From Candidatus Marinacidobacterales bacterium (lineage in GTDB: Bacteria > Acidobacteriota > Vicinamibacteria > Marinacidobacterales > DATDRI01), in the NCBI GenBank assembly GCA_965219415.1, contig CBDCNP010000002.1:1568001-1632000 (forward strand): a stretch of DNA of 64,000 nucleotides, in the 5' to 3' direction. The notes below the pieces were generated by a model. That model worked only from the letters and a program-made list of their open reading frames with translations. It was not told the origin of the DNA and did not search any database. This document shows, piece by piece, positions 1 to 64,000 of this stretch. Within the stretch, counting starts at the first letter, position 1; every line of letters starts with the position of its first letter. Position numbers and translations under genes: made by a program.

Positions 1-866
1 AGATCGTGTCGACATAGCCTTCGGGATAAGTAAGCCGTTCGCGTTTCGTGAACCAGACAGCCGTCGTTGAGATCGGAGCTCCCCGAGCGGCGACGCCCGC
101 GCAGGCCGATGTTCGAAGACACTACAAAACCTTGAACGTCCTCGGCCGGCCACGACGCCCACCAGCCGACCACTCCAACCGACTTGCCGTAGTTGCTGTA
201 GATGTTCCAAAAGGCGGGAGCACGTCGGTGCTGCGAGTTCGCCATCACCCCAAGCTTCTTCGTTCTTGGCGGGCGCTTGGTTCTTGGAACTTTGCCCACG
301 ACTCGCGGAAGCTGAAAGTCGAGGATGCCGTGCCGTTCGGGGTATACGCCGGTCGCGATCGTGGTCCAGACTACCGGCGACCAGAACCCCCATTGCTCCA
401 CGTCTGCCCTATAAGTCTTGTAGGAGTGAAGCACCCCGTAGGCTCCTTCATCCATGAGCCGCTCGATGTTGGGAAGCATGCCGCGGCGTACGAGGGGCAG
501 CACACGATTCCAAGTCATCGCGTCGACGCCGATCAACAACACCTTGCGGTTGTTCTCGACGGCTGCCGTGAGCCCGCCCAGCTCCACCGAGTCAGGCTTC
601 GTCGGATGAAGGTAGATCAGGAGGTAGATCACGACGGCCAGGAAAATGGCCAGAGTGATCCAAACGCCGCCACGGGACAGCTTGCTGCCGACGAAGAATG
701 TAGAGATTACCAGGCCCAAGGCGGCGAGCAGTTCCAGAGGACTGCTTAAGTAGAAAACCCGCTCATTCAGCTCGATGCCGATCGCGCCAAAAACCCAAAT
801 GAAGACGGCGGTCCCCACCAGGGCTACCGCTAACGCCAATAAGATCGCCCACGCTAGCTTTCTCAC
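1..866 (-). CDS. Alkaline phosphatase superfamily / type I phosphodiesterase-nucleotide pyrophosphatase with N-terminal membrane helices; 3' end runs off the window
   Basis: Manual translation of the minus strand from GTG 866 (absent from the ORF track): hydrophobic N-terminus, then KVLLIGVDAMTWNRVLPLVRRGMLPNIERLMDEGAYG...SPVVWTTIATGVYPERHGILDF. Confidence 0.85.
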   Translation of the reverse strand, partial: MRKLAWAILLALAVALVGTAVFIWVFGAIGIELNERVFYLSSPLELLAALGLVISTFFVGSKLSRGGVWITLAIFLAVVIYLLIYLHPTKPDSVELGGLTAAVENNRKVLLIGVDAMTWNRVLPLVRRGMLPNIERLMDEGAYGVLHSYKTYRADVEQWGFWSPVVWTTIATGVYPERHGILDFQLPRVVGKVPRTKRPPRTKKLGVMANSQHRRAPAFWNIYSNYGKSVGVVGWWASWPAEDVQGFVVSSNIGLRGRRRSGSSDLNDGCLVHETRTAYLSRRLCRHD

Positions 867-892
867 GGCAGTCAACCTATCACACGGGAGGA

Positions 893-2098
893 TCAGTGTT
901 CGCCTGGCGTCCCGGTTAAACGGAAGAGCAGAAAAGCGGTCCGCTGATGTTCGAGGAAGTTGTTGTCGCTTGCAACGAGAAGGCTTTGGCCCCCATCGGC
1001 AAGCGTCGGCCCGAGCGCCATCCCCTCGAAATTGTCCAGGCTTTGATAGGGTGGCGTGAGGTGCGGGACGATGGTATCTAGATCGAGTAACAACGTCTTG
1101 GTCACCGGGATCCAGTCCGAGCCGTCTTCGAGGGATTCTAGGCCGCTTACATCCGTGGCGCGGTCTAGAGAAACGGAAAATATCTCGACGCGGTTCGTCC
1201 ACTTGCCACCGTCTTCGATGTAACTTCGCTCGAGAGACAAGAGTTGGCCGGAGCCCAACGCGACGAGCTCCGTAAGGCCACGTTCCACATTCGGGCTGAC
1301 GAACCCCTCGGGCCGCTCCGTCGGCTCCACGATGTAAACATACTCCCGCGGTTCCTGGTCGTCTTGTCCTAGGACGATCTCGAGGATTCGAGAGTGCCCG
1401 GCCGTCTCGAAGTCTGCGGGTTCGCCATCCTGAAGGAGCGGAGACTCGGTGCCAAGATAGAGCCGTCGGCCGTCGGGGGCACCGGCCAGTGCCTCGAAAC
1501 CGCGATTGTGGCGGGAGCCTTTGCGGGTAGAACCGTCCTCCACTAGAAACTTCTGTGGAATCGGATAGGACCTCACCCATTGCCCATCGCGGTCGAGTTC
1601 GAAGAGCTCCGGCTCCACAATCGGCTGCTTCCGCACGTTCCCCTCCGTCGAGACGAAAAGGGTGCCGTCCGGCGAGACGACGAGACCTTCCGGATCGAAA
1701 TAGGTGTGTTCGCCGAGCCGCAACAGCAGTTTAGGAATCACCTCCATCGGACGCGACTCCAAGTTGATGTCCAGCTCATAGAGATGACGAAAATCGGAGA
1801 GAGCCAGCCAGCGATTCTGCTCACCGGAATAGGTGAGGGCCGAGATCCCGCCGAACTCCAGGCCTTCGTACTCTGTGCCGGTGGGAATGTTGAAATCCGT
1901 TACGAACGAAAGCCTGAGAGGCTCCGCGATTGGGCGAGCCTCGTCCTCTCTCTTTGCTTCGGGGGTAGAGCAACTACCGCCCACCGTGGCGAGAACGAGC
2001 GGGATAAGCGTTAGTGGTTCAGTACAAGTCCTTCTCGTAATCTTCCTCCACTCGCCGTTCCACTTCCTCGACGGGCGTTTCGCGCATGCGCTGGCCAT
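893..2098 (-). CDS. Esterase-like activity of phytase family protein, probable lipoprotein; true start uncertain, near 2020
   Basis: FGGISAL, DPEGL, NRGFEAL, LDNFEGMALGP and SDNNF motifs; lipobox-like VGGSC. The ORF 5' part overlaps the upstream gene. Confidence 0.85.
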   Translation of the reverse strand: MASACAKRPSRKWNGEWRKITRRTCTEPLTLIPLVLATVGGSCSTPEAKREDEARPIAEPLRLSFVTDFNIPTGTEYEGLEFGGISALTYSGEQNRWLALSDFRHLYELDINLESRPMEVIPKLLLRLGEHTYFDPEGLVVSPDGTLFVSTEGNVRKQPIVEPELFELDRDGQWVRSYPIPQKFLVEDGSTRKGSRHNRGFEALAGAPDGRRLYLGTESPLLQDGEPADFETAGHSRILEIVLGQDDQEPREYVYIVEPTERPEGFVSPNVERGLTELVALGSGQLLSLERSYIEDGGKWTNRVEIFSVSLDRATDVSGLESLEDGSDWIPVTKTLLLDLDTIVPHLTPPYQSLDNFEGMALGPTLADGGQSLLVASDNNFLEHQRTAFLLFRLTGTPGEH

Positions 2099-2648
2099 GA
2101 ATGATCTGGCCCAGCGTCGGGAAATCCTTGCGGTCGATCTGAGAGCTCGGGTCCCATAGGTGCGACCGTTTCAGCGCCTTGGCACAATGGAAGAAGACCG
2201 ACTCGAGCTCAACCTTGATGCCGAGCTTGGGGGTGTGGCCGCGGACCGTCATCCGCGAGAGGATGCCTTCCTCGTCGACGATGGTGGCGCGGCCGTTGAG
2301 ACGCAGCGTCTCCTCCACTCCGGGTACAAAGAAAATGATGCCGACCGAGGGATTCTCGACAATGTTCTCCATCGAATCCACGCGTCGATTGCCCGGCCGA
2401 TCGGGGATCAAGATCGTGCGATCGTCGAGCACCGTCACGAAACCCGGCGGATCGCCTCGCGGGCTCACGTCGGCCTTCCCGTCACCGCTCATCGTGCCCA
2501 AACACAGAAAGGGCGAAAGCGAAATGAAGTGCTTGCAATGCCGGTCGAGGCCAGGCATGTCTTTCGTCGCCGCGATGGGGTGCGGCTTCCCCACCGCGCT
2601 CCTCAATGCCGACTGATCGACGATCGTCTTACTAGGCGTGTCCGTCAT
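2019..2648 (-). CDS. Pyridoxamine 5'-phosphate oxidase-like FMN-binding protein (MSMEG_1061 type)
   Basis: DVSPRGDPPGFV, PDRPGNRRVDS, ETLRLNGRA, FFHCAKALKRSHLW. Confidence 0.9.
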   Translation of the reverse strand: MTDTPSKTIVDQSALRSAVGKPHPIAATKDMPGLDRHCKHFISLSPFLCLGTMSGDGKADVSPRGDPPGFVTVLDDRTILIPDRPGNRRVDSMENIVENPSVGIIFFVPGVEETLRLNGRATIVDEEGILSRMTVRGHTPKLGIKVELESVFFHCAKALKRSHLWDPSSQIDRKDFPTLGQIIHGQRMRETPVEEVERRVEEDYEKDLY

Positions 2649-2660
2649 GGCAATCTCCGT

Positions 2661-3159
2661 TTATTGAGAACAAGGGCCGACAGCGTTATCTTGCGTCAAG
2701 ATAACACGGCCTACCTGCCGATGACAGAAGTTAGGGTTCGAGCTTCGCCGGCAACGAGACCATAGGACAAGCCCGAGGCCACCAATGCCAAACAAGGCGA
2801 GCGTCGAGGGCTCGGGAACTCTTGTCGTTGCGCGGTTGTGCCGATCATATGAAGTCCGGGACGCGTTGGAGAATGAGAACTCTGTGATGTTCCAGGACGA
2901 GTCAAAGGCGAAGCTCGTTCCGCCGAGCGCGGCCGTCCAGAATCCAATCATGTCTTGGTAGTACAACCCCTGCCAGGGGTCGGGGAGAAAATTGTTGATG
3001 GACGACTCGTTGATGGCGAAGTCGAGCTGGACGTTTCCACCCGGTAGGGTCGTGAAGAACACCGAATCGTGGAATCCGTCGATGAAGGTTCCGGGCGTAT
3101 CCCAACTGTCCTCGCCCTGCCCGTCGTCGTAGACGTAAGGGAGTGTCCCTACATGCGGC
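2661..3159 (-). pseudogene. PEP-CTERM sorting-domain protein, C-terminal fragment without signal peptide or start
   Basis: VPEPSTLALFGIGGLGLVLWSRCRR tail; the frame begins inside the end of the M24 gene. Confidence 0.7.
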
Positions 3160-4317
3160 CTATAGTACGGTCTCCGTGCCGTCGTAAAACCGCATCGGCA
3201 CACCCGACAGCCGCTCCCCCTTATCCTTCCCGACGCGATAGGTATCCTGCATATAAAAACAGTGTTTGCGATCTTCGGTCATGACATGCGGGTGCATCGA
3301 AACAACCATGTTCTCCGGTAGCGAGAATTCCGACCCCTCGCCGATGCGCGGGGCTTCGATCATCGTCATCCCGATCGAATGTCCCGAAACATGGCCAAAG
3401 CGCAGGCCGAGCTTGGTAAAGGGTTTCACTGTTTCGGTGTGAACGTGCTCGGCTGTTGCGCCCTCCTTGAGGTGCGTCAACAGGAGCTCATCGTACTCCT
3501 GATAGGCTTCCAGCAGACGTTTGGTCATGTCGTCGAGCCCCTTGGGCGCGATCACGCGAGAAAACTCGACCCAGTGGCCGCCTTGTCCTGCCCCCTCCAG
3601 ACCATAGAGGAGGCCATCGCTATCCTGGACTTTGCGTTGCGGGTCGGCAAAGACCATCTGCGGATGGATCGAGCCGTTGGGGCCGGTGAGAACCATGTTC
3701 ATGGTCGATCGCGCCGTCCCTCGTTGCGCGAAGGCATGCTCGGCCACCGCCATCAGCTCGGCCTCGCTCTTGCCAGGCTGGTAGGCCTTGATGACGGCCA
3801 GGACCGCGCCCTTGTTGATATCCATCGAGTTGCGTACGGATTTGATCTCCTCTTCGCTCTTCTGCGCACGGGCAAAGTCGAACGGCTCGTCGAAGTCGAC
3901 GACCTCGAGTCCGGTGTCGACCAACGCACGGTAGTCGCGCACGTTCATGATGTAGTTGTAGCCGAAGACGCCCACGTGCTTGATGCCTTTTCCCTTTAGA
4001 TGGTCCGCCATCCATTGCCCGCAGATGGCCGGAAACTCCCGGCTGTCCAAAAACGTTTTGGAGTGATCCCCCACCCAGGTGGCTTCCCGCGGAAACACAC
4101 AGATGGGCTCGCCTTCGATGGGAACCAGCACATACGCGTATCGGTGGAGAATGTGGAAACCGCACATGTATTGAACCCCGCCTTCGAAACCGGTGTACTC
4201 GCTTCCGCTCACGATCAGGGCTTCGAGGTCGGCGGCCTTCATCGCCGCACGGACATTCTTGTAGCGGCGATCTATCTCTGCCTGGCTCGGCCGAAACGGG
4301 TTGCTCCTGTCGGTCAT
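3160..4317 (-). CDS. M24 (Xaa-Pro peptidase/creatinase) fold protein with non-canonical metal ligands
   Basis: Creatinase-type N-domain, RAQKSEEEI, GHSIG; MHPH and MQDT where M24B enzymes have EP and IED. Confidence 0.85.
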   Translation of the reverse strand: MTDRSNPFRPSQAEIDRRYKNVRAAMKAADLEALIVSGSEYTGFEGGVQYMCGFHILHRYAYVLVPIEGEPICVFPREATWVGDHSKTFLDSREFPAICGQWMADHLKGKGIKHVGVFGYNYIMNVRDYRALVDTGLEVVDFDEPFDFARAQKSEEEIKSVRNSMDINKGAVLAVIKAYQPGKSEAELMAVAEHAFAQRGTARSTMNMVLTGPNGSIHPQMVFADPQRKVQDSDGLLYGLEGAGQGGHWVEFSRVIAPKGLDDMTKRLLEAYQEYDELLLTHLKEGATAEHVHTETVKPFTKLGLRFGHVSGHSIGMTMIEAPRIGEGSEFSLPENMVVSMHPHVMTEDRKHCFYMQDTYRVGKDKGERLSGVPMRFYDGTETVL

Positions 4318-5246
4318 TTAGTCTCTCCTTCGTCGCGTGTCCATGATTCCTCGAGCCCAAGAATGAGTGCCCTTATCGCTTCGTTGAGTGGGGTCGGAAC
4401 GCCGGTCTCGCGTCCAAACTTGACGATCCCGCCGTTCATGGCTTCGACCTCGGTCTTGCGCCGTCCGAGAACGTCCTGAAACATGCTCGCCTTGTGATCG
4501 TAGGCCGCCTCACGCGCGTGATCGATGAGCTTCTCCGGGTCGCTGTCCAAAGTAATACCGAGCTTGTCGGCGACCGCCACCGCCTCGTTGACCAGTCCGG
4601 TCACCAGGGCGCGCACGTCTTTCTGGTCGCAGACTTGGCCGTGAGTCAGTTGCGTCAGCGCGCCGATAGGGTTGGTCGACGCGTTGAAGACCAGCTTGGT
4701 CCATTGAGCGCCCCGGGCATCCTTCATGGCGAGGGTATCCATGCCGGATCGCGTGAGCGCTTCGGCGAGTAGCTCCACCTCGTCGATGGTCGCCGGTTTG
4801 GGCTCGAAGGGTCCGATCCAAGTCTGGCCGACCGCGTCTTGCTGTATGTGTCCCGGCTCTACGATGTGACCGGCTGGGAACGTGGTTCCGCGTATGACGC
4901 GAGGTGCGTACTCGGCGATGATCTCTTCGCTGCCGACGCCGTTTTGAACCGAAGCGACCGCACCGTCTTTGAAGATGCTGGCGGTGGCCTCGATGGCGGA
5001 TCGGGTGTGGTACGACTTGGTGGCGACGATGCCGTAATCACACGCGGGTATCTTGGAGGCGTCATTGCTCGCTTGGAGTTTCGACGTGAAATCGGCGAGC
5101 CCCGATAGGCGCAGCCCGGCCGTATTGATCGCATTGCAATGGCGTTCGTCCAGGTCATAGGCCCAGACCTCGACGTCATCGAGCCGTGCCAGATGAGCGG
5201 CGAATAAACTTCCCACCGCGCCACATCCAACCACACATACTTTCAT
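4314..5246 (-). CDS. Ketopantoate reductase (PanE/ApbA) family protein
   Basis: GCGAVG Rossmann motif, ATKSY, VQNG, WTKLVFN, SMFQD, TEVEAMNG. Confidence 0.9.
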   Translation of the reverse strand: MKVCVVGCGAVGSLFAAHLARLDDVEVWAYDLDERHCNAINTAGLRLSGLADFTSKLQASNDASKIPACDYGIVATKSYHTRSAIEATASIFKDGAVASVQNGVGSEEIIAEYAPRVIRGTTFPAGHIVEPGHIQQDAVGQTWIGPFEPKPATIDEVELLAEALTRSGMDTLAMKDARGAQWTKLVFNASTNPIGALTQLTHGQVCDQKDVRALVTGLVNEAVAVADKLGITLDSDPEKLIDHAREAAYDHKASMFQDVLGRRKTEVEAMNGGIVKFGRETGVPTPLNEAIRALILGLEESWTRDEGETK

Positions 5247-5261
5247 TTACGTTCTCCCTCG

Positions 5262-6239
5262 TTATTCCTGTCGACCAGCTAGTTTCGGCGCGGCCCAACC
5301 CATCTCGACCGCTTTGACGAGCCGGTACAAGGTCTCGTGGATCGGCACCGGAATCCCTGCCTTGTTGCCGGCTCGGACGATCGCACCGGTGATCCAATCG
5401 ATCTCCGTGTTGCGGCGGGCGCGTACGTCGCTGAGCATCGAGGGCACGTGGGCGTAATCATCCCCCCCGGTTTGCCCCTGACCGACGGCTTGAACATTCA
5501 TCTCCCATGGATCTTCAAATAGTGTGACGCCGCTCGCCTTGGCGACCTCTTTGCCCTCGTTCATCATCGCAAACACGAGATGCCCCAAGTCGGTCGGCCT
5601 GACTTGCACGGCAAACGGTTTCACATGCCCTAGATCCGTCAACGCCGAGATACTGTTGACCACCGAGTTGAAGATCAGCTTGGACCATTGGGCTGGAAGC
5701 AGATCCGGAAACGCTTCCGCGATCAGGCCGGAATCGTTGATGAGTGCGGCGACCTTCTTCGCCTGCTCGTAGGTTGCGCTACCCTGCGCCCAGGGCCCCA
5801 TCCACGTAGCCGTGTCGAGCTCGTACTCCACGTGGGTATCGGAGTGACGCGTTCCGCTCATGAAAGTCACCGAAGACAGTATCGGCCAGTCGCCATTAGC
5901 GGCTACCAGATCCTCGAATCCCAGGCCGTTCTGCACCGTCATGACAATGGCGTGCGGGAAATGCCCCGACACTTGTTTCGCGCACTCCTCCACCCCACTC
6001 GCTTTGGCAGCGAGGATGACCAGGTCCGGGTCGCCGAGCTCTGCCGGATCGGTCGAGGCCTTCACCATGGCCTTGAGCTCGCTCTTTCCGCTAATGCGGA
6101 GCCCTTCGGACTTCAGCGCGTCGGCATGCGACTTTCGACGCGCGAGGACCGTTACCTCGACAATGGAAGCGAGATGCCCGGCGAAGAGGCTGCCGATGGC
6201 CCCGGCCCCGACGATGCATACCCGTTTGATGTCTTCCAT
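5262..6239 (-). CDS. Ketopantoate reductase family protein, second tandem paralogue
   Basis: GAGAIG, VQNGLG, WSKLIFN, SMLSD, TEIDWITG. Confidence 0.9.
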   Translation of the reverse strand: MEDIKRVCIVGAGAIGSLFAGHLASIVEVTVLARRKSHADALKSEGLRISGKSELKAMVKASTDPAELGDPDLVILAAKASGVEECAKQVSGHFPHAIVMTVQNGLGFEDLVAANGDWPILSSVTFMSGTRHSDTHVEYELDTATWMGPWAQGSATYEQAKKVAALINDSGLIAEAFPDLLPAQWSKLIFNSVVNSISALTDLGHVKPFAVQVRPTDLGHLVFAMMNEGKEVAKASGVTLFEDPWEMNVQAVGQGQTGGDDYAHVPSMLSDVRARRNTEIDWITGAIVRAGNKAGIPVPIHETLYRLVKAVEMGWAAPKLAGRQE

Positions 6240-6320
6240 TTCTTCTGCGCCTTATGTGAAAACCGAACGCCGAAAAATAACACACCCGAGCAACCGAGGG
6301 AAAGCTTGTATACATAGACG

Positions 6321-6390
6321 CGGGGTCAGACCCCCGTATTATTCCTTTACATTGGATCGGACCCGTGTCCCATTTGGAGATCTGACCCCG
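6321..6390. repeat. REP-like inverted repeat in a divergent intergenic region
   Basis: CGGGGTCAGA (6321-6330) and TCTGACCCCG (6381-6390) are exact reverse complements. Confidence 0.5.
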
Positions 6391-6415
6391 GTCCCTTAAA
6401 CTGCCCCCCACTGGC

Positions 6416-7744
6416 ATGTCATGGTACCGAAAGCTCCACTGGCAAATAATCCTTGGTCTTTTTTTGGGAGTCGTCTACGGTATCGCCGCCGCCGCGGCCG
6501 GCTGGGGCGAGTTCACTGCGGACTGGATCCAGCCATTCGGCACGATCTTCATCAATAGTCTCCAGCTCATCGCCGTTCCGCTGGTTATCGCGTCCCTCGT
6601 CACCGGGGTGGCCTCGCTGAGTGATCTCAAGAAGCTCTCACGAATCGGCGGCAAAACCATCTTCATCTATGTGGCGACGACTGCAATCTCCGTGACCATC
6701 GGTCTTCTAATCGTCAACACCCTCCGACCGGGCGATCGGGTGCCGGAGGAGGTGCAATCTCGGCTTCAAGGTGCGTTTGCGACCGACGTTTCGGCGGGCG
6801 AGGCAGCAGCGGACGAAGCCAAGAAAAGAGGCCCCCTCCAGATTTTCGTCGACATGGTACCGGCGAACTTCTTCGGCGCGGCCTCCAGCAACCGCAACAT
6901 GCTCCAAGTCGTCTTCGTCTCGCTTTTTCTCGGAGTCGGCCTCATCCAAGTCCCGTCGAAAACGGCGAAACCGTTGCTAGCGGTGTTCGAAGGTTTGAGC
7001 GCGGTGATCATACGCCTCGTCGACATCATCATGTTGATCGCTCCGCTCGGAGTCTTTTCACTCATCGCGAGCACGATTACAAGCGTCGCGGGGGACAATT
7101 TGAGCGGCGTCGTCGAGCTCCTTGGTGCCCTCGGTTTTTACGGGTTTACCGTGATCGCCGGTCTCGCCATCCAAATGGGAGTGACTTACGTTGTCCTCCT
7201 GAAGCTTTTCACGCCTATGAAGATCCGGACGTTCTTCGCCGGCATCGCACCCGCACAGCTCGTGGCCTTTTCCACAAGCTCGAGCGGGGCGACGATACCG
7301 GTCACGATGGAACGTTGCGAGGAAAAGCTCGGGGTCTCGGAAGAAGTCTCCTCGTTCGTCATACCGCTTGGGGCGACGATCAATATGGACGGGACCGCAC
7401 TCTACCAGGCGGTGGCAGCAGTGTTCATCGCCCAAACACTGGGGATGGGACTCGACCTCGGCCAACAGCTGACGATCGTGCTGACCGCGGTGCTCGCCTC
7501 CATCGGAACCGCTGCCGTCCCGGGAGCGGGCATCATCATGTTGGTGATCATCCTCGAGGCGATCGGCGTGCCGATCGCCGGTATCGCGTTGATCCTGGGA
7601 ATCGATCGAATCCTAGACATGCTCCGCACCGCCACCAACGTCACCGGAGATTGTGCGGTCGCCACCATCGTGGCCGCGTCCGAGGGTCAGCTAGGAAAGG
7701 CGGACCTAAGCGAGAAGGAAGACCGCATCCGCGTCCGCGCCTAG
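6416..7744 (+). CDS. Dicarboxylate/amino acid:cation symporter (DAACS, GltP-like)
   Basis: FSTSSSGAT, GATINMDGTALY, DRILDMLRTATNVTGD signatures. Confidence 0.95.
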   Translation: MSWYRKLHWQIILGLFLGVVYGIAAAAAGWGEFTADWIQPFGTIFINSLQLIAVPLVIASLVTGVASLSDLKKLSRIGGKTIFIYVATTAISVTIGLLIVNTLRPGDRVPEEVQSRLQGAFATDVSAGEAAADEAKKRGPLQIFVDMVPANFFGAASSNRNMLQVVFVSLFLGVGLIQVPSKTAKPLLAVFEGLSAVIIRLVDIIMLIAPLGVFSLIASTITSVAGDNLSGVVELLGALGFYGFTVIAGLAIQMGVTYVVLLKLFTPMKIRTFFAGIAPAQLVAFSTSSSGATIPVTMERCEEKLGVSEEVSSFVIPLGATINMDGTALYQAVAAVFIAQTLGMGLDLGQQLTIVLTAVLASIGTAAVPGAGIIMLVIILEAIGVPIAGIALILGIDRILDMLRTATNVTGDCAVATIVAASEGQLGKADLSEKEDRIRVRA

Positions 7745-7783
7745 GGCACCATCCTCTCTCCCTCGTTCTTTGGAACTCCAGAC

Positions 7784-7823
7784 TTGACACCGGAAATAGA
7801 TTTATTTATCGTATTTATACGAT
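7784..7823 (+). promoter_or_regulatory. Sigma70 promoter overlapped by an ArsR-type operator
   Basis: TTGACA (7784)-17 nt-TATCGT (7807); palindrome ATCGTA-TTTA-TACGAT at 7808-7823 overlaps the -10 box and the start codon. Confidence 0.75.
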
Positions 7824-8166
7824 GATTCATCGTGGACAGAAAGCACGCAAAAAACCGGCCGTTCCGAGCCAGTGCTGCACACTCGAAATCCGCGGGAGGC
7901 AGCAGGACGACCTGGTCCGGATGTTCAAGGCGCTCGGCAATCCGGTGCGGTTCGGGATCATGAAATTCCTTCTAACCCATCCGGGATGCATCACCGGTGA
8001 CATCGTCGACGAGGTCGGGCTCGCCCAATCGACGGTATCCCAACACTTGAAGGTCCTGAGGGATGCCGGGTGGATCCACGGCACCATCGACGGGCCGGCG
8101 ACCAACTACTGCCTGAACCCGGATCGCATCTCCTGGTTCCGAAAGAAAGTGGAGGAAGTGTTCTAG
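7822..8166 (+). CDS. ArsR/SmtB family transcriptional repressor
   Basis: FKALGNPVRFGI, GCITGDIVDEVGLAQSTVSQHLKVLRDAGWI, NYCLN; vicinal CC near the N-terminus. ATG 7822 lies within track ORF 7315..8166. Confidence 0.9.
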   Translation: MIHRGQKARKKPAVPSQCCTLEIRGRQQDDLVRMFKALGNPVRFGIMKFLLTHPGCITGDIVDEVGLAQSTVSQHLKVLRDAGWIHGTIDGPATNYCLNPDRISWFRKKVEEVF

Positions 8167-8186
8167 AGGTTTTTTTGCCGATTAGC

Positions 8187-8202
8187 ATCGTAAAAATACG
8201 AT
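8187..8202. promoter_or_regulatory. Second copy of the ArsR-type operator, upstream of the selenoprotein gene
   Basis: ATCGTA-AAAA-TACGAT, with the same half-sites as 7808-7823. Confidence 0.75.
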
Positions 8203-8258
8203 TAGGGTTAACAAAGGAAGACGCATTGGAAACGCTGAGATTCGAATGAGGTGATGAG

Positions 8259-8525
8259 ATGTTGCCACAAGAACAGAAAAGCGCATTCAACCAGTTCTAT
8301 CGGTCGGCAAGGCGCAACAAGTTTCTAACGCCGAAAGAAACCGTGCTCATCCATCTCGCTTCCGCTATGGCTCTCGGCTGCCATCCTTGAATGGAACACT
8401 ACTTTGGCGTCGCCAAAGAAGAGGGAATCACCGATGAAGACATCGGTGCGGCGCAGTCGATTGTGATGGCGGTGGCTGCAGGACGGGTGCGCACCCAGTT
8501 CCGGGAGGCGCGTCACAAAGTTTGA
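8259..8525 (+). CDS. AhpD/carboxymuconolactone decarboxylase-like selenoprotein, 88 aa, CxxU motif
   Basis: GAGGTG RBS, ATG 8259; MLPQEQKSAFNQFYRSARRNKFLTPKETVLIHLASAMALGCHP-UGA(8388-8390)-MEHYFGVAKEEGITDEDIGAAQSIVMAVAAGRVRTQFREARHKV. The CMD-like pattern continues across the UGA. Confidence 0.85.
8402..8418 (+). promoter_or_regulatory. Bacterial SECIS-like hairpin
   Basis: CTTTGGC-GTC-GCCAAAG, a perfect 7-bp stem that begins 11 nt after the in-frame UGA. Confidence 0.7.
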
Positions 8526-8551
8526 CGGAGACTAAGGGAGATTCGCAGAAG

Positions 8552-9526
8552 CTACTCGACGATATGGCTCGTCAGCGTGCCGAGTCCCTCGACCACGCCC
8601 TCGACGACGTCTCCCGGCTGGAGCCAGCGTGGGGTTTTCATTCCGGCTGCTACCCCCGGCGGGCTCCCGCTGGTGATCACGTCTCCGGGCTCGAGTGTCG
8701 TGTTCGACCACCAAGAGACCATCTCCGCAAACTTGTACTGCATTTGAGACGTGTTCGAATCCTGACGCACCTCGCCGTTCACGAGTAACTTCATGCTGAG
8801 GTTCACGGGATCCTCGATCTCGTCCTGGGTCACTAGATGCGGACCCAGCGGGCACGATCCGTTGAAACTCTTTCCCAGATAGACCACGCGGTTGGAATGC
8901 TCGCGCGCCTGGATATCGCGGGCCGACAGATCGTTGAAAACGGTGAAGCCGGCGACGTAGTCGAGGGCGTCTTCGACACTCACCCGGAACGCTTCCTTAC
9001 CGATGATGGTCGCCACTTCGACTTCATAGTCGAGCTGCTTCGTGAAGTGTGGGACTGGCACTTTGGCTCCCGAGGCGGAGACCGAGGAGGGAGCCTGCAG
9101 GAAACCCGTGGGGTGCTCGAAACTGAAGGTCTTCCAGTCGTGAGATTTCCACTCCGGTTCACTCCAGGTCGTCAGCTCTTTGAGGTGCGCAGGGAAATTG
9201 CACGCGGTATGGATGATCTTGCCGGGGCGCGGAACCGGGGCCATGAGCTCAATCTCGTCGGGACGGTAGGCGTAGCGCTTACCGTTCGAGGCCTTGAGTG
9301 AATCCAGATCGCCCGTCTCGAGCGCTGCTTTCTTGAGCTCTGCCGGAAGTCCTTCCAGCGCCGAACGGGCCTTGCGCATCGCGGCATCTCCCGCCCAGAG
9401 AAAATCCAACATCGACGAGGGAAGCTCGCCGTCGGTCAGCGCGGGCAGATCGATATAGAGGTCTTCTAGAAAGGCACCGGTGGTCGGTGCATCGCCACCC
9501 TTTTTCTTGAACGTCGCTAGCTTCAT
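8552..9526 (-). CDS. Fumarylacetoacetate hydrolase family protein
   Basis: LDYEVEV, NDLSARDIQ, GKSF, PLGP, TLEPGDVITSGSP. Confidence 0.93.
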   Translation of the reverse strand: MKLATFKKKGGDAPTTGAFLEDLYIDLPALTDGELPSSMLDFLWAGDAAMRKARSALEGLPAELKKAALETGDLDSLKASNGKRYAYRPDEIELMAPVPRPGKIIHTACNFPAHLKELTTWSEPEWKSHDWKTFSFEHPTGFLQAPSSVSASGAKVPVPHFTKQLDYEVEVATIIGKEAFRVSVEDALDYVAGFTVFNDLSARDIQAREHSNRVVYLGKSFNGSCPLGPHLVTQDEIEDPVNLSMKLLVNGEVRQDSNTSQMQYKFAEMVSWWSNTTLEPGDVITSGSPPGVAAGMKTPRWLQPGDVVEGVVEGLGTLTSHIVE

Positions 9527-9570
9527 TTGATCTCCACTCTCCCTACTCCCCCACTATGCCTTACTGGACT

Positions 9571-10647
9571 CTATTGGGCTGGCGGTTTGAGCTTGGGAAC
9601 TACTTGCTCGCCCAAGAGCCGGATGGTCTCCAGGTTGTCCTCTTGGCTCGCACCCACCACTTCCATGAGTGGCAGATTGAGTCCCGAATCGACAAGCTGC
9701 TGCAGGAGCTCCAGACAGTCGTCGGGAGTCCCGGCGATCACGGTGAATTTGCGCATCACGTCGTCGCTCACCAACTGGGTCACGTTGTCCTCGGTGCCTG
9801 CTTCGATGGCGGCTCGGAACGGCGTCCAGGTTTCATCCGGCAGCCCGGAGCTGCTCAGAATGACATCATTCTGGATGTTCCGAAGCTTGTTGATGACGTA
9901 GGTACCGGTGTAGCTACGCGCTGCGTCACGTGCCTTGGCGCCATCCCGCGAGCAAGCCGCCAGGATCACGCCACCTACCGGATAATCCGGCACCGGCTTG
10001 CGGCCCGCCTTCTCGAAACCCTTGTGCAGATTGTCCTTGGCATAACGGACGAAACCCGGGTTGGTCAAACCGGGCAAGAGCAAGCCGTCCGCTATTTTGC
10101 CGGCTAACTGCTGCATGTACGGCCCGGTCGCTCCGATGTAAACCGGTATGTAGGTCCTTAGCCCCCGGCCGGCCCGATCCATGGCGGGAACATCGGCCTG
10201 GTACAGATCCCCTTTGTAAGTGAACTTCTCGCCCGTCACGATGCCGCGGAAGATTTCGATCGACTCTCGGTGGACCTTGACCGGCGACTGCTTCTTGAGG
10301 TCGACCTCCAAATAGACGATTCCGACTTTGCCCGCACCCAAGCCCATGATGAAACGCCCACCCGAAAGCTCGTCCAAAGCCACCGCCTCGGACGCCTGCG
10401 CAGTCGGATGCCGCACGTACGGCGAGGTAATACCAAGGCCGATTGGAATCTTCTTGGTCGCGGTTATCGCCGCGGCCAGAGTAGCCATACACCCGCGCGA
10501 CTCGTGACCGTACTTGCGAAACCAGTGGTAGGCCTCCGCGATCCAAAAACCCCCGCTCAGGTTGGACTCCTCGGTTTGCCGGGCATACGCCTGGACGGCC
10601 GACATCGGCTCGTACGACTTGAAAATGACTCCTACCTTCGCGCTCAT
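9571..10647 (-). CDS. LLM-class flavin/F420-dependent oxidoreductase
   Basis: WIAEAY, ITSPYVRHP, LDELSGGRFIMGLGAG, PVYIGATGP, LAGKIADG. Confidence 0.9.
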   Translation of the reverse strand: MSAKVGVIFKSYEPMSAVQAYARQTEESNLSGGFWIAEAYHWFRKYGHESRGCMATLAAAITATKKIPIGLGITSPYVRHPTAQASEAVALDELSGGRFIMGLGAGKVGIVYLEVDLKKQSPVKVHRESIEIFRGIVTGEKFTYKGDLYQADVPAMDRAGRGLRTYIPVYIGATGPYMQQLAGKIADGLLLPGLTNPGFVRYAKDNLHKGFEKAGRKPVPDYPVGGVILAACSRDGAKARDAARSYTGTYVINKLRNIQNDVILSSSGLPDETWTPFRAAIEAGTEDNVTQLVSDDVMRKFTVIAGTPDDCLELLQQLVDSGLNLPLMEVVGASQEDNLETIRLLGEQVVPKLKPPAQ

Positions 10648-10746
10648 TTTTTCTCCTGTTGATACCACCCTCACCCGCCGTCTGACCACCCTGTTCGTGG
10701 CGCGGCGTATTTTGACGGCCTAACTGTCTCTAAGGGAGAGGGCACC

Positions 10747-11943
10747 TTATGACAGCTCTTGAACGACCTTTCGAAACTCGTCGTCCGTAATCAGCCGGCC
10801 CTTTTGCGTTCCTTGGCTCTTCACCTCCGCCAGAATCGGGGCGATTTTGTGCTCAGGGACATCGAGCCCCAGCTCCTTCGCCTTTAGTTGAACGCTGGCC
10901 ACACCGCTCTTCTTGCCTAACACGATTCTCCGATCCGCGGACACAAGGTCGGACGCGTAGGGCTCGATGGCTTCCGGTATATGGAACTGGCTGGCCACCG
11001 CCCCGCTTTCACGAACGAAGAGATTCTCGCCGACCACCGGCTTCCAAGCATCGACACGGTAACCTCCGGCCTTCTGCACCACCCGTGAGACTTCTCGGGC
11101 TTTCGTGAGGTCGAGCTCGACGGGAACGTTGTAAAGGCATTGAAGTGCCAAGGCGACTTCCACGATGTCGGCATTGCCGGCGCGCTCGCCCATTCCGTTG
11201 ATGGTGCCTTGAATCCAGCGAGCGCCGCCCCTCACCGCGGCAACCGCGGATGCCGTCGCCAGACCGAAGTCGTCGTGCCCGTGAAAGTGGATCGGGATGT
11301 CCGGCCCCACCCAACTCTTCACTTCGCGTACCAATCGTTCCACCGCTTCCGGCGAGCAAGCCCCGATGGTGTCGACGATGGCGACTTCTTCCGCCCCGGT
11401 CTCGATGGCGGCCGCGTACAGGTCGCGCAAGAAAGCGAGATCACTCCGTGTGCTGTCTACCGGAAAAAACGTGACCTTCATACCGTGGTCGCGGGCGTGC
11501 TTGATGGCGGTCGTCGCGCGTTGGATGACCTTTTCGCGCGTGAAACCGTAGGCCTCCATCTTGATGTCGCTGGTTGAGATCTCGATGACCGTCCCCTTCA
11601 GCCCGAGCTCGACGAGAGCATCCAGATCCTGGATCACCGCTCGCGAGAATCCATAGGGCTCCGATTCCAATCCCGCTTCCACGATGCGCTTCACCGCCTC
11701 GGCGTCCGCTTCTGAAACCCTCGGAAACCCCGCTTCGATACGGCCCACCTTGAGGTCCGAGAGCTTGCGGGCGATCTCGACCTTTTCATCCGGCGTGAAG
11801 ACCACGCCCACCGTCTGCTCCCCGTCCCGCAACGTGGTGTCGTAAAAGCGGACGGGGGTCGAGCGGTCGAACGGCGACTGAATCTTCTCGTCCTTATTTA
11901 GATCGCTTATCCAGATTTGTTCCGACGATACTCCGCTGCTCAT
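10747..11943 (-). CDS. DRE-TIM acyl-CoA condensing enzyme (homocitrate/isopropylmalate synthase-like) without a regulatory domain
   Basis: DTTLRDGEQ, IEAGFP, HFHGHDDFGLA, GTINGMGERAGN, LGKKSG. Confidence 0.9.
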   Translation of the reverse strand: MSSGVSSEQIWISDLNKDEKIQSPFDRSTPVRFYDTTLRDGEQTVGVVFTPDEKVEIARKLSDLKVGRIEAGFPRVSEADAEAVKRIVEAGLESEPYGFSRAVIQDLDALVELGLKGTVIEISTSDIKMEAYGFTREKVIQRATTAIKHARDHGMKVTFFPVDSTRSDLAFLRDLYAAAIETGAEEVAIVDTIGACSPEAVERLVREVKSWVGPDIPIHFHGHDDFGLATASAVAAVRGGARWIQGTINGMGERAGNADIVEVALALQCLYNVPVELDLTKAREVSRVVQKAGGYRVDAWKPVVGENLFVRESGAVASQFHIPEAIEPYASDLVSADRRIVLGKKSGVASVQLKAKELGLDVPEHKIAPILAEVKSQGTQKGRLITDDEFRKVVQELS

Positions 11944-12069
11944 TTTTGGCTGCCTCTCAGAAATTGTTGATGGGTGGGCGGTTAGCCCCTGGAAGTGCGA
12001 AAACGCCGTCCTCAACCCAAGCCATTATAATAATAAATGACGGTGCGATGCCCGGTCGCCGGTCGGCTG

Positions 12070-12879
12070 TCAGGCAAGGGCGATCGGCCGCACCAGCGAC
12101 GCCTCGCCACCCTTTAACTTCAGCGGAAGCACGATCACCGTTGACTCGAAACGGGCGTCCTTCGACATCTCCTCAAGCTTCAGGCTCTTCATGACATAAA
12201 TGCCGTTCTCGACCATGAGAATGCGGTGCGCGGCAAAGGGCGCGGGCACCCCAATCGAAAGATTGTCCGTACCGACCAATCTCGGTTTTTTGTCGGCCAC
12301 CCATTGTGCCGCGGCGTCGTTCAGGCCCGCCCATTTGTACAAATACTTCTCCCCGTCGGTCTCGAAGAAACGCGAATACCCCGTCCGGATCAAAACGCAG
12401 TCGCCCTCTTGGATCGGCACGTTCGCCGCTTTGGCGGCGCCCTCCAAGTCCTCGGGAGTAATGGCGTATCGTTCGGGCAGAATGTCCACTTCCTTGTAAG
12501 CGGGTACATCCAGCAGTACCGCCTTGAGAATGAGAGGGGGTACTTTTTCCATGCTGTGAAGAGGCTCGGGGAGATCGACGAAACCCGTGTCGCGCTGGTA
12601 GGGCGTGGGATCGATGCCGAGGACCTTCAGATCCTGGGACATGTGCACCGGTACGTCGAAGTGCGTCCCGGAGTGCATGGAAGTAATGACCAGGCTGATC
12701 GCGTCGGCGAACCCCGGCTCGATCTCTTCGAAAAGCTTGGCGACGTACTCATGGTACCGGTAGAGGTAGAACTGGAACGGCGGATCGAAGGGATGGACCG
12801 GCATCCCGGTCCAGTACGGCTGACCGAGGTCGTAGACCTTCGCGTTTCTTATGAGCTCATGGAGTGCTTGCTGTGCCAT
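12070..12879 (-). CDS. Cyclase / kynurenine formamidase-like metal hydrolase
   Basis: HSGTHFDVPVH matches HxGTHxDxPxH; GDCVLIRTG, GTDNLS, PLKLKGGEASLVR. Confidence 0.9.
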   Translation of the reverse strand: MAQQALHELIRNAKVYDLGQPYWTGMPVHPFDPPFQFYLYRYHEYVAKLFEEIEPGFADAISLVITSMHSGTHFDVPVHMSQDLKVLGIDPTPYQRDTGFVDLPEPLHSMEKVPPLILKAVLLDVPAYKEVDILPERYAITPEDLEGAAKAANVPIQEGDCVLIRTGYSRFFETDGEKYLYKWAGLNDAAAQWVADKKPRLVGTDNLSIGVPAPFAAHRILMVENGIYVMKSLKLEEMSKDARFESTVIVLPLKLKGGEASLVRPIALA

Positions 12880-12944
12880 CGATCCCCCCCGTCGCCTGCC
12901 CATTCACGACCGGGGGCAATACTAGCTAATCCACGCGGTCCGAT

Positions 12945-13337
12945 TCAACCTCGCCGCCTCACCAACGATTCTCGGATCCATGGCAACAAGTGCTCGAAGT
13001 CACAACTCCCCTGCTCGAGCAGCCCAATGAGACACCTGTGGGCCTCATCTGGATCGACTTGAAATTTCCAGCCATTCAGTCTGAGAAACACGTCCGTCGC
13101 AAAGAAGGCGACCCGCTTGTTCCCGTCAACGAAGGGTGGATTCATGAGCAGTGATTCGAAAAGAGCCGTGGCCATCTCGGCGATGTCACCGTAGTAGCCG
13201 GTCTGCGGCCTGAACAGGGCGCTTTCTAGGAGGCCTAGGTCGCGGACTCCAACCGGTCCACCGAACTCTTGAATGAGCCGGCCGTGAATCGCCAGAGCTT
13301 CATCGACACTAAGGAAAACAACCGACTTAGTCGGCAA
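12945..13337 (-). CDS. doc: Doc (death-on-curing) family toxin; catalytic His reads as Pro
   Basis: GVRDLGLLESALFRP, NPPFVDGNKR versus canonical HPFxDGNKR. Confidence 0.85.
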   Translation of the reverse strand: MPTKSVVFLSVDEALAIHGRLIQEFGGPVGVRDLGLLESALFRPQTGYYGDIAEMATALFESLLMNPPFVDGNKRVAFFATDVFLRLNGWKFQVDPDEAHRCLIGLLEQGSCDFEHLLPWIRESLVRRRG

Positions 13338-13539
13338 GGAGGCGGCCCAGCTTCTCGTTCTCCGCTATGGAAGCGTCGAGGTGCCGGAGGACGTCGGGCC
13401 GGACCCTTCGGCGACGAATGTACTCCCGGATCGCCTCGGTGAGCAGGCCCGAGATGCTCTGGTGAGAATCCGAGGCTAACTGTTTCAGGTCGTTCCAGAC
13501 CGATTCGTCTACTTTGGAGCTAACTTTAATGGGTCCCAT
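13327..13539 (-). CDS. Ribbon-helix-helix (CopG-like) antitoxin
   Basis: 70 aa, KVSSKVDESVWNDLKQLA...SISGLLTEAIREY; overlaps the start of doc. Confidence 0.75.
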   Translation of the reverse strand: MGPIKVSSKVDESVWNDLKQLASDSHQSISGLLTEAIREYIRRRRVRPDVLRHLDASIAENEKLGRLLAD

Positions 13540-13610
13540 GGACTTGACATGTCAGGATATGTCAAGTCCGCCCAAGTGTCAAACTCCAGGACCGCCTGAC
13601 AGCCTGACAG
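13540..13610. promoter_or_regulatory. Probable toxin-antitoxin autoregulatory operator
   Basis: GGACTTGACAT (13540-13550) / ATGTCAAGTCC (13559-13569) inverted repeat, internal TGACATGTCA palindrome, and tandem CCTGACAG copies. Confidence 0.6.
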
Positions 13611-13619
13611 GAAGACGAG

Positions 13620-15533
<1,914 letters not shown>

Positions 15534-15560
15534 CGAACACCTCCCGAGATAGGAATTAAA

Positions 15561-16832
15561 TTAGCTTGCAACGCCGCAGAGGGACATCGCGGCTTGGATA
15601 TAGACCTTGACGATGTCGTGGAGATCGCCGATGTGGACATGCTCCCCCTGGTGGGTCGAAAATCCACCGCCGCCGGTTCGGATCCGCCCTGCGGAGCCGT
15701 AGTTCACGGTCGGGATCCCGTAGCGGTTCATGTGCGCGGCATCGCTATACCAGTTCTCGATTCCGAGCTCCGGCGCCTTGCCGAGCTGATCGGTGTGCGC
15801 CTGAACCACCGTTTGGATCAGTTCGTGGTCATCCGGGATGGAAGTTCCGGGAGCCGATACGTAGAGGTCGACAATCGTACCCTCGAGCTTCGAGTGCTTT
15901 TTCACCAAGGCTTGAATGACCTCTCTGACCTCGCGATAAACCTCCACCGGCCAAACGCCAGGCACCGTACGCACGTCCATGTAGATCGAGCAGGAGTCCG
16001 GTGAACGCGCTCCCCGCCAAGGCCAGCCTCCTTCAATCGCCGCGATATTGACCTTGGGTCGGAAATCACCGATCGCATGTTTCGAGCGATACTTGTCGAT
16101 CCATTCGTTGAGCGCGTTCAGCACGAGTCCGGCATGGAGGATGGCATTCTTCTCGAGCTCGCTCCACGCGGTGTGGATCAGGACGCCCGGGATCTTGATC
16201 TTGAGCCAGGTCGTCCCACAATGACGCGGAATGACCTTCATGTTCGTCGGCTCTCCCAGGATGCAATAGTCGGCGGCCGCCCCATGAGTGATGGCGAATT
16301 TCGTGCCCACTCCATAACCCTGGTACTTCGGGTCGTCGTACTCGCCGGTGGGAGCTTTCTCGATCTCCCCGGCCACGCCCGCGATCACGATGTCGCCGGC
16401 GAGGCGGATGCCCGCCGCCTGGATCGCCTGGGATGCCACGGTGTAAGCGGCGAGAGCGCCCTTCATGTTGAACGAGCCCATGCCGTAAATCCACTCGTCG
16501 TCGACGATTGTGGCCTCGGTCTTGTAGCCGATGCCGCGATCGGCCAGCTCCGCACCGAACGACGTGTCGAGATGACCGTTGAACAGCAACGACTTCCCGC
16601 CGCCGGCTCCCTCCAGGATCCCGATGGCGTTGTAGCGGCCGTCCCCGATCGGCTGGAGCGTCGGGCGAAACCCCGCGCCCCCCAGTACCTCGTGAAACGT
16701 GCGGGCTACTTCGGCTTCGTGTCCGGTCGGGCTCGGGACGTTGGTGAGCTCGACCACCAAGTCGACCAGTTGGGACCGATCGATCTTGTTCACCGCCTTG
16801 GCGACGAGCTTGCTGTCAACTTTATTCGGCAT
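15561..16832 (-). CDS. M20 family amidohydrolase (ArgE/DapE-like)
   Basis: SPTGHE, LLFNGHLDT, YGMGSFNMKG, ILGEPT, EHVH. Confidence 0.88.
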   Translation of the reverse strand: MPNKVDSKLVAKAVNKIDRSQLVDLVVELTNVPSPTGHEAEVARTFHEVLGGAGFRPTLQPIGDGRYNAIGILEGAGGGKSLLFNGHLDTSFGAELADRGIGYKTEATIVDDEWIYGMGSFNMKGALAAYTVASQAIQAAGIRLAGDIVIAGVAGEIEKAPTGEYDDPKYQGYGVGTKFAITHGAAADYCILGEPTNMKVIPRHCGTTWLKIKIPGVLIHTAWSELEKNAILHAGLVLNALNEWIDKYRSKHAIGDFRPKVNIAAIEGGWPWRGARSPDSCSIYMDVRTVPGVWPVEVYREVREVIQALVKKHSKLEGTIVDLYVSAPGTSIPDDHELIQTVVQAHTDQLGKAPELGIENWYSDAAHMNRYGIPTVNYGSAGRIRTGGGGFSTHQGEHVHIGDLHDIVKVYIQAAMSLCGVAS

Positions 16833-16950
16833 GCCTGCTCCCTTTGAAGCCCTACAACTTAGAGGTTTTAGCGACCTTTCTCAAGTCGCCCGACTTGCAG
16901 TGTCGTGATTCCGGCCTTAGAATCGGCGCGCCTTCGAAAAGGAGACCCTC

Positions 16951-18225
16951 ATGCTGCGTAAAACCCTTCATTTAAGCTTCATCCTCGCCATTGTCGCGTG
17001 TGGAAGTAGTTCCCAAGAATCCACCACCACGGATGACGTCCAAAAACTAACCGAGGAGGTAATCGTCGCCACGGCCAAGGCGATTCACGAGCGCGTCGTG
17101 ACCATCGATACCCACGACGACATCCCCGAGAACTTCGCGACCGCCGAAGTCGACCCCGGAGTCCGTGGGGAACGACAGGTGGACCTCCCCAAAATGAAGG
17201 AAGGCGGGCTCGACGCGGGCTTTTTCATCGTCTACGTCGGCCAGACCGAGAGGACTCCCGAGAACTACAACAAGGCGAAGGCCGATGCCTTGTTGAAGTT
17301 CGACGCCATCCACCGCATGACGGAAGAGATGTATCCGGACTTGATCGAGCTCGCCTATACCGCGGACGATGTCGAGCAAATCCACGCCGACGGCAAGCTC
17401 GTCGCCTGCATCGGCATCGAGAACGGCTACGTCATCGGTAAGGACTTGAGCTTGCTCGAGAAGTACCATGCGCTCGGAGCACGCTACATCACCCTCGCAC
17501 ACGGCGGGCACAACGACATCGCCGACTCCTCGACGCCTCGGGAACGGCTCGGCGACGCCGAAGAGGAGCATGGCGGCATCAGCAAGTTCGGCGAACAAGT
17601 CATCGCGGAAATGAATCGAATCGGCATCATGGTCGATGTCTCGCACATTTCTAAGCAGGCGATGGCCGAAGCGGCCCGGCTCAGTCGGGCACCGGTCATC
17701 GGCTCGCACTCCAGCACGAAAGCCTTGTCCGATGTGGCTCGCAACATGGACGACGAGCAGTTGCTCGCGCTCAAGGAGAACGGCGGCGTGATCCAAATGG
17801 TCGCACTCGATAGTTTCATCAAGAAACAGCCCGAGAAAGCCGCGGCGCGGCGGGCGCTGTTCGACCAATTGGGGAGCGTCCGTGCGAGCAACCTCACGGA
17901 CGGACAGAGAGAAGAGATCCGCAAGAAGATGGCCGAGCTCGACGAGAAATGGCCCAAGGCTACCGTCTCCGACTTCGTAGACCACATTGATCACGCCGTC
18001 GAGCTCATCGGCATCGATCACGTCGGCATCAGTTCCGATTTTGACGGGGGAGGCGGCATCAACGGCTGGAACGATGCCAGCGAGACCTTGAACGTCACCA
18101 TCGAGCTCGTCCGGCGCGGCTACAGCGAGGAAGAGATCGAAAAACTCTGGGGCGGCAACCTGTTGCGCGTTTGGCGAGAAGTCGAGGGCGTTGCTCGCGA
18201 GATGAAGATGGAGATAACGTCCTAA
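16951..18225 (+). CDS. Membrane dipeptidase (M19), lipoprotein
   Basis: IVAC lipobox, DTHDD, GIENG, DVSH, SHS, SDFDGG, GGNLLRV. Confidence 0.93.
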   Translation: MLRKTLHLSFILAIVACGSSSQESTTTDDVQKLTEEVIVATAKAIHERVVTIDTHDDIPENFATAEVDPGVRGERQVDLPKMKEGGLDAGFFIVYVGQTERTPENYNKAKADALLKFDAIHRMTEEMYPDLIELAYTADDVEQIHADGKLVACIGIENGYVIGKDLSLLEKYHALGARYITLAHGGHNDIADSSTPRERLGDAEEEHGGISKFGEQVIAEMNRIGIMVDVSHISKQAMAEAARLSRAPVIGSHSSTKALSDVARNMDDEQLLALKENGGVIQMVALDSFIKKQPEKAAARRALFDQLGSVRASNLTDGQREEIRKKMAELDEKWPKATVSDFVDHIDHAVELIGIDHVGISSDFDGGGGINGWNDASETLNVTIELVRRGYSEEEIEKLWGGNLLRVWREVEGVAREMKMEITS

Positions 18226-18309
18226 CCCGGCGTCTGGCGCGGCTGAAAGCAGCAACCACGTCGACTGACGCCCAGCACGAGACCCGCGTTACCTTTGGCT
18301 ACAAGCCCC

Positions 18310-18759
18310 ATGTTCGAGGCGCTTCCGAAAGCCGCTGACGAACGCGAGCGCAACAAGAAGCTTCTTATCCTCGCGGCCACGTTCGGCCTTGCCTTGGCCG
18401 CGGCTGGATTGGTCATCGCCCTGGTCTTGGGCGTTTCCGGCTACCACGTCCGCCGTATCACACTCCACGAAGCTCGACTGCAGGGGGTCCAAGATCAGGA
18501 GCCGACCCTCTACCAGGTGGTGGAAGGTCTCAAAGAGAAGGCCCCTCTGATCGCCTCGCCCGAAGCCGAAGAGGAGCTCGCCGAATGGGTCTCCAAGTGG
18601 GGAGACCAAAAACTGGACGAGATTCTTACCAACGGCCGGACGTGGCCGATCGTCCGAATTTTCGAAGCGGGGGACATGATCTACTTCATCTACTTCGATG
18701 AGGAAAAGATCATGAGAAGTTTCGTCTACGTCGACAACCCCGACCACGCGGTGCGATGA
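18310..18759 (+). CDS. Hypothetical single-pass membrane protein
   Basis: One N-terminal hydrophobic helix; ends IYFIYFDEEKIMRSFVYV; fills the intergenic gap. Confidence 0.65.
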   Translation: MFEALPKAADERERNKKLLILAATFGLALAAAGLVIALVLGVSGYHVRRITLHEARLQGVQDQEPTLYQVVEGLKEKAPLIASPEAEEELAEWVSKWGDQKLDEILTNGRTWPIVRIFEAGDMIYFIYFDEEKIMRSFVYVDNPDHAVR

Positions 18760-18776
18760 CGCGACATCGATCTACG

Positions 18777-19838
18777 CTATAGCGGCACCTTGGTCACGAT
18801 GTTGTCCACGTTTTGAACGAAGGCCTCGACGTCCGGTTGGGGGAACTCCATCGTCTCCGGAAAATGCCCCGCGAAGAGCGGAAAGTACGCCTTCGGCGGA
18901 ACGGGATTCATCAGTGTCATCTTGACGCCCGCCTTGTGGAAATCGTTCATCCGGTCGGCGACGTGTTGTGCGGTTCCACAAAATGTCATCGCATCGACCA
19001 TTTCATCGCTAACGTGGCTCGCCGCCTCATCCATGCTCCCGTTGGCGATGCCCGCAAGCATTCCCTCCAGATTTTTTCCGAAGCCCGCTGACTGGACCAT
19101 CTTTGCGTAAGTCGGCGACGAGCCGCCAGCCGTGGCGAACATCACGACGTGCGGCTTGATCCATTCCACCGCCTTCGGGTCGTCCGATACCAAAGCCGGG
19201 TGTCCAAGAACGATGTCGATGTCGTCGAGCGTCCTCCCGGCCTTCTTGGCGCCGATCTCGAGGTTCTTCAGGAAGGTGTCGCGAAAGTAGTCGATGGGCT
19301 GAAAGTAGCCAATTACCCCGTCCGCGATCTCGCCGGCGAGCTGTGTCATCTTAGGCCCAATCGCGGCCAGGTAAATGGGTACTTTGGGTGGCGGCCCCAT
19401 CAACGCGAGTTGAAAATGCTGAAGGCTCAGCGTCTTTCCTTCGAAGGTCACAACTTCACCGGAGAGAATTTTCTTGATGACGGTGATGAGCTCGCGGGCA
19501 CGAGTGAGCGGTTTGTCATAGGACAGACCGTGCCAGCCTTCGACGTACGAACGCGCCTGTGTTCCGAGCCCCAGGATCAGCCGGTTGCCCGATAGCTCGG
19601 CGAGCGCGCTGGCCGACAACGCCATGACCACCGGGCTCCGCCCCCAAATACCGGCGATGCAGGAACCGATGTGGATACGCTTGGTCTTCAACGCAAAGGC
19701 GGTGGAAGGAACAAAAGTATCAGAGAAAATGATCTCCGGCTTCCAAACCGTGTCGAAGCCATGCTCATCGGCTTTCTGCGCGAAATCGGTGAGCATAGGC
19801 AGTGGCAGGCTCTCTAGAATGACCGACGATCGTCCCAT
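18777..19838 (-). CDS. LLM-class (probably F420-dependent) oxidoreductase
   Basis: GFDTVWKPE, LAELSGNRLILGLG, PIYLAAIGPKMTQLAGEIADG. Confidence 0.9.
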   Translation of the reverse strand: MGRSSVILESLPLPMLTDFAQKADEHGFDTVWKPEIIFSDTFVPSTAFALKTKRIHIGSCIAGIWGRSPVVMALSASALAELSGNRLILGLGTQARSYVEGWHGLSYDKPLTRARELITVIKKILSGEVVTFEGKTLSLQHFQLALMGPPPKVPIYLAAIGPKMTQLAGEIADGVIGYFQPIDYFRDTFLKNLEIGAKKAGRTLDDIDIVLGHPALVSDDPKAVEWIKPHVVMFATAGGSSPTYAKMVQSAGFGKNLEGMLAGIANGSMDEAASHVSDEMVDAMTFCGTAQHVADRMNDFHKAGVKMTLMNPVPPKAYFPLFAGHFPETMEFPQPDVEAFVQNVDNIVTKVPL

Positions 19839-19853
19839 TGTTCCTACTCCTTC

Positions 19854-20872
19854 CTAAATTAGGCCGGCGTTTCTTGGCGCCCCCTCCCGTACCGCTTCAG
19901 ACCAAGTAAAGGGAAGCGGGAGCAACCAGTTGTCCATGGTGGCGTTCTTGAGAAACTCCAAGGCGTCTCCGAGAACGCGAAGCTGCGTATTCTTACGATT
20001 CGGCGGGCCGACGATGCGGCCTTGCAAGAATCGTGTCGTGACCGCCCGAGGCGGACGGACCAAGCGGGCCATCGCTTCCCAGGCTTCGATGTACAACGTC
20101 ACGGTGGGTACGCCGGCGGTCTCGATGGCGCGCGCTAGCTGTCCCACGGACAGGTGACAAACCGGTCAGCCGGGGATCAAGAGCACCGCGTCGGCGCCGT
20201 CCGCTCGCACTTTCTCCGCCCATTCCGGGCCCGTGGTCTCGATCAGATGATCCACGTTGGAGAGACCCTTGTAGGAATACGCCTTGGGTGACACCTTGAT
20301 CACCCCTTGCTCGGCAAGCGTACGCATGCGATCCAGTGGAAAGATGACGTTGGGGTCTTGCTGCACGGCATTCAAATCGTAGGCGATGTGCTCGAAGACC
20401 AGGCGTGCTGGATCGGTACTGGCCGGAATCTCGCGGAGGCTGGGAAATCGTTCGAACGATTTCATCGGATCCCGAGTCGCGGCGGCTAGATCCAGCCCGT
20501 CCGGCAGAAACGTCGGTTGTTCGGGGAGACGCGCCGCGGCGCTCGTGAACAAGGCGATTCTCGCCTCCGAGAGCGGCTTCCGTAGTCGGGCGAGTGCGAC
20601 CGGAGCTTGAGGCACCTTGGGAGCCCAGAAGGGAGGTTTGTCGATTGGAAACGTGTAGCCGCCGACCTGAGACTGCTGCAGGAAGTCCCCCAAGCCACCG
20701 CTCTCACCGCTGTCGATGGCGACGACCACCTGCCGCAGCAGCTTTTGAAAAAAGCGTCGATCTTTTCTTCCGATTGCCCGTACAGGAACTTGAAGGTATT
20801 GTCCGCCCGCGCCCCATGGTAGAGGCTGGTCACAAACTCCTCGAGGGTTAGCTTTCTTTTTTCCTCACCCAT
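19854..20872 (-). CDS. Selenoprotein B (PrdB/GrdB-like) family protein with UxxC motif; one frameshift near 20745
   Basis: Track ORFs 20166..20729 and 19854..20147 are in frame across UGA 20166-20168: ADAVLLIPG-U-PVCHLSVGQLARAIETAGVPTVTL. The N-terminus MGEEKRKLTLEEF joins via a 1-nt shift in a T6/A4 run. Confidence 0.85.
20139..20153 (-). promoter_or_regulatory. Bacterial SECIS-like hairpin
   Basis: CTGTCC-GTG-GGACAG, a perfect 6-bp stem that begins 12 nt after the UGA. Confidence 0.65.
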
Positions 20873-20988
20873 CTAGTCTCCTAGCCACGAGATAGAGACG
20901 CGCCCCTCCTTTTATCACGTGTCGGAGGTCAGGGGGAGCCCCGGGTGATCCAACCACATGGTTGTATACAAGGAAAACCCCGCGAACG

Positions 20989-21017
20989 TTGACGATACGG
21001 GATCCCTCGGTTAGAAT
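20989..21017 (+). promoter_or_regulatory. Sigma70 promoter
   Basis: TTGACG-17 nt-TAGAAT upstream of ATG 21083. Confidence 0.7.
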
Positions 21018-21082
21018 CCCGGAACTCGACAGGCGACTTCTGAGCGACTTCACAGTGTCGAGACCTCGGCTTACGTAGAGAT

Positions 21083-21300
21083 ATGACGATCAGCCCTCGC
21101 CGCGTCACCGTTGGCTTGTTGTCCCTAGCGTGGCTTGCCACGACCGCCGCAATGGCCACAGACGGTGAGGGAAAGCTCCCCGTCCAGTACCGCGACAAAC
21201 CCTTCGCCGTAACCTTCGCCTCTCAGGCCGACATCTGGGTGGTCGGAGACTTCGGGCTGATGCTCTACAGTCCGGACGGCGGTGCAAGCTGGGAACGCCG
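21083..21300 (+). pseudogene. YCF48/BNR-repeat secreted protein, N-terminal fragment
   Basis: Signal peptide, then IWVVGDFGLMLYSPDGGASWERR; similarity ends after one repeat. Confidence 0.65.
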
Positions 21301-22168
21301 GACTCGGCAGCCGCGCACTACGAAAAAGCGCTTCTCGACCCTCAGGAAGACTATGTCGTCCGACTAGTTGCGGAGGAGAAGCTCCCCGCTCTCAGTGACC
21401 AAAGCGCTCGCACGTTCCGCCAGCTACTTCATGACCCGGATCCCACGCTCCGAGTGCTTGCCGCAGGGGCCCTTCTCGAGCTCGATGATCGAGCCGGACT
21501 CGCGGTCTTGGAAGAAGCTCTCGCCGGCGATGACCTCGACCTGAAGGTAGACGCGGCGGGCGAGCTTCTTCACGCCGGTGTGGAGCAAGCAAAGGCCTTG
21601 CGGGCTCTCGCCGACATCATCGAAAGCGGCGAGATGGAGCCCATTCCACGAAGCAACGCCGCCTACGCCCTCGGCGACACTAAGAATCCGGACGCGATTC
21701 CGATCCTGATCGAGGCCCTCAAGGACGCAGACCGCGCGGTGCGATTGGCCGCCGCTAACTCGATCGCCCTTTTCAGCGACACCATGGCGCCGCTCTTGAT
21801 GGATATGGCCACGACCGATCCCGATCCTCTCGTGCGGTTGGAGGCAGTGCACGGGCTCAAGGAGACCAGCAACCCAAAGGCCGACCTCGCCCTCAGCAAG
21901 GCACTCGAAGACCCCGATTGCATTCGTAAGACTGGCTGCCGCGTCGACGCTGGCCCAGAGAGGGGCAGCGGGAGACGCGGGGCTCGTCAAAATCGTTAGA
22001 ACCGAAATAGAAGGCAAGGACTACAACATCCGCATCGCCGCCATCACCGCGATGGGCCAAGTCGGTGGCGGCTCCGCGGCCGGCTACCTCGAGCCGTGGC
22101 TCGCCGAAGACGATCCGATGACAGGGCTCTTGGCGGCCATCGCCATCGACCGTATTCTCAGTCGCTAA
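21301..22168 (+). pseudogene. HEAT-repeat protein, 5' truncated and frameshifted
   Basis: RSNAAYALG, ALKDADRAVRLAAANSI, DPDPLVRLEAVHGL; continues in another frame to TAA 22166-22168. Confidence 0.7.
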
Positions 22169-22177
22169 GAAGGCGAA

Positions 22178-22950
22178 ATGAAAGTCCTTCGAACGACGTG
22201 CACCCTCGACTGTTTCGATACCTGCTCGGTGCTTGCCCATGTAGATGACGCGGGTCGCCTAGTTCGACTGCAGGGCGATCCCGATCACCCCATCACGCAA
22301 GGATTCCTTTGTCACAAGGTCTCGAAGTATCCGGAACGGGTGTACCACAAGGACCGCATCCTCTATCCGTTGCGGCGAGTCTCGAAGGGCTTCGAGCGTA
22401 TTTCTTGGAAAGACGCGATCGACTACGCAGCGTCGGAGCCGCTGCGCCTCAAGGAAAAGCACGGGCCGCAGACCCTCTTCACTCTCCGCGGTCACGGCTC
22501 GATGGGCGCCCTCAAGCTCCTCTACGAACGTTTCATCGCCCTTTGGGGCGGAGCCTCCCGCGCCCAAGGAAACTGCTGCGCCGGTGAAGCCGAGCTCGGC
22601 TTCATCAGCTCGTTCGGGAACCTCTTGTGCCACGACATCCGCGACGTCCAGAACAGTGAAACTGTCATTCTTTGGGGAAGGAATCCCGCCGCCACGCAAA
22701 TTCATCTTGTCCCCTGGCTCCGTATGGCGAGGCAACAAGGAACGGCCTCCTCTTGATCGATCCCGTCGTCACCGAAAGCAGCCCGCTCGTCGACCAGCAG
22801 ATCAAACCGCGCCCCGGGTTCGATCACGAGCTGGCGCAAGCCGCGGCATCGGTCATTCTGAGAAATGGCTGGATGGACGCGACCTTCGTCTCCGAGAAAA
22901 CCGACGAGTTCGAGACCTATCGCCGGCACATCGAGTCCGTCGACGTGGAG
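22178..22950 (+). pseudogene. Molybdopterin (Mo-bisPGD) oxidoreductase, N-terminal fragment, frameshifted near 22745
   Basis: TCTLDCFDTC FeS motif, GDPDHPITQGFLCHK, ILWGRNP, then LIDPVVT...IKPRPGFD in a second frame; truncated. Confidence 0.8.
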
Positions 22951-23135
22951 GAACGCGCCCTTCTACGAAAAGTTTCGTGAGGAGTTCGTGGAGCGCACTC
23001 GCAAGCTCCGGGTCGGCGACCCGTTGGACGAAGCCACGGAGTACGGTGCCGTGGTTTCCGAGGGGGCACATGGCCAAGGTGCTCGGTTGCATCGAGCAAG
23101 CCAAGGAAGAAGGCGGCAAGATCCTTTGCGGCGGC
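22951..23135 (+). pseudogene. Aldehyde dehydrogenase, internal fragment
   Basis: FYEKFREEFVERTRKLRVGDPLDEATEYGAVVS...HMAKVLGCIEQAKEEGGKILCGG. Confidence 0.75.
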
Positions 23136-23420
23136 CAAGGGCTTGCCGGTATCGATGGACTCCGCTCGCACCAACTCATCGCTCTTCGCCTCGATCCTCT
23201 CGGCGATGCGGGTCATAACCTTGCTACGCTCCATCGCCGGCGTCTCGCTCCAACCGGGAAAGGCCGCTTGTGCCGCGGCGATGGCCTCGTTCAGATCTTC
23301 CTGGTCGGAATCGGGAACCCTCGAGTACGCACGTCCCGTGGCGGGTTCGAAATTCTCGACGTAGCGCCCGGAGCTTGGCGGCCTCAATTCACCGCTCACG
23401 AAATTGCAAATGTCTTCCAT
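23130..23420 (-). pseudogene. Aldehyde dehydrogenase (aminomuconate semialdehyde dehydrogenase-like), N-terminal fragment
   Basis: NFVSGE...FEPATG...AIAAAQAAFPGWSETPAMERS...AESIDTGKPL; similarity then stops. Confidence 0.8.
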
Positions 23421-23544
23421 GCCGGTTGGACCCGAAGTGAACGTAGCACAAGAAACTCTAGGGAGGCAAAGGAGGAGGTCTACTCATCGTGCGCGGCGTG
23501 GCGTACAACGAGACCGCGGTCGCTCTCGAGTGAGCCTAGTGCAA

Positions 23545-23940
23545 CTAGACGACGGCGTAAGCCTCTACTTCGATCATCATGTCGGGCAGTGCGAGCTGTG
23601 CCACGCCGACCAACGTCTGCGCCGGCATTTTTCCCTTGAAGAACTCCGCCTGCACGGCGCCGTAGTCCTGTATCTTCTGCATATCGATGCCAACAAAATA
23701 TGAGCCCAGCTTCACGACATCATCGAGCGATGCCCCAGACTGCTCCAACACGGTGCGCATGTTCTCGAATGTCAGCCGCGCCTGAGCTTTGAAGTCCCCC
23801 GGATGCAAGACCTCGCCCTCCGCCGATATGCTCGACTGGCCGGAGACGACGATGAGGGACTTTGCACCGTCCACCTTCCAACACTGCGAGAATCCGAATT
23901 GGTTCTGCCACTTCCACGGGTTGACTTGTGTCTTTTCCAT
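23545..23940 (-). CDS. RidA/YjgF family protein
   Basis: VVSGQ, QARLTFENM, LDDVVK, PAQTLVGVAQLA, MIEVEA. Confidence 0.9.
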   Translation of the reverse strand: MEKTQVNPWKWQNQFGFSQCWKVDGAKSLIVVSGQSSISAEGEVLHPGDFKAQARLTFENMRTVLEQSGASLDDVVKLGSYFVGIDMQKIQDYGAVQAEFFKGKMPAQTLVGVAQLALPDMMIEVEAYAVV

Positions 23941-24046
23941 ACACTTCTCCTTTCGGGTCATTACACTACTTTGGAGATATCGTAGGGGTCAAGGAGAAAT
24001 GATAAACTCCCACGCCAGTCGCACCGATTCGAGCGCCTCAAGTTCT

Positions 24047-24535
24047 ATGGCCTATCGATACGAAGAGCAGGTCTCCGTCCACCCCATCGTGAAGGTCGCG
24101 TACGCTGCGATGCTCGTGGCGTACGTTGGATTCGGCCTGGGCGGAAGGGATCATACCGGCATTTTGTTGATCTTTCTTCCGGTCGTCGTGATTCTCATCG
24201 CCATCCCGCTTCTGTTCGGACGTCTGGTGTTTGAGGTCCACGAGGAAGCCATCCGCATTCGTTTCGGATATGTGGGGTGGCCGGGCAGGATCGTTCCGCT
24301 CGAGGACGTCGAGCGGAACGAGGTGGTCACCTATCGCCCCATTCGACAGTTCGGGGGTTGGGGCATTCGTGGCGGCAAGTTTCGAGGAGAATTCACCGGG
24401 GTCTACTCTCTGCGGGGAAACCGCGGGTTATTGCTCTACTTTAATAAGGACACTCGCTTCTTTATGTTTCGCGCTCGGAGGCTGATCCTCGGCAGCCAGG
24501 AGCCGGACAAACTCCAACAGGCGATCGGACGGTAA
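24047..24535 (+). CDS. Hypothetical membrane protein (two TM helices plus a PH-like soluble domain)
   Basis: YRPIRQFGGWGIR motif, LILGSQEPDKL ending. Confidence 0.7.
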   Translation: MAYRYEEQVSVHPIVKVAYAAMLVAYVGFGLGGRDHTGILLIFLPVVVILIAIPLLFGRLVFEVHEEAIRIRFGYVGWPGRIVPLEDVERNEVVTYRPIRQFGGWGIRGGKFRGEFTGVYSLRGNRGLLLYFNKDTRFFMFRARRLILGSQEPDKLQQAIGR

Positions 24536-24604
24536 CCCTGTGAATCATGACCCTTCGCACGAAACATGATATAGAGGCCCAGTATAGAAGGTCTAGGAGG
24601 TCCC

Positions 24605-25708
24605 ATGTCAGCAGGCGTATCCGAAAGACTGGCTCTCGACGAACCGCTCTCCCCCGCGCGCATCCTCATCTTCGGTGGAATCCTGATCGCCATCGTAGGT
24701 ATGTTCTTCGGGGAGTACTTCGCGATCTTTCACCTACATCAAAGCGGCATGACCATCGAGGCCGAGATGTTGAACTCGGTCCAGGCGGTGGCCGCCGGCG
24801 ACAGCGAGCCCATCGGTGGGTCGATGGAAAGAATCGGCAAAATGCTCGAGAACATGGGGACCAAGAAAGACACCCATACGCACTGGATCCAGCTCGCGTA
24901 TCTTTGCCTGATTCTGGGCTTCGTCCAGCCCTACATCGCCATCGGTGCCGATTGGAAGAGAAGATGGGCGATCATCTTGGTGGCGTCATCCTTTATTCTT
25001 CCTATCGGGGTCTTCGCGATCTACTACTTGGGCCTGTGGAGATCTCCGCTCGAGACCATCGGCTGGGGAAGCATCGTGGCCGACGCCGCGGGGGCAGTCT
25101 TCATCGTCGGCGTTTTCGCCCAATTCGTGGGTGCGGTCCGTCACTTTCGTCACGTTCCTGACAGGGGCGAGGTGGAGGCAGTGGCCAAAGACGATGAGGC
25201 GGAGCCGGCAAAGAGTTTTCTCCTTCGCTGGGGAGCGGTGCTGATTCTGATGGGCCTCCTTCACGGCGCCTACTACGCGGCGACCGGCTTATACGAAAAC
25301 GCGGAGAAGGACGTGAGCCTACTACAAGCCTCGCTAACCCACGCTATGGCCAACGACGTTCCCGCCGCCGAGCAAGCCGTGCACGACTACAACTGGCTCC
25401 AGGCCGAAAAAGCCATCTACATCGCGACCCACACTCACTTCATCGAGTTCGGATTGATGGCGATCCTCCTGGCCTTCGCCCAGCGTTTCGTCTTCCTATC
25501 CGATAAGTGGAAGCTCCGTTGGGCCCGGTGGCTAGTGGTAGGCGGCTTTCTCCTACCCGTGGCGGTCCAGTCCGAGCTCTGGTCGGGCCTTTACGGCGGC
25601 GCCGTTGCCGACCTCGCGGGGTTCCTCGTAATCACTGCGCTCTTGGGCATGTTGCTGGGTGTCATCCGGCATACCGGTGCCGTCGACGCCCGAGGAGGAA
25701 CGTCATGA
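24605..25708 (+). CDS. Membrane protein with two repeated four-TM domains, each with an HTH(W/F) motif
   Basis: Internal repeat: KDTHTHWIQLAYLCLILGFVQPYI and IATHTHFIEFGLMAILLAFAQRFV. Confidence 0.8.
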   Translation: MSAGVSERLALDEPLSPARILIFGGILIAIVGMFFGEYFAIFHLHQSGMTIEAEMLNSVQAVAAGDSEPIGGSMERIGKMLENMGTKKDTHTHWIQLAYLCLILGFVQPYIAIGADWKRRWAIILVASSFILPIGVFAIYYLGLWRSPLETIGWGSIVADAAGAVFIVGVFAQFVGAVRHFRHVPDRGEVEAVAKDDEAEPAKSFLLRWGAVLILMGLLHGAYYAATGLYENAEKDVSLLQASLTHAMANDVPAAEQAVHDYNWLQAEKAIYIATHTHFIEFGLMAILLAFAQRFVFLSDKWKLRWARWLVVGGFLLPVAVQSELWSGLYGGAVADLAGFLVITALLGMLLGVIRHTGAVDARGGTS

Positions 25709-26181
25709 CATCGGCCAACAAGACCTACATCGTCGGTGGTCTTCTGCTCGTCCTCATCGGGCTCATCTTCGGCGTCTACTACGCGATCTTCGATGAGCAT
25801 CAAACGCTGGTAGCAATGGGAATGGCCTTCGCGCAGTCCTTCTTCGAGGCTGCAGCCGGTAACCAAGCCGGCGTCTCCGAGAACATCGAGGTCTTCCGCG
25901 CCAACTCCTTCGAGTACATACGGGAGGTGAGCTTTCACGCCCACGTCATCGAGCTCGGCACCTTGGCGCTCATCATTCCTCTCTTCGCGCACCGGATCGG
26001 CTGGGACGACGGCAGGAAGTTACTCATTGCTCGTCTCTTTATCGTCGGAAGTCTGGCGTTTACGCTGGGAGTGTTGGCTCAGACTCTAGCGCTGAGCGGG
26101 GTGACGCAAGGGTTGGCGGTGATGGGGTCGGGACTCGTGATTGCTTGCGTCGGAACCCTAGTCGTGGGCCTGTTTAAATGA
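25705..26181 (+). CDS. Single-domain paralogue of the preceding membrane protein
   Basis: ATGA overlap with the upstream gene; SFHAHVIELGTLALIIPLFAHRIGW. Confidence 0.8.
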   Translation: MTSANKTYIVGGLLLVLIGLIFGVYYAIFDEHQTLVAMGMAFAQSFFEAAAGNQAGVSENIEVFRANSFEYIREVSFHAHVIELGTLALIIPLFAHRIGWDDGRKLLIARLFIVGSLAFTLGVLAQTLALSGVTQGLAVMGSGLVIACVGTLVVGLFK

Positions 26182-27548
26182 GGATGTGTCCCGAGGTCCG
26201 TGGAAAAAGAACGGCGCCCTCCACTCCGTCATCAGAGTATCATATCAGGCGGCGACCTCCGCGTGTTCGAGAACCTCGCTCAGACGTTGGTAGCCGTCGA
26301 TGCGTCGTAGTTGAATCTGGCCAGAGGCGATAAGCCCAAACAGCAAAGCGACCGCAGACTCCTCGCTGGAGAACGACGCTTGGGTTTTCGTCCGGCGTCG
26401 AAACTCGCGGTTGAGATTCTCCAGAGCTTTGGTCGTTCGAAACGATTTCCACATGGCACGAGGGAATTCGTAGAAGGTCAGCAGCTGATTACCGGCCTCC
26501 TCTAGGCTTCGGACGACGGCCGGCGCGAGAGGCGTCCACTTGGCGACGAGCTCGTCATAGGCTTTGCGAGCATCGAACCCGTTCTTGGCGTAGACGATCC
26601 GGTTGTAGTCACGCCGGAGCTCACGGCGTGCGTGCGCCGGGCAATGTTGGAGCAAGTTGGCGCGCTTGTGCTCGGTACATCGCTGCAACCGGCACCCCGG
26701 CCACTTCTCCAGCGCTTTCGTCAGCCCCTTGTGGCCGTCGCTGATCACTAGCTTGGGAGCCCGGAGTCCTCGAGCCTGGAGTCCCTCCAGCACGGAGCCC
26801 CAATGCGTCGAGGCTTCGCTCACCGCCAGACGCAATGACAACAGACGTTTGTGCCCGTCTGGCGCGACCCCGAGCGCGGCCAGTACGGGTACGCTGATCA
26901 CACGTTTCGCCATCCGCACTTTCAGGTGGAAGCCGTCCAGGTAAACGATCGCGTAGATCTCCTCGCTGAGAGCACGGTTCTGCCATTCCTCGAAGCGCTC
27001 CTTCAGTCGGCTAACCACGCGAGACACCGCGCTCTTCGATAGGTGCTCCTCACCGAGCAGTGGTTTCAGCGCTTTGCGGATCCGGCGGCTATTCGCGCCC
27101 GACAAGTACGTCCCCAAGAGCGCCTCGTCGACCTCACGAGTCCGGCGCGCGTACCGGGGCAACAGCTCGCTCCTGAACTCTGTCGTTTCTCCCGTTTCCT
27201 CGTCTCGCACGCGGGCTCGTGGCACCCGGAGCTCGCGAGTTCCCACCGACGTCGTCGCGCGACGGGTTTCGGCTCCGTTGCGATATCCACGGCGGTCTTC
27301 CGCACGCTCGTAGCTACCACACCCCAGCGCTTGGTCGACTTCTTCCTCAAGCACAACCTCGATCGCCTCCAGTACCCGCTTACGCAGCCGAAGTTGGACG
27401 AACTCCCGGTACTCGCTTACAGACTCCTTCAATATGGTGGTAGGCTTCTTCATGGCGTAATCCTCCTCCTCGCCTTTCCAGGCGCGGTTTCGTTTTGCTT
27501 AACCGGAGGTTACGCCATTCTTATTTCCACGGGAAGCGGGACGGATCC
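26182..27548 (-). mobile_element. IS256 family element, complete, with 8-bp target duplication
   Basis: Imperfect terminal IRs GGATGTGTCCCGAGGTCCGTGGAAAAAGAA and reverse complement GGATCCGTCCCGCTTCCCGTGGAAATAAGAA; TTAAATGA at 26174-26181 and 27549-27556. Confidence 0.92.
26245..27453 (-). CDS. IS256 family transposase
   Basis: GYRNG, VPRAR, YLDG, ISDGHKG, QRCTEHK, TTKALENLNREFRRR. Confidence 0.95.
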   Translation of the reverse strand: MKKPTTILKESVSEYREFVQLRLRKRVLEAIEVVLEEEVDQALGCGSYERAEDRRGYRNGAETRRATTSVGTRELRVPRARVRDEETGETTEFRSELLPRYARRTREVDEALLGTYLSGANSRRIRKALKPLLGEEHLSKSAVSRVVSRLKERFEEWQNRALSEEIYAIVYLDGFHLKVRMAKRVISVPVLAALGVAPDGHKRLLSLRLAVSEASTHWGSVLEGLQARGLRAPKLVISDGHKGLTKALEKWPGCRLQRCTEHKRANLLQHCPAHARRELRRDYNRIVYAKNGFDARKAYDELVAKWTPLAPAVVRSLEEAGNQLLTFYEFPRAMWKSFRTTKALENLNREFRRRTKTQASFSSEESAVALLFGLIASGQIQLRRIDGYQRLSEVLEHAEVAA

Positions 27549-27726
27549 TTAAATGACTCCACGCTTCAGTCGGCCAGAGGGTTCTCCCATCTGAGCTCGG
27601 AAAAGCGGGAAAAGTCACTGTCGCACGAGACTGGTGCCGCACCATAGGAAATCGCCAGTGACGCCAGATGTGCGTCGGTAGTCAAATTTCCAGCGGTCCC
27701 CGTCTGTTCCAGATAACCCTTCAAGT

Positions 27727-29100
27727 GAGCTCTTGTCAATAGGTGTGTAAAAAAGTTCAGGCAGCAGCAACCTTCGACGACTCCGTTACCCTGTCTCCAT
27801 CTTCAAATCGAACGCCCAGGTGAACCTCTCGCATCAGCTCCGGTGCGTTGAGCCGGCGAAAATTCTTCTCCGCAACCAGAAGCAGTTTGAAGATTGTCGC
27901 AGTGGCGGACTCGACTTTCTTGAACCTTTTGGCCGCATCCGTTCTCAATCTCAGTGCAGCGAACGGTGACTCCACGACGTTGCTCGTGCGAAGGTGTTGC
28001 CAGTGAGGCTTGGGAAAGGAATAGAAGCTGACCATCCGCTCCCAGTCCTCGTCGAGCACGTGCGCGGCCCCCGGAAGACCCTTGCGCAAGCACCAATCCT
28101 GGAACTTTGGCCTTCTTCGTCTCGCACTCCTGCAGGCTGGTGGGGTAGGGGGTCGCCGTCAACAGCGGCTTGGCCTGCGCCTGGTCCCTTTTCGGAATCC
28201 GGTCCAGTACGTTGAGGATTCGGTGGTTCCAGCACCGCTGCTCCTCAGCTTCTGGAAATACGTTTCGGGTCGCGGCCCAGATGCCGAGATGACCGTCACC
28301 GATCACCAAACGGGGACATCTCAGACCGCGCTTCTTCAGTCTCCGTAGCAGCGACGACCATGACGCTTCGGGATTCTCGATGCCCGGCCTCCAGCGTCAG
28401 GACGATTTTCGTCCCGTCGGACAGGCCACCAACCGCAACTAGCACCGCCGCCTTGTCCTTCTCAAGGCCGGCCTTCACGTACACGCCATCTACCCACAGG
28501 GACACGAGCTCGAGTTCGTCCAGTGGGCGAGCTAGCCACTGCTCGTACTCTCCCTGCCATTTCTGTTTCAGCCGCGACACCGTGCTGGGAGAAAGTGGAG
28601 CGTCCTCCCCTAGAAGCCCGCGGAGCGCCAAATCGAAATCTCCGTGAGCTAATCCATGCAGGTACAGCTCCGGAATCAACTCGCTCACCGTTTCGCTCCG
28701 ACGCTTGAACAGCGGAAGCACTCGACTTTCGAACCTCTCCTCCACGTCCCCTACTCTCGGCCGGCGAACCGTCACCGTGCCCACGCTCATCGTCAGCTTC
28801 CGAGGCTTACCGTATCCATTTCGATAGCCCGCCGTTGTGTCCACGGGCTTCCGTCTCTCCGATTTCTCACGCCCGAGAAGCTCCGTGACTTCGGCTACCA
28901 TCAGCTCCTGCACCCAATCCTGGATTTCAAGCCTCGCCCACTTCTCCAGCGACTCCCAAGCCACCCTTGACGAGCTCCGTCGTCTTGTGGTCTTTTCCTT
29001 CATGGCGGTGTCTCACTTCCGTTGGCCCTTCAGGCCGTGTTTCGTGACGCGGAAGGTTACTCCGCCTTTACTTTATTTCCACACCTTCTGAGGGTAGCTC
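27727..29100 (-). mobile_element. IS256 family element with a frameshifted transposase and no flanking target duplication
   Basis: IRs GAGCTCTTGTCAATAGGTGTGTAAAAAAGT and reverse complement GAGCTACCCTCAGAAGGTGTGGAAATAAAGT; the flanks differ. Confidence 0.85.
27757..29003 (-). pseudogene. IS256 transposase split over three frames
   Basis: GYRNG/WVDG (28296..29003), IGDGHLG/QRCWNHR (27803..28309), RTSNVVES (27757..28089). Confidence 0.85.
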
Positions 29101-29680
29101 GGTTCTAGTGGCGCTTGCCCTGTCGCTTCCTGGACGATCTGGTACGCAAGCTGGTTCATGTCTCGCGGGAGCTTTTTCTTACTTGCTCGAGTAGGCATGG
29201 CCCCAGGATACCACAGGGCGAGCGGTCCATCGGGTTTGGATTTCAAACTAGACCACTACCAGACTCCCAAGGCCGATTGTCAGCCGGAAAGCAGTGTGTT
29301 ACCCTCAGTTAGTTTCCTAACTCACAATTTAAGAACAACCAAGCCGGTTTTCGCAGGCAGCCATCGTCCCGTCGTCAATTTCGTATCTAAAGGAGGGATA
29401 CGTCATGCGAAAACTCTGGATCGGCACGCTTTTGGCCCCGTTCGTTCTCTCTCTGACCGCAACCAAGGCAGCGGTCGAGCCCTCGCAAGAGCAGATTACC
29501 GTCCTCTCTAGTGAGGCTACCTATGTAGGGCCGTTGCTCCACGACCAAGCGCTCCGGCAGCGACAGTCGCTGCAACGCGAGCAAAGAACCGGCGTCATCG
29601 ACGTCTATAACGTCTGGACGAGCGACGTGAAAGTCAAGCTCAATAGCGCCCTCCGCGTCACTGGCCATTCCTATCAGAGC

Positions 29681-31115
29681 GAGTCAAGCCCATTCTTAGT
29701 TGAAACTCTCCACGGCTCACGTTTAAGCGACCTTCTTCTTCGATACGGTTGATGTCTTCGCCTCGATCTTCAGTTTCCGCTTGAGAGCTTCGCGAAGCTT
29801 GGGAAGATGGCGGTAGCCCACCACCTTCCTCAAGCGCGGTTCGATGTCTACGAGCGCCGTTGCCAACCAGCGCTGGCGTTGGCTCGAGTTCTTCCAGTGG
29901 TCGACCTTCGCGCAGCGTTCCTCGACGAGAGCATTGACGGACTCAAGGCAGTTCGTCGTCTTGAACGAACGGCCCAGCACCGCGTGCACGCCGAGTCGAT
30001 GCAACGTCAGCGTCTCCTCGAGGCCTTCCTCCAGGCTGCCAGCTGCGGATTGGTTCCGCTCTTCTAACTCACCGTGGAGTTGCTCGAGCGCAGTGAGGGC
30101 CTCTTCGTACTCCGGCCTGTTGTAGGCCCACTGGAGCCGCTTGCGCCATGACGCCTGCTCGCCCTTGGACAGGTAGCTCACTACGTTTTCACGTTTGTGC
30201 CACTGGCAGCGTTGTATCAGGGCCCGCTTACGGAATGCCTTCTTGACTGCCGCTTGGAGACCCTTGCCGCCGTCGATGATCACCAGCAGACCCTGGGAGA
30301 TATCGAGTCCCCGCTCGAGCAGTGAACGCAGGAACGGCGTCAACACCTGCGCGTTCTCCGTGTCCGTCTCCACGAAGCCCAAGAAGCGTTTTTCCCCGCA
30401 AAGCGTGATGCCCAGAGCCACGACCATCGTTGCCTCGGCGAATGTCTTCCCATCCAGAAACAGCGCCACCACATCCTCGCCGGTCAGATCCCGTTCCTGC
30501 ATCTCCCGCAGCTTCGCAGCGCTCGCTTGCACGAACCCTCGGGACACCGTTGAGCTCGACAGCCCGATGGCGCCCGGAATCGCTTCCGCTGCCGCCTCGT
30601 AGTTGCGACAAGAGATTCCGTAGAGAACTCGTTTCAGCAGAAGATCATTCACCTCACCGCCGTGGCTCACCGCCTCGTAGCAGCGAAGCGGAATCTCTCC
30701 TCCCTCGATGCTCCGAACCCGTGGCACACGGATCGGTACCCGCTGGCCGCCAAGCCCTACCGTGCCCGGGTTGCTTCCGGGACGGCGACCGCGCTCCAGC
30801 TCGTCCTTGCGAGAGTATCGCTCTCCCGCCAACGCCTTCACTTCGTCGTCGAGCAACTCGTGAACGTGCATTAGACCAAGGGGGACCAACCAACGGATCA
30901 TCTCTACCTTGGCGTCCAGCGCGAGTTCCCCGTAATCCTCGTGCCTCACCATCTCGACCTCACCCAAACGACGCGACTTCTTGCGTTTCTTGACCGAACG
31001 TAGCAGACTTCCCATCTCGGCTCCTTTCTTCGCGGCTTGATTTTGTTTTGTCCAACGCCATCAAACCACGGGGTTTGGAGCCGTTTCAATTCCCAACTAA
31101 GATTGGCACACTTTC
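29681..31115 (-). mobile_element. IS256 family element with near-perfect 8-bp target duplication
   Basis: IRs GAGTCAAGCCCATTCTTAGTTG and reverse complement GAAAGTGTGCCAATCTTAGTTG; flanks ATCAGAGC and ATCAGATC. Confidence 0.88.
29723..31015 (-). CDS. IS256 family transposase
   Basis: RVPRVR, FLDG, IIDGGKG, QRCQWHK, TTNCLESVN. Confidence 0.93.
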   Translation of the reverse strand: MGSLLRSVKKRKKSRRLGEVEMVRHEDYGELALDAKVEMIRWLVPLGLMHVHELLDDEVKALAGERYSRKDELERGRRPGSNPGTVGLGGQRVPIRVPRVRSIEGGEIPLRCYEAVSHGGEVNDLLLKRVLYGISCRNYEAAAEAIPGAIGLSSSTVSRGFVQASAAKLREMQERDLTGEDVVALFLDGKTFAEATMVVALGITLCGEKRFLGFVETDTENAQVLTPFLRSLLERGLDISQGLLVIIDGGKGLQAAVKKAFRKRALIQRCQWHKRENVVSYLSKGEQASWRKRLQWAYNRPEYEEALTALEQLHGELEERNQSAAGSLEEGLEETLTLHRLGVHAVLGRSFKTTNCLESVNALVEERCAKVDHWKNSSQRQRWLATALVDIEPRLRKVVGYRHLPKLREALKRKLKIEAKTSTVSKKKVA

Positions 31116-31180
31116 ATCAGATCTGCCAAAGCGGAAAAATGAAGTGACCCCGCTTTCGTGGACAGGTTAAGAGTTAGGGA

Positions 31181-32032
31181 TCAAGCGTCGCGATAGTACC
31201 TCCTTTCGAATTGGATAGGCGAGCAATAGTCGATGGCGGAGTGTCGTCGTCGCGGGTTGTACCAGCCTTCGATGAAATCGAAGGTCGCCATGCGCGCCTC
31301 AGCGTGGTAGCGAAACGACCGGCGCTCGATCAGCTCGCACTCGAGCGTCGCGAAGAAGCTCTCGCACATCGCATTGTCGTAACAGTCCCCGACCGAACCC
31401 ATCGACGGTCGCACCCCGGCCTCCCGGCATCGCTGGCCGAACGCTAGTGACGTGTACTGCGTGCCCTGGTCCGAGTGATGGATGACGTCGCCGGGCTTGC
31501 GTTGGAACAGCGCCATGTCGAGGGCGCTCAAGACGAGCGACGTCCGCAGGTGGGTAGCCATTGCCCATCCGACGATGCGTCGGCTGAAGGCGTCCAGCAC
31601 GACGGCGAGGAACAAGAAGCCCGACCACGTGGGCACGTAGGTGATATCGGCGACCCACAGGCGGTCGGGCCGGTCCACCTCGAAATTCCTGTCGACGAGA
31701 TCGGGGGCGGGACGGGCGTCGTCACAGCGAATCGTAGTGTGCGCCCTCTTGCGCCGGTGAACACCTTGAATGCCAGCCTCGCGCATCAGCCGCGCTACAC
31801 GCTTGCGTGAGACGTGGAGCTCGTGTGTCTCTCGTAGCTCGTGGAGAATCCTCGGCGCGCCGTACGTGCTCCGCGACGCGGTGTGAATCGCCCGGATCTT
31901 CTCAAGCAACTCCGCATCCGACACCGCGCGGGCCGACGGGGCACGCTCAAGCCACGCATAGTAGCCGCTGGCGGAGACGTCCAGCAGTCGGCACATCGTG
32001 GCAACCGGTAGTGAATCCTGGTTCGCCCTCAC
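31181..32032 (-). CDS. IS3 transposase OrfB (DDE/rve)
   Basis: YGAPRI, WVADITY, HHSDQGTQY, DNAMCESFFATLECE, YNPRRRHS. Confidence 0.95.
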   Translation of the reverse strand: MRANQDSLPVATMCRLLDVSASGYYAWLERAPSARAVSDAELLEKIRAIHTASRSTYGAPRILHELRETHELHVSRKRVARLMREAGIQGVHRRKRAHTTIRCDDARPAPDLVDRNFEVDRPDRLWVADITYVPTWSGFLFLAVVLDAFSRRIVGWAMATHLRTSLVLSALDMALFQRKPGDVIHHSDQGTQYTSLAFGQRCREAGVRPSMGSVGDCYDNAMCESFFATLECELIERRSFRYHAEARMATFDFIEGWYNPRRRHSAIDYCSPIQFERRYYRDA

Positions 32033-32343
32033 GAATCGGAAGGCTTCGGTGGTACCGACTCGGTCTCCCGAGCGAACCAGGCCGCGGCTTTTGAGAGGAT
32101 CTCCCGCTCCAACCGTAGTTGACGGTTCTCCCGTCGCAGGCGGCGGAGCTCCGCACGCTCCTCACTCGTCAGACCGTCCTGCCTGCGACCCTCGTCGAGA
32201 TCCGCCTGGTTCACCCAGTTCCGGATCGTCTGGCCCGAGGGCTCAAACTCTCGCGCCAGCTCTTCGGAGCCGCGGCCAGCTCGCACCAGCTCTACCATTT
32301 GGCGCCGGAACTCGGCCGCGTATCTGTTTCCCTGCTTTGACAT
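32029..32343 (-). CDS. IS3 transposase OrfA (HTH)
   Basis: RYAAEFRRQMVELV...TIRNWV...ELRRLRRENRQLRLEREILSKAAAWF. Confidence 0.93.
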   Translation of the reverse strand: MSKQGNRYAAEFRRQMVELVRAGRGSEELAREFEPSGQTIRNWVNQADLDEGRRQDGLTSEERAELRRLRRENRQLRLEREILSKAAAWFARETESVPPKPSDS

Positions 32344-32665
32344 CGTGGACTCCTGTCTCCCAAAGGATTAGGTGTCCACGAAAGCGGGTCAAGTCCAAAA
32401 ATGTACTTTGGCCACTTGATCTTCAATGGTGGCGGCCCGATCCAGGTCCAGGTACAACACAAGCTCAACAATGGCGGAGGATCGCTCACCTGCACCTACA
32501 ACATCAGCACCAGCGACTTTTGGCTACTCACATGCGAAGTCGATCCTAGCAGCATCCGCCCCGGCTACTACAAAGTCACCTCGAACTACAGGGTCACCAG
32601 TGGCGGTTCCGGCGGTGGCAAGGAAACGGCTTGGTTCGACATCTTCGGTAGCTGCTAACTAGCTT

Positions 32666-32697
32666 GGAGGACGGGTGCTTACCCGTCCTCCGTTTCA
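32666..32697 (+). terminator. Intrinsic terminator-like hairpin after the interrupted secreted gene
   Basis: GGAGGACGGGT-GCTT-ACCCGTCCTCC, an 11-bp stem with a weak U-tail. Confidence 0.6.
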
Positions 32698-32846
32698 CAC
32701 CCCATCCTTGCTTCCCTCGAAGTCTGCTCGCCCGCGGCCCATCATCCCGGGCTCCCCACCGAAAGTGCTATACTCTGCTGGCTTTAGAGCGTCGTTTCCC
32801 TCTCCCCATTGGGGAGAGTGGCGCGGCCGACTTCGAGGAGTCCGAC

Positions 32847-33914
32847 ATGGCGACCACCAAAGCCAAGACCCTGAGTTGGAAGTTCAAGCCGCTCGATCCC
32901 GAGATGGATCGCACCGAGCTCGACCCCGGCTCTCTCACCTTGTCCCGCGAAGAGCTCCTCAAGCTCTACCGGGCGATGCGCATGAGCCGGACGTTCGAGC
33001 ACCGACTCGCGTCGCTCTACCGCCAGGGCCGCGTGGTGGGGGCCGTCTACCTGGGAATGGGCCAAGAAGCCATCTGCACCGGCGTCACGAGTCTTCTTAA
33101 TAAGGATGACTACTTCAACACCATCGGCCGAAACCTGGGCGCATGGTTCTACCGCGGCGTCGAGCCCAAGCACGTCCTCGCCCGCTGGCTCGGAAAAGAC
33201 GAGCAGCCTTGTCACGGTCGGGACCTCGGGCTCTTTCTCGCCGATCTCAATAACTTCGGCATCGCCCCCTATCACAATGGCTCGATGGCTTCGTGGATTC
33301 CGTCCGGCGCGGGCTTCGCGCTTGCCTTCAAGATGCGGAAGGAGCCGCGGGTCTACGTCGCTTTCACCGGAGACGGTGCCACCAGTCCGGGAGATTTCTA
33401 CGAGGGGCTCAACTTTGCCGCCATTCACAAACTACCGCTCGTCGTCATCGTCGAGAACAACTATTTCGGCTATTCGACGGGTAACGAACGACAGATGCCG
33501 GTCGAAAACGTCGCCGACCGGGCACCCGCTTTCAAAATCCCGCATCAGATCGCCTTCGGCAATTGCATCTTCACCGTCATCGAAGTCGCTAAACGCGCCA
33601 TCGACTACGCGCGCTCCGGCAAGGGCCCGTACCTGGTGGAATTCAAGACCTTTCGTCAGCGCGGACACGGTGAGCACGACGACGCATCCTACGTTCCCAA
33701 AGAAATGCGCGAGTATTGGGAAGCGCGGGATCCGGTCGACCTCTACACCAAATACCTCCTCGGCAAGGGTGGCTTCACCCAAGAAGAGATCGATGCGATC
33801 GATGCCGATTGCAAGAGCATCATGGACGAAGCCGTCGAATACGCGGAGGCCCTACCCTATCCCGACCCGAGCACCGTGACCCAAGGGCTCTTCGCTCCCC
33901 GAGAGACATCGTAA
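32847..33914 (+). CDS. 2-oxoacid dehydrogenase E1 alpha subunit (branched-chain/pyruvate type)
   Basis: GQEA, TPP-binding GDGA...ENN, RQRGHGEHDD. Confidence 0.93.
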   Translation: MATTKAKTLSWKFKPLDPEMDRTELDPGSLTLSREELLKLYRAMRMSRTFEHRLASLYRQGRVVGAVYLGMGQEAICTGVTSLLNKDDYFNTIGRNLGAWFYRGVEPKHVLARWLGKDEQPCHGRDLGLFLADLNNFGIAPYHNGSMASWIPSGAGFALAFKMRKEPRVYVAFTGDGATSPGDFYEGLNFAAIHKLPLVVIVENNYFGYSTGNERQMPVENVADRAPAFKIPHQIAFGNCIFTVIEVAKRAIDYARSGKGPYLVEFKTFRQRGHGEHDDASYVPKEMREYWEARDPVDLYTKYLLGKGGFTQEEIDAIDADCKSIMDEAVEYAEALPYPDPSTVTQGLFAPRETS

Positions 33915-34888
33915 TGCCTGTCATCACGTACTTGGATGCCATCAGCCATGCTCTACGCGAGGAGATGCGCCGCGATCCGACTGTTTTTCTCATGGGCGAA
34001 GACATCGGAGTCTTTGGTGGAGCCTTCCGCATCACCAAAGGCTTCATCGATGAGTTCGGAGAAGAACGCGTCATCGATACTCCGATCTCGGAATCGGGTT
34101 TCGTCGGTGCCGCCTGCGGTGCCGCCATCGAGGGCTTCCGGCCGGTGGTCGAGTTTCAGTTCGCCGACTTCATCGCCTGCGCCTTCGATCAGATCGTGAA
34201 TTTCTCCGCCAAGTGCCATTACCGTTGGGGCATCCGGATGCCGGTCGTCTTCCGCGGCCCCTCGGGCGGAGGATTCCGCGGCGGTCCCTTTCATTCTCAA
34301 AACCCTGAGGCCTGGTTCACTCACGTCCCAGGGCTCAAGGTCGTACAACCTTCGACTCCCTATGACGCCAAGGGTCTTCTCAAGGCAGCCATCCGCGACA
34401 ACAACCCGGTGATCTACTTCGAGCACAAACACCTTTACCGAAGGGTCCGCGAGGACGTTCCCGAAGAGGACTTCGAGGTACCCATCGGGGTCGCGGACGT
34501 GAAACGCGAGGGAGACGACCTCACCATCATTACTTATGGTTCCATGGTCCACGAATGCCTCGAAATCGCGGAAAAACTTTCCGAGGATGGCGCCGAGTGC
34601 GAAGTCATCGATCTCCGCACCTTGGTGCCGCTCGACAAAGAGTGTTTCCTCGAAAGCGTGCGCAAGACATCCAAGGCTCTCGTCGTTCACGAGGCACACC
34701 TGACATCGGGCTTCGGGGGCGAAGTCGCGGCGATCCTCGCCGAAGAAGCCTTCGAGTCCCTCGATGCACCAGTCAAGCGCATCGGGTCTCTCGACGTTCC
34801 CGTGCCTTTTAGCCCGCCCCTCGAAGACGCGGTCTTGCCGAGCACCGAAAAGATCGAGGCCGCAGCTCGCGAGCTCTTGGATTACTGA
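33914..34888 (+). CDS. 2-oxoacid dehydrogenase E1 beta subunit
   Basis: GEDIGVFGG, DTPISE, EFQFADF, GPFHSQ, FEHK, IDLRTLVPLD. Confidence 0.95.
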   Translation: MPVITYLDAISHALREEMRRDPTVFLMGEDIGVFGGAFRITKGFIDEFGEERVIDTPISESGFVGAACGAAIEGFRPVVEFQFADFIACAFDQIVNFSAKCHYRWGIRMPVVFRGPSGGGFRGGPFHSQNPEAWFTHVPGLKVVQPSTPYDAKGLLKAAIRDNNPVIYFEHKHLYRRVREDVPEEDFEVPIGVADVKREGDDLTIITYGSMVHECLEIAEKLSEDGAECEVIDLRTLVPLDKECFLESVRKTSKALVVHEAHLTSGFGGEVAAILAEEAFESLDAPVKRIGSLDVPVPFSPPLEDAVLPSTEKIEAAARELLDY

Positions 34889-34902
34889 GGAGAAGACGAA
34901 GG

Positions 34903-36384
34903 ATGCCGACACCCGTTGTCATGCCCCAGATGGGCGAAAGCCTTTCCGAAGGCACCGTCACCAAGTGGTACAAGAAGGTAGGGGAACAAGTCGAGGCGGA
35001 CGAACCGTTATTCGAGATCTCGACCGATAAAGTCGACACCGAAATCCCGGCACCCGCGTCGGGCGTCCTCCAGAAGATCCTGGTTCAAGAAGGTGAGACC
35101 GTAGCCGTCGAGACCGTGGTCGGCGTTATCGCTGCGAAAGAGGACACTTCAGCAACGGCTCAGATCCCCGCCGCTGCACCAAGAACCGCCGCTAAGCAAG
35201 AGCCCCCGCCCACCAGCGGGTCGGACAGCGGGCATTTCCGCGAAGCGCAAAAGCCGACGACGTTTCAAAGAAGAACGGCTGCCCCGAGTAGGCCAACCGC
35301 AAGCACAGGCGAAAAGAAAGGCACCTTGTCGCCAGCGGTCTTGGGTCTGGCCGCGGACAATCAGATCCCGATGGAGGAGCTCCTCAGGATTCCCGGAACG
35401 GGAATCGGCGGCCGTATCCGAAGAAAAGATGTGGAACGCTACCTCGAACAGCGCACACAAGCCACGCCGACGCCGCCGGCCGCGCCGCCTCAACCCACGG
35501 CTGGCCCGCCGCCCGGCTACCCTCCGCCAGCACCGGCCTACTCCTGGCCGCCGTCCTATTACCCGCACGCTCCGAATCCCTTCGCCGTGCCGTCACCTTA
35601 TCCCCCCCAGGCCCTGGTTCCCGCTCCGCCCGCAGAAGCGCTGCCCGCCGCGCCCCAGGCCGACGAGACTCCCCAAGAGTATCTCTATAAACCCGAGCCC
35701 GAAGACACCGTCGTGCCCATGAGCACGATGCGCAAGAAGATCGCCGACCACATGATGTGGAGCCAGCGGATCTCGGCTCAGGTGACGTCTTTCAGCGAAT
35801 GCGACATGCATCGCATCGTCACGTACCGCGATGAGCACAAGGGCGACTTCGAAGCCGCCGAGGGAGTTCCACTCACCTTTCTCCCCTTCGTGGCCGAAGC
35901 TACCATCAAGGCCATCAAGGAGTTCCCCATCTTCAACGCCTCGGCGCTACCCGGCCAGATCGTGATGAAAAAGCACGTCCATCTTGGCATCGCGGTCGCC
36001 CTCGACGAAGGACTCATCGTCCCCGTCATCCATAACGCCGATGAGATGAACTTCGTGGGCCTAGCCCGCGCTATGCACGACGTCGCCACCCGTGCCCGTA
36101 ACAAAGAGCTCTCCGTCGACGAAGTTCAGGGGGCGACCTTCACCGTCACCAACCCCGGCATGTTCGGAGGCCTTACTGGAACCCCGATGATCGTTCAGCC
36201 CCAGGTGGCAATTCTGGGCCTCGGAGCCATCCAGAAGAAGCCGGTGGTCATCGAGGATGCGATCGGCATCCGGCCCATCATGGTCCTGGCCCTGACTCTC
36301 GACCACCGCATCATCGATGGGGCCACCGGGTTTCAATTCATTGAGCGGGTGAGGCTCAATCTGGAGCACTTCGAGCTCCCCTGA
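34903..36384 (+). CDS. Dihydrolipoamide acyltransferase E2
   Basis: Lipoyl domain STDKVDTE, GTGIGGRIRRKDV binding domain, catalytic DHRIIDG. Confidence 0.95.
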   Translation: MPTPVVMPQMGESLSEGTVTKWYKKVGEQVEADEPLFEISTDKVDTEIPAPASGVLQKILVQEGETVAVETVVGVIAAKEDTSATAQIPAAAPRTAAKQEPPPTSGSDSGHFREAQKPTTFQRRTAAPSRPTASTGEKKGTLSPAVLGLAADNQIPMEELLRIPGTGIGGRIRRKDVERYLEQRTQATPTPPAAPPQPTAGPPPGYPPPAPAYSWPPSYYPHAPNPFAVPSPYPPQALVPAPPAEALPAAPQADETPQEYLYKPEPEDTVVPMSTMRKKIADHMMWSQRISAQVTSFSECDMHRIVTYRDEHKGDFEAAEGVPLTFLPFVAEATIKAIKEFPIFNASALPGQIVMKKHVHLGIAVALDEGLIVPVIHNADEMNFVGLARAMHDVATRARNKELSVDEVQGATFTVTNPGMFGGLTGTPMIVQPQVAILGLGAIQKKPVVIEDAIGIRPIMVLALTLDHRIIDGATGFQFIERVRLNLEHFELP

Positions 36385-37677
36385 AGACTTCGGTGGTTCG
36401 GATCACCGAAATAAACTACTTAGGTTCAGTAGGTTCAAAACATGTCGACCACGTCGACATGTCGGTGAAATATGTCGATAGAATAGCTTTTTTTCGACAT
36501 ATACTTAGATGTGTCCTTCGATCCTCACCAGCCCTTCAACGCCTTGCCTCCGTTACCTCCCCATCTCGAGCTGGAGACCTCGACCATACTCAAGAAAGCA
36601 ACCGCCGCCCACCGACCTCTGGCCGAGCTCAAGGGGGCCGCCGCCGTGTTGCCGAATCCCCGAATTCTGGTTGATGGAATCGTCTTGCAGGAGGCGAGGT
36701 TGTCATCCGAGATCGAGCAAATCGTGACAACGTCCGACGAGCTCTATCGGGCCGCTGCAGGAGGCACCGCTGGGCTCGACCCATCTACCAAAGAAGTGGT
36801 CCGATACCGCGAGGCACTATGGCACGGATGTGAAGTGCTTGGAAGCCGCCCTCTGAGCACGAATCTGTTCGTGGTCCTGATGCGGATTATCAAAGACACC
36901 GACGCGAGCATTCGTTCGGTGCCCGGCGTTCGGATCCTAGGCGCCGGCGGCGAAATCGTCTACACGCCGCCGGAAGGCGAACAGCTCATCCGCGACAAGC
37001 TCGAGAATCTCGAGCACTTTCTCCATGCGGACGACGATCGCGACCCGCTCGTCAAAATGGCGGCTGCCCATTATCAGTTCGAAGCCATCCACCCCTTCAC
37101 CGACGGCAACGGTCGCAGCGGTCGGATCATCAATATTCTCTTCCTGATCGAGAACGGCCTCCTCGATCTCCCGGTGCTATACCTGAGCCGCTACATCATC
37201 GAGCACAAGCGTGAGTACTACGATAGACTGCGCGCCGTGACGGAACAGCAACAGTGGGAGCCCTGGATTCTGTACATGCTGAGCGCAGTCGAGGAAAGCG
37301 CCTCCACGACCCGTGCACAGATAAGCGCCATCGTTTCACTGATGGACGAAACACGGGAGCGTATCCGCCTGAAGCTACCCAAGATCTATTCGAGAGATCT
37401 CGTCGAAGTGATATTCGAACACCCGTACTGCAAGATCAATTTCTTGGAGCGAGCCGGCATCGCCAAACGACAGACTGCAGCTCACTACCTGCGTCAACTA
37501 GAAGAGCTTGGTATTCTACGGAGCGAGAAACACGGGCGGGACGTCTACTTCATCAACACACGGTTGATGGCAGCGTTGGGTGCTTCATAGTCCGCCGCGC
37601 CTCGGACGGTTAGAAAAGTGGGGTTTCAATTCATCGAACGCGTCAGATTGAATCTAGAGCACTTCGAGTTGCCTTAA
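36328..37677. repeat. 57-bp direct repeat (E2 3' end at 36328-36384, copy at 37621-37677) flanking the fic gene
   Basis: Both copies encode GFQFIERVRLNLEHFELP-stop; 12 differences, all synonymous. Confidence 0.9.
36511..37590 (+). CDS. Fic family protein (Fic_N, Fic core, C-terminal HTH)
   Basis: EARLSSEIEQ, intact HPFTDGNGRSGR, KRQTAAHYLRQLEELGIL. Confidence 0.93.
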   Translation: MSFDPHQPFNALPPLPPHLELETSTILKKATAAHRPLAELKGAAAVLPNPRILVDGIVLQEARLSSEIEQIVTTSDELYRAAAGGTAGLDPSTKEVVRYREALWHGCEVLGSRPLSTNLFVVLMRIIKDTDASIRSVPGVRILGAGGEIVYTPPEGEQLIRDKLENLEHFLHADDDRDPLVKMAAAHYQFEAIHPFTDGNGRSGRIINILFLIENGLLDLPVLYLSRYIIEHKREYYDRLRAVTEQQQWEPWILYMLSAVEESASTTRAQISAIVSLMDETRERIRLKLPKIYSRDLVEVIFEHPYCKINFLERAGIAKRQTAAHYLRQLEELGILRSEKHGRDVYFINTRLMAALGAS

Positions 37678-38130
37678 TCAAGGTCTGTCAAGGCTGTCAG
37701 CGGATTCCCATCGAATCTCGCCCACCTCGATCCCGAGAGACCGAGGATCGATCGAGGGCGTCAGGTTCGGATAGTTTCTGAACTCGACGAAAGGCCGGAA
37801 GGTGGGATGGATTTTCCACTCCACAACCACGCCCTCGGATCTGGAAGGTCCGAGCTCGAACCGACGTTCCTCCCAACCTCCCCGGAGTGTCCCCCGGAAC
37901 TGCTCCCGACCATCGATTCGAATGACCACTTCGACCGGGTGTTCGCTCGCGCGAGGATGCCCATTCGCGAGCTTCACGATCAAGATCTCATCCTCCCAGT
38001 TCAGCCATTTCGCCGCGTGACCGGTCGACCACTGTAAGCTCCCGCCGGCGCTCGCCTCGAGCTCATGAAACCCGAAGCTCCGGTCGCCCGGACCGGGGAT
38101 AGCTTCGAGCCCGAACACTCGCCACGGCAG
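37678..38130 (-). pseudogene. C-terminal fragment of an envelope protein
   Basis: SFGFHELE...QWSTG...HPTFRP...DPRSLGIEVGEIRW; upstream of about 38130 the frame is the antisense of the TPR gene. Confidence 0.5.
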
Positions 38131-40117
38131 AGCCGGGCGGCGGGCCGGCCGGCGATCGCGGTCATGTATTTCGAAGACAACACCGGCTCGGAAGAAATTC
38201 GATGGCTCTCCAAAGGGCTCCCCAACATGCTGCTCACCGATCTGGCTCAGACCCCTGGTCTCGATGTGGTGAGCCGTCAGCGCATCCTCGAGATCCTCAA
38301 GCAAGTAGGAGAGGACGACTTGAAGGCGATCGACGCCAGCTTGATCCCCGAGGTCGCCCGCCGAGCCGGAGCGGGGGCGGTCGTCGGAGGGAGTATATAT
38401 AAGGTAGGCGACGACATCCGCATCGACGTCCAGGTCGAAGACGTAGGGAGCGGACGCATCTTGTCCGCTCACAGCGTAAGAGGAAACGACGTCTTCCCAC
38501 TCGTCGACGAGCTGTCGGGACAGATCCGCGCCAGTCTCGACATGACCGATGCGCCCGTCGACCGTGGCATCGCCGACGTCACGACGGCGTCTCTCGAGGC
38601 CTACCGCTTGTACTCCGAGGGCGTGGAAGCCCGGAGAAACCTTCGTCGCCGCATCGACGCTCGCGACCTGCTCGAGAAAGCGATCGAGATCGACCCGACT
38701 TTCGCCATGGCTTACTACGAGCTGGCGAAAACCCCGGAACGGGTTGGAGAAGCGGGCTCCAACAACGAGTACGTTCGCAAGGTTGTCGAGTACATGGATC
38801 GGCTGCCTGAGCGGAAGCGCCTATTGGTCGAAGCCACCAGGGCCATCGAGGAGGAGAGAGAGCCGGAGAAAGCCGAGGAACTTCTGGAGTCGCTTATTTC
38901 TCGCTATCCAGATGAGGAGGAGGCGTACTTTCTTCTTGCCGGCGTTCATCGCGAGCGAAACGAGAGCGGGTTGTATGGTGCCACGTTGGAACGCGGCGTC
39001 GCCGCTGTGCCGGACTCTGGCCTCCTTCGCAACCAATATGGCTACCATCTTCTAGGAAGTGGCCGGTACGAAGAGGTCATACATCAGTTCGAAACGTATG
39101 CGCGCCTGAAGCCCGATGAACCTAACCCCCGTGACAGCTTGGCCGAGGCGTACTTGATCAGCGGCCAACCGATGAAAGCGGCCGAAGAATACGCGCGCGC
39201 CCTCGATGCGGACCCGACCTTTTTCACCTCGCACAGCGGTCGCGCTTGGGCCTTCGCAATCCTCGGCCGATACGATGAGACTCTCGCCGAGCTGGCCGAG
39301 AACGAGAACGTGATCGCCGAGAGCGGTCTGCCGACAACTGGAAACCAGTTCGGTTGGGCGTTCGTATTGTCCCGGATCGGGCGCTATGACGAGGCGGAAG
39401 AACGGCTGGGCAAAGGGATCGAGCAGGCGCTCGGCGAAGGGCCGAGTGCTATTCGTGCCCATCTTCTCTTTCTGGCCGCCCAGGTGGCGATCGAGAGAGG
39501 CGACTACGAGCAGGCCCTCGAGAATCTGACCCAGTCGAAGGAAGGTCTGTCCGGCCCGTATATGAAGAGCCGGGAGGCGATGGTGGCCCACCTCCTGGCG
39601 GGCGTGGCCAAAGCCCGTTCGGGTAAACTCGATGCCGCCCGGGCACACTTGGGAGCGCAGAAGGAAATCCACAACCCCAACGATGCCCTTGGAGACTTTT
39701 GGCTCTATGCGCTCGAGGTGGAGATCGCTCTCGCCGACGGAGATCTCGAGGCGGCGGAGACGGCTTTCGCCGCCGGTCTGCCGGAGTACAAGGCGTGGTT
39801 CAGCAACAGCCAAGGCAGTTGGTCCGCCTTCACGAACAATCTCCCCTTCCGCAATGGGCAGGCTCGCATCGAGGAAGCCCGCGGAAACCTGGCCGGCGCC
39901 ATCGAGATTTACCGCGGCCTCCTCACCCCGGGTACCGACTTCCAAGTGGACGGCCGCGCTCGAGCCGCGCCATGTGCTGGAGTTGGCGCGTTTGCTCGAC
40001 AAATCGGGAGATAGCGAAGCCGCGCGCCGCGAGTACACGCGTTTCCTGGACTTATGGAAAGGCGCCGACCAAGGCCTTCCGGAGCTTCAGGAGGCCCAGT
40101 CCTACCTGGCGTCTTGA
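38130..40117 (+). pseudogene. TolB-like/TPR protein (C-terminal part of a Ser/Thr kinase), kinase domain missing, frameshift near 39940
   Basis: GRPAIAVMYFEDNTGSEEIRWLSKGLPNMLLTDL, TPR repeats; the C-terminus KWTAALEPRHVLELAR lies in another frame. Confidence 0.75.
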
Positions 40118-40175
40118 CGAGCTAACTGACGCCCCCCATCGAATCCAATCTTCTGGATTCCGCCTTTTCGAAGCG

Positions 40176-42735
40176 GGGTCGTTCATCGCGACTTGAAACC
40201 GGACAACGTCCTGCTATCGGAAGACGGCTTCGCGAAGATCATCGACTTCGGGCTAGCGAAACTGGGTGAGCCGGTGCCGTCACCGGATGGCAACACCGTC
40301 GAGCACGAGGCCGAGACTTTGGTTCGGCACAGGACGGCTTGGTCCTCGGAACCGTTGCCTACATGTCTCCCGAACAGGCGCGAGCCAACGCCGTCGATGC
40401 ACGGACCGATGTCTTTTCTCTTGGCGTTGTTTTCCACGAGATGTTGGCGGGCGATCCGCCGTTCCAGAGAGCCAGCGTCGCAGAGACGTTGAGTGCCATT
40501 TTGAAGGAAGACCCCTCTCCCCTCCCCGAGGACGTCACTTCTCTCGCCCCCGAGCTTCCTCCCATCTTGCGGAAGTCTCTGAGCAAGAAACCCGACGACC
40601 GCTATCAGCGAATGAGAGAGGTTGCTCAAGCGATTCGGGAAGTCCGTGACCGCATGGGAAGTGGGGCACGACCTGTTTTTGGCCTCGGGTTACCTAAGAA
40701 GGTTCGCACCGCCGGTATCGGAGCCTCGGGCCGTCCCGCCATCGCCGTGATGTACTTCGAAGACAACACCGGCTCGGAGGAGATCCGCTGGCTCTCCAAG
40801 GGACTGCCGAACATGCTGCTGACCGATCTGGCGCGGACGCCCGGACTCGATGTCGTGAGCCGACAGCGAATTCAGGAGCTCCTCAAACAGGTTGGAGAGG
40901 AAGACCTCGACGCGCTCGACGCCAGCCTGGTCCCGGAGATCGCCCGGCGAGCCGGAGCGGGAGCGGTGGTCGGTGGGAGCATCTACAAGATCGGTGATGA
41001 AATCCGGATCGATGTCCAAGTCGAAGACGTAGGAAGTGGGAGAATTCTGTCGGCGCACAGTGTGAGGGGGGACGATGTCTTCCCACTCGTCGATGAGCTC
41101 ACCGGTCGTATCCGAGCGAGTTTGAACATGGCCGACGCTCCTTTGGAGCGAGGCATCGCCGACGTGACCACTGCGAATCTCGAGGCCTACCGGCACTATA
41201 GCGAAGGTTTGGAAGCATACCGAAATTTCCGCTGGTCCGACGCGCGAGCGCATTTGGAGAGAGCGGTGGAAATCGATCCCTCTTTCGCCCTCGCGTACTT
41301 TCGACTCTCGCAACTATCCGGTCTTTGGGCGGATGAGACGGTACAGGAAGGCTATCGCCAGAAAGTCCGCGACCATCTGGATCGGATGCCGGAACGCCGG
41401 CGACTCTTCGTGGAGGCGAGTTTCGCGCAACAACAGGACGACGATCCGGAACAGGCGAAGGAGTTACTCGAGGAGCTTCTCACCCGCTATCCCGACGAGG
41501 AAGACGCCTACACGCTCCTCTCGGTTATCTATAATGGTCCCCTCAACGAGCGGCCCAAAGCCATCGAGACCCTCGCCCGCGGAACGGTGGCAGTTCCCAC
41601 CTCGGGTACGATCCGCAATCAACTCGGCTACTACTTTTTGTATGACGGGCGCTATCCAGAAGCCTTCCGTGAGTTGGAAGCCTACGCCGACCTCAACCCC
41701 CACGAGCCGAACCCCTTCGACAGCATGGGCGAGGCGTACTTGTTTACGGGACAACCCGACAAGGCGCTCGCGAGCTACGGTCAAGCGCTCGAAGTCGACC
41801 CTTCGTTCTTCAACGCGAACACCGGTCGAGCATGGGCGTTCGCAATGTTGGGACGTTACGACGAAGCCCGCGACGAGACGTTGAACGTGCAGAAGACGAT
41901 CGATGAAGCGGGTTTTCAGAATCTGGAGCCGACGACGATGTTCGTCTCGGCTTTCTTGGCTTCTCGAGTCGGGCGCTACCAGGAGGCCGAGGAGCAAATC
42001 TCGCTTGGAATCGATCTGGCACAGAAGCTCGACCAGACCGGCGTGGTGGTACCGCTGCATCTCTTGTCGGCCGCCATGGCTCTCGAACGCGAGGACTATT
42101 CCCGCGTGGTGGAGCTAGCGAACGAGGCACAGAGATTTCTCCCAGAGCTGGAGAGTGAGGAGCAAAGAAAGGCGCAGTCAATTTTCGCCGATCTGCTCGC
42201 GGGTACTGCAGAGGCGCGAACCGGCGATATAGAAGCGGCACGCGCGCGTTTGGGCTCTCAGCGTGAGCTGTACGACCCGGAGCGAGAGCTGCTGAACTGG
42301 GCGTATCACGCGCTAGAGGGCGAGATCGCTCTGACGGCGGGTGAGCTCGAAGAAGCCGCGGCCGCGCTCACCGCCGGGGAGCCCGAGATCAAGATGCACT
42401 TGCACATGACCGCCGCCATCGTGAGCCTGGCCGCCAACAACCCACCACTACGCGACGGGATGGCGCGGGTGAAGAAAGCGCAAGGAGACCTCGCAGGAGC
42501 GATCGCGATCTATCGAGGTCTCTGGAGGCCGAACATCAGTGCCAAGTGGACGGCGATGCTCGAGCCGCGTTTCGTCCTCGAACTGGCCCGTTTGCTAGAG
42601 GAGTCCGGCGACACGGCTGCGGCGCGCGACGAATACGAGCGATTCCTGAGCCTTTGGAAGAATGCCGACCCGGAGCTTCCCGAGCTTCAAGAAGCCCGCG
42701 AATACCTGGCGTCTGACCACACTCAGACTAGCTAA
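40176..42735 (+). pseudogene. Ser/Thr kinase-TolB-TPR protein, kinase N-lobe missing, frameshift near 40335
   Basis: [37 protein letters not shown]; paralogue of the preceding gene. Confidence 0.8.
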
Positions 42736-42773
42736 GCCCCGATTGACGCCCGTACGAAGTGCTATCCTGTTCC

Positions 42774-43958
42774 ATGTTCTCCCGGCGTTTGAATTGGAGC
42801 TTCGCTTCGAACCGGCTGGCACGTCTGCTAGAGGAAAAGCGGAGGGCAGGCGAAGAGATCCTGGACCTCACGGAGTCGAACCCCACGCGAGCGGGATTCG
42901 ACTACCCGTCCGATGCGATCCTGGCCAGCCTGAACGACCCTCGGTCACTGGCTTACGAACCCGCCCCGCTCGGCCTCCACGCCGCGCGGGAGGCAGTGGC
43001 CGGGTACTACGCGCGGCGGGGGCAGGTCGTTTCTCCAGAACACCTTGCTCTCACCGCGAGTACCAGCGAGCCCTATAGTTTCCTCTTCAAAGTGCTGTGC
43101 GATCCCGGGGATCGAGTGCTCCTACCCCGGCCCAGCTATCCCCTTTTCGACTACCTTGCCAGCCTAGAATCCGTCGAAACGGATTCGTACTCTCTCGTCT
43201 ACGACGGGGCCTGGAGCATCGACCTCGAGACGATTCGGAGGAAGCTGGGTCCCCAGACCCGAGCCTTGCTACTCGTTCATCCCAACAACCCCACCGGCTC
43301 CTATGTAAAACAGGCCGAGCTATCTGAGCTGACGGCAATGTGCGGCGAGCATGGCGTCGCACTCGTCGTCGACGAGGTCTTCGCAGACTATGGGTTCGGA
43401 GAAGATCCGGATCGTGCTTCCACATTCATCGGAAAAAACGACGTGTTGACTTTCGTGCTAAGCGGGCTCTCCAAGATCGCAGCCCTTCCGCAAATGAAGC
43501 TCGCGTGGATTTGGACTGGCGGTCCCGACGACAAGAAGCGCGAAACCTTGGCGCGGTTGGAGCAAGTGGGTGGTGTGTTCCTTTCCGTGGGCGCTCAAGT
43601 CCAGCACGCGGCGGCGAAACTGCTAGCCCTGGCTCCCTCGCTGCAGGCGGCGATCCGAAAACGCCTGATTGAGAATCGCGAGCTCCTCAGGAATGCCATC
43701 CCCACCTCCTCACCGCTCGAAGCGCTAACGACAGAAGGAGGCTGGTACGGGGTCCTACGATGTCCCGAGGTTCAGAGCTCCGAGGAGTGGGCGCTCGCTT
43801 CTCTCAGCTCCGACGACACTCATGTCCATCCCGGGTACTTGTTCGACTTCCCCACCGACACCTATCTCGTGGTGAGCCTCTTGACGCCGACCGAGACCTT
43901 CGAGCCAGGTATTCGCCGCATGCTGAGTCGCGTCGAGACAACCGTGGCCGCGATATGA
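42774..43958 (+). CDS. PLP-dependent aminotransferase class I/II
   Basis: PSYPLF, HPNNPTG, VDEVF, SGLSKI. Confidence 0.92.
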   Translation: MFSRRLNWSFASNRLARLLEEKRRAGEEILDLTESNPTRAGFDYPSDAILASLNDPRSLAYEPAPLGLHAAREAVAGYYARRGQVVSPEHLALTASTSEPYSFLFKVLCDPGDRVLLPRPSYPLFDYLASLESVETDSYSLVYDGAWSIDLETIRRKLGPQTRALLLVHPNNPTGSYVKQAELSELTAMCGEHGVALVVDEVFADYGFGEDPDRASTFIGKNDVLTFVLSGLSKIAALPQMKLAWIWTGGPDDKKRETLARLEQVGGVFLSVGAQVQHAAAKLLALAPSLQAAIRKRLIENRELLRNAIPTSSPLEALTTEGGWYGVLRCPEVQSSEEWALASLSSDDTHVHPGYLFDFPTDTYLVVSLLTPTETFEPGIRRMLSRVETTVAAI

Positions 43959-44751
43959 GAATGACCACCGAGCGCGCAACGGGGATCGGCGTCGGCATAG
44001 CATTGGGTGGCCTATTAGGCCTATTGGCCAAAGAGCTGAACCTTCTTTCTCTCATCTCTTATTGGCATGATCGCGCCCCTTGGGTCGTAGGAGTCGCGAT
44101 ACTGGGAGGCGCTATTTGGAGCACACGTCTGCGCTGGCTACTCGGCCTAGGCGTAGCAGCGCTAGGCGCTCTGTGGCTCGTCATCGCCTTTACCCCTCTC
44201 AGCCCCTGGTTAGCGCGACAGACCTCACGCGGCGTGACCCGCTTCAACCTGCCGACGCCGTCTACATCCTTGGTTCCAGTATCCAGAAGGACGGCGAGCC
44301 AACTGGGGAAGCCGCGAGCCGTCTACTCGGCGGGCTCCAGCTGCTCCAACAGGGAATGGCGCCGGTATTGGCCGTTTCCGAGCTTCCGCCTCCCTACCCT
44401 TCACACTCAGAGACTTGCCGGGAGATCATGGACAGTCTAGGAATGGAGCAGCCGATCCTTTCGGTCGGCGAGGGACGGAGCACCCGGACCGAAGCGATCG
44501 CGCTAGGGGTTGTATATCGAGACCGCGATTGGAAGCGCATACTGGTGGTGACGTCTCCCGTCCACTCGCGTCGCGCCTGCGCGGCTTTCGAAAAAGAGGG
44601 AATGGAAGTCGTTTGCTATCCATCGATCGAGATGGACTTCGACTTGGAAACGCTCGAAGAGCCCGACGAACGACTCGAATCCTTCGGGCCCATCATGCAC
44701 GAGATCGTAGGACTCTGGGTCTACCGCCGGCTCGGCTGGATGGCGAAATGA
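43955..44751 (+). pseudogene. YdcF/DUF218 family protein, frameshift near 44225
   Basis: TM N-terminus, then ADAVYILG, RSTRTEA, ILVVTSPVHSRRA, HEIVGLWVY. Confidence 0.75.
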
Positions 44752-44753
44752 GC

Positions 44754-45815
44754 TCAGCTCTTATTGTCGCTCTCGACCGCCTCTAGCATATGGGGGAGGA
44801 AGCCCGGGATCGCGGCGGTGACGCGGTTCCATGTGGGGATGAGAGGAGCGCGGAGGGGATTTTTCAGAAACTGCTCGCCGGCGATCTGCATCGAGTGTGC
44901 GAACGTCTCGACGGCTTTTTCTTCAGCGTCGCGATCGAACTCGAGGCCGTTGATGGCGGCGTCGGCGTGGAAACGCTCGATGGTGTCCTCGGCGGTCCGC
45001 CGATAGCTGGCCAAGAGGGTGCGGAACAAACCCGCGGAAAGGATGACGCCTTCCGCGGCGAGCGTGCGGAACAAAGACTTCGAAATGTCGATCGCCCTCT
45101 TCTTCAGTCCCGCATTCGGATCTTGCTCCGACAGGGGCTGGTGCTTGTGCTCGTAGTTCCCGGCTAGATCGACCTGACAGACCCGCTGCACTGCAACGTT
45201 TCGAAACATCTCCGCCAACATACCGACCTCCAACCCCCAGTCGGATGGGATGCGGTTCACTCGCGCCAGGTCGGCGTCCATCGAGAACTCCCCGGCAAGG
45301 ATGTAGCGGAAGCTGTCCAGGTAGTCGAGAATCGGCAAGGGTCCTACGATCCGCTGCAGCCCCTGATGAGGGGCGTCATCATGAGCCGTGTCACACGACC
45401 GTGCATGCGGTTGGTGATTCGACTGTAGAAGCCCTTGCAGAAGCGGTAATCGAAATTAGGGTTGACCACTGGAAAAACGAGACGTGCGAGCATCTCCCGG
45501 TCGTACGAGACGATATCGCAGTCGTGAAGTGCGATGACCTCGGCTTGACCACGAGCGGCTGAAGAACTCTCGGGCGCGCTCGAACTGCTTGCGGTCGGCC
45601 CGGTCGAGGCTGATCACGATCTGCTGTACGTAGGGTACCTTGGAGAGCTCGTCCACGATATGCCCGAGGGCGGGGCCTTCGAGCTCGCTGAAAAGGGAGG
45701 GCAGGACGAGCGCCACCGGCCGCTCTCGGACCAGCTCCCGCTCTAGCCTCTCTACGTTGGGAGGCCCGAGCCGGCGTAGCGTCGTCACGACACCGGTCTG
45801 GTAGAAATCGCTCAT
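44754..45815 (-). pseudogene. Glucosyl-3-phosphoglycerate synthase-like glycosyltransferase with internal deletion and frameshifts
   Basis: MSDFYQTGVVTTL, LPSLFSELEGPAL, HDCDI, KGFYSR, DSFRYILAGEF, PSDWGLEVG, YEHKHQ, spread over three frames. Confidence 0.8.
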
Positions 45816-45950
45816 TCGGCACCCTCAGGAGACACTCTGCCACCCTCGAGGCAGGGAAATCCCCGGCAATCGAGATCCGGATGGGGGCACATTCTACCCC
45901 CTGGGGTGCTAGAAGCGCCACTTGACGAAATGAAGCTCTTGTTCCTCTAT

Positions 45951-45991
45951 TCCCTCGCTCCCTTTGGAGGAGCGGGTAGGGTGTGAGGGGG
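45951..45991. repeat. REP-like CCCTC...GAGGG palindromic element; similar sequences near 10668-10742 and 32798-32821
   Basis: CCCTCGCTCCCTTTGGAGGAGCGGGTAGGGTGTGAGGG in an intergenic position. Confidence 0.45.
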
Positions 45992-46054
45992 GCAGATCAA
46001 CCGAAACTCTCGACTCTGCTGGGTGGTGCGTGACGAGATTGAGTTGGAACGAGA

Positions 46055-46981
46055 CTAGTTGCCCGCCTGAGTCGCGGTATCGGGTCGAAGCTCGCGGAGG
46101 GGCACCCAGAGCCGCTTGTTATCTCGTGCGCGATCTTTGTGCATGAATTCGAGCTCGACTTCTGAGCCGCGCTCGAATCGTTTCTTCAGCCCTTCATATG
46201 CATCGAGAACCTTGGCAACGTACTGACGGGTTTCTGTCGCGGTGCGACCGCTGCCGGCTCGGAAGTACCCGGCGTTCAAAGGACCGCCATTGTATTCGGC
46301 GAGGACCAGCCGTTCATCGTTGTAGGCAGAAAAAAGAATATCCAAGTAGAGGGCAGCCAGCTCCGTGTTCTTCTCGGGGTCGAAGAGCATTTCCTCGGTG
46401 TACTCCCAGCCCCTGACCCTTGCCAACATTCTTCCGGTGGATGGCCAGATCTGGTAGAGGCCTTTGGCGTCGGAACCGCTGACCGCGTTCGTCCTGTACC
46501 CGCTCTCCACAATGCCAATCGAAAGAAACATGAGCGGGTCCAAAGACGGATATTTCTCGCTCGCGCCGAGAATCCAATCTGAGTACTGGTACGCCTGGTT
46601 GAGACCGATCTTCGGATTGGCTTCCATGATCGCGTCCCGGATCCCAAGCAACATCTGCTGGCGTTTGGAATCGAATCGGACCGCGGAGTCGAGCTTCTGC
46701 ATTCTCGATTCCACATTGGCCATCATTCCATCGGTCTCTTCACTTAGTGTCGCAACCCAGTGAAACGCGTACAAGGCCAAGACACTCGTCGTCAATAGGA
46801 GAAGCGAAAGACAAACAAGCGCGACCGACTGCCAGCCGTACTTTCTTTGCGGCTTGCTGGAACGCGATGTCCGTTTCTTCGGCTTCCGAGCTCTCTGATT
46901 TCTGGTTTGGGTGCTCTCCCCGAGAAGCCTTCTTTCCGCCAGGCTGAAGACCTTGCTCTCCGCTTTTCTCCGAGCTGCCAT
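46055..46981 (-). CDS. Lytic transglycosylase (SLT domain) with membrane anchor
   Basis: IVESGY, AKGLYQIWPST, LAEYNGGP, ETRQYVAKV. Confidence 0.9.
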   Translation of the reverse strand: MAARRKAESKVFSLAERRLLGESTQTRNQRARKPKKRTSRSSKPQRKYGWQSVALVCLSLLLLTTSVLALYAFHWVATLSEETDGMMANVESRMQKLDSAVRFDSKRQQMLLGIRDAIMEANPKIGLNQAYQYSDWILGASEKYPSLDPLMFLSIGIVESGYRTNAVSGSDAKGLYQIWPSTGRMLARVRGWEYTEEMLFDPEKNTELAALYLDILFSAYNDERLVLAEYNGGPLNAGYFRAGSGRTATETRQYVAKVLDAYEGLKKRFERGSEVELEFMHKDRARDNKRLWVPLRELRPDTATQAGN

Positions 46982-47295
46982 CCAGAACCTCCGGTATCAG
47001 GATAGAGGCGTTATCTTCCCGAGATACCAATTGCCTCGTGCCTCGTTTCGAGAGCCGAACCGGACCTCGATATAACGATGCCGTCTTCCGAGAAAATTAG
47101 GATTATTAAGGAACTGGAGCCTTCTAGGTTGGGGACGAGTCGTTATCGCCTCCACTCGGCGATTCGTCAAACTCGTCGAGAAGCAGCGGTCGATCTTGCA
47201 TCTTAAGTGTATGTAATATATAGCTTTATACACGGTGCGTGGTGTATGAAGCACTCACAATTTGGTGCATTGGCGGTATCGGGAGGATAGAACTC

Positions 47296-47742
47296 ATGGA
47301 AGAGATCGGCCGGCTCTTGACGAAGTTCCCGGTGGTCATCGAGATTGATGTGGCCTGGGGTGAGATGGACTCGATGGGCCACGTCAACAACATCGTCTAC
47401 TTCCGGTACTTCGAGAGTGCACGCATGGTCTATCTTGAACAAATCGGCTTCCTGGAAGAAAAGCATCGCACCGGCGTCGGTCCGATCTTGGCTTCCACAC
47501 GCTGCGACTTCCGAAAACCGCTCGTTTTTCCAGATAAGATCTCCGTCGGCGTCCGGGTTGACGACTTAGAGACCGATCGCTTCGTCACGTACTACCGGCT
47601 GGTAAGCCACAAATTAGGCAAAGTAGCGGCGGAAGGAGAAGGCCTAGTCGTGTGCTACGACTACCAGAAGGGAAATAAGGCCGAGATCCCAGACGCGATT
47701 CGCAAAGCGATCGAATCTCTAGAGGGGAAAGTCGAAGGCTGA
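47296..47742 (+). CDS. Acyl-CoA thioesterase (4HBT/FadM type)
   Basis: WGEMDSMGHVNNIVYFRYFESAR. Confidence 0.92.
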   Translation: MEEIGRLLTKFPVVIEIDVAWGEMDSMGHVNNIVYFRYFESARMVYLEQIGFLEEKHRTGVGPILASTRCDFRKPLVFPDKISVGVRVDDLETDRFVTYYRLVSHKLGKVAAEGEGLVVCYDYQKGNKAEIPDAIRKAIESLEGKVEG

Positions 47743-47747
47743 GCGAT

Positions 47748-48161
47748 TCACCAGATGGGGTTGGGCCTATAGAGAGGCTCGGCCCAGGGCGTTACCCTGG
47801 CCAGTTCCTCCGAGTCCATCGGACCCTGTGTCGTTTCGAGGTAATCGAGTAGCGACGTCCGATCTTCGATGGAAAAAAACCAAAGGCCTTCTTCCTTCTC
47901 CATCCGGGTAATGACCTCGTCCCAGCCTTCGCGAGTCGTGCGGTAAGAGACGACGAGCGACGGCGAGTGGCAGAGCACGCAGTACGTCAGAGTCAGCTGC
48001 CGACCTTCGCCGGGCTTCAGACCGTGCAGGAGATCCTCGTCTGCATCCTGGGCTGGCTGAGTAGGCTGGGCAGGCTGAGCAGAAAGAGGCCCGAGTAAGG
48101 CGACGATTCCGACGACGAGCAGAATTATCGCGACCGCGACGACGAGGACTTTTTGCACCAT
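47748..48161 (-). CDS. Monoheme cytochrome c, SorB/SorU-like partner
   Basis: CVLCH heme motif, signal or anchor helix, directly downstream of the sulfite oxidase gene. Confidence 0.85.
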   Translation of the reverse strand: MVQKVLVVAVAIILLVVGIVALLGPLSAQPAQPTQPAQDADEDLLHGLKPGEGRQLTLTYCVLCHSPSLVVSYRTTREGWDEVITRMEKEEGLWFFSIEDRTSLLDYLETTQGPMDSEELARVTPWAEPLYRPNPIW

Positions 48162-48165
48162 CTAG

Positions 48166-49377
48166 TCAGGACACCCGCACCGAGATCCGCTGCATGGCGT
48201 TATTTAGATAGCCTCGTGGATTCCAACCCGGGACCACCATAGGCTGCTGTCGGCCTCGGTGGTCGGTCGCGCGGGCCCAGACTTCGTAATAGCCAGGCGT
48301 GGGAAATTCCAGGGTCGCCTCCCACCGTTGCCAAGCGAACGGATTACTGGGTTCGGCGAGCGAGGCGCGGGTCCACGTGGTCGCGAAGTCGAAGCTCACG
48401 TGCATTTCCTTGACCGGTCCGTCCCCACACCAGGCGTGCCCTCGTAAAGCAAGCGCCTCGCCGAGTCGAAGCTCTACTCCCGTCTTCGGCCGGGTAATGA
48501 TGGACTTCACCGGCATGGCTTCGATTACCTTCATGTCTTCTTCTGGAACTCCGGTACCAGGCGCGACCGGATACTTGGGCACGCGGTAGGAGTGCCCGGT
48601 CATCTTGGGGCCGTCGTGCTCCCGGTCTCGGACCCAAAGCCGGCGAAGCCATTTCCCGGATGTGGAGCCCGGCCAGCCCGGCGCCACCAGACGTAGAGGG
48701 AACCCGTGCTCGGGCGGCAAAGGTACGCCGTTCATCTCCCATACCAAGAGCGTGTTCTCGTCGAGCGCTTTTTCGATCGGAACGCCCCGAGAGATAGGTA
48801 CCCTTTCGGTGTCGCCGCTCAAGTGAGGGTCTTCGCCGTAGTAAGCGACGAAAACCGCGGTCCCCTTCAGACCCGCCTCTTGTAGGACATCTTTGAGGCG
48901 CGCCCCGGTGTAGTTCGCACACCCGACCGCACCGAGCGTCCACTGATTGCCCGAGGCAGGCGGGTTGTATCCGGCGCGGCCGTTACCCGCGCATTCGATG
49001 ACCAGCGACGCTTGGCGATTCTCGAAGCGCTGCTTCAACTCATCGAGGCCTAGCGTGAGCGGCGTTTCGACCTCGCCGTCGATAGTGAGGGTCCAATCAG
49101 AAAGATCGCCGGTACTGGCACGCTCGGGAATGCGACCGTTGTTGCGTACGAAATGGCGTGAGTTAGGGGTCACCTCATCGTCGAGGAAGGTCACCGGCGT
49201 CTCGGCGGTAATCGGGCGGTCGCTCAGAACGGTGAGTCCGACTTTGCCTTGGAGAGGGGCGGCCTCTTGAGCCAGGACCACATTTGCAGGCGGAAGACCC
49301 TTCGCACCCCAGAAGTACATACCCAACGTGCTCGAACCGAGCACGCCGAGAAATCTTCTTCGCCCGTCCCGCGTCAT
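48166..49377 (-). CDS. Sulfite oxidase family molybdoenzyme (SorA/SorT-like), Tat-exported
   Basis: GRRRFLG Tat motif, HFVRNN, IECAGNGR, HGFPLRLVAPGW, SGKWL. Confidence 0.92.
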   Translation of the reverse strand: MTRDGRRRFLGVLGSSTLGMYFWGAKGLPPANVVLAQEAAPLQGKVGLTVLSDRPITAETPVTFLDDEVTPNSRHFVRNNGRIPERASTGDLSDWTLTIDGEVETPLTLGLDELKQRFENRQASLVIECAGNGRAGYNPPASGNQWTLGAVGCANYTGARLKDVLQEAGLKGTAVFVAYYGEDPHLSGDTERVPISRGVPIEKALDENTLLVWEMNGVPLPPEHGFPLRLVAPGWPGSTSGKWLRRLWVRDREHDGPKMTGHSYRVPKYPVAPGTGVPEEDMKVIEAMPVKSIITRPKTGVELRLGEALALRGHAWCGDGPVKEMHVSFDFATTWTRASLAEPSNPFAWQRWEATLEFPTPGYYEVWARATDHRGRQQPMVVPGWNPRGYLNNAMQRISVRVS

Positions 49378-49448
49378 CGCCACCTCCGGTTGGGCGGCGA
49401 TTATAACAGACGCCCAAGGCACCGGGATCTGGTAGCATAAGCCGCATC

Positions 49449-50801
49449 GTGCCCCCCGCGGCCCAGCGACTCACCTGGCTCGAAGCCCTTGGTCTCCACC
49501 GTCGAGAGCTCAGAGCTTGGGCGATGTATGACTGGGCCAACTCGGCCTTCGCGACCACCATCATGGCGGCGGTGCTGCCCATCTTCTACCATGGATATGC
49601 CGCCAGCTCGCTTCCGGAGAACCTTCGCACCGTCTACTGGGGTTATACGCAGACGGTGGCGCTCGTCATCATCGCCCTCATCTCGCCGGTTCTGGGCGCG
49701 ACGGCCGACTACCTGGGTGCAAAGAAGAAGTTTCTCGCCGTGTTTGCCGGCATTGGAGTTCTGGGGTCGTTCCTTCTTTCCTTCACCGGCGAAGGACAAT
49801 GGCTCTTCGCTTCGGCCGTCTTCATCGTCGGCAACATCGGTTTCGCCGCCGGCAACGTGTTTTACGAGTCTCTCTTGCCGCATGTCGCTAAGCCAAACGA
49901 AGTCGATCGCGTATCGACGGCGGGCTACGCCATCGGCTACGTCGGTGGCGGACTACTCCTCGCCTTTCAGCTCGCGTGGATCACCTGGCCTGACAAATTC
50001 AGCATGACGGATGCAACCCAGGCCTCTAAGTACGCCTTCGCCAGTGTGGGACTCTGGTGGGCCATCTTCGCCATCCCGCTTCTCCGCACCGTCTCCGAGC
50101 CGCCGCGTCGACTGGAGCAGGGCGAGCTCCTCGAGATGAACCCCTTCCAAGTCGGTTTCAGCCGTGTCATAGAAACCTTCAAGGAGATTCGAAAACATCG
50201 GCAGATCTTCACCTTTCTCATCGCGTTTTGGCTTTACAACGACGGCATCATGACCATCATCAAGATGGCAACGATCTACGGTTCCGAGATCGGGATCGGG
50301 CGGACGCATTTGATCGGGGCGCTGCTCCTCGTGCAGTTCATGGGTATTCCCTTCACTTTTGCCTACGGTGCGTTGGCGGCTCGCATCGGAGCCAAGAATG
50401 GTCTCTATATCGCGCTCGTCGTTTACACCGGCATCTCCATCTTGGGCTATTTCCTGACCACCGCAACGCACTTTTGGGCGCTCGCTTGTGCCGTGGCCAT
50501 GGTGCAGGGGGGAAGCCAGGCCTTGAGCCGCTCCCTTTATGCGGCGATGGTGCCGCGGGGAAAATCGTCCGAGTTCTTCGGCTTCTACAGTATCAGTGGA
50601 AAGTTCGGGAACATCATCGGGCCCTTCGTGTTCGCGGTCGTCAGCCAGCTCACCGGTGGAAGCCGGCTGGGGATCCTCTCCCTCATCGTATTCTTTGCCA
50701 GCGGCATGTTTTTCCTGAGCCGAGTGGACGTGGAAGAAGGGCGCCGTGTCGCGGAGGCCGAGGACTCCGAGTTAAAACTAGCTGGGCCCAACGCGCGGTG
50801 A
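49449..50801 (+). CDS. MFS transporter (UMF1/Atg22-like)
   Basis: [37 protein letters not shown]. Confidence 0.92.
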
Positions 50802-50887
50802 GGACCTTACCTGACTGACTCTTTCGTTTCAAACCTTTCCTTCAAGAATCACGTACTCCTATCCTGGAGCCTTTCCTAGGAGAATTC

Positions 50888-53037
50888 ATGAGACTACTCT
50901 TGCCTACTGTTCCCGTACTTACCTGTGTCGGCTTCTTGCTGGGCACTCCGGTTGCCGCTCAAGAGTCGACGTTCTCGTCGACGAAAAGACGTTCCGGCTG
51001 CTCAACAACGAGCTCTCGGGAGAGATCGCCAAGGACAACCTGAAGGTCGTGACGCGATACCACCGGCCGGGAGGCTCCCAGGGGTTCCACGACGCCGCAC
51101 AGTTCATCATCGAGAAAGCCAAGGAATACGGGCTCGAGGGCATCGAGCTCATCCGCCAGGAAAGTCACCAGGCGGCCTGGAGCCCCGGACACTCCGAGCT
51201 CTAGATGGTGGAGCCGGAAGAGTTCAAGCTGGCCGATAACTGGGAAGTGGCGACGGCACTCGCCGACCATTCGCGTCCGGCCGACGTCACCGCCGAGCTG
51301 GTGGACGTGGGCGCGGGCACGACGGACTCGGATTACGAGGGGAAGGAAGTCGAGGGCAAGCTCGTTCTCGCGACGGGCGTGACGCCGATGGTCATGGCGG
51401 AGCCCGTTTTGAAACGTGGCGCCTTAGGAGTCATTTCGTCATGGTCGAGCCGCGTCCACCCAATTATCGAAGGAGCGGACCAAGTTTCCATCGGGCTCAT
51501 GGGAGGCTTCGGGGGCGGCGAGCAGGAACCGACGTTCGCGTTCATGATCTCACCCCGCACGGGGATCTGGTTACAAAAACTGATAAGTGGTGGTTTTTCG
51601 GGAGACGTATTCAACTTAGCCGTCGCCGAGCCACAAAAAGTCGTCCTGAGAGCGCGGGTGGAATCCAGGGTCGATCCCGAGCCATGGATGGAAATGATCG
51701 AGTACGTCATTTCCGGGAGCGAAATCCATGATCAAGACATCGTTTTGACTGCGCACCTCCAAGAGGAGAAACCTTCAGCCAACGACGATGGTAGCGGTTG
51801 CGTGAACCTTCTGGAGATCGCTCGTGTGATGACACTGGCGATCGATGAAGGACGCCTCCCTCGCCCGCGCCGCGACATTTGCTTTTGGTGGGCGACGGAA
51901 ATTTCGAGCGAGTATCGATACTTCGAGGAGCACCCCGAAGAGCGCGAACAGATGTTGGTCAACATCAACCAGGACATGGTGGGGGCCAACCAATCGTATG
52001 GAAACCGTGTCCAAATGATCACCCGAACTCCCAACTCCATGCCGAGTTATCTGAGCGACGTGGTGGAGTCGATCGCGCAGTCCTTGATTCGGGGCAACAC
52101 CGCGTTTCTGGCGGTGCGAGCAGCCGGCAACTTTGCCAGGGGGACACGTTATTCGCGGCCGGTTCTGGCACCGCTCGGGACACGGGATCGTTACAACGCG
52201 ATGGTCGTGCCCTACCACGGCATGACCGATCACATCGCGTTTATGAATTCCATCATCGGTATTCCCGGTGTCACACTCACCAATTGGCCGGATCCGTTCA
52301 TTCACTCCTCTGCCGATGACATGTGGAACGTGGACTCGATCCAAATGAAGCGGAACGCACTCCTCGTCGCTGCGTCGGCACTGTATATCGCCGATGCGGG
52401 CGAAACGGAGGTTCCCTCGCTGACGTCGGAGGTTTACGGAAGGGCGCTCGGAAGGATCGGACGGGACGTGGGCACGGCGAGCCGCCTCGTCCAAACGTCG
52501 CAAGCGTCGAACGCGGAAGACATGGCGGCGTCCTATCGAAGCGCTCGGAAGCTCATCGCGCAAGCGGTGGAACGAGAGCAGACCGCCTTGCGCTCGGTCT
52601 CCGTCTTCGCGCCTGCCGGCAGTTCGGCGAGCCGACTGATCCAGACCACGGCCGACTCGCTCGGTCAAAGACAGAGCGAGTGGACCACGCTTCTCGACGG
52701 TGTCTATCGCGCCGCCTCCGGGGGGGGATCGCCGCCGTCACTGGAACTGACTCCCCAAGAGAAGCAACTGAACCAGAAGACGCCTCGCAAGATAGGAACC
52801 ATCGGTGAGTACCTGAAGGCCTCGAGTCAGACCAAGCCGGTACCGGGGCTTCATCCGTTCATGCGAGAGAAAGTCTTGAACTTCGTGGACGGGCAGCGAA
52901 GCGTCCTCGATATCTTCCTAGCGGTGAGCGCCCAAGCCCAATCGGCTGGCGCCTTCTATTATGGAGAGACGTCCCTCACCAAGGTCGAGCAATACCTGAC
53001 GAACGCAGAGGAGGCCGGCGCCATCGAATTCCAGTAA
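50888..53037 (+). pseudogene. M28 family peptidase (DUF4910-like), secreted; frameshift near 50975 and in-frame TAG at 51202
   Basis: Signal peptide from ATG 50888, ELSGEIAKDNL, then SEL-TAG-MVEPEE; AHLQE, ANDDGSG, NQDMVG, TDH, HSSAD. Confidence 0.75.
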
Positions 53038-53053
53038 ACTGTCCGGCAGATCT

Positions 53054-54838
53054 ATGCCGAACATGAACGATCTTCACCTGCTCCTCGATCGAATCGATGG
53101 ACGCGGCTACAAGGCATATAAGGAGATCGCGGGAACGTACGACGGCCAGGGCGAGGGCCAGAACGAGGGATGGACGTTACACATCGACCACGTACAGGGC
53201 GACCCCTTCGCCACCCCGAGTAAGGTCCGGCTCCGGGTGCCGCAGCGACGGTCTCAAGTCCCGCCGGCTCTCTTCGATAATCCGGCCCGCCGGCTGGCCC
53301 TTCAAGATTTTCTCTGCCGAGAGGTGCATCGTGCCATCCGGCGCGAGGTGAAAGGGCGGCGAGGGAGCGGCAAGAGCGGCACCGTCACCATCGACGTAGG
53401 AGGACAAGAAGTCCTCGAGCGCACCGCCCTTCGCGTGACAAAAGACTGGGTCGAGGCACGTATCGAAGTCGGCCTCCCAGCGGACGGACGCAGCATACTC
53501 GGGCGCCAGGCGGAGACCATCCTGTGTCGTGAGCTGCCCAAAGTGCTCGAGCGCTCCTTGCTCTGGAAGAATGTCTCGCAAGACGAGGGTCGGGAGTTCG
53601 TCGATTGCGTCGAGAATCAGGAGCACATCCGCCTAGAACTCGGGAAGCTCGGCCTCATCGCTTTCGTGGGGGACGGGGCGAGTCTTCCCCGCGAGAGCGG
53701 CGCCAGCGACCGACCCCTCGGTACGAAGGAGGCGGTCCCGTTTCGTGCGCCGGCTCCCCTGCGAGTGAGCATCGACGTACCCCACACGGTCCACCGGGAA
53801 GACGGTCCCACGCGATCCATCTCCGGAATGGGGATCCCGCCGGGTGTCACGCTCATCGTGGGCGGCGGCTACCACGGCAAGTCCACACTGCTCAAAGCGC
53901 TGGAGCGAGGTGTCTACCCGCACATTCCCGGAGACGGTCGGGAGTACGTCGTTACCGACCGCGATGCGGTCAAGATCCGAGCCGAGGACGGAAGGCGCGT
54001 GGAAAAGGTCAACATCAGCTCCTTCATTACTAATCTTCCTTTCGGACGGAGCACCGAAGCTTTCTCCACGGACGACGCCAGCGGAAGCACGTCACAAGCC
54101 GCTAACATCATGGAAGCGCTCGAAGTCGGCGCCACCACCCTGCTGCTGGATGAAGACACATCGGCCACCAACTTCATGGTCCGGGATTCTCGTATGCAGG
54201 CACTGGTGAACAAAGAGCACGAGCCGATCACGCCCTTTCTGGATCGGGTGCGCGAGCTCCACGACACGCTCGGTGTCTCCACCGTTCTCGTCATGGGAGG
54301 CTCGGGGGACTACTTCGAGTCCGCGCACAACGTCGTGCTGATGAAAGACTTTCTACCGCACGAGGTGACCGAGGAAGCAAAGCAAATCGCTAAAGCCCAA
54401 CCGACCCAACGTGCTATCGAGGCGGTTAACCCTCTACCCCGCCACATAGACCGCATCCCGGTGGCGCGAAGCTTCGATCCTTCTCGTGGACGGCGCGAGG
54501 TCAAAATAGACATCAAACAGGTAGACCTTATTTTGTTCGGACGGGAGCGGATCGATCTACGCGCCGCCGAGCAGCTCGTGGATTCGAGCCAAACCCGAGC
54601 CATCGGACACGTCATTCACCTTGCGGCGGAGAAGTTTATGGACGCCGACCGTACGCTCCGTGAAGTGTTGGAAAATGTGGGCCGCATCTTCGATAAGGAG
54701 GGGTTGGACATCCTCGATCCCTTTCGCCGCCCCGGGCATCATCCCGGCAACTTCGCTCGACCCCGGAAGCACGAAATCGCGACTGCCATCAACCGACTGC
54801 GGACCGTGCGCATGCGTCAAAGTGAGGAAGGTGAATGA
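53054..54838 (+). CDS. ABC-ATPase domain-containing P-loop ATPase
   Basis: HVQGDPFA, GGGYHGKST, DASGSTSQA, LLDEDTSATNFM. Confidence 0.9.
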   Translation: MPNMNDLHLLLDRIDGRGYKAYKEIAGTYDGQGEGQNEGWTLHIDHVQGDPFATPSKVRLRVPQRRSQVPPALFDNPARRLALQDFLCREVHRAIRREVKGRRGSGKSGTVTIDVGGQEVLERTALRVTKDWVEARIEVGLPADGRSILGRQAETILCRELPKVLERSLLWKNVSQDEGREFVDCVENQEHIRLELGKLGLIAFVGDGASLPRESGASDRPLGTKEAVPFRAPAPLRVSIDVPHTVHREDGPTRSISGMGIPPGVTLIVGGGYHGKSTLLKALERGVYPHIPGDGREYVVTDRDAVKIRAEDGRRVEKVNISSFITNLPFGRSTEAFSTDDASGSTSQAANIMEALEVGATTLLLDEDTSATNFMVRDSRMQALVNKEHEPITPFLDRVRELHDTLGVSTVLVMGGSGDYFESAHNVVLMKDFLPHEVTEEAKQIAKAQPTQRAIEAVNPLPRHIDRIPVARSFDPSRGRREVKIDIKQVDLILFGRERIDLRAAEQLVDSSQTRAIGHVIHLAAEKFMDADRTLREVLENVGRIFDKEGLDILDPFRRPGHHPGNFARPRKHEIATAINRLRTVRMRQSEEGE

Positions 54839-56247
54839 GAAGAACTCTAATTGGTATTTGGTGCCTATTGCTGCTGTCTACTTGCCAAACCCCACCCGCG
54901 GACACCCCAGCGGACGGGGCCGACATCGTGGACATCGTTATTCGGGGAGGGACCGTGGTCACCATGGATCCGGGGAGACGAATCCTCGAAGGTGGCGCGG
55001 TCGTCGTTCGTGGGGCGACGATTGAAGCGGTGCTCGAGGCCGGGGAACCGGTTCCCGCGGCACGCGAGACCGTAGACGCCACCGGGCACCTCGTGATTCC
55101 GGGTCTGGTCAACACGCACGGTCACATTGCCATGAGCCTGCTACGGGGCATCGCCGACGATCTCATTCTCATGGAATGGCTCGAGGGATACATCTTCCCC
55201 GCCGAGGGGCAAAACGTCTCGCCGGAGTTCGTCTACTGGGGCAGTCTTCTCGGCTGCATCGAGATGGCGTTGAGCGGAACCACCACCTTCACCGACCAGT
55301 ACTATTTCGAAGAGGAGGTGGCCCGCGCGACCGACGAGGCGGGGCTGCGAGGCGTACTCGGGCAGACTATCATCGGCTTTCCGGTCCCGGATTACGCGAC
55401 ACCAGAAGAGACGCTAACAAGCACAGAGAAATTCATAAAAGAGTACAAAGACCACCCAAGGGTCACGCCGTCGGTTGCGCCGCACGCTCTTTACACGACT
55501 TCGCTCGAAGTCGTCAAAAATGCCTATCGGCTCGCCCAACGCTATGAAGTCCCTTTTCAGATCCACGCGGTGGAACCCCCTACTGAGAATGACACCGTCA
55601 AAGAAAGGCTGGGAAAGGAAACCATCGCCGTCCTCGATGACGCGGGGATTCTTTCCCCTGGCGTGGTATTGCATCATTCGATCTGGTTGTCCGATGAAGA
55701 CATCCAACGCATCGCTCGAAGCGGCGCGGCCACCTCCCACAACCCCGAGAGCAACATGAAGACGGCATCGGGGTTGGCCCGCGTTCCCGATCTCATCGCG
55801 GCCGGTGTGACGGTGGGTCTCGGGACGGATGGGCCGGCCAGCAACAACAACCTCGACATGTTCGAGGAGATGGATACCGCCGCGAAGCTTCACAAGCTCA
55901 TCAGGGAGGATCCGACGGTGATGCCGGCGGAAAAAGTCTTCGAGCTAGCCACGCTGGGAGGAGCAAAGGCTCTGGGCCTCGAGGAGTCCATCGGTTCGAT
56001 CGAAGCCGGCAAGCTGGCCGACCTCGTGCTCATCGATGCCAGGGTGCCGGGGCTGACGCCACTCTACGATGTTTACTCCCACCTCGTTTACGTCATCAAA
56101 GGAGGTCACGTAGGAACCGTATTGGTCGGAGGGAACTTCGTGGTGCGAGACAGGAAGGTGACGACCGTCGATGTCGACGAAGTCATGGCCAAGGTGCGAG
56201 AGTTCCGAACACGCATCCTCGAGAGCCTCCAAGGAAGCGACCGGTGA
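54835..56247 (+). CDS. Amidohydrolase (MtaD/SAH deaminase-like) with lipoprotein-like signal
   Basis: NTHGH, APHALYT, HNPESNMK, GTDGPASNN, GKLAD. Confidence 0.9.
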   Translation: MRRTLIGIWCLLLLSTCQTPPADTPADGADIVDIVIRGGTVVTMDPGRRILEGGAVVVRGATIEAVLEAGEPVPAARETVDATGHLVIPGLVNTHGHIAMSLLRGIADDLILMEWLEGYIFPAEGQNVSPEFVYWGSLLGCIEMALSGTTTFTDQYYFEEEVARATDEAGLRGVLGQTIIGFPVPDYATPEETLTSTEKFIKEYKDHPRVTPSVAPHALYTTSLEVVKNAYRLAQRYEVPFQIHAVEPPTENDTVKERLGKETIAVLDDAGILSPGVVLHHSIWLSDEDIQRIARSGAATSHNPESNMKTASGLARVPDLIAAGVTVGLGTDGPASNNNLDMFEEMDTAAKLHKLIREDPTVMPAEKVFELATLGGAKALGLEESIGSIEAGKLADLVLIDARVPGLTPLYDVYSHLVYVIKGGHVGTVLVGGNFVVRDRKVTTVDVDEVMAKVREFRTRILESLQGSDR

Positions 56248-57299
56248 GTACGGAAACTCTGCGGAAGCTACCTAAGGTCGAGATCCATCTACATCTTGAA
56301 GGAGCCATCCCACACGATTGCCTTTGGGAGCTGATCAAGAAATATGGCAAGGCCTCCGAAGTGAAGGAGGTGTCCGGCCTCCAAGCGAGATTCCAATACA
56401 AGGATTTCTCGCAATTCATCGAAACCTGGATATGGAAAAACGGCTTTCTGCGCGAGTACGACGATTTTACTTTCTTCGCCGACCGTATCGCAGCCGACTT
56501 GGTGGAGCAAAGAATTCGCTACGTCGAAGCCTTCTACACGCCGGGCGACTTCGCGGAGCATGGGCTGAAGCCGCAACGGATCACCGAGGCGCTCAGGAAG
56601 GGGCTCGACGAGCACGCCGATCGGGTCACGGTGAAGCTCATAGCGGATCTCAACCGCGATTTCGGTCCAGAGATCGGAGCAAGATGTCTCGAGGAAGTCG
56701 GCGAGGTGCAAGAGTTAGGCGTCATCGGGATCGGAATCGGAGGCTCGGAGCAACGATTCCCGCCAGAGCCATATCGCGACGTCTACGAACGGGCAAGGGA
56801 GCTCGGCTTCCACACCACCGCACATGCCGGGGAAGCGGCGGGGCCCGAAAGCATCTGGGGGGCGATCGAAACGCTCCGGGTGGAGCGAATCGGACACGGC
56901 ACCCGTGCCATCGAGGATGCCAAGCTGGTCGAGCACCTCAACGAGCGACAGATTCCGCTCGAGGTCTGCCCCATCTCCAACGTCCGAACCGGTGTCGTGC
57001 AGAATCTAAAGAGCCATCCCATCCAGCAATACTTCGAGAAAGGACTGTTGGTCTCCATCAACTCGGACGACCCCAAGATGTTCGAGACCAGCCTGGAGAC
57101 AGAGTTCACGGAACTGATGGAGACTTTCGGCTTCGAGCTGGAAGACGTCAAGAAGCTCATCGCAAACGGTATTCGCTCGGCCTGGTGCGACGAGGCGACG
57201 AAGAAGGCGTTGCTAGACGAGCTAGGAGAGCCCTCAGCCCGCGCGCGGTCGCCTGCCGACGGAGCGCGAACGCCTGGGGGTGGGGCCCCGGGCGACTAA
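56244..57299 (+). CDS. add: Adenosine/adenine deaminase
   Basis: LPKVEIHLHLEG, HAGE, RIGHG, CPISN, NSDDP. Confidence 0.9.
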   Translation: MSTETLRKLPKVEIHLHLEGAIPHDCLWELIKKYGKASEVKEVSGLQARFQYKDFSQFIETWIWKNGFLREYDDFTFFADRIAADLVEQRIRYVEAFYTPGDFAEHGLKPQRITEALRKGLDEHADRVTVKLIADLNRDFGPEIGARCLEEVGEVQELGVIGIGIGGSEQRFPPEPYRDVYERARELGFHTTAHAGEAAGPESIWGAIETLRVERIGHGTRAIEDAKLVEHLNERQIPLEVCPISNVRTGVVQNLKSHPIQQYFEKGLLVSINSDDPKMFETSLETEFTELMETFGFELEDVKKLIANGIRSAWCDEATKKALLDELGEPSARARSPADGARTPGGGAPGD

Positions 57300-57403
57300 T
57301 TGATTTTAAGGCTCTTCGTCAGGGATCGGAATGCGGGTGCTGATGATTGTCCTGTCGAAGCGAACGTTCTGCGGCGGCGCCAGACTCGGAGGCTCGGTGG
57401 CCA

Positions 57404-58800
57404 TCACCGCCGACTGGGATTGGGGAGGCGTCGCAGGTCGGAGATCCTTGGGCACCGGGAACTGACCACTCGGCGGACGGCTCTCACAAATGTATTGTTC
57501 TGAGGCGGGAGGACCCGGTTCCTTCCCTGATGCTTGGCGGCGTAGAGAGCTTCGTCCGCGGCTTTGAGGAGGCTGGTGCTATCCAGGGCGTCGCCGGGAT
57601 AAGTAGCCACGCCCCCGCTAATACTCAGGACACCAAGAGGTTGCTTCGCCGCAAAGGAGAAGTCGTGCTGCGCGATTAGCGTGCGAAGCTTCTCCGCAAC
57701 ACGGAGCGCCTCCGTATTGGAGGAGCCCGGCAGAATGACCAAGAACTCCTCGCCGCCGAAACGACCGAAGATGCTCTCTTCCCTTACGTTGTCTTTCACC
57801 AAGCCCGCCAACTCTTTCAAGAGTTTGTCGCCGGCGGCGACATGACCATTGACGTCGTTGTAGTTCTTGAAATGGTCTATGTCGAATAAGAAAACGGAAA
57901 GGTTGGTCAATTGTTTCTGTGCCTGGTAGATCCTTTCGCCGAGCGCTCCGACTAAGTGGCGTTTGTTGTAGATACGAGTGAGGCCATCCATATCGGCGGT
58001 GATTTTCATCTGGCGGTAGGCGGTGACGTTATGCATGGCGACCGCTCCGATCTGCGCGATCAGCCACATCGCCTTCTTGGTAACGCTCCCCTGATACGGC
58101 GAACCGGAGATTGCGATCACGCCGACAGTCTTCTCGTCGAAGACCATGGGTGCCGCCAGGTCGGGTTTGAAACCGGGCATGGTTTTTCCGTCGATCTTTT
58201 GTCGGCTGAGAGACGTTTCTCGTTCGAAATCCTCACGACTCATCGTGAGCTGGGCCTCGGCAACGAAACCGAGGTCCCCTTCGCCGATGTTGATCTGAGA
58301 CCCGGGCTTGATGGAAGAGGTCGTAGGATGCACCGCCGCCACGGTGAGACGGCCGGCTCTCTCGGGCTCGGATTCTGCGCTGCGGCGCCGCAACAAGACC
58401 ACCGCCTGCCGCGGCTCCAAGGTTCGGATTACGACCTGTAGCAAAATACCGGGGATTCGGCGCGCTTTGACCCGAGAGTGAAGCTGCTCGGTGAGCAGCG
58501 GGAGCTCGCGCACGAAACGGTCGAGGAATTCCTGTCTCTCCAATCCCTGGAGAAGCTCTTTTTTTTGCCGCGTGAGGGCATCTGCTTCCGAGCTAACTCA
58601 CTCGAACTCGGTGCGGAGGCTCATGTAGCGGGTAACGATGTAGAACAGACCGATGCTCAGAGCCAATGCGATCAGGATGACCGATGTCGTCAGCAACAAC
58701 GTACGCTTCTCCCCCCAGATGGGAATACAAGAATGATGCCGACAACGGCCCCCGGGGCGATGAACACCGCCCGCCGGGGCGAACCCCTAAGCCACTCCAT
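57404..58800 (-). pseudogene. Membrane-anchored GAF-GGDEF diguanylate cyclase; N-terminus disrupted by a frameshift near 58720 and TGA at 58598-58600
   Basis: DGLTRIYN, DIDHFKNYND, RFGGEEF, ADEALYAAK. The upstream TM segment is in frame across the TGA. Confidence 0.75.
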
Positions 58801-59048
58801 CCATAAGGCTTGTCGCTTGAGAAGCAGGCTCGCGGGGAAGCAGAAACACGGTGACTGTAGGAAAAAACCCTTCTCGGCGGGTAAAAGAGCCCTCAGCCCG
58901 CGTGCAGTCCTGAGCCGATGCGGAGTCGCTGCGGGCCGCCAAATGACGTGGTGGCTTTGACCGGAGCTAGCCAGGCGGGCACTCAGTTCCCGCGGGCCGC
59001 CAAAATACGTTGTTGCCAATCTGGAGCTAGCCCGGCGGCGGTGAGGTT

Positions 59049-60689
59049 CTACTGATCCGCGCCGGTGCCGACGTAGCCCAGCGCCTTGAGCATCTCGAGC
59101 TGCTCCGGGTGCCCAGCCACTCGCTGCCGGTGGGTGAGGCGGAAGGCGAGTTTGGGTCTCCAATTCTTGAATTCCCGAGAGAGATCGACCAGCTCTCGCG
59201 GATGGGGAGGCGGTCCGAGGAGATCCTTCTCTTCCCAGGGATCGCTGCGGATGTCGAAGGCGGATTTCCCTGCTTCACGCTTCCACGTCCACTTGTACGG
59301 CCATTTGTAGCCCGCCGCGGCCGCCAAGCGGTTGCTCCCGTGTTTGAGCCCATAGGCCCACCACTCTCGACGCTCGGGGCACCGGCCGGTCCCCCAGCAC
59401 TCGACCAGAGAATGCCCCTCCACTCCCTTGGGAATCGGTAGTCCGATCAGATCGAGAAGCGTAGGTCCAACGTCCACCATCATGGCCCTGGTGTTGTCCA
59501 CGACCTTACCTGGAGGGACACCCGGACCGCGCATCTGCCAGAGTATTCGAAGTTGATCCTCGAACACGTAGGCCGAGTGCCCTAGATACCCGCGACGGTA
59601 TAGTCCCTCCCCATGATCGGAGACGATCACCCAGAGGGTACGGTCCCCGATTCCGAGAGACTCCAATAGCTCGCGCAACTCGCCAACGTACTTGTCCGTC
59701 CACGCAACCTCTTTTGGATACGCCTCCATCACTTCGGACGGCGGCGGGCGCATCAATCTCCCGCGAAAACCGAGTTCCAATTCGACCGTATCGCTCTCGC
59801 GATTCTCGAGCTCGAGGCTCCAGGAAGGGTCGAGCGCAATGTCATCGCTCGACTGTGGCAGCGTCGCGTCGGTCAACTCGGTCAAGTCGTTTTGGCCGAA
59901 CAGATTCATCTTGATACCGGTCTTGCGAAGGTCATCGGGCCGCGGCGCGCGCAGCGAAGTCCACGTCAAGACATGGCGTCCGGGTGACAGGGTAACCGTT
60001 TCTGAGACGTGAGCATGGTTCGCAAGTGTCCATTGGCCAACCAACTTGCCGTCCAGGGTCAGTTGCGTATCGGGCGGGGCGTCTTTGACTAGGTAGGGCT
60101 CGTGTGGATCCGAAAAGTGAACCCACATGAAAAAAGGATCTTGGTAATTTTGCTTGACCCACTCGCTGACCGGCTCGAACAATTCGTCGGCTCGGCGGTA
60201 CCACCTACCCTGCCGTTTGCCAAACGGATCGAAATACGAATCGAAGCCCTGATCGAGCTGGAACGCTTTCATCAAGACACCCAGAGAAACGAACGCCCCG
60301 GTACGATAGCCGGCATCCTTGAATACTTCCGCTAGCGTCGTGAGCCCTCGAGGGACGGCGTCTCCGTTGGCCATGACACTGTGCTTGAAGGGCGACATAC
60401 CGGTCATCAAGTCGGTGTGAGAAGGCAGAGTAATCGGCACCGGAGTGTAGGCGTGCTGAAAAACGACCCCTTGGTGCGCGAAGTCGACGAGATTCGGTGT
60501 CGATTGGTTTTCTGGATTGTAAACCCCCGTCTCGAGGACGTGGAGCGTATCGATCGTGATCAGAACAACGTGGGGATATCGGGCGCGGGCGCGCCTCCTA
60601 GCCACTTCCTCGCCAAAGCCAAAGAGGAAGAGCAATGCTCCGATCAAGCCCAGCGCTAGTAAAGTCCAGAACCATTTCGAGATTTTCAT
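59049..60689 (-). CDS. Sulfatase-like (alkaline phosphatase superfamily) membrane-anchored protein
   Basis: LITIDTL, PITLPSHT, HFSDPHEPY, SDHGE, LKALGY. Confidence 0.88.
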   Translation of the reverse strand: MKISKWFWTLLALGLIGALLFLFGFGEEVARRRARARYPHVVLITIDTLHVLETGVYNPENQSTPNLVDFAHQGVVFQHAYTPVPITLPSHTDLMTGMSPFKHSVMANGDAVPRGLTTLAEVFKDAGYRTGAFVSLGVLMKAFQLDQGFDSYFDPFGKRQGRWYRRADELFEPVSEWVKQNYQDPFFMWVHFSDPHEPYLVKDAPPDTQLTLDGKLVGQWTLANHAHVSETVTLSPGRHVLTWTSLRAPRPDDLRKTGIKMNLFGQNDLTELTDATLPQSSDDIALDPSWSLELENRESDTVELELGFRGRLMRPPPSEVMEAYPKEVAWTDKYVGELRELLESLGIGDRTLWVIVSDHGEGLYRRGYLGHSAYVFEDQLRILWQMRGPGVPPGKVVDNTRAMMVDVGPTLLDLIGLPIPKGVEGHSLVECWGTGRCPERREWWAYGLKHGSNRLAAAAGYKWPYKWTWKREAGKSAFDIRSDPWEEKDLLGPPPHPRELVDLSREFKNWRPKLAFRLTHRQRVAGHPEQLEMLKALGYVGTGADQ

Positions 60690-60714
60690 CGAGATCTAAA
60701 GGGCTGAAGGAGGG

Positions 60715-61506
60715 TTACACCGAAGAGACAGACGTCTGCTCCAGCATCTTCTTCACTTCATCGAAGAGCAAGCCATTGGTGCTGATGGCGTCGCCACCAT
60801 ATATGCTCGCCTTGCCGTCCCAGTCGGTAAAGGTGCCGCCCGCTTCTTCGAGGATGGGCACCAGGGCAGCACAGTCCCAAGGTTTCATGAGCGGGTCGAG
60901 CATCACCTCGGCTCGCCCGGTCGCGACCAAACAATGGCCATAACAGTCACTCCAACCGCGTTGGAGGCGTGACGCCGCCTTGATACGATCCCAAAAGGCC
61001 CGGGTACGCTCGTCTTCGAGGGTCGCTACTTCGGTATGAGCAACCAATGCCTCTTCGATGCGCGATACGCGAGATACCCTTGCGAGCCGGCCGTTCCACC
61101 GGCACCCCTCGCCCTTGGCGGCGGAGACCGTTTCTTGCAGCCCTGGGAAGTGAGCCACTCCGACGACTACCTCGCCGGCAACCTCGAGCCCTATCAACAC
61201 TCCATAGAGAGGAACCCCTCGGATGAACGACTGGGTGCCGTCGATGGGGTCGATGATCCAGCGATGCGACGAGTCCTTATCCGCCTCACCGAACTCCTCG
61301 CCCAACACAGCGTGATCCGGGAAACGGTGAGCAATGAGCTCTCGGAGCAGCCTCTCCGCCCCCTGATCGGCGGCCGTCACCGGGGACTCATCCTCTTTCC
61401 ATTCAACGTCGACCCCGGTTTGAAAGTGCGCGAGGGTGAACTGACCGGCCTGCCAGGCGGCATCCATGGCGAAATCGAGGAACTCACGATTAGTGATGGG
61501 CGGCAT
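60715..61506 (-). CDS. Inositol monophosphatase family, histidinol-phosphatase HisN-like
   Basis: SPVTAAD, GEE, DPIDGT, WDCAAL. Confidence 0.9.
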   Translation of the reverse strand: MPPITNREFLDFAMDAAWQAGQFTLAHFQTGVDVEWKEDESPVTAADQGAERLLRELIAHRFPDHAVLGEEFGEADKDSSHRWIIDPIDGTQSFIRGVPLYGVLIGLEVAGEVVVGVAHFPGLQETVSAAKGEGCRWNGRLARVSRVSRIEEALVAHTEVATLEDERTRAFWDRIKAASRLQRGWSDCYGHCLVATGRAEVMLDPLMKPWDCAALVPILEEAGGTFTDWDGKASIYGGDAISTNGLLFDEVKKMLEQTSVSSV

Positions 61507-61809
61507 CTATGTTTCTTCGAACAGTTCTCGCCGACCGACTTCGCCCTTCGGGCTTCGTCGAGTCTCGCCGAAGCGACGCATAGGCGGAAGTTTCAGCGCA
61601 CGCGGACACCACAGCATATTCCGGGACGCGCTATTTTCCAAAGGCCTGGTGGAGCCCCCGCCCCCCCTCCAACTGGCACCGCCTGGTTTGGGAGCGCGCT
61701 CTTTGACCCCCTCACCGCGCAGTGTTAAGAATGGCTGGAGCCGGTCTTTCTGAAGCCGGTGTGAGGCTTTTCATAGGCCGGAACAGGCTGGCCTTGTAGA
61801 TTGCGAACG

Positions 61810-62544
61810 ATGGCATCGGAATCCGCCCTCATCTTGTTTACGCTCTCACCCGAAGCGGAGGGCCGCCGGAAGCCGCTCGGCCTAGGAAGGCCTGAGCGTG
61901 CCGCCGATGTGTTCGCGGTCCTTTTCGAGCACCTGGAGAACGTTTGTAGCGGGCTCCACGATGTAGATCTCCTCATCGCCACCCCGAAGCCTTTTAGAGA
62001 TTCGCGGCGGCATTACCTCCCACAAAGGGGCCGGAGCTTCGGAGACTCGCTACGACTGGCGGTCGACGATGCCTTTTCGCTCGGCTACCGACGCGTGGTG
62101 GTCATTGGCAACGATTCTCCGGAGATCTCGCGCCGCTATCTGGAGGACGCGTTCGACGCCCTAGCCTCGTCAGGACCTCGGGCGGCGGTGCTCGGTCCGG
62201 CCAAGGACGGTGGATACGCCTTGCTCGGACTCACGACACCTTGCCCCGAAGCCTTTGCAGCCATGCCCTGGGGGTCGTCGCGTGTTGCGCACCTCACCCA
62301 AGCGCGGCTGGTCGAAAGTCATTTTGTGGTCGAAACACTTCCCGCGCTCGAGGACATCGACGACCGACGCGGGCTAACTCGCTTCCTAACACGCGCACGA
62401 CTCGGATGGCTCGCCCGGCTCGCCCGGCGGATCATAAATCTCCTGCTCCCCGAACCGACCTGCCAAAGAACGACCGAAGGCCACTGGCGGAAGATTTTCC
62501 TTGCCGGGTGGCTCCCCCTCCGCGCTCCGCCTTCCACAACTTAG
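61810..62544 (+). CDS. DUF2064 / TIGR04282-like nucleotidyl- or glycosyltransferase-fold protein with a C-terminal RAPP motif
   Basis: QRGRSFGDSL, VIGNDSP, LGPAKDGGYALLG, MPWGS, EDIDD; ends LRAPPSTT. Confidence 0.85.
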   Translation: MASESALILFTLSPEAEGRRKPLGLGRPERAADVFAVLFEHLENVCSGLHDVDLLIATPKPFRDSRRHYLPQRGRSFGDSLRLAVDDAFSLGYRRVVVIGNDSPEISRRYLEDAFDALASSGPRAAVLGPAKDGGYALLGLTTPCPEAFAAMPWGSSRVAHLTQARLVESHFVVETLPALEDIDDRRGLTRFLTRARLGWLARLARRIINLLLPEPTCQRTTEGHWRKIFLAGWLPLRAPPSTT

Positions 62545-62600
62545 CCTCACGCCAATTTCTCCAATCTCGGATAACGCCCGCCCTGCGCGGGGAGGATTTT

Positions 62601-63812
62601 ATGTCTGGAAAACGAATTGCGATCATCGGTGCGGGTCCCGTCGGCCTCGAAGCCGCCCTTCACGGCCTGTCCCTGGGCCATCGCGTTCAGGTGTACGAAC
62701 GGGGAACCATCGGCGAGAACATGAATCGATGGGGTCATGTGACCCTCTTTTCATCCTGGGAGCTCAACCATTCCGAACTCGGAGCGAAGACCCTTCGGGG
62801 CGCCGGCCGGCCCCTACCCGCACCGGGGGAGTATTTGACGGGAAGGCAGCACGTGGAGAGATATCTCCGGCCCCTGGCCGACACCGACGCGCTGAGAAAG
62901 TGCATTCGAGAGGAAGTCGAAGTGCTGTACGTCGGGAGAGACGGTATCGGCAAGAAAGATTTGATCGGTGGTCCTCGGGAGCGTCATCCCTTTCGCATTC
63001 TGCTCGAGCGGGAACAGGGCGAAGAAATCGCCGAGGCAGACGTCCTGATCGATTGTTCCGGAACCTATGGCAATCACAACTGGATGGGCAACGGTAACAT
63101 CCCGGCTTTGGGCGAACTAGAGCTCGGCGGACAGATCGCCTACACGTTGCAGGACCTCCTCGGCGAGAAACGCGAGCAGTACTCGGGGCGACGCGTGCTT
63201 CTCATCGGCAGCGGACACTCCGCCGCCACGGCGCTCGAGGCACTCACCCAACTACCAGACACATCGGTCACCTGGATAGCCCAAAGCGCCGAGCAGAATC
63301 CCCTGTCTGTTTTCCCCAACGATCCACTTCCGGAAAGAGACCGGCTTTCCAAGAAGGCAAACGAGCTCGCCAGAGGCGGGGCTCCTCGGGTCGCGTACCG
63401 TCCTGCAACTCTCGTCGAGCGTGTGACGCGCCAGGCAGGATCATTTGCCGTCGAGCTCCGCGCGATCGAGACCGATCGCCGAGAGACGGTCACAGTGGAT
63501 CGCATCCTGGCCTATGTGGGCTACCACCCGGACAATCGAATCTATCGGGAGCTCCAGATGCATGAGTGTTATGCGTCGATGGGACCGATGAAGCTTTCGG
63601 CCGCTCTTCTAGGATCGAGCTCGGCAGATTGCCTCGCCAATGAGTCCCACGGGGCCGATGTCTTGACGAACCCGGAACCGAATTTCTTTGTCCTCGGCTC
63701 GAAGAGCTATGGCAAGAACTCGAACTTCTTGATTCGGATCGGGCTCGAGCAAGTTCGAGAGGTCTTCAGCTCCATCGAAAAAACGACCGCCGTGGATCAG
63801 TACGCATCATGA
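62601..63812 (+). CDS. FAD/NAD(P)-dependent oxidoreductase (ArsO-like flavoprotein monooxygenase family)
   Basis: IIGAGPVG, WGHVTLFSSW, DCSGTY, IGSGHSA, HECYAS, LGSKSYG. Confidence 0.88.
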   Translation: MSGKRIAIIGAGPVGLEAALHGLSLGHRVQVYERGTIGENMNRWGHVTLFSSWELNHSELGAKTLRGAGRPLPAPGEYLTGRQHVERYLRPLADTDALRKCIREEVEVLYVGRDGIGKKDLIGGPRERHPFRILLEREQGEEIAEADVLIDCSGTYGNHNWMGNGNIPALGELELGGQIAYTLQDLLGEKREQYSGRRVLLIGSGHSAATALEALTQLPDTSVTWIAQSAEQNPLSVFPNDPLPERDRLSKKANELARGGAPRVAYRPATLVERVTRQAGSFAVELRAIETDRRETVTVDRILAYVGYHPDNRIYRELQMHECYASMGPMKLSAALLGSSSADCLANESHGADVLTNPEPNFFVLGSKSYGKNSNFLIRIGLEQVREVFSSIEKTTAVDQYAS

Positions 63813-64000
63813 CCACCCATACTGCCGAAGCTCCGCCGCGTGTCGCCTTGAGTGCGCTCGACGACCTGTGGTTCCAAGTCTCTGGAACACTCTGCAATCT
63901 CACCTGCGCCCATTGCTTCATCTCTTGCAGTCCAACCAACCACGCGTTCGAGCTCATGGACCTCGAAGCCATGAAGCGCCTCCTCGAGGAATCGAAGGCG
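63809..64000 (+). CDS. Radical SAM protein, N-terminal part; runs off the window
   Basis: ATGA overlap; MTTHTAEAPPRVALSALDDLWFQVSGTLCNLTCAHCFISCSP carries CxxxCxxC. Confidence 0.88.
   Translation, partial: MTTHTAEAPPRVALSALDDLWFQVSGTLCNLTCAHCFISCSPTNHAFELMDLEAMKRLLEESKA

Follow-up and report, generated by a model that had tools for sequence, protein, structure and literature searches.

The DUF2064 gene in the 64,000-nucleotide stretch of DNA analysed here (the window) encodes a protein with a C-terminal R-A-P-P tail, which we read, with a probability of about 0.6, as a nascent-chain arrest module of the RAPP type joined to a nucleotidyltransferase-fold domain that is complete and apparently catalytic. 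This reading draws on the variation that the motif tolerates, with the arginine fixed and alanine exchanged for glycine alone, which matches the published mutagenesis of ApdA and ApdP, where arrest-competent variants likewise keep an invariant arginine and allow the Ala/Gly exchange alone (PMC12992588, here and below as given in excerpts of that paper). The enzyme probably pauses its own ribosome and in this way controls the next genes; we infer the ribosome stall, its regulation and the control of downstream expression by analogy with known arrest peptides. The features on which the argument draws are as follows.

61703..61732, + strand: promoter-like site TTGACC-18-AAGAAT ahead of the DUF2064 gene, a consensus match alone
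61810-62544, + strand: DUF2064/TIGR04282-like nucleotidyltransferase-fold gene, start ATG at 61810, with an in-frame TTG at 61801
62413..62445, + strand: codons of the last confident domain helix, residues 205-215 (WLARLARRIIN...; AF2 H205-215, block pLDDT 96 and 88)
62446..62520, + strand: linker codons, residues 216-240, variable in sequence, kept in length and predicted to be disordered
62521..62532, + strand: RAPP codons CGC GCT CCG CCT (R 62521-23, A 62524-26, P 62527-29, P 62530-32)
62533..62544, + strand: codons of the variable residues STT, following RAPP, and the TAG stop
62545..62600, + strand: intergenic region of 56 nt, C-rich and G-poor
62601..63812, + strand: first downstream gene, for a FAD/NAD(P)-binding oxidoreductase (flavoprotein) of 403 aa (Pyr_redox_3, Pyr_redox_2)
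63809..64000, + strand: start of a radical SAM gene, which overlaps the flavoprotein stop in ATGA, shows CxxxCxxC and runs off the window

The DUF2064 protein scores 92.1 bits against Pfam PF09837, above the gathering threshold of 25.8, and 114 bits against TIGR04282, below the NCBIfam cutoff of 134; the latter family bears the name arsenosugar biosynthesis glycosyltransferase and is a hypothetical equivalog. Its AF2 model has a mean pLDDT of 90.8, and the nearest solved fold is 3CGX (Foldseek E 4.4e-18, TM 0.74-0.79), followed by the CofC/FbiD guanylyltransferases. The globular domain occupies residues 8-215. The alignment places the start of the homologues at MASESAL, the N-terminus opens directly on the first beta-strand of the nucleotidyltransferase fold, and no N-terminal signal peptide or TM segment was seen on reading the alignment and the AF2 model. 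The catalytic-type residues of the domain are conserved in an alignment of 48 homologues, and the tailed protein is therefore probably a working enzyme. The operon appears to begin with the DUF2064 gene; the nearest long ORF upstream (60715-61506) lies on the - strand, and one promoter-like site was found in the upstream region against 0.3 expected in shuffles. A DUF2064 paralogue in the same genome (C3:192904-193617) is without an R[AG]PP tail.

The protein ends in GWLPLRAPPSTT-stop and the ORF in FLAGWLPLRAPPSTT-TAG, and direct reading of the sequence confirmed the claimed tail end with RAPP (R241, A242, P243, P244) encoded at 62521-62532, three residues before the stop. No other R[AG]PP occurs in any stop-to-stop frame of more than 82 aa in the window. 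The tail had been described as an extension of about 55 aa; a tail does exist, but residues 188-215 form two confident helices belonging to the domain in the AF2 model, which leaves residues 216-247 alone as the tail. The confident model ends at about residue 215 and pLDDT is 51-65 over residues 216-247; docking of the motif on the fold is therefore not predicted. In the stall predicted by analogy with ApdA, ApdP and CruR (PMC12992588; PMC10951233, the latter likewise in excerpt), Pro243 (62527-29) would occupy the P site and Pro244 (62530-32) the A site, with about 28 residues (216-243) from the last helix to the P-site proline in the window protein.

All 48 aligned homologues, at 44-82% identity, carry the motif exactly once, as RAPP in 44 and as RGPP in four; R241, P243 and P244 are invariant and position 242 is either Ala or Gly. 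It stands 1-8 residues ahead of the stop in these homologues and 1-12 residues ahead in the 54 representatives described below. The fraction of the top residue among the 48 homologues reaches 0.98 in the motif, against 0.31 over the 21 residues that precede it (216-236) and 0.21 after it. A RAPP or RGPP kept at a fixed distance from the domain had been proposed as a check, and the alignment bears it out, with 33-34 aa between L207 and R241 in 46 of the 48 homologues (34 aa in 40, 33 in six, 35 in one and 44 in one). From D187 to the P-site Pro there are 47-64 aa in the 54 representatives, and the domain-to-motif spacing is constrained. Over 24 loci, synonymous variation was observed at all four motif codons (Arg: CGC/AGA/CGT/CGG; Ala: GCT/GCC/GCA/GCG; Gly: GGT/GGG/GGA; Pro: CCG/CCT/CCC), and selection on R[AG]PP, judged at the codon level, is acting on the amino acids. 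Judged from 11 loci, Ala had seemed to be encoded by GCT throughout, a view dropped when 13 further loci gave GCA, GCG and GCC.

The wider family was sampled through a profile search, from which the best 150 representatives at 50% identity were taken; a C-terminal R[AG]PP is present in 54 of them and a Q-[KIL]-x-P-P motif in 23. A tree was built from domain columns only, with 143 of the 150 representatives kept. All 52 R[AG]PP tips and all 23 QxxPP tips in this tree fall into one clade of 82 tips (support 0.994), while neither motif occurs in any of the 61 tips outside it. R[AG]PP is present in every aligned homologue and within one clade of the family, and the original prediction of an arrest-type motif conserved at the C-terminus of an enzyme-fold protein is to that extent supported. 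The tailed clade is present in at least the Acidobacteriota and the phylum of a Chitinophagales genome. A nested sub-clade in which R[AG]PP has given way to (W/F)-Q-K-[A/S/P]-P-P or W-Q-[I/L]-P-P-P may carry a second, undescribed stalling motif; nothing relevant was found on QKAPP or WQKPPP in the literature.

Downstream of the DUF2064 gene of the window lie genes for the flavoprotein, the radical SAM protein, a metallophosphoesterase and an ArsM-like methyltransferase. The flavoprotein shows a GxGxxG motif directly after its ATG (62601), and in 10 of 11 related genomes the DUF2064 gene is followed by an orthologue of the flavoprotein gene. The full radical SAM protein (301 aa, locus L031) matches PF04055; it scores 104 bits against its best NCBIfam match, the Rv1681 family, below the cutoff of 380, and 55.9 bits against ArsS (TIGR04167), for which the cutoff is 300. 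At each of the 23 R[AG]PP loci where the DNA extends far enough downstream, the next gene is co-directional: a flavoprotein gene at 16, a flavoprotein remnant with ArsM at one, ArsM at one, a TonB-dependent receptor at three, a porin O/P at one and an unknown secreted protein at one. The TonB-dependent receptors lie downstream at the R[AG]PP loci L234, L222 and L237 and also at the QKAPP locus L239, and TonB-dependent receptors are a reported enriched class downstream of RAPP peptides (PMC12992588). The gap between the DUF2064 gene and the next gene is 44-164 nt at the 17 flavoprotein-type loci, 65-116 nt at five other Acidobacteriota loci, 187 nt at the RAPP locus L237 and 104 nt at L239, which is outside the 23; on reading, no SD-like sequence was noted before the downstream start at L237 and L239, which belong to the other phylum.

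The flavoprotein and radical SAM genes, originally proposed as the target of the stall, are not a family-wide target, as their place is taken in other lineages by ArsM, TonB-dependent receptors or a porin. Since the downstream gene varies by lineage and RAPP is kept where only a remnant of the flavoprotein gene is left (L034, in genome G005, and L123), the motif, by its genomic distribution, is tied to the enzyme and not to a particular downstream target. A read-through or frameshift fusion with the flavoprotein was considered and rejected: the flavoprotein frame is open from 62241 in the window and only 0-40 nt upstream in relatives, so the long open frame in the window is a chance feature.

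How a stall might reach the downstream start was addressed at the RNA level. The alternative set out in the original prediction is an anti-SD switch, in which 62518-25 would mask the SD of the flavoprotein gene by pairing with 62585-92, and the RAPP stall would free the SD and turn the genes on. The following elements are involved.

62518..62525, + strand: 5' arm of the proposed helix, CTCCGCGC, in the Leu-Arg-Ala codons, from sequence reading
62577..62591, + strand: local hairpin CCCGC-CCUGC-GCGGG, in the MFE, with a 3' arm that overlaps the first G's of the SD
62585..62595, + strand: 3' arm of the proposed helix, GCGCGGGG (62585-92), overlapping the SD GGGAGG (62590-95), from sequence reading

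The 8-bp complementarity of CTCCGCGC:GCGCGGGG, with one G-U, is real on reading the sequence. However, in the fold of 62500-62610, which had been suggested as a check, the helix is absent from the MFE and the segment gives a z of +1.18, with 176 of 200 shuffles folding at least as well. The helix has a pair probability of 0.014-0.098 and lies 1.8-3.7 kcal/mol above the MFE, while the SD bases of the window are 79-87% paired, with local intergenic bases as partners. Masking the footprint of the stalled ribosome lowers the cost of opening the SD by 1.3-1.8 of 14 kcal/mol in the window; over 14 loci the gain is at least 3 kcal/mol at five and none or negative at eight. The claim that the Leu-Arg-Ala codons act as an anti-SD uncovered by the stalled ribosome was accordingly not sustained, the helix being a minor conformer and the gain from masking small.

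Some observations do favour such a switch. The masking effect is largest when centred on the RAPP site at five loci (L122, L034, L040, L046, L128), and the duplex between the 28-nt stalled-ribosome window and the SD window reaches -19.9 kcal/mol, a value matched by 7 of the 220 other windows of the DUF2064 gene; in the three closest relatives, 12/223, 8/223 and 15/222 windows of the same gene pair with the SD as well. Before recoding was controlled for, this ranked the site in the top 3-7% within the gene in the clade of the window, with 0/215 windows as good at L034 and 0/123 at L128. The Pro-Pro and Ala codons are C-rich under any synonymous choice, and 13.4% of 1000 synonymous recodings of the window peptide pair with the SD at least as well as the native sequence. 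Pairing of the RAPP window with the SD goes clearly beyond synonymous codings at one of 22 loci (L128, where the duplex is -27 kcal/mol and 0/1000 recodings reach it), marginally at two and not at 19. RNA-level selection for pairing between the RAPP codons and the SD was rejected, as the synonymous-recoding control removed most of the signal, and we regard the anti-SD switch as unlikely.

A conserved SD-occluding hairpin was likewise rejected; on reading the predicted structures, the MFE holds a GC-rich hairpin immediately 5' to the SD at 15 of 17 loci, yet SD pairing is not beyond mononucleotide shuffles (fractions 0.04-0.96). SD occlusion does not go beyond shuffles at 16 of the 17 loci, and 32% of shuffles are as low in the window. 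No terminator-like site or Rfam family was found in the intergenic region 62545..62600; the sole Rfam match is a snoRNA model at 61948-61981 on the - strand (E 0.099, below threshold). No conserved RNA switch joining the stall site to the downstream start was found, and any RNA route from a stall to that start would be a different one from the CTCCGCGC:GCGCGGGG helix.

The lack of a conserved RNA switch is in line with a further explanation, namely a genuine, programmed pause for the benefit of the enzyme, through folding, binding of a cofactor or partner, or positioning of the mRNA and ribosome, with the downstream genes unregulated. The motif indeed tracks the enzyme clade and no single downstream gene, RAPP is kept where the flavoprotein gene has decayed, and the linker sets the last helix apart from the P site by about 28 residues. 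This explanation leaves the close co-directional gene at 23 of 23 loci without a role, however, and a motif never more than 12 residues from the stop is not required for a folding pause. In addition, each of the characterised RAPP peptides in the excerpted text of PMC12992588 regulates a downstream gene. A pause serving the enzyme alone is, on this evidence, about as doubtful as the anti-SD switch.

A purely protein-level function for R[AG]PP, whether in docking, as a degron or within the active enzyme, with stalling absent or incidental, is more improbable still. A linear interaction motif would look similar, short and invariant at the end of a flexible tail, and the conserved catalytic-type residues fit a protein that works as an enzyme. 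Against this, Ala-to-Gly as the sole tolerated change corresponds to the arrest-competent set and not to a generic ligand (PMC12992588), and AF2 leaves the tail undocked on the fold. In bacterial proteomes few tetrapeptides are as depleted as RAPP and RGPP, and seven of seven tested Streptomyces lividans proteins with C-terminal RAPP or RGPP stalled (PMC12992588); a minimal RxPP has been reported as sufficient for arrest (PMC10951233). The same tendency was observed in this genome, with 25 RAPP observed against 57.2 expected and 12 RGPP against 49.9, as compared with 71 AAPP against 62.7, counts that are indicative only, as the crude ORF set behind them holds many spurious frames and misses the DUF2064 gene. 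As R[AG]PP is avoided in proteomes because it stalls ribosomes, a motif used at the protein level would still have to cope with arrest. Chance is refuted as the source of the motif: the genome is 59% GC, the protein is rich in Arg, Ala and Pro, and about 57 RAPP are expected from composition in an ORF set of genome size, but the motif is present in 48 of 48 homologues and across a whole clade, and its codons turn over synonymously.

Most of the RAPP arrest peptides described are small and secreted or membrane proteins, and their arrest is released by translocation or insertion. The DUF2064 protein is without a signal peptide or TM signal, so no known RAPP release mechanism applies to it. If the tail acts as an arrest module, a ribosome with Pro243 in the P site and Pro244 in the A site would be blocked in peptide-bond formation, while the approximately 28 variable, disordered residues (216-243) would fill the exit tunnel. 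The whole enzyme domain, including its last helix, would then stand at the tunnel exit during the stall, and the length of the pause could be set by the state of the emerged domain, that is by folding, a ligand or a partner. The stall would act in cis on the directly downstream genes, which in the window are those for the flavoprotein, the radical SAM protein, the metallophosphoesterase and the ArsM-like methyltransferase and in other lineages would be a TonB-dependent receptor, a porin or ArsM. More tentatively, and at well under even odds, a deep monophyletic branch of the enzyme, spanning at least the Acidobacteriota and the phylum of the Chitinophagales genome, may be its own arrest-peptide monitor, in which folding or ligand binding of the domain some 28 residues from the stall sets the pause and tunes uptake or organo-arsenic-type genes.

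If true, bacterial arrest peptides would gain their first cytosolic member that is embedded in an enzyme and gated by a ligand or by folding. A tail that stalls would mean that a folded cytosolic enzyme domain has been wired to a device known from small sensors of secretion, membrane insertion or metals, and enzyme folding or substrate binding could possibly be read co-translationally to control an operon. It would also offer a first regulatory handle on the poorly understood DUF2064/radical SAM/ArsM-like gene clusters. With well over 100 natural sequence variants, counting the 48 aligned homologues and the representatives of the wider clade, a fixed linker length and established assays, the case is easily testable.

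The protein shares its fold and family with canonical DUF2064/TIGR04282 proteins such as 3CGX, and arsenic-related-type genes lie nearby. It departs from canonical TIGR04282 in forming a clade of its own, in the disordered tail of about 32 residues that ends in R[AG]PP and in its score below the cutoff. No paper was found on DUF2064 by name, and among the matches listed for TIGR04282 and related names none was related. SecM, of about 170 aa, carries the C-terminal arrest motif RAGP, which is of the same structural class. In SecM-secA a stall in a full-length protein, a few codons before the stop, controls the next gene, as is proposed here; in contrast, monitoring is the only known function of SecM, and a defined stem-loop hides the secA SD, for which no conserved equivalent was found here.

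Compared with ApdA and ApdP, the tail has an R-A-P-P core a few residues before the stop with the same restriction to an invariant Arg and an Ala/Gly exchange (PMC12992588), a variable region N-terminal to the motif and a co-directional gene next to it (PMC12992588; PMC10951233), with no homology beyond the four residues. ApdA and ApdP, as the excerpts describe them, are small proteins with a signal sequence whose arrest is relieved by the secretion machinery and which lie upstream of secDF or yidC-type genes, whereas the protein described here is a cytosolic one of about 245 aa with metabolic or uptake genes downstream.

The closest parallels in the excerpted text of PMC12992588 are CruR of Bordetella pertussis and the S. 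lividans proteins, which also have C-terminal RAPP or RGPP, are smaller than 300 aa and precede genes outside protein localisation, including TonB-dependent receptors; one of them, SLIV_32905, is likewise without a localisation signal. Nothing on cytosolic RGPP translation arrest was found in the literature beyond that paper, and its main text, as excerpted, is silent on DUF2064, glycosyltransferase, oxidoreductase and radical SAM. ORFs were selected there only from genes annotated as unknown, hypothetical or uncharacterised (PMC12992588), and arrest modules on annotated domains can escape surveys limited to 'hypothetical' small ORFs. CruR and the S. lividans proteins are presented as sensors that lack an enzymatic fold and carry a signal peptide or TM segments, and metal-binding Cys/His are predicted for two proteins of this type (PMC12992588); the DUF2064 tail, in contrast, would place the same C-terminal motif on an enzyme fold.

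The locus is made up of the following features:

61801-62544, + strand: DUF2064 open reading frame of 247 aa, ending in ...RKIFLAGWLPLRAPPSTT, then TAG
62521-62532, + strand: RAPP codons CGC GCT CCG CCT
56 nt between the DUF2064 and flavoprotein genes: intergenic region, with GGGAGG at 62590-62595
62577-62591: predicted hairpin 5' of the Shine-Dalgarno (SD) sequence; the corresponding position was read in the related loci L032-L046, L122, L125 and L128
62601, + strand: ATG of a FAD/NAD(P)-binding oxidoreductase (flavoprotein) of 403 aa
63809: start of a radical SAM gene, in ATGA overlap with the flavoprotein gene

All sequence features of the original prediction were recovered at their positions. 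The DUF2064 gene probably starts at ATG 61810, because homologues begin at MASESAL, and its product scores 92.1 bits against Pfam DUF2064 (cutoff 25.8) and 114 bits against TIGR04282, under that model's cutoff of 134. The flavoprotein frame is open for 360 nt 5' of its own ATG (62241-62600), overlapping the DUF2064 3' end; in relatives it is open for just 0-40 nt upstream of the start. Since relatives do not keep this upstream frame, it reflects chance in GC-rich DNA, and a DUF2064-flavoprotein fusion or frameshift product was rejected.

A search over 5.8 billion proteins gave 146 matches, of which the best 120 were taken. The window protein was aligned with 47 of them (P0002-P0047, P0050); two short fragments (P0048, P0049) and the matches with lower scores (P0051-P0120) were excluded. 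Claims on relatives rest partly on public metagenome contigs, and none draws on G007 or G192, two genomes flagged as unpublished. Exactly one R[AG]PP (RAPP in 44, RGPP in 4) was observed in all 48 aligned sequences, 1-8 residues from the stop. The top-residue fraction is 0.98 over the four motif positions, 0.70 in the domain, 0.31 for residues 216-236 and 0.21 after the motif. L207 and R241 lie 34 residues apart in 40 sequences, 33 in six, 35 in one and 44 in one, so that conservation at a fixed spacing from the domain was borne out; as judged from the alignment, the linker is free in sequence but not in length. At 24 loci with DNA, Arg is encoded by CGC (17), AGA (3), CGT (2) or CGG (2), Ala by GCT (14), GCC (3), GCA (2) or GCG (2), Gly by GGT, GGG or GGA, and Pro by CCG, CCT or CCC. 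Since every motif codon varies synonymously, selection acts on the amino acids rather than on an element of the RNA or DNA.

No further R[AG]PP was found in other frames longer than 82 aa in the window. Genome-wide observed/expected ratios were 0.44 for RAPP, 0.24 for RGPP and 1.13 for AAPP, indicative figures from a crude, noisy ORF set that missed the DUF2064 gene. Outside the window, the same set contains other ORFs with RAPP near the C-terminus (C3:406556-407005, C3:4840162-4840866 and C1:263136-264035, all on the - strand), with tails such as ...RKPVRAPPSTC-stop and ...APRAPPA-stop; these could represent additional arrest peptides or spurious ORFs.

The AlphaFold2 model built from the 48-sequence alignment (mean pLDDT 90.8) is confident to about residue 215, its last helices spanning 189-199 and 205-215, and its nearest matches among solved structures are the DUF2064 protein 3CGX and then CofC/FbiD guanylyltransferases. 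Residues 216-247 have a pLDDT of 51-65, which places the motif on a predicted disordered tail with no predicted docking on the enzyme. If Pro243 occupied the P site, the last helix would stand about 28 residues from the peptidyl-transferase centre, roughly the length of nascent chain that the exit tunnel accommodates.

A profile search over 1.84 billion representatives (E up to 0.001) identified 18,118 family members. Among the best 150, R[AG]PP lies within 12 residues of the end in 54 (RAPP 21, RGPP 33), 23 carry (W/F)QK[ASP]PP or WQ[IL]PPP (Q-type), and 73 have neither; from D187 to the P-site Pro there are 47-64 residues in the 54 R[AG]PP representatives. A FastTree phylogeny of 143 of the 150 was computed from domain columns alone, because the tail must not drive the topology. 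One 82-tip clade (support 0.994) holds all 52 R[AG]PP and all 23 Q-type tips; of its seven unmarked tips, three are fragments, two lack a motif, and RPPP and RPPG account for one each. None of the 61 tips outside carries either motif. The same genome's canonical DUF2064 paralogue lacks such a tail. By this distribution, the tail is ancient within one branch of the family and has been kept there.

The Q-type proteins (P0131-P0255, 23 representatives) form a single group (23/23, support 0.788) nested in the R[AG]PP clade. Their motif, (W/F)-Q-K-[A/S/P]-P-P or W-Q-[I/L]-P-P-P, ends 2-12 residues from the stop, at the same domain distance as R[AG]PP (53-62 aa in 22 of 23). One QKAPP member (L239, about 1494-2319, - strand) has a TonB-dependent receptor gene downstream and a radical SAM gene upstream. 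The Q-type motif may be a second stalling motif; a literature search on it found no paper.

Of 25 R[AG]PP loci with DNA, 23 had enough downstream sequence, and a co-directional gene follows the tail in every one:

16 of 23: flavoprotein
1 of 23: flavoprotein remnant of about 45 codons, then ArsM (genome G005)
1 of 23: ArsM directly downstream
3 of 23: TonB-dependent receptor (CarboxypepD_reg-Plug-OMP_b-brl_4), two in Acidobacteriota and one in Bacteroidota, the phylum of a Chitinophagales genome
1 of 23: phosphate-selective porin and solute-binding protein
1 of 23: unknown secreted protein

Thus the motif travels with the enzyme while the partner changes. The remnant occurs at L034 (G005:C4:468000-480000) and L123, where RAPP is retained (tail ...RAPPYTCLN); the ArsM-like gene of L034 was matched by tblastn in three separate pieces, a pattern that points to frameshifts or errors in assembly. 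In a genome of the same family, two adjacent short matches (G003:C2:1055563-1055921; query residues 2-63 and 55-116, 68-69% identity) stand where a full gene would be expected and look like a broken copy of the tailed DUF2064 gene. In the window's genome, which belongs to Acidobacteriota, the flavoprotein is followed by genes for a radical SAM protein, a metallophosphoesterase and an ArsM-like methyltransferase, the last scoring 328.8 bits, under cutoff, against the arsinothricin model of ArsM; a PHO4 fragment beside an IS3 transposase comes next. At this cluster end (L031 5904-8075; G000:C3 about 1634900-1637075, past the window end), the 186-aa PHO4 (phosphate transporter) fragment is followed by a flavodoxin-like gene and an opposite-strand IS3-family transposase, and an insertion sequence may therefore have disrupted the operon's 3' end.

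We favor, with a probability of roughly 0.6, an enzyme-fused arrest module of the RAPP type that acts in cis on its operon. The constant linker length suggests that the pause would be set by the state of the enzyme domain once it has emerged. A pause serving the enzyme's own biogenesis could use the same geometry; with a co-directional gene after the tail at all readable loci, we regard it as unlikely.

A switch at the RNA level, in which the Leu-Arg-Ala codons mask the flavoprotein SD until stalling uncovers it, is likewise doubtful. The complementarity of CTCCGCGC (62518-62525) with GCGCGGGG (62585-62592) is present; the folding analyses do not support the switch built on it. The fold of 62500-62610 reaches -27.0 kcal/mol against a shuffle mean of -31.0 (z +1.18; 176 of 200 shuffles at least as stable), and its minimum free energy (MFE) structure lacks the helix, whose pair probability is 0.014-0.098 over three context sizes; the best structure that includes it costs 1.8-3.7 kcal/mol more than the MFE. 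For the SD bases, pairing reaches 79-87% and engages nearby intergenic sequence, in a CCCGC/GCGGG hairpin and with CCUC right after the stop. With a 28-nt stalled-ribosome footprint forced unpaired, opening the window's SD, at a cost of 14.0 kcal/mol, becomes 1.3-1.8 kcal/mol cheaper; over 14 loci the gain was 3.0-11.5 kcal/mol in five and zero or negative in eight. Within genes, the RAPP segment ranks high in pairing with the SD (equally good segments: 7/220 in the window, 0/215 at L034, 0/123 at L128), largely because any encoding of L-R-A-P-P has C-rich codons. Among 1000 synonymous recodings per locus, 13.4% equalled or beat the window's duplex; across 22 loci, L128 (0.000) was the sole clear exception, with L033 (0.045) and L125 (0.049) marginal. 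SD occlusion in intergenic RNA alone fell within the mononucleotide-shuffle range, and neither a terminator-like site nor an Rfam family was found in the window spacer. At the two loci from the other phylum the spacers measure 187 and 104 nt, and no SD-like sequence was seen in them before the start on reading. Anti-SD pairing is no conserved property of the tailed DUF2064 family and is weak in the window; some lineages may still make use of the anti-SD character that is intrinsic to RAPP codons.

In MFE structures read by eye, 15 of 17 loci have a GC-rich hairpin that precedes the flavoprotein SD by 0-6 nt, with stems that differ by lineage (CCCGC/GCGGG, UCCGC/GCGGA, CUCUCCG/CGGAGAG, CCGGA/UCCGG). 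At L036 (G014:C2:977000-989000) the spacer from DUF2064 stop to flavoprotein start is unusually long (164 nt) and highly structured (MFE -64.1 kcal/mol over 179 nt), with a stem and then a seven-U run of terminator-like look.

A short, invariant sequence on a flexible tail could also be a linear motif acting at the protein level; with no docking on the enzyme predicted for the tail, we consider this very unlikely. Chance occurrence of the motif, with R[AG]PP in all 48 aligned sequences and synonymous turnover of its codons, is negligible.

Returning to the proposed cis-acting arrest module, PMC10951233 describes a two-module design, a RAPP 'arrest module' with a variable N-terminal 'regulator module', in which a minimal RxPP can suffice. 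According to PMC12992588, nothing can replace the Arg of ApdA/ApdP, Gly in place of Ala is fully tolerated or enhances arrest, and other substitutes work partially at best. The same work places RGPP and RAPP among the most depleted tetrapeptides of bacterial proteomes, concentrated towards the C-terminal ends of proteins shorter than 300 aa, most of them secreted or membrane proteins, with diverse following genes, TonB-dependent receptors included. It reports motif-dependent stalling for 7/7 tested S. lividans proteins and CruR, both Pro codons being in the P and A sites. Its ORF pipeline was limited to entries with an unknown or hypothetical annotation; its main text does not mention DUF2064, glycosyltransferase, oxidoreductase or radical SAM proteins, which its supplements may list, and a literature search for DUF2064 found no paper. 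With an invariant Arg, exchange of Ala for Gly only, a variable upstream region, a position near the stop and a gene downstream, the DUF2064 tail pattern closely matches the published RAPP arrest design. It differs in its carrier, a complete, apparently catalytic cytosolic enzyme fold without a localisation signal.
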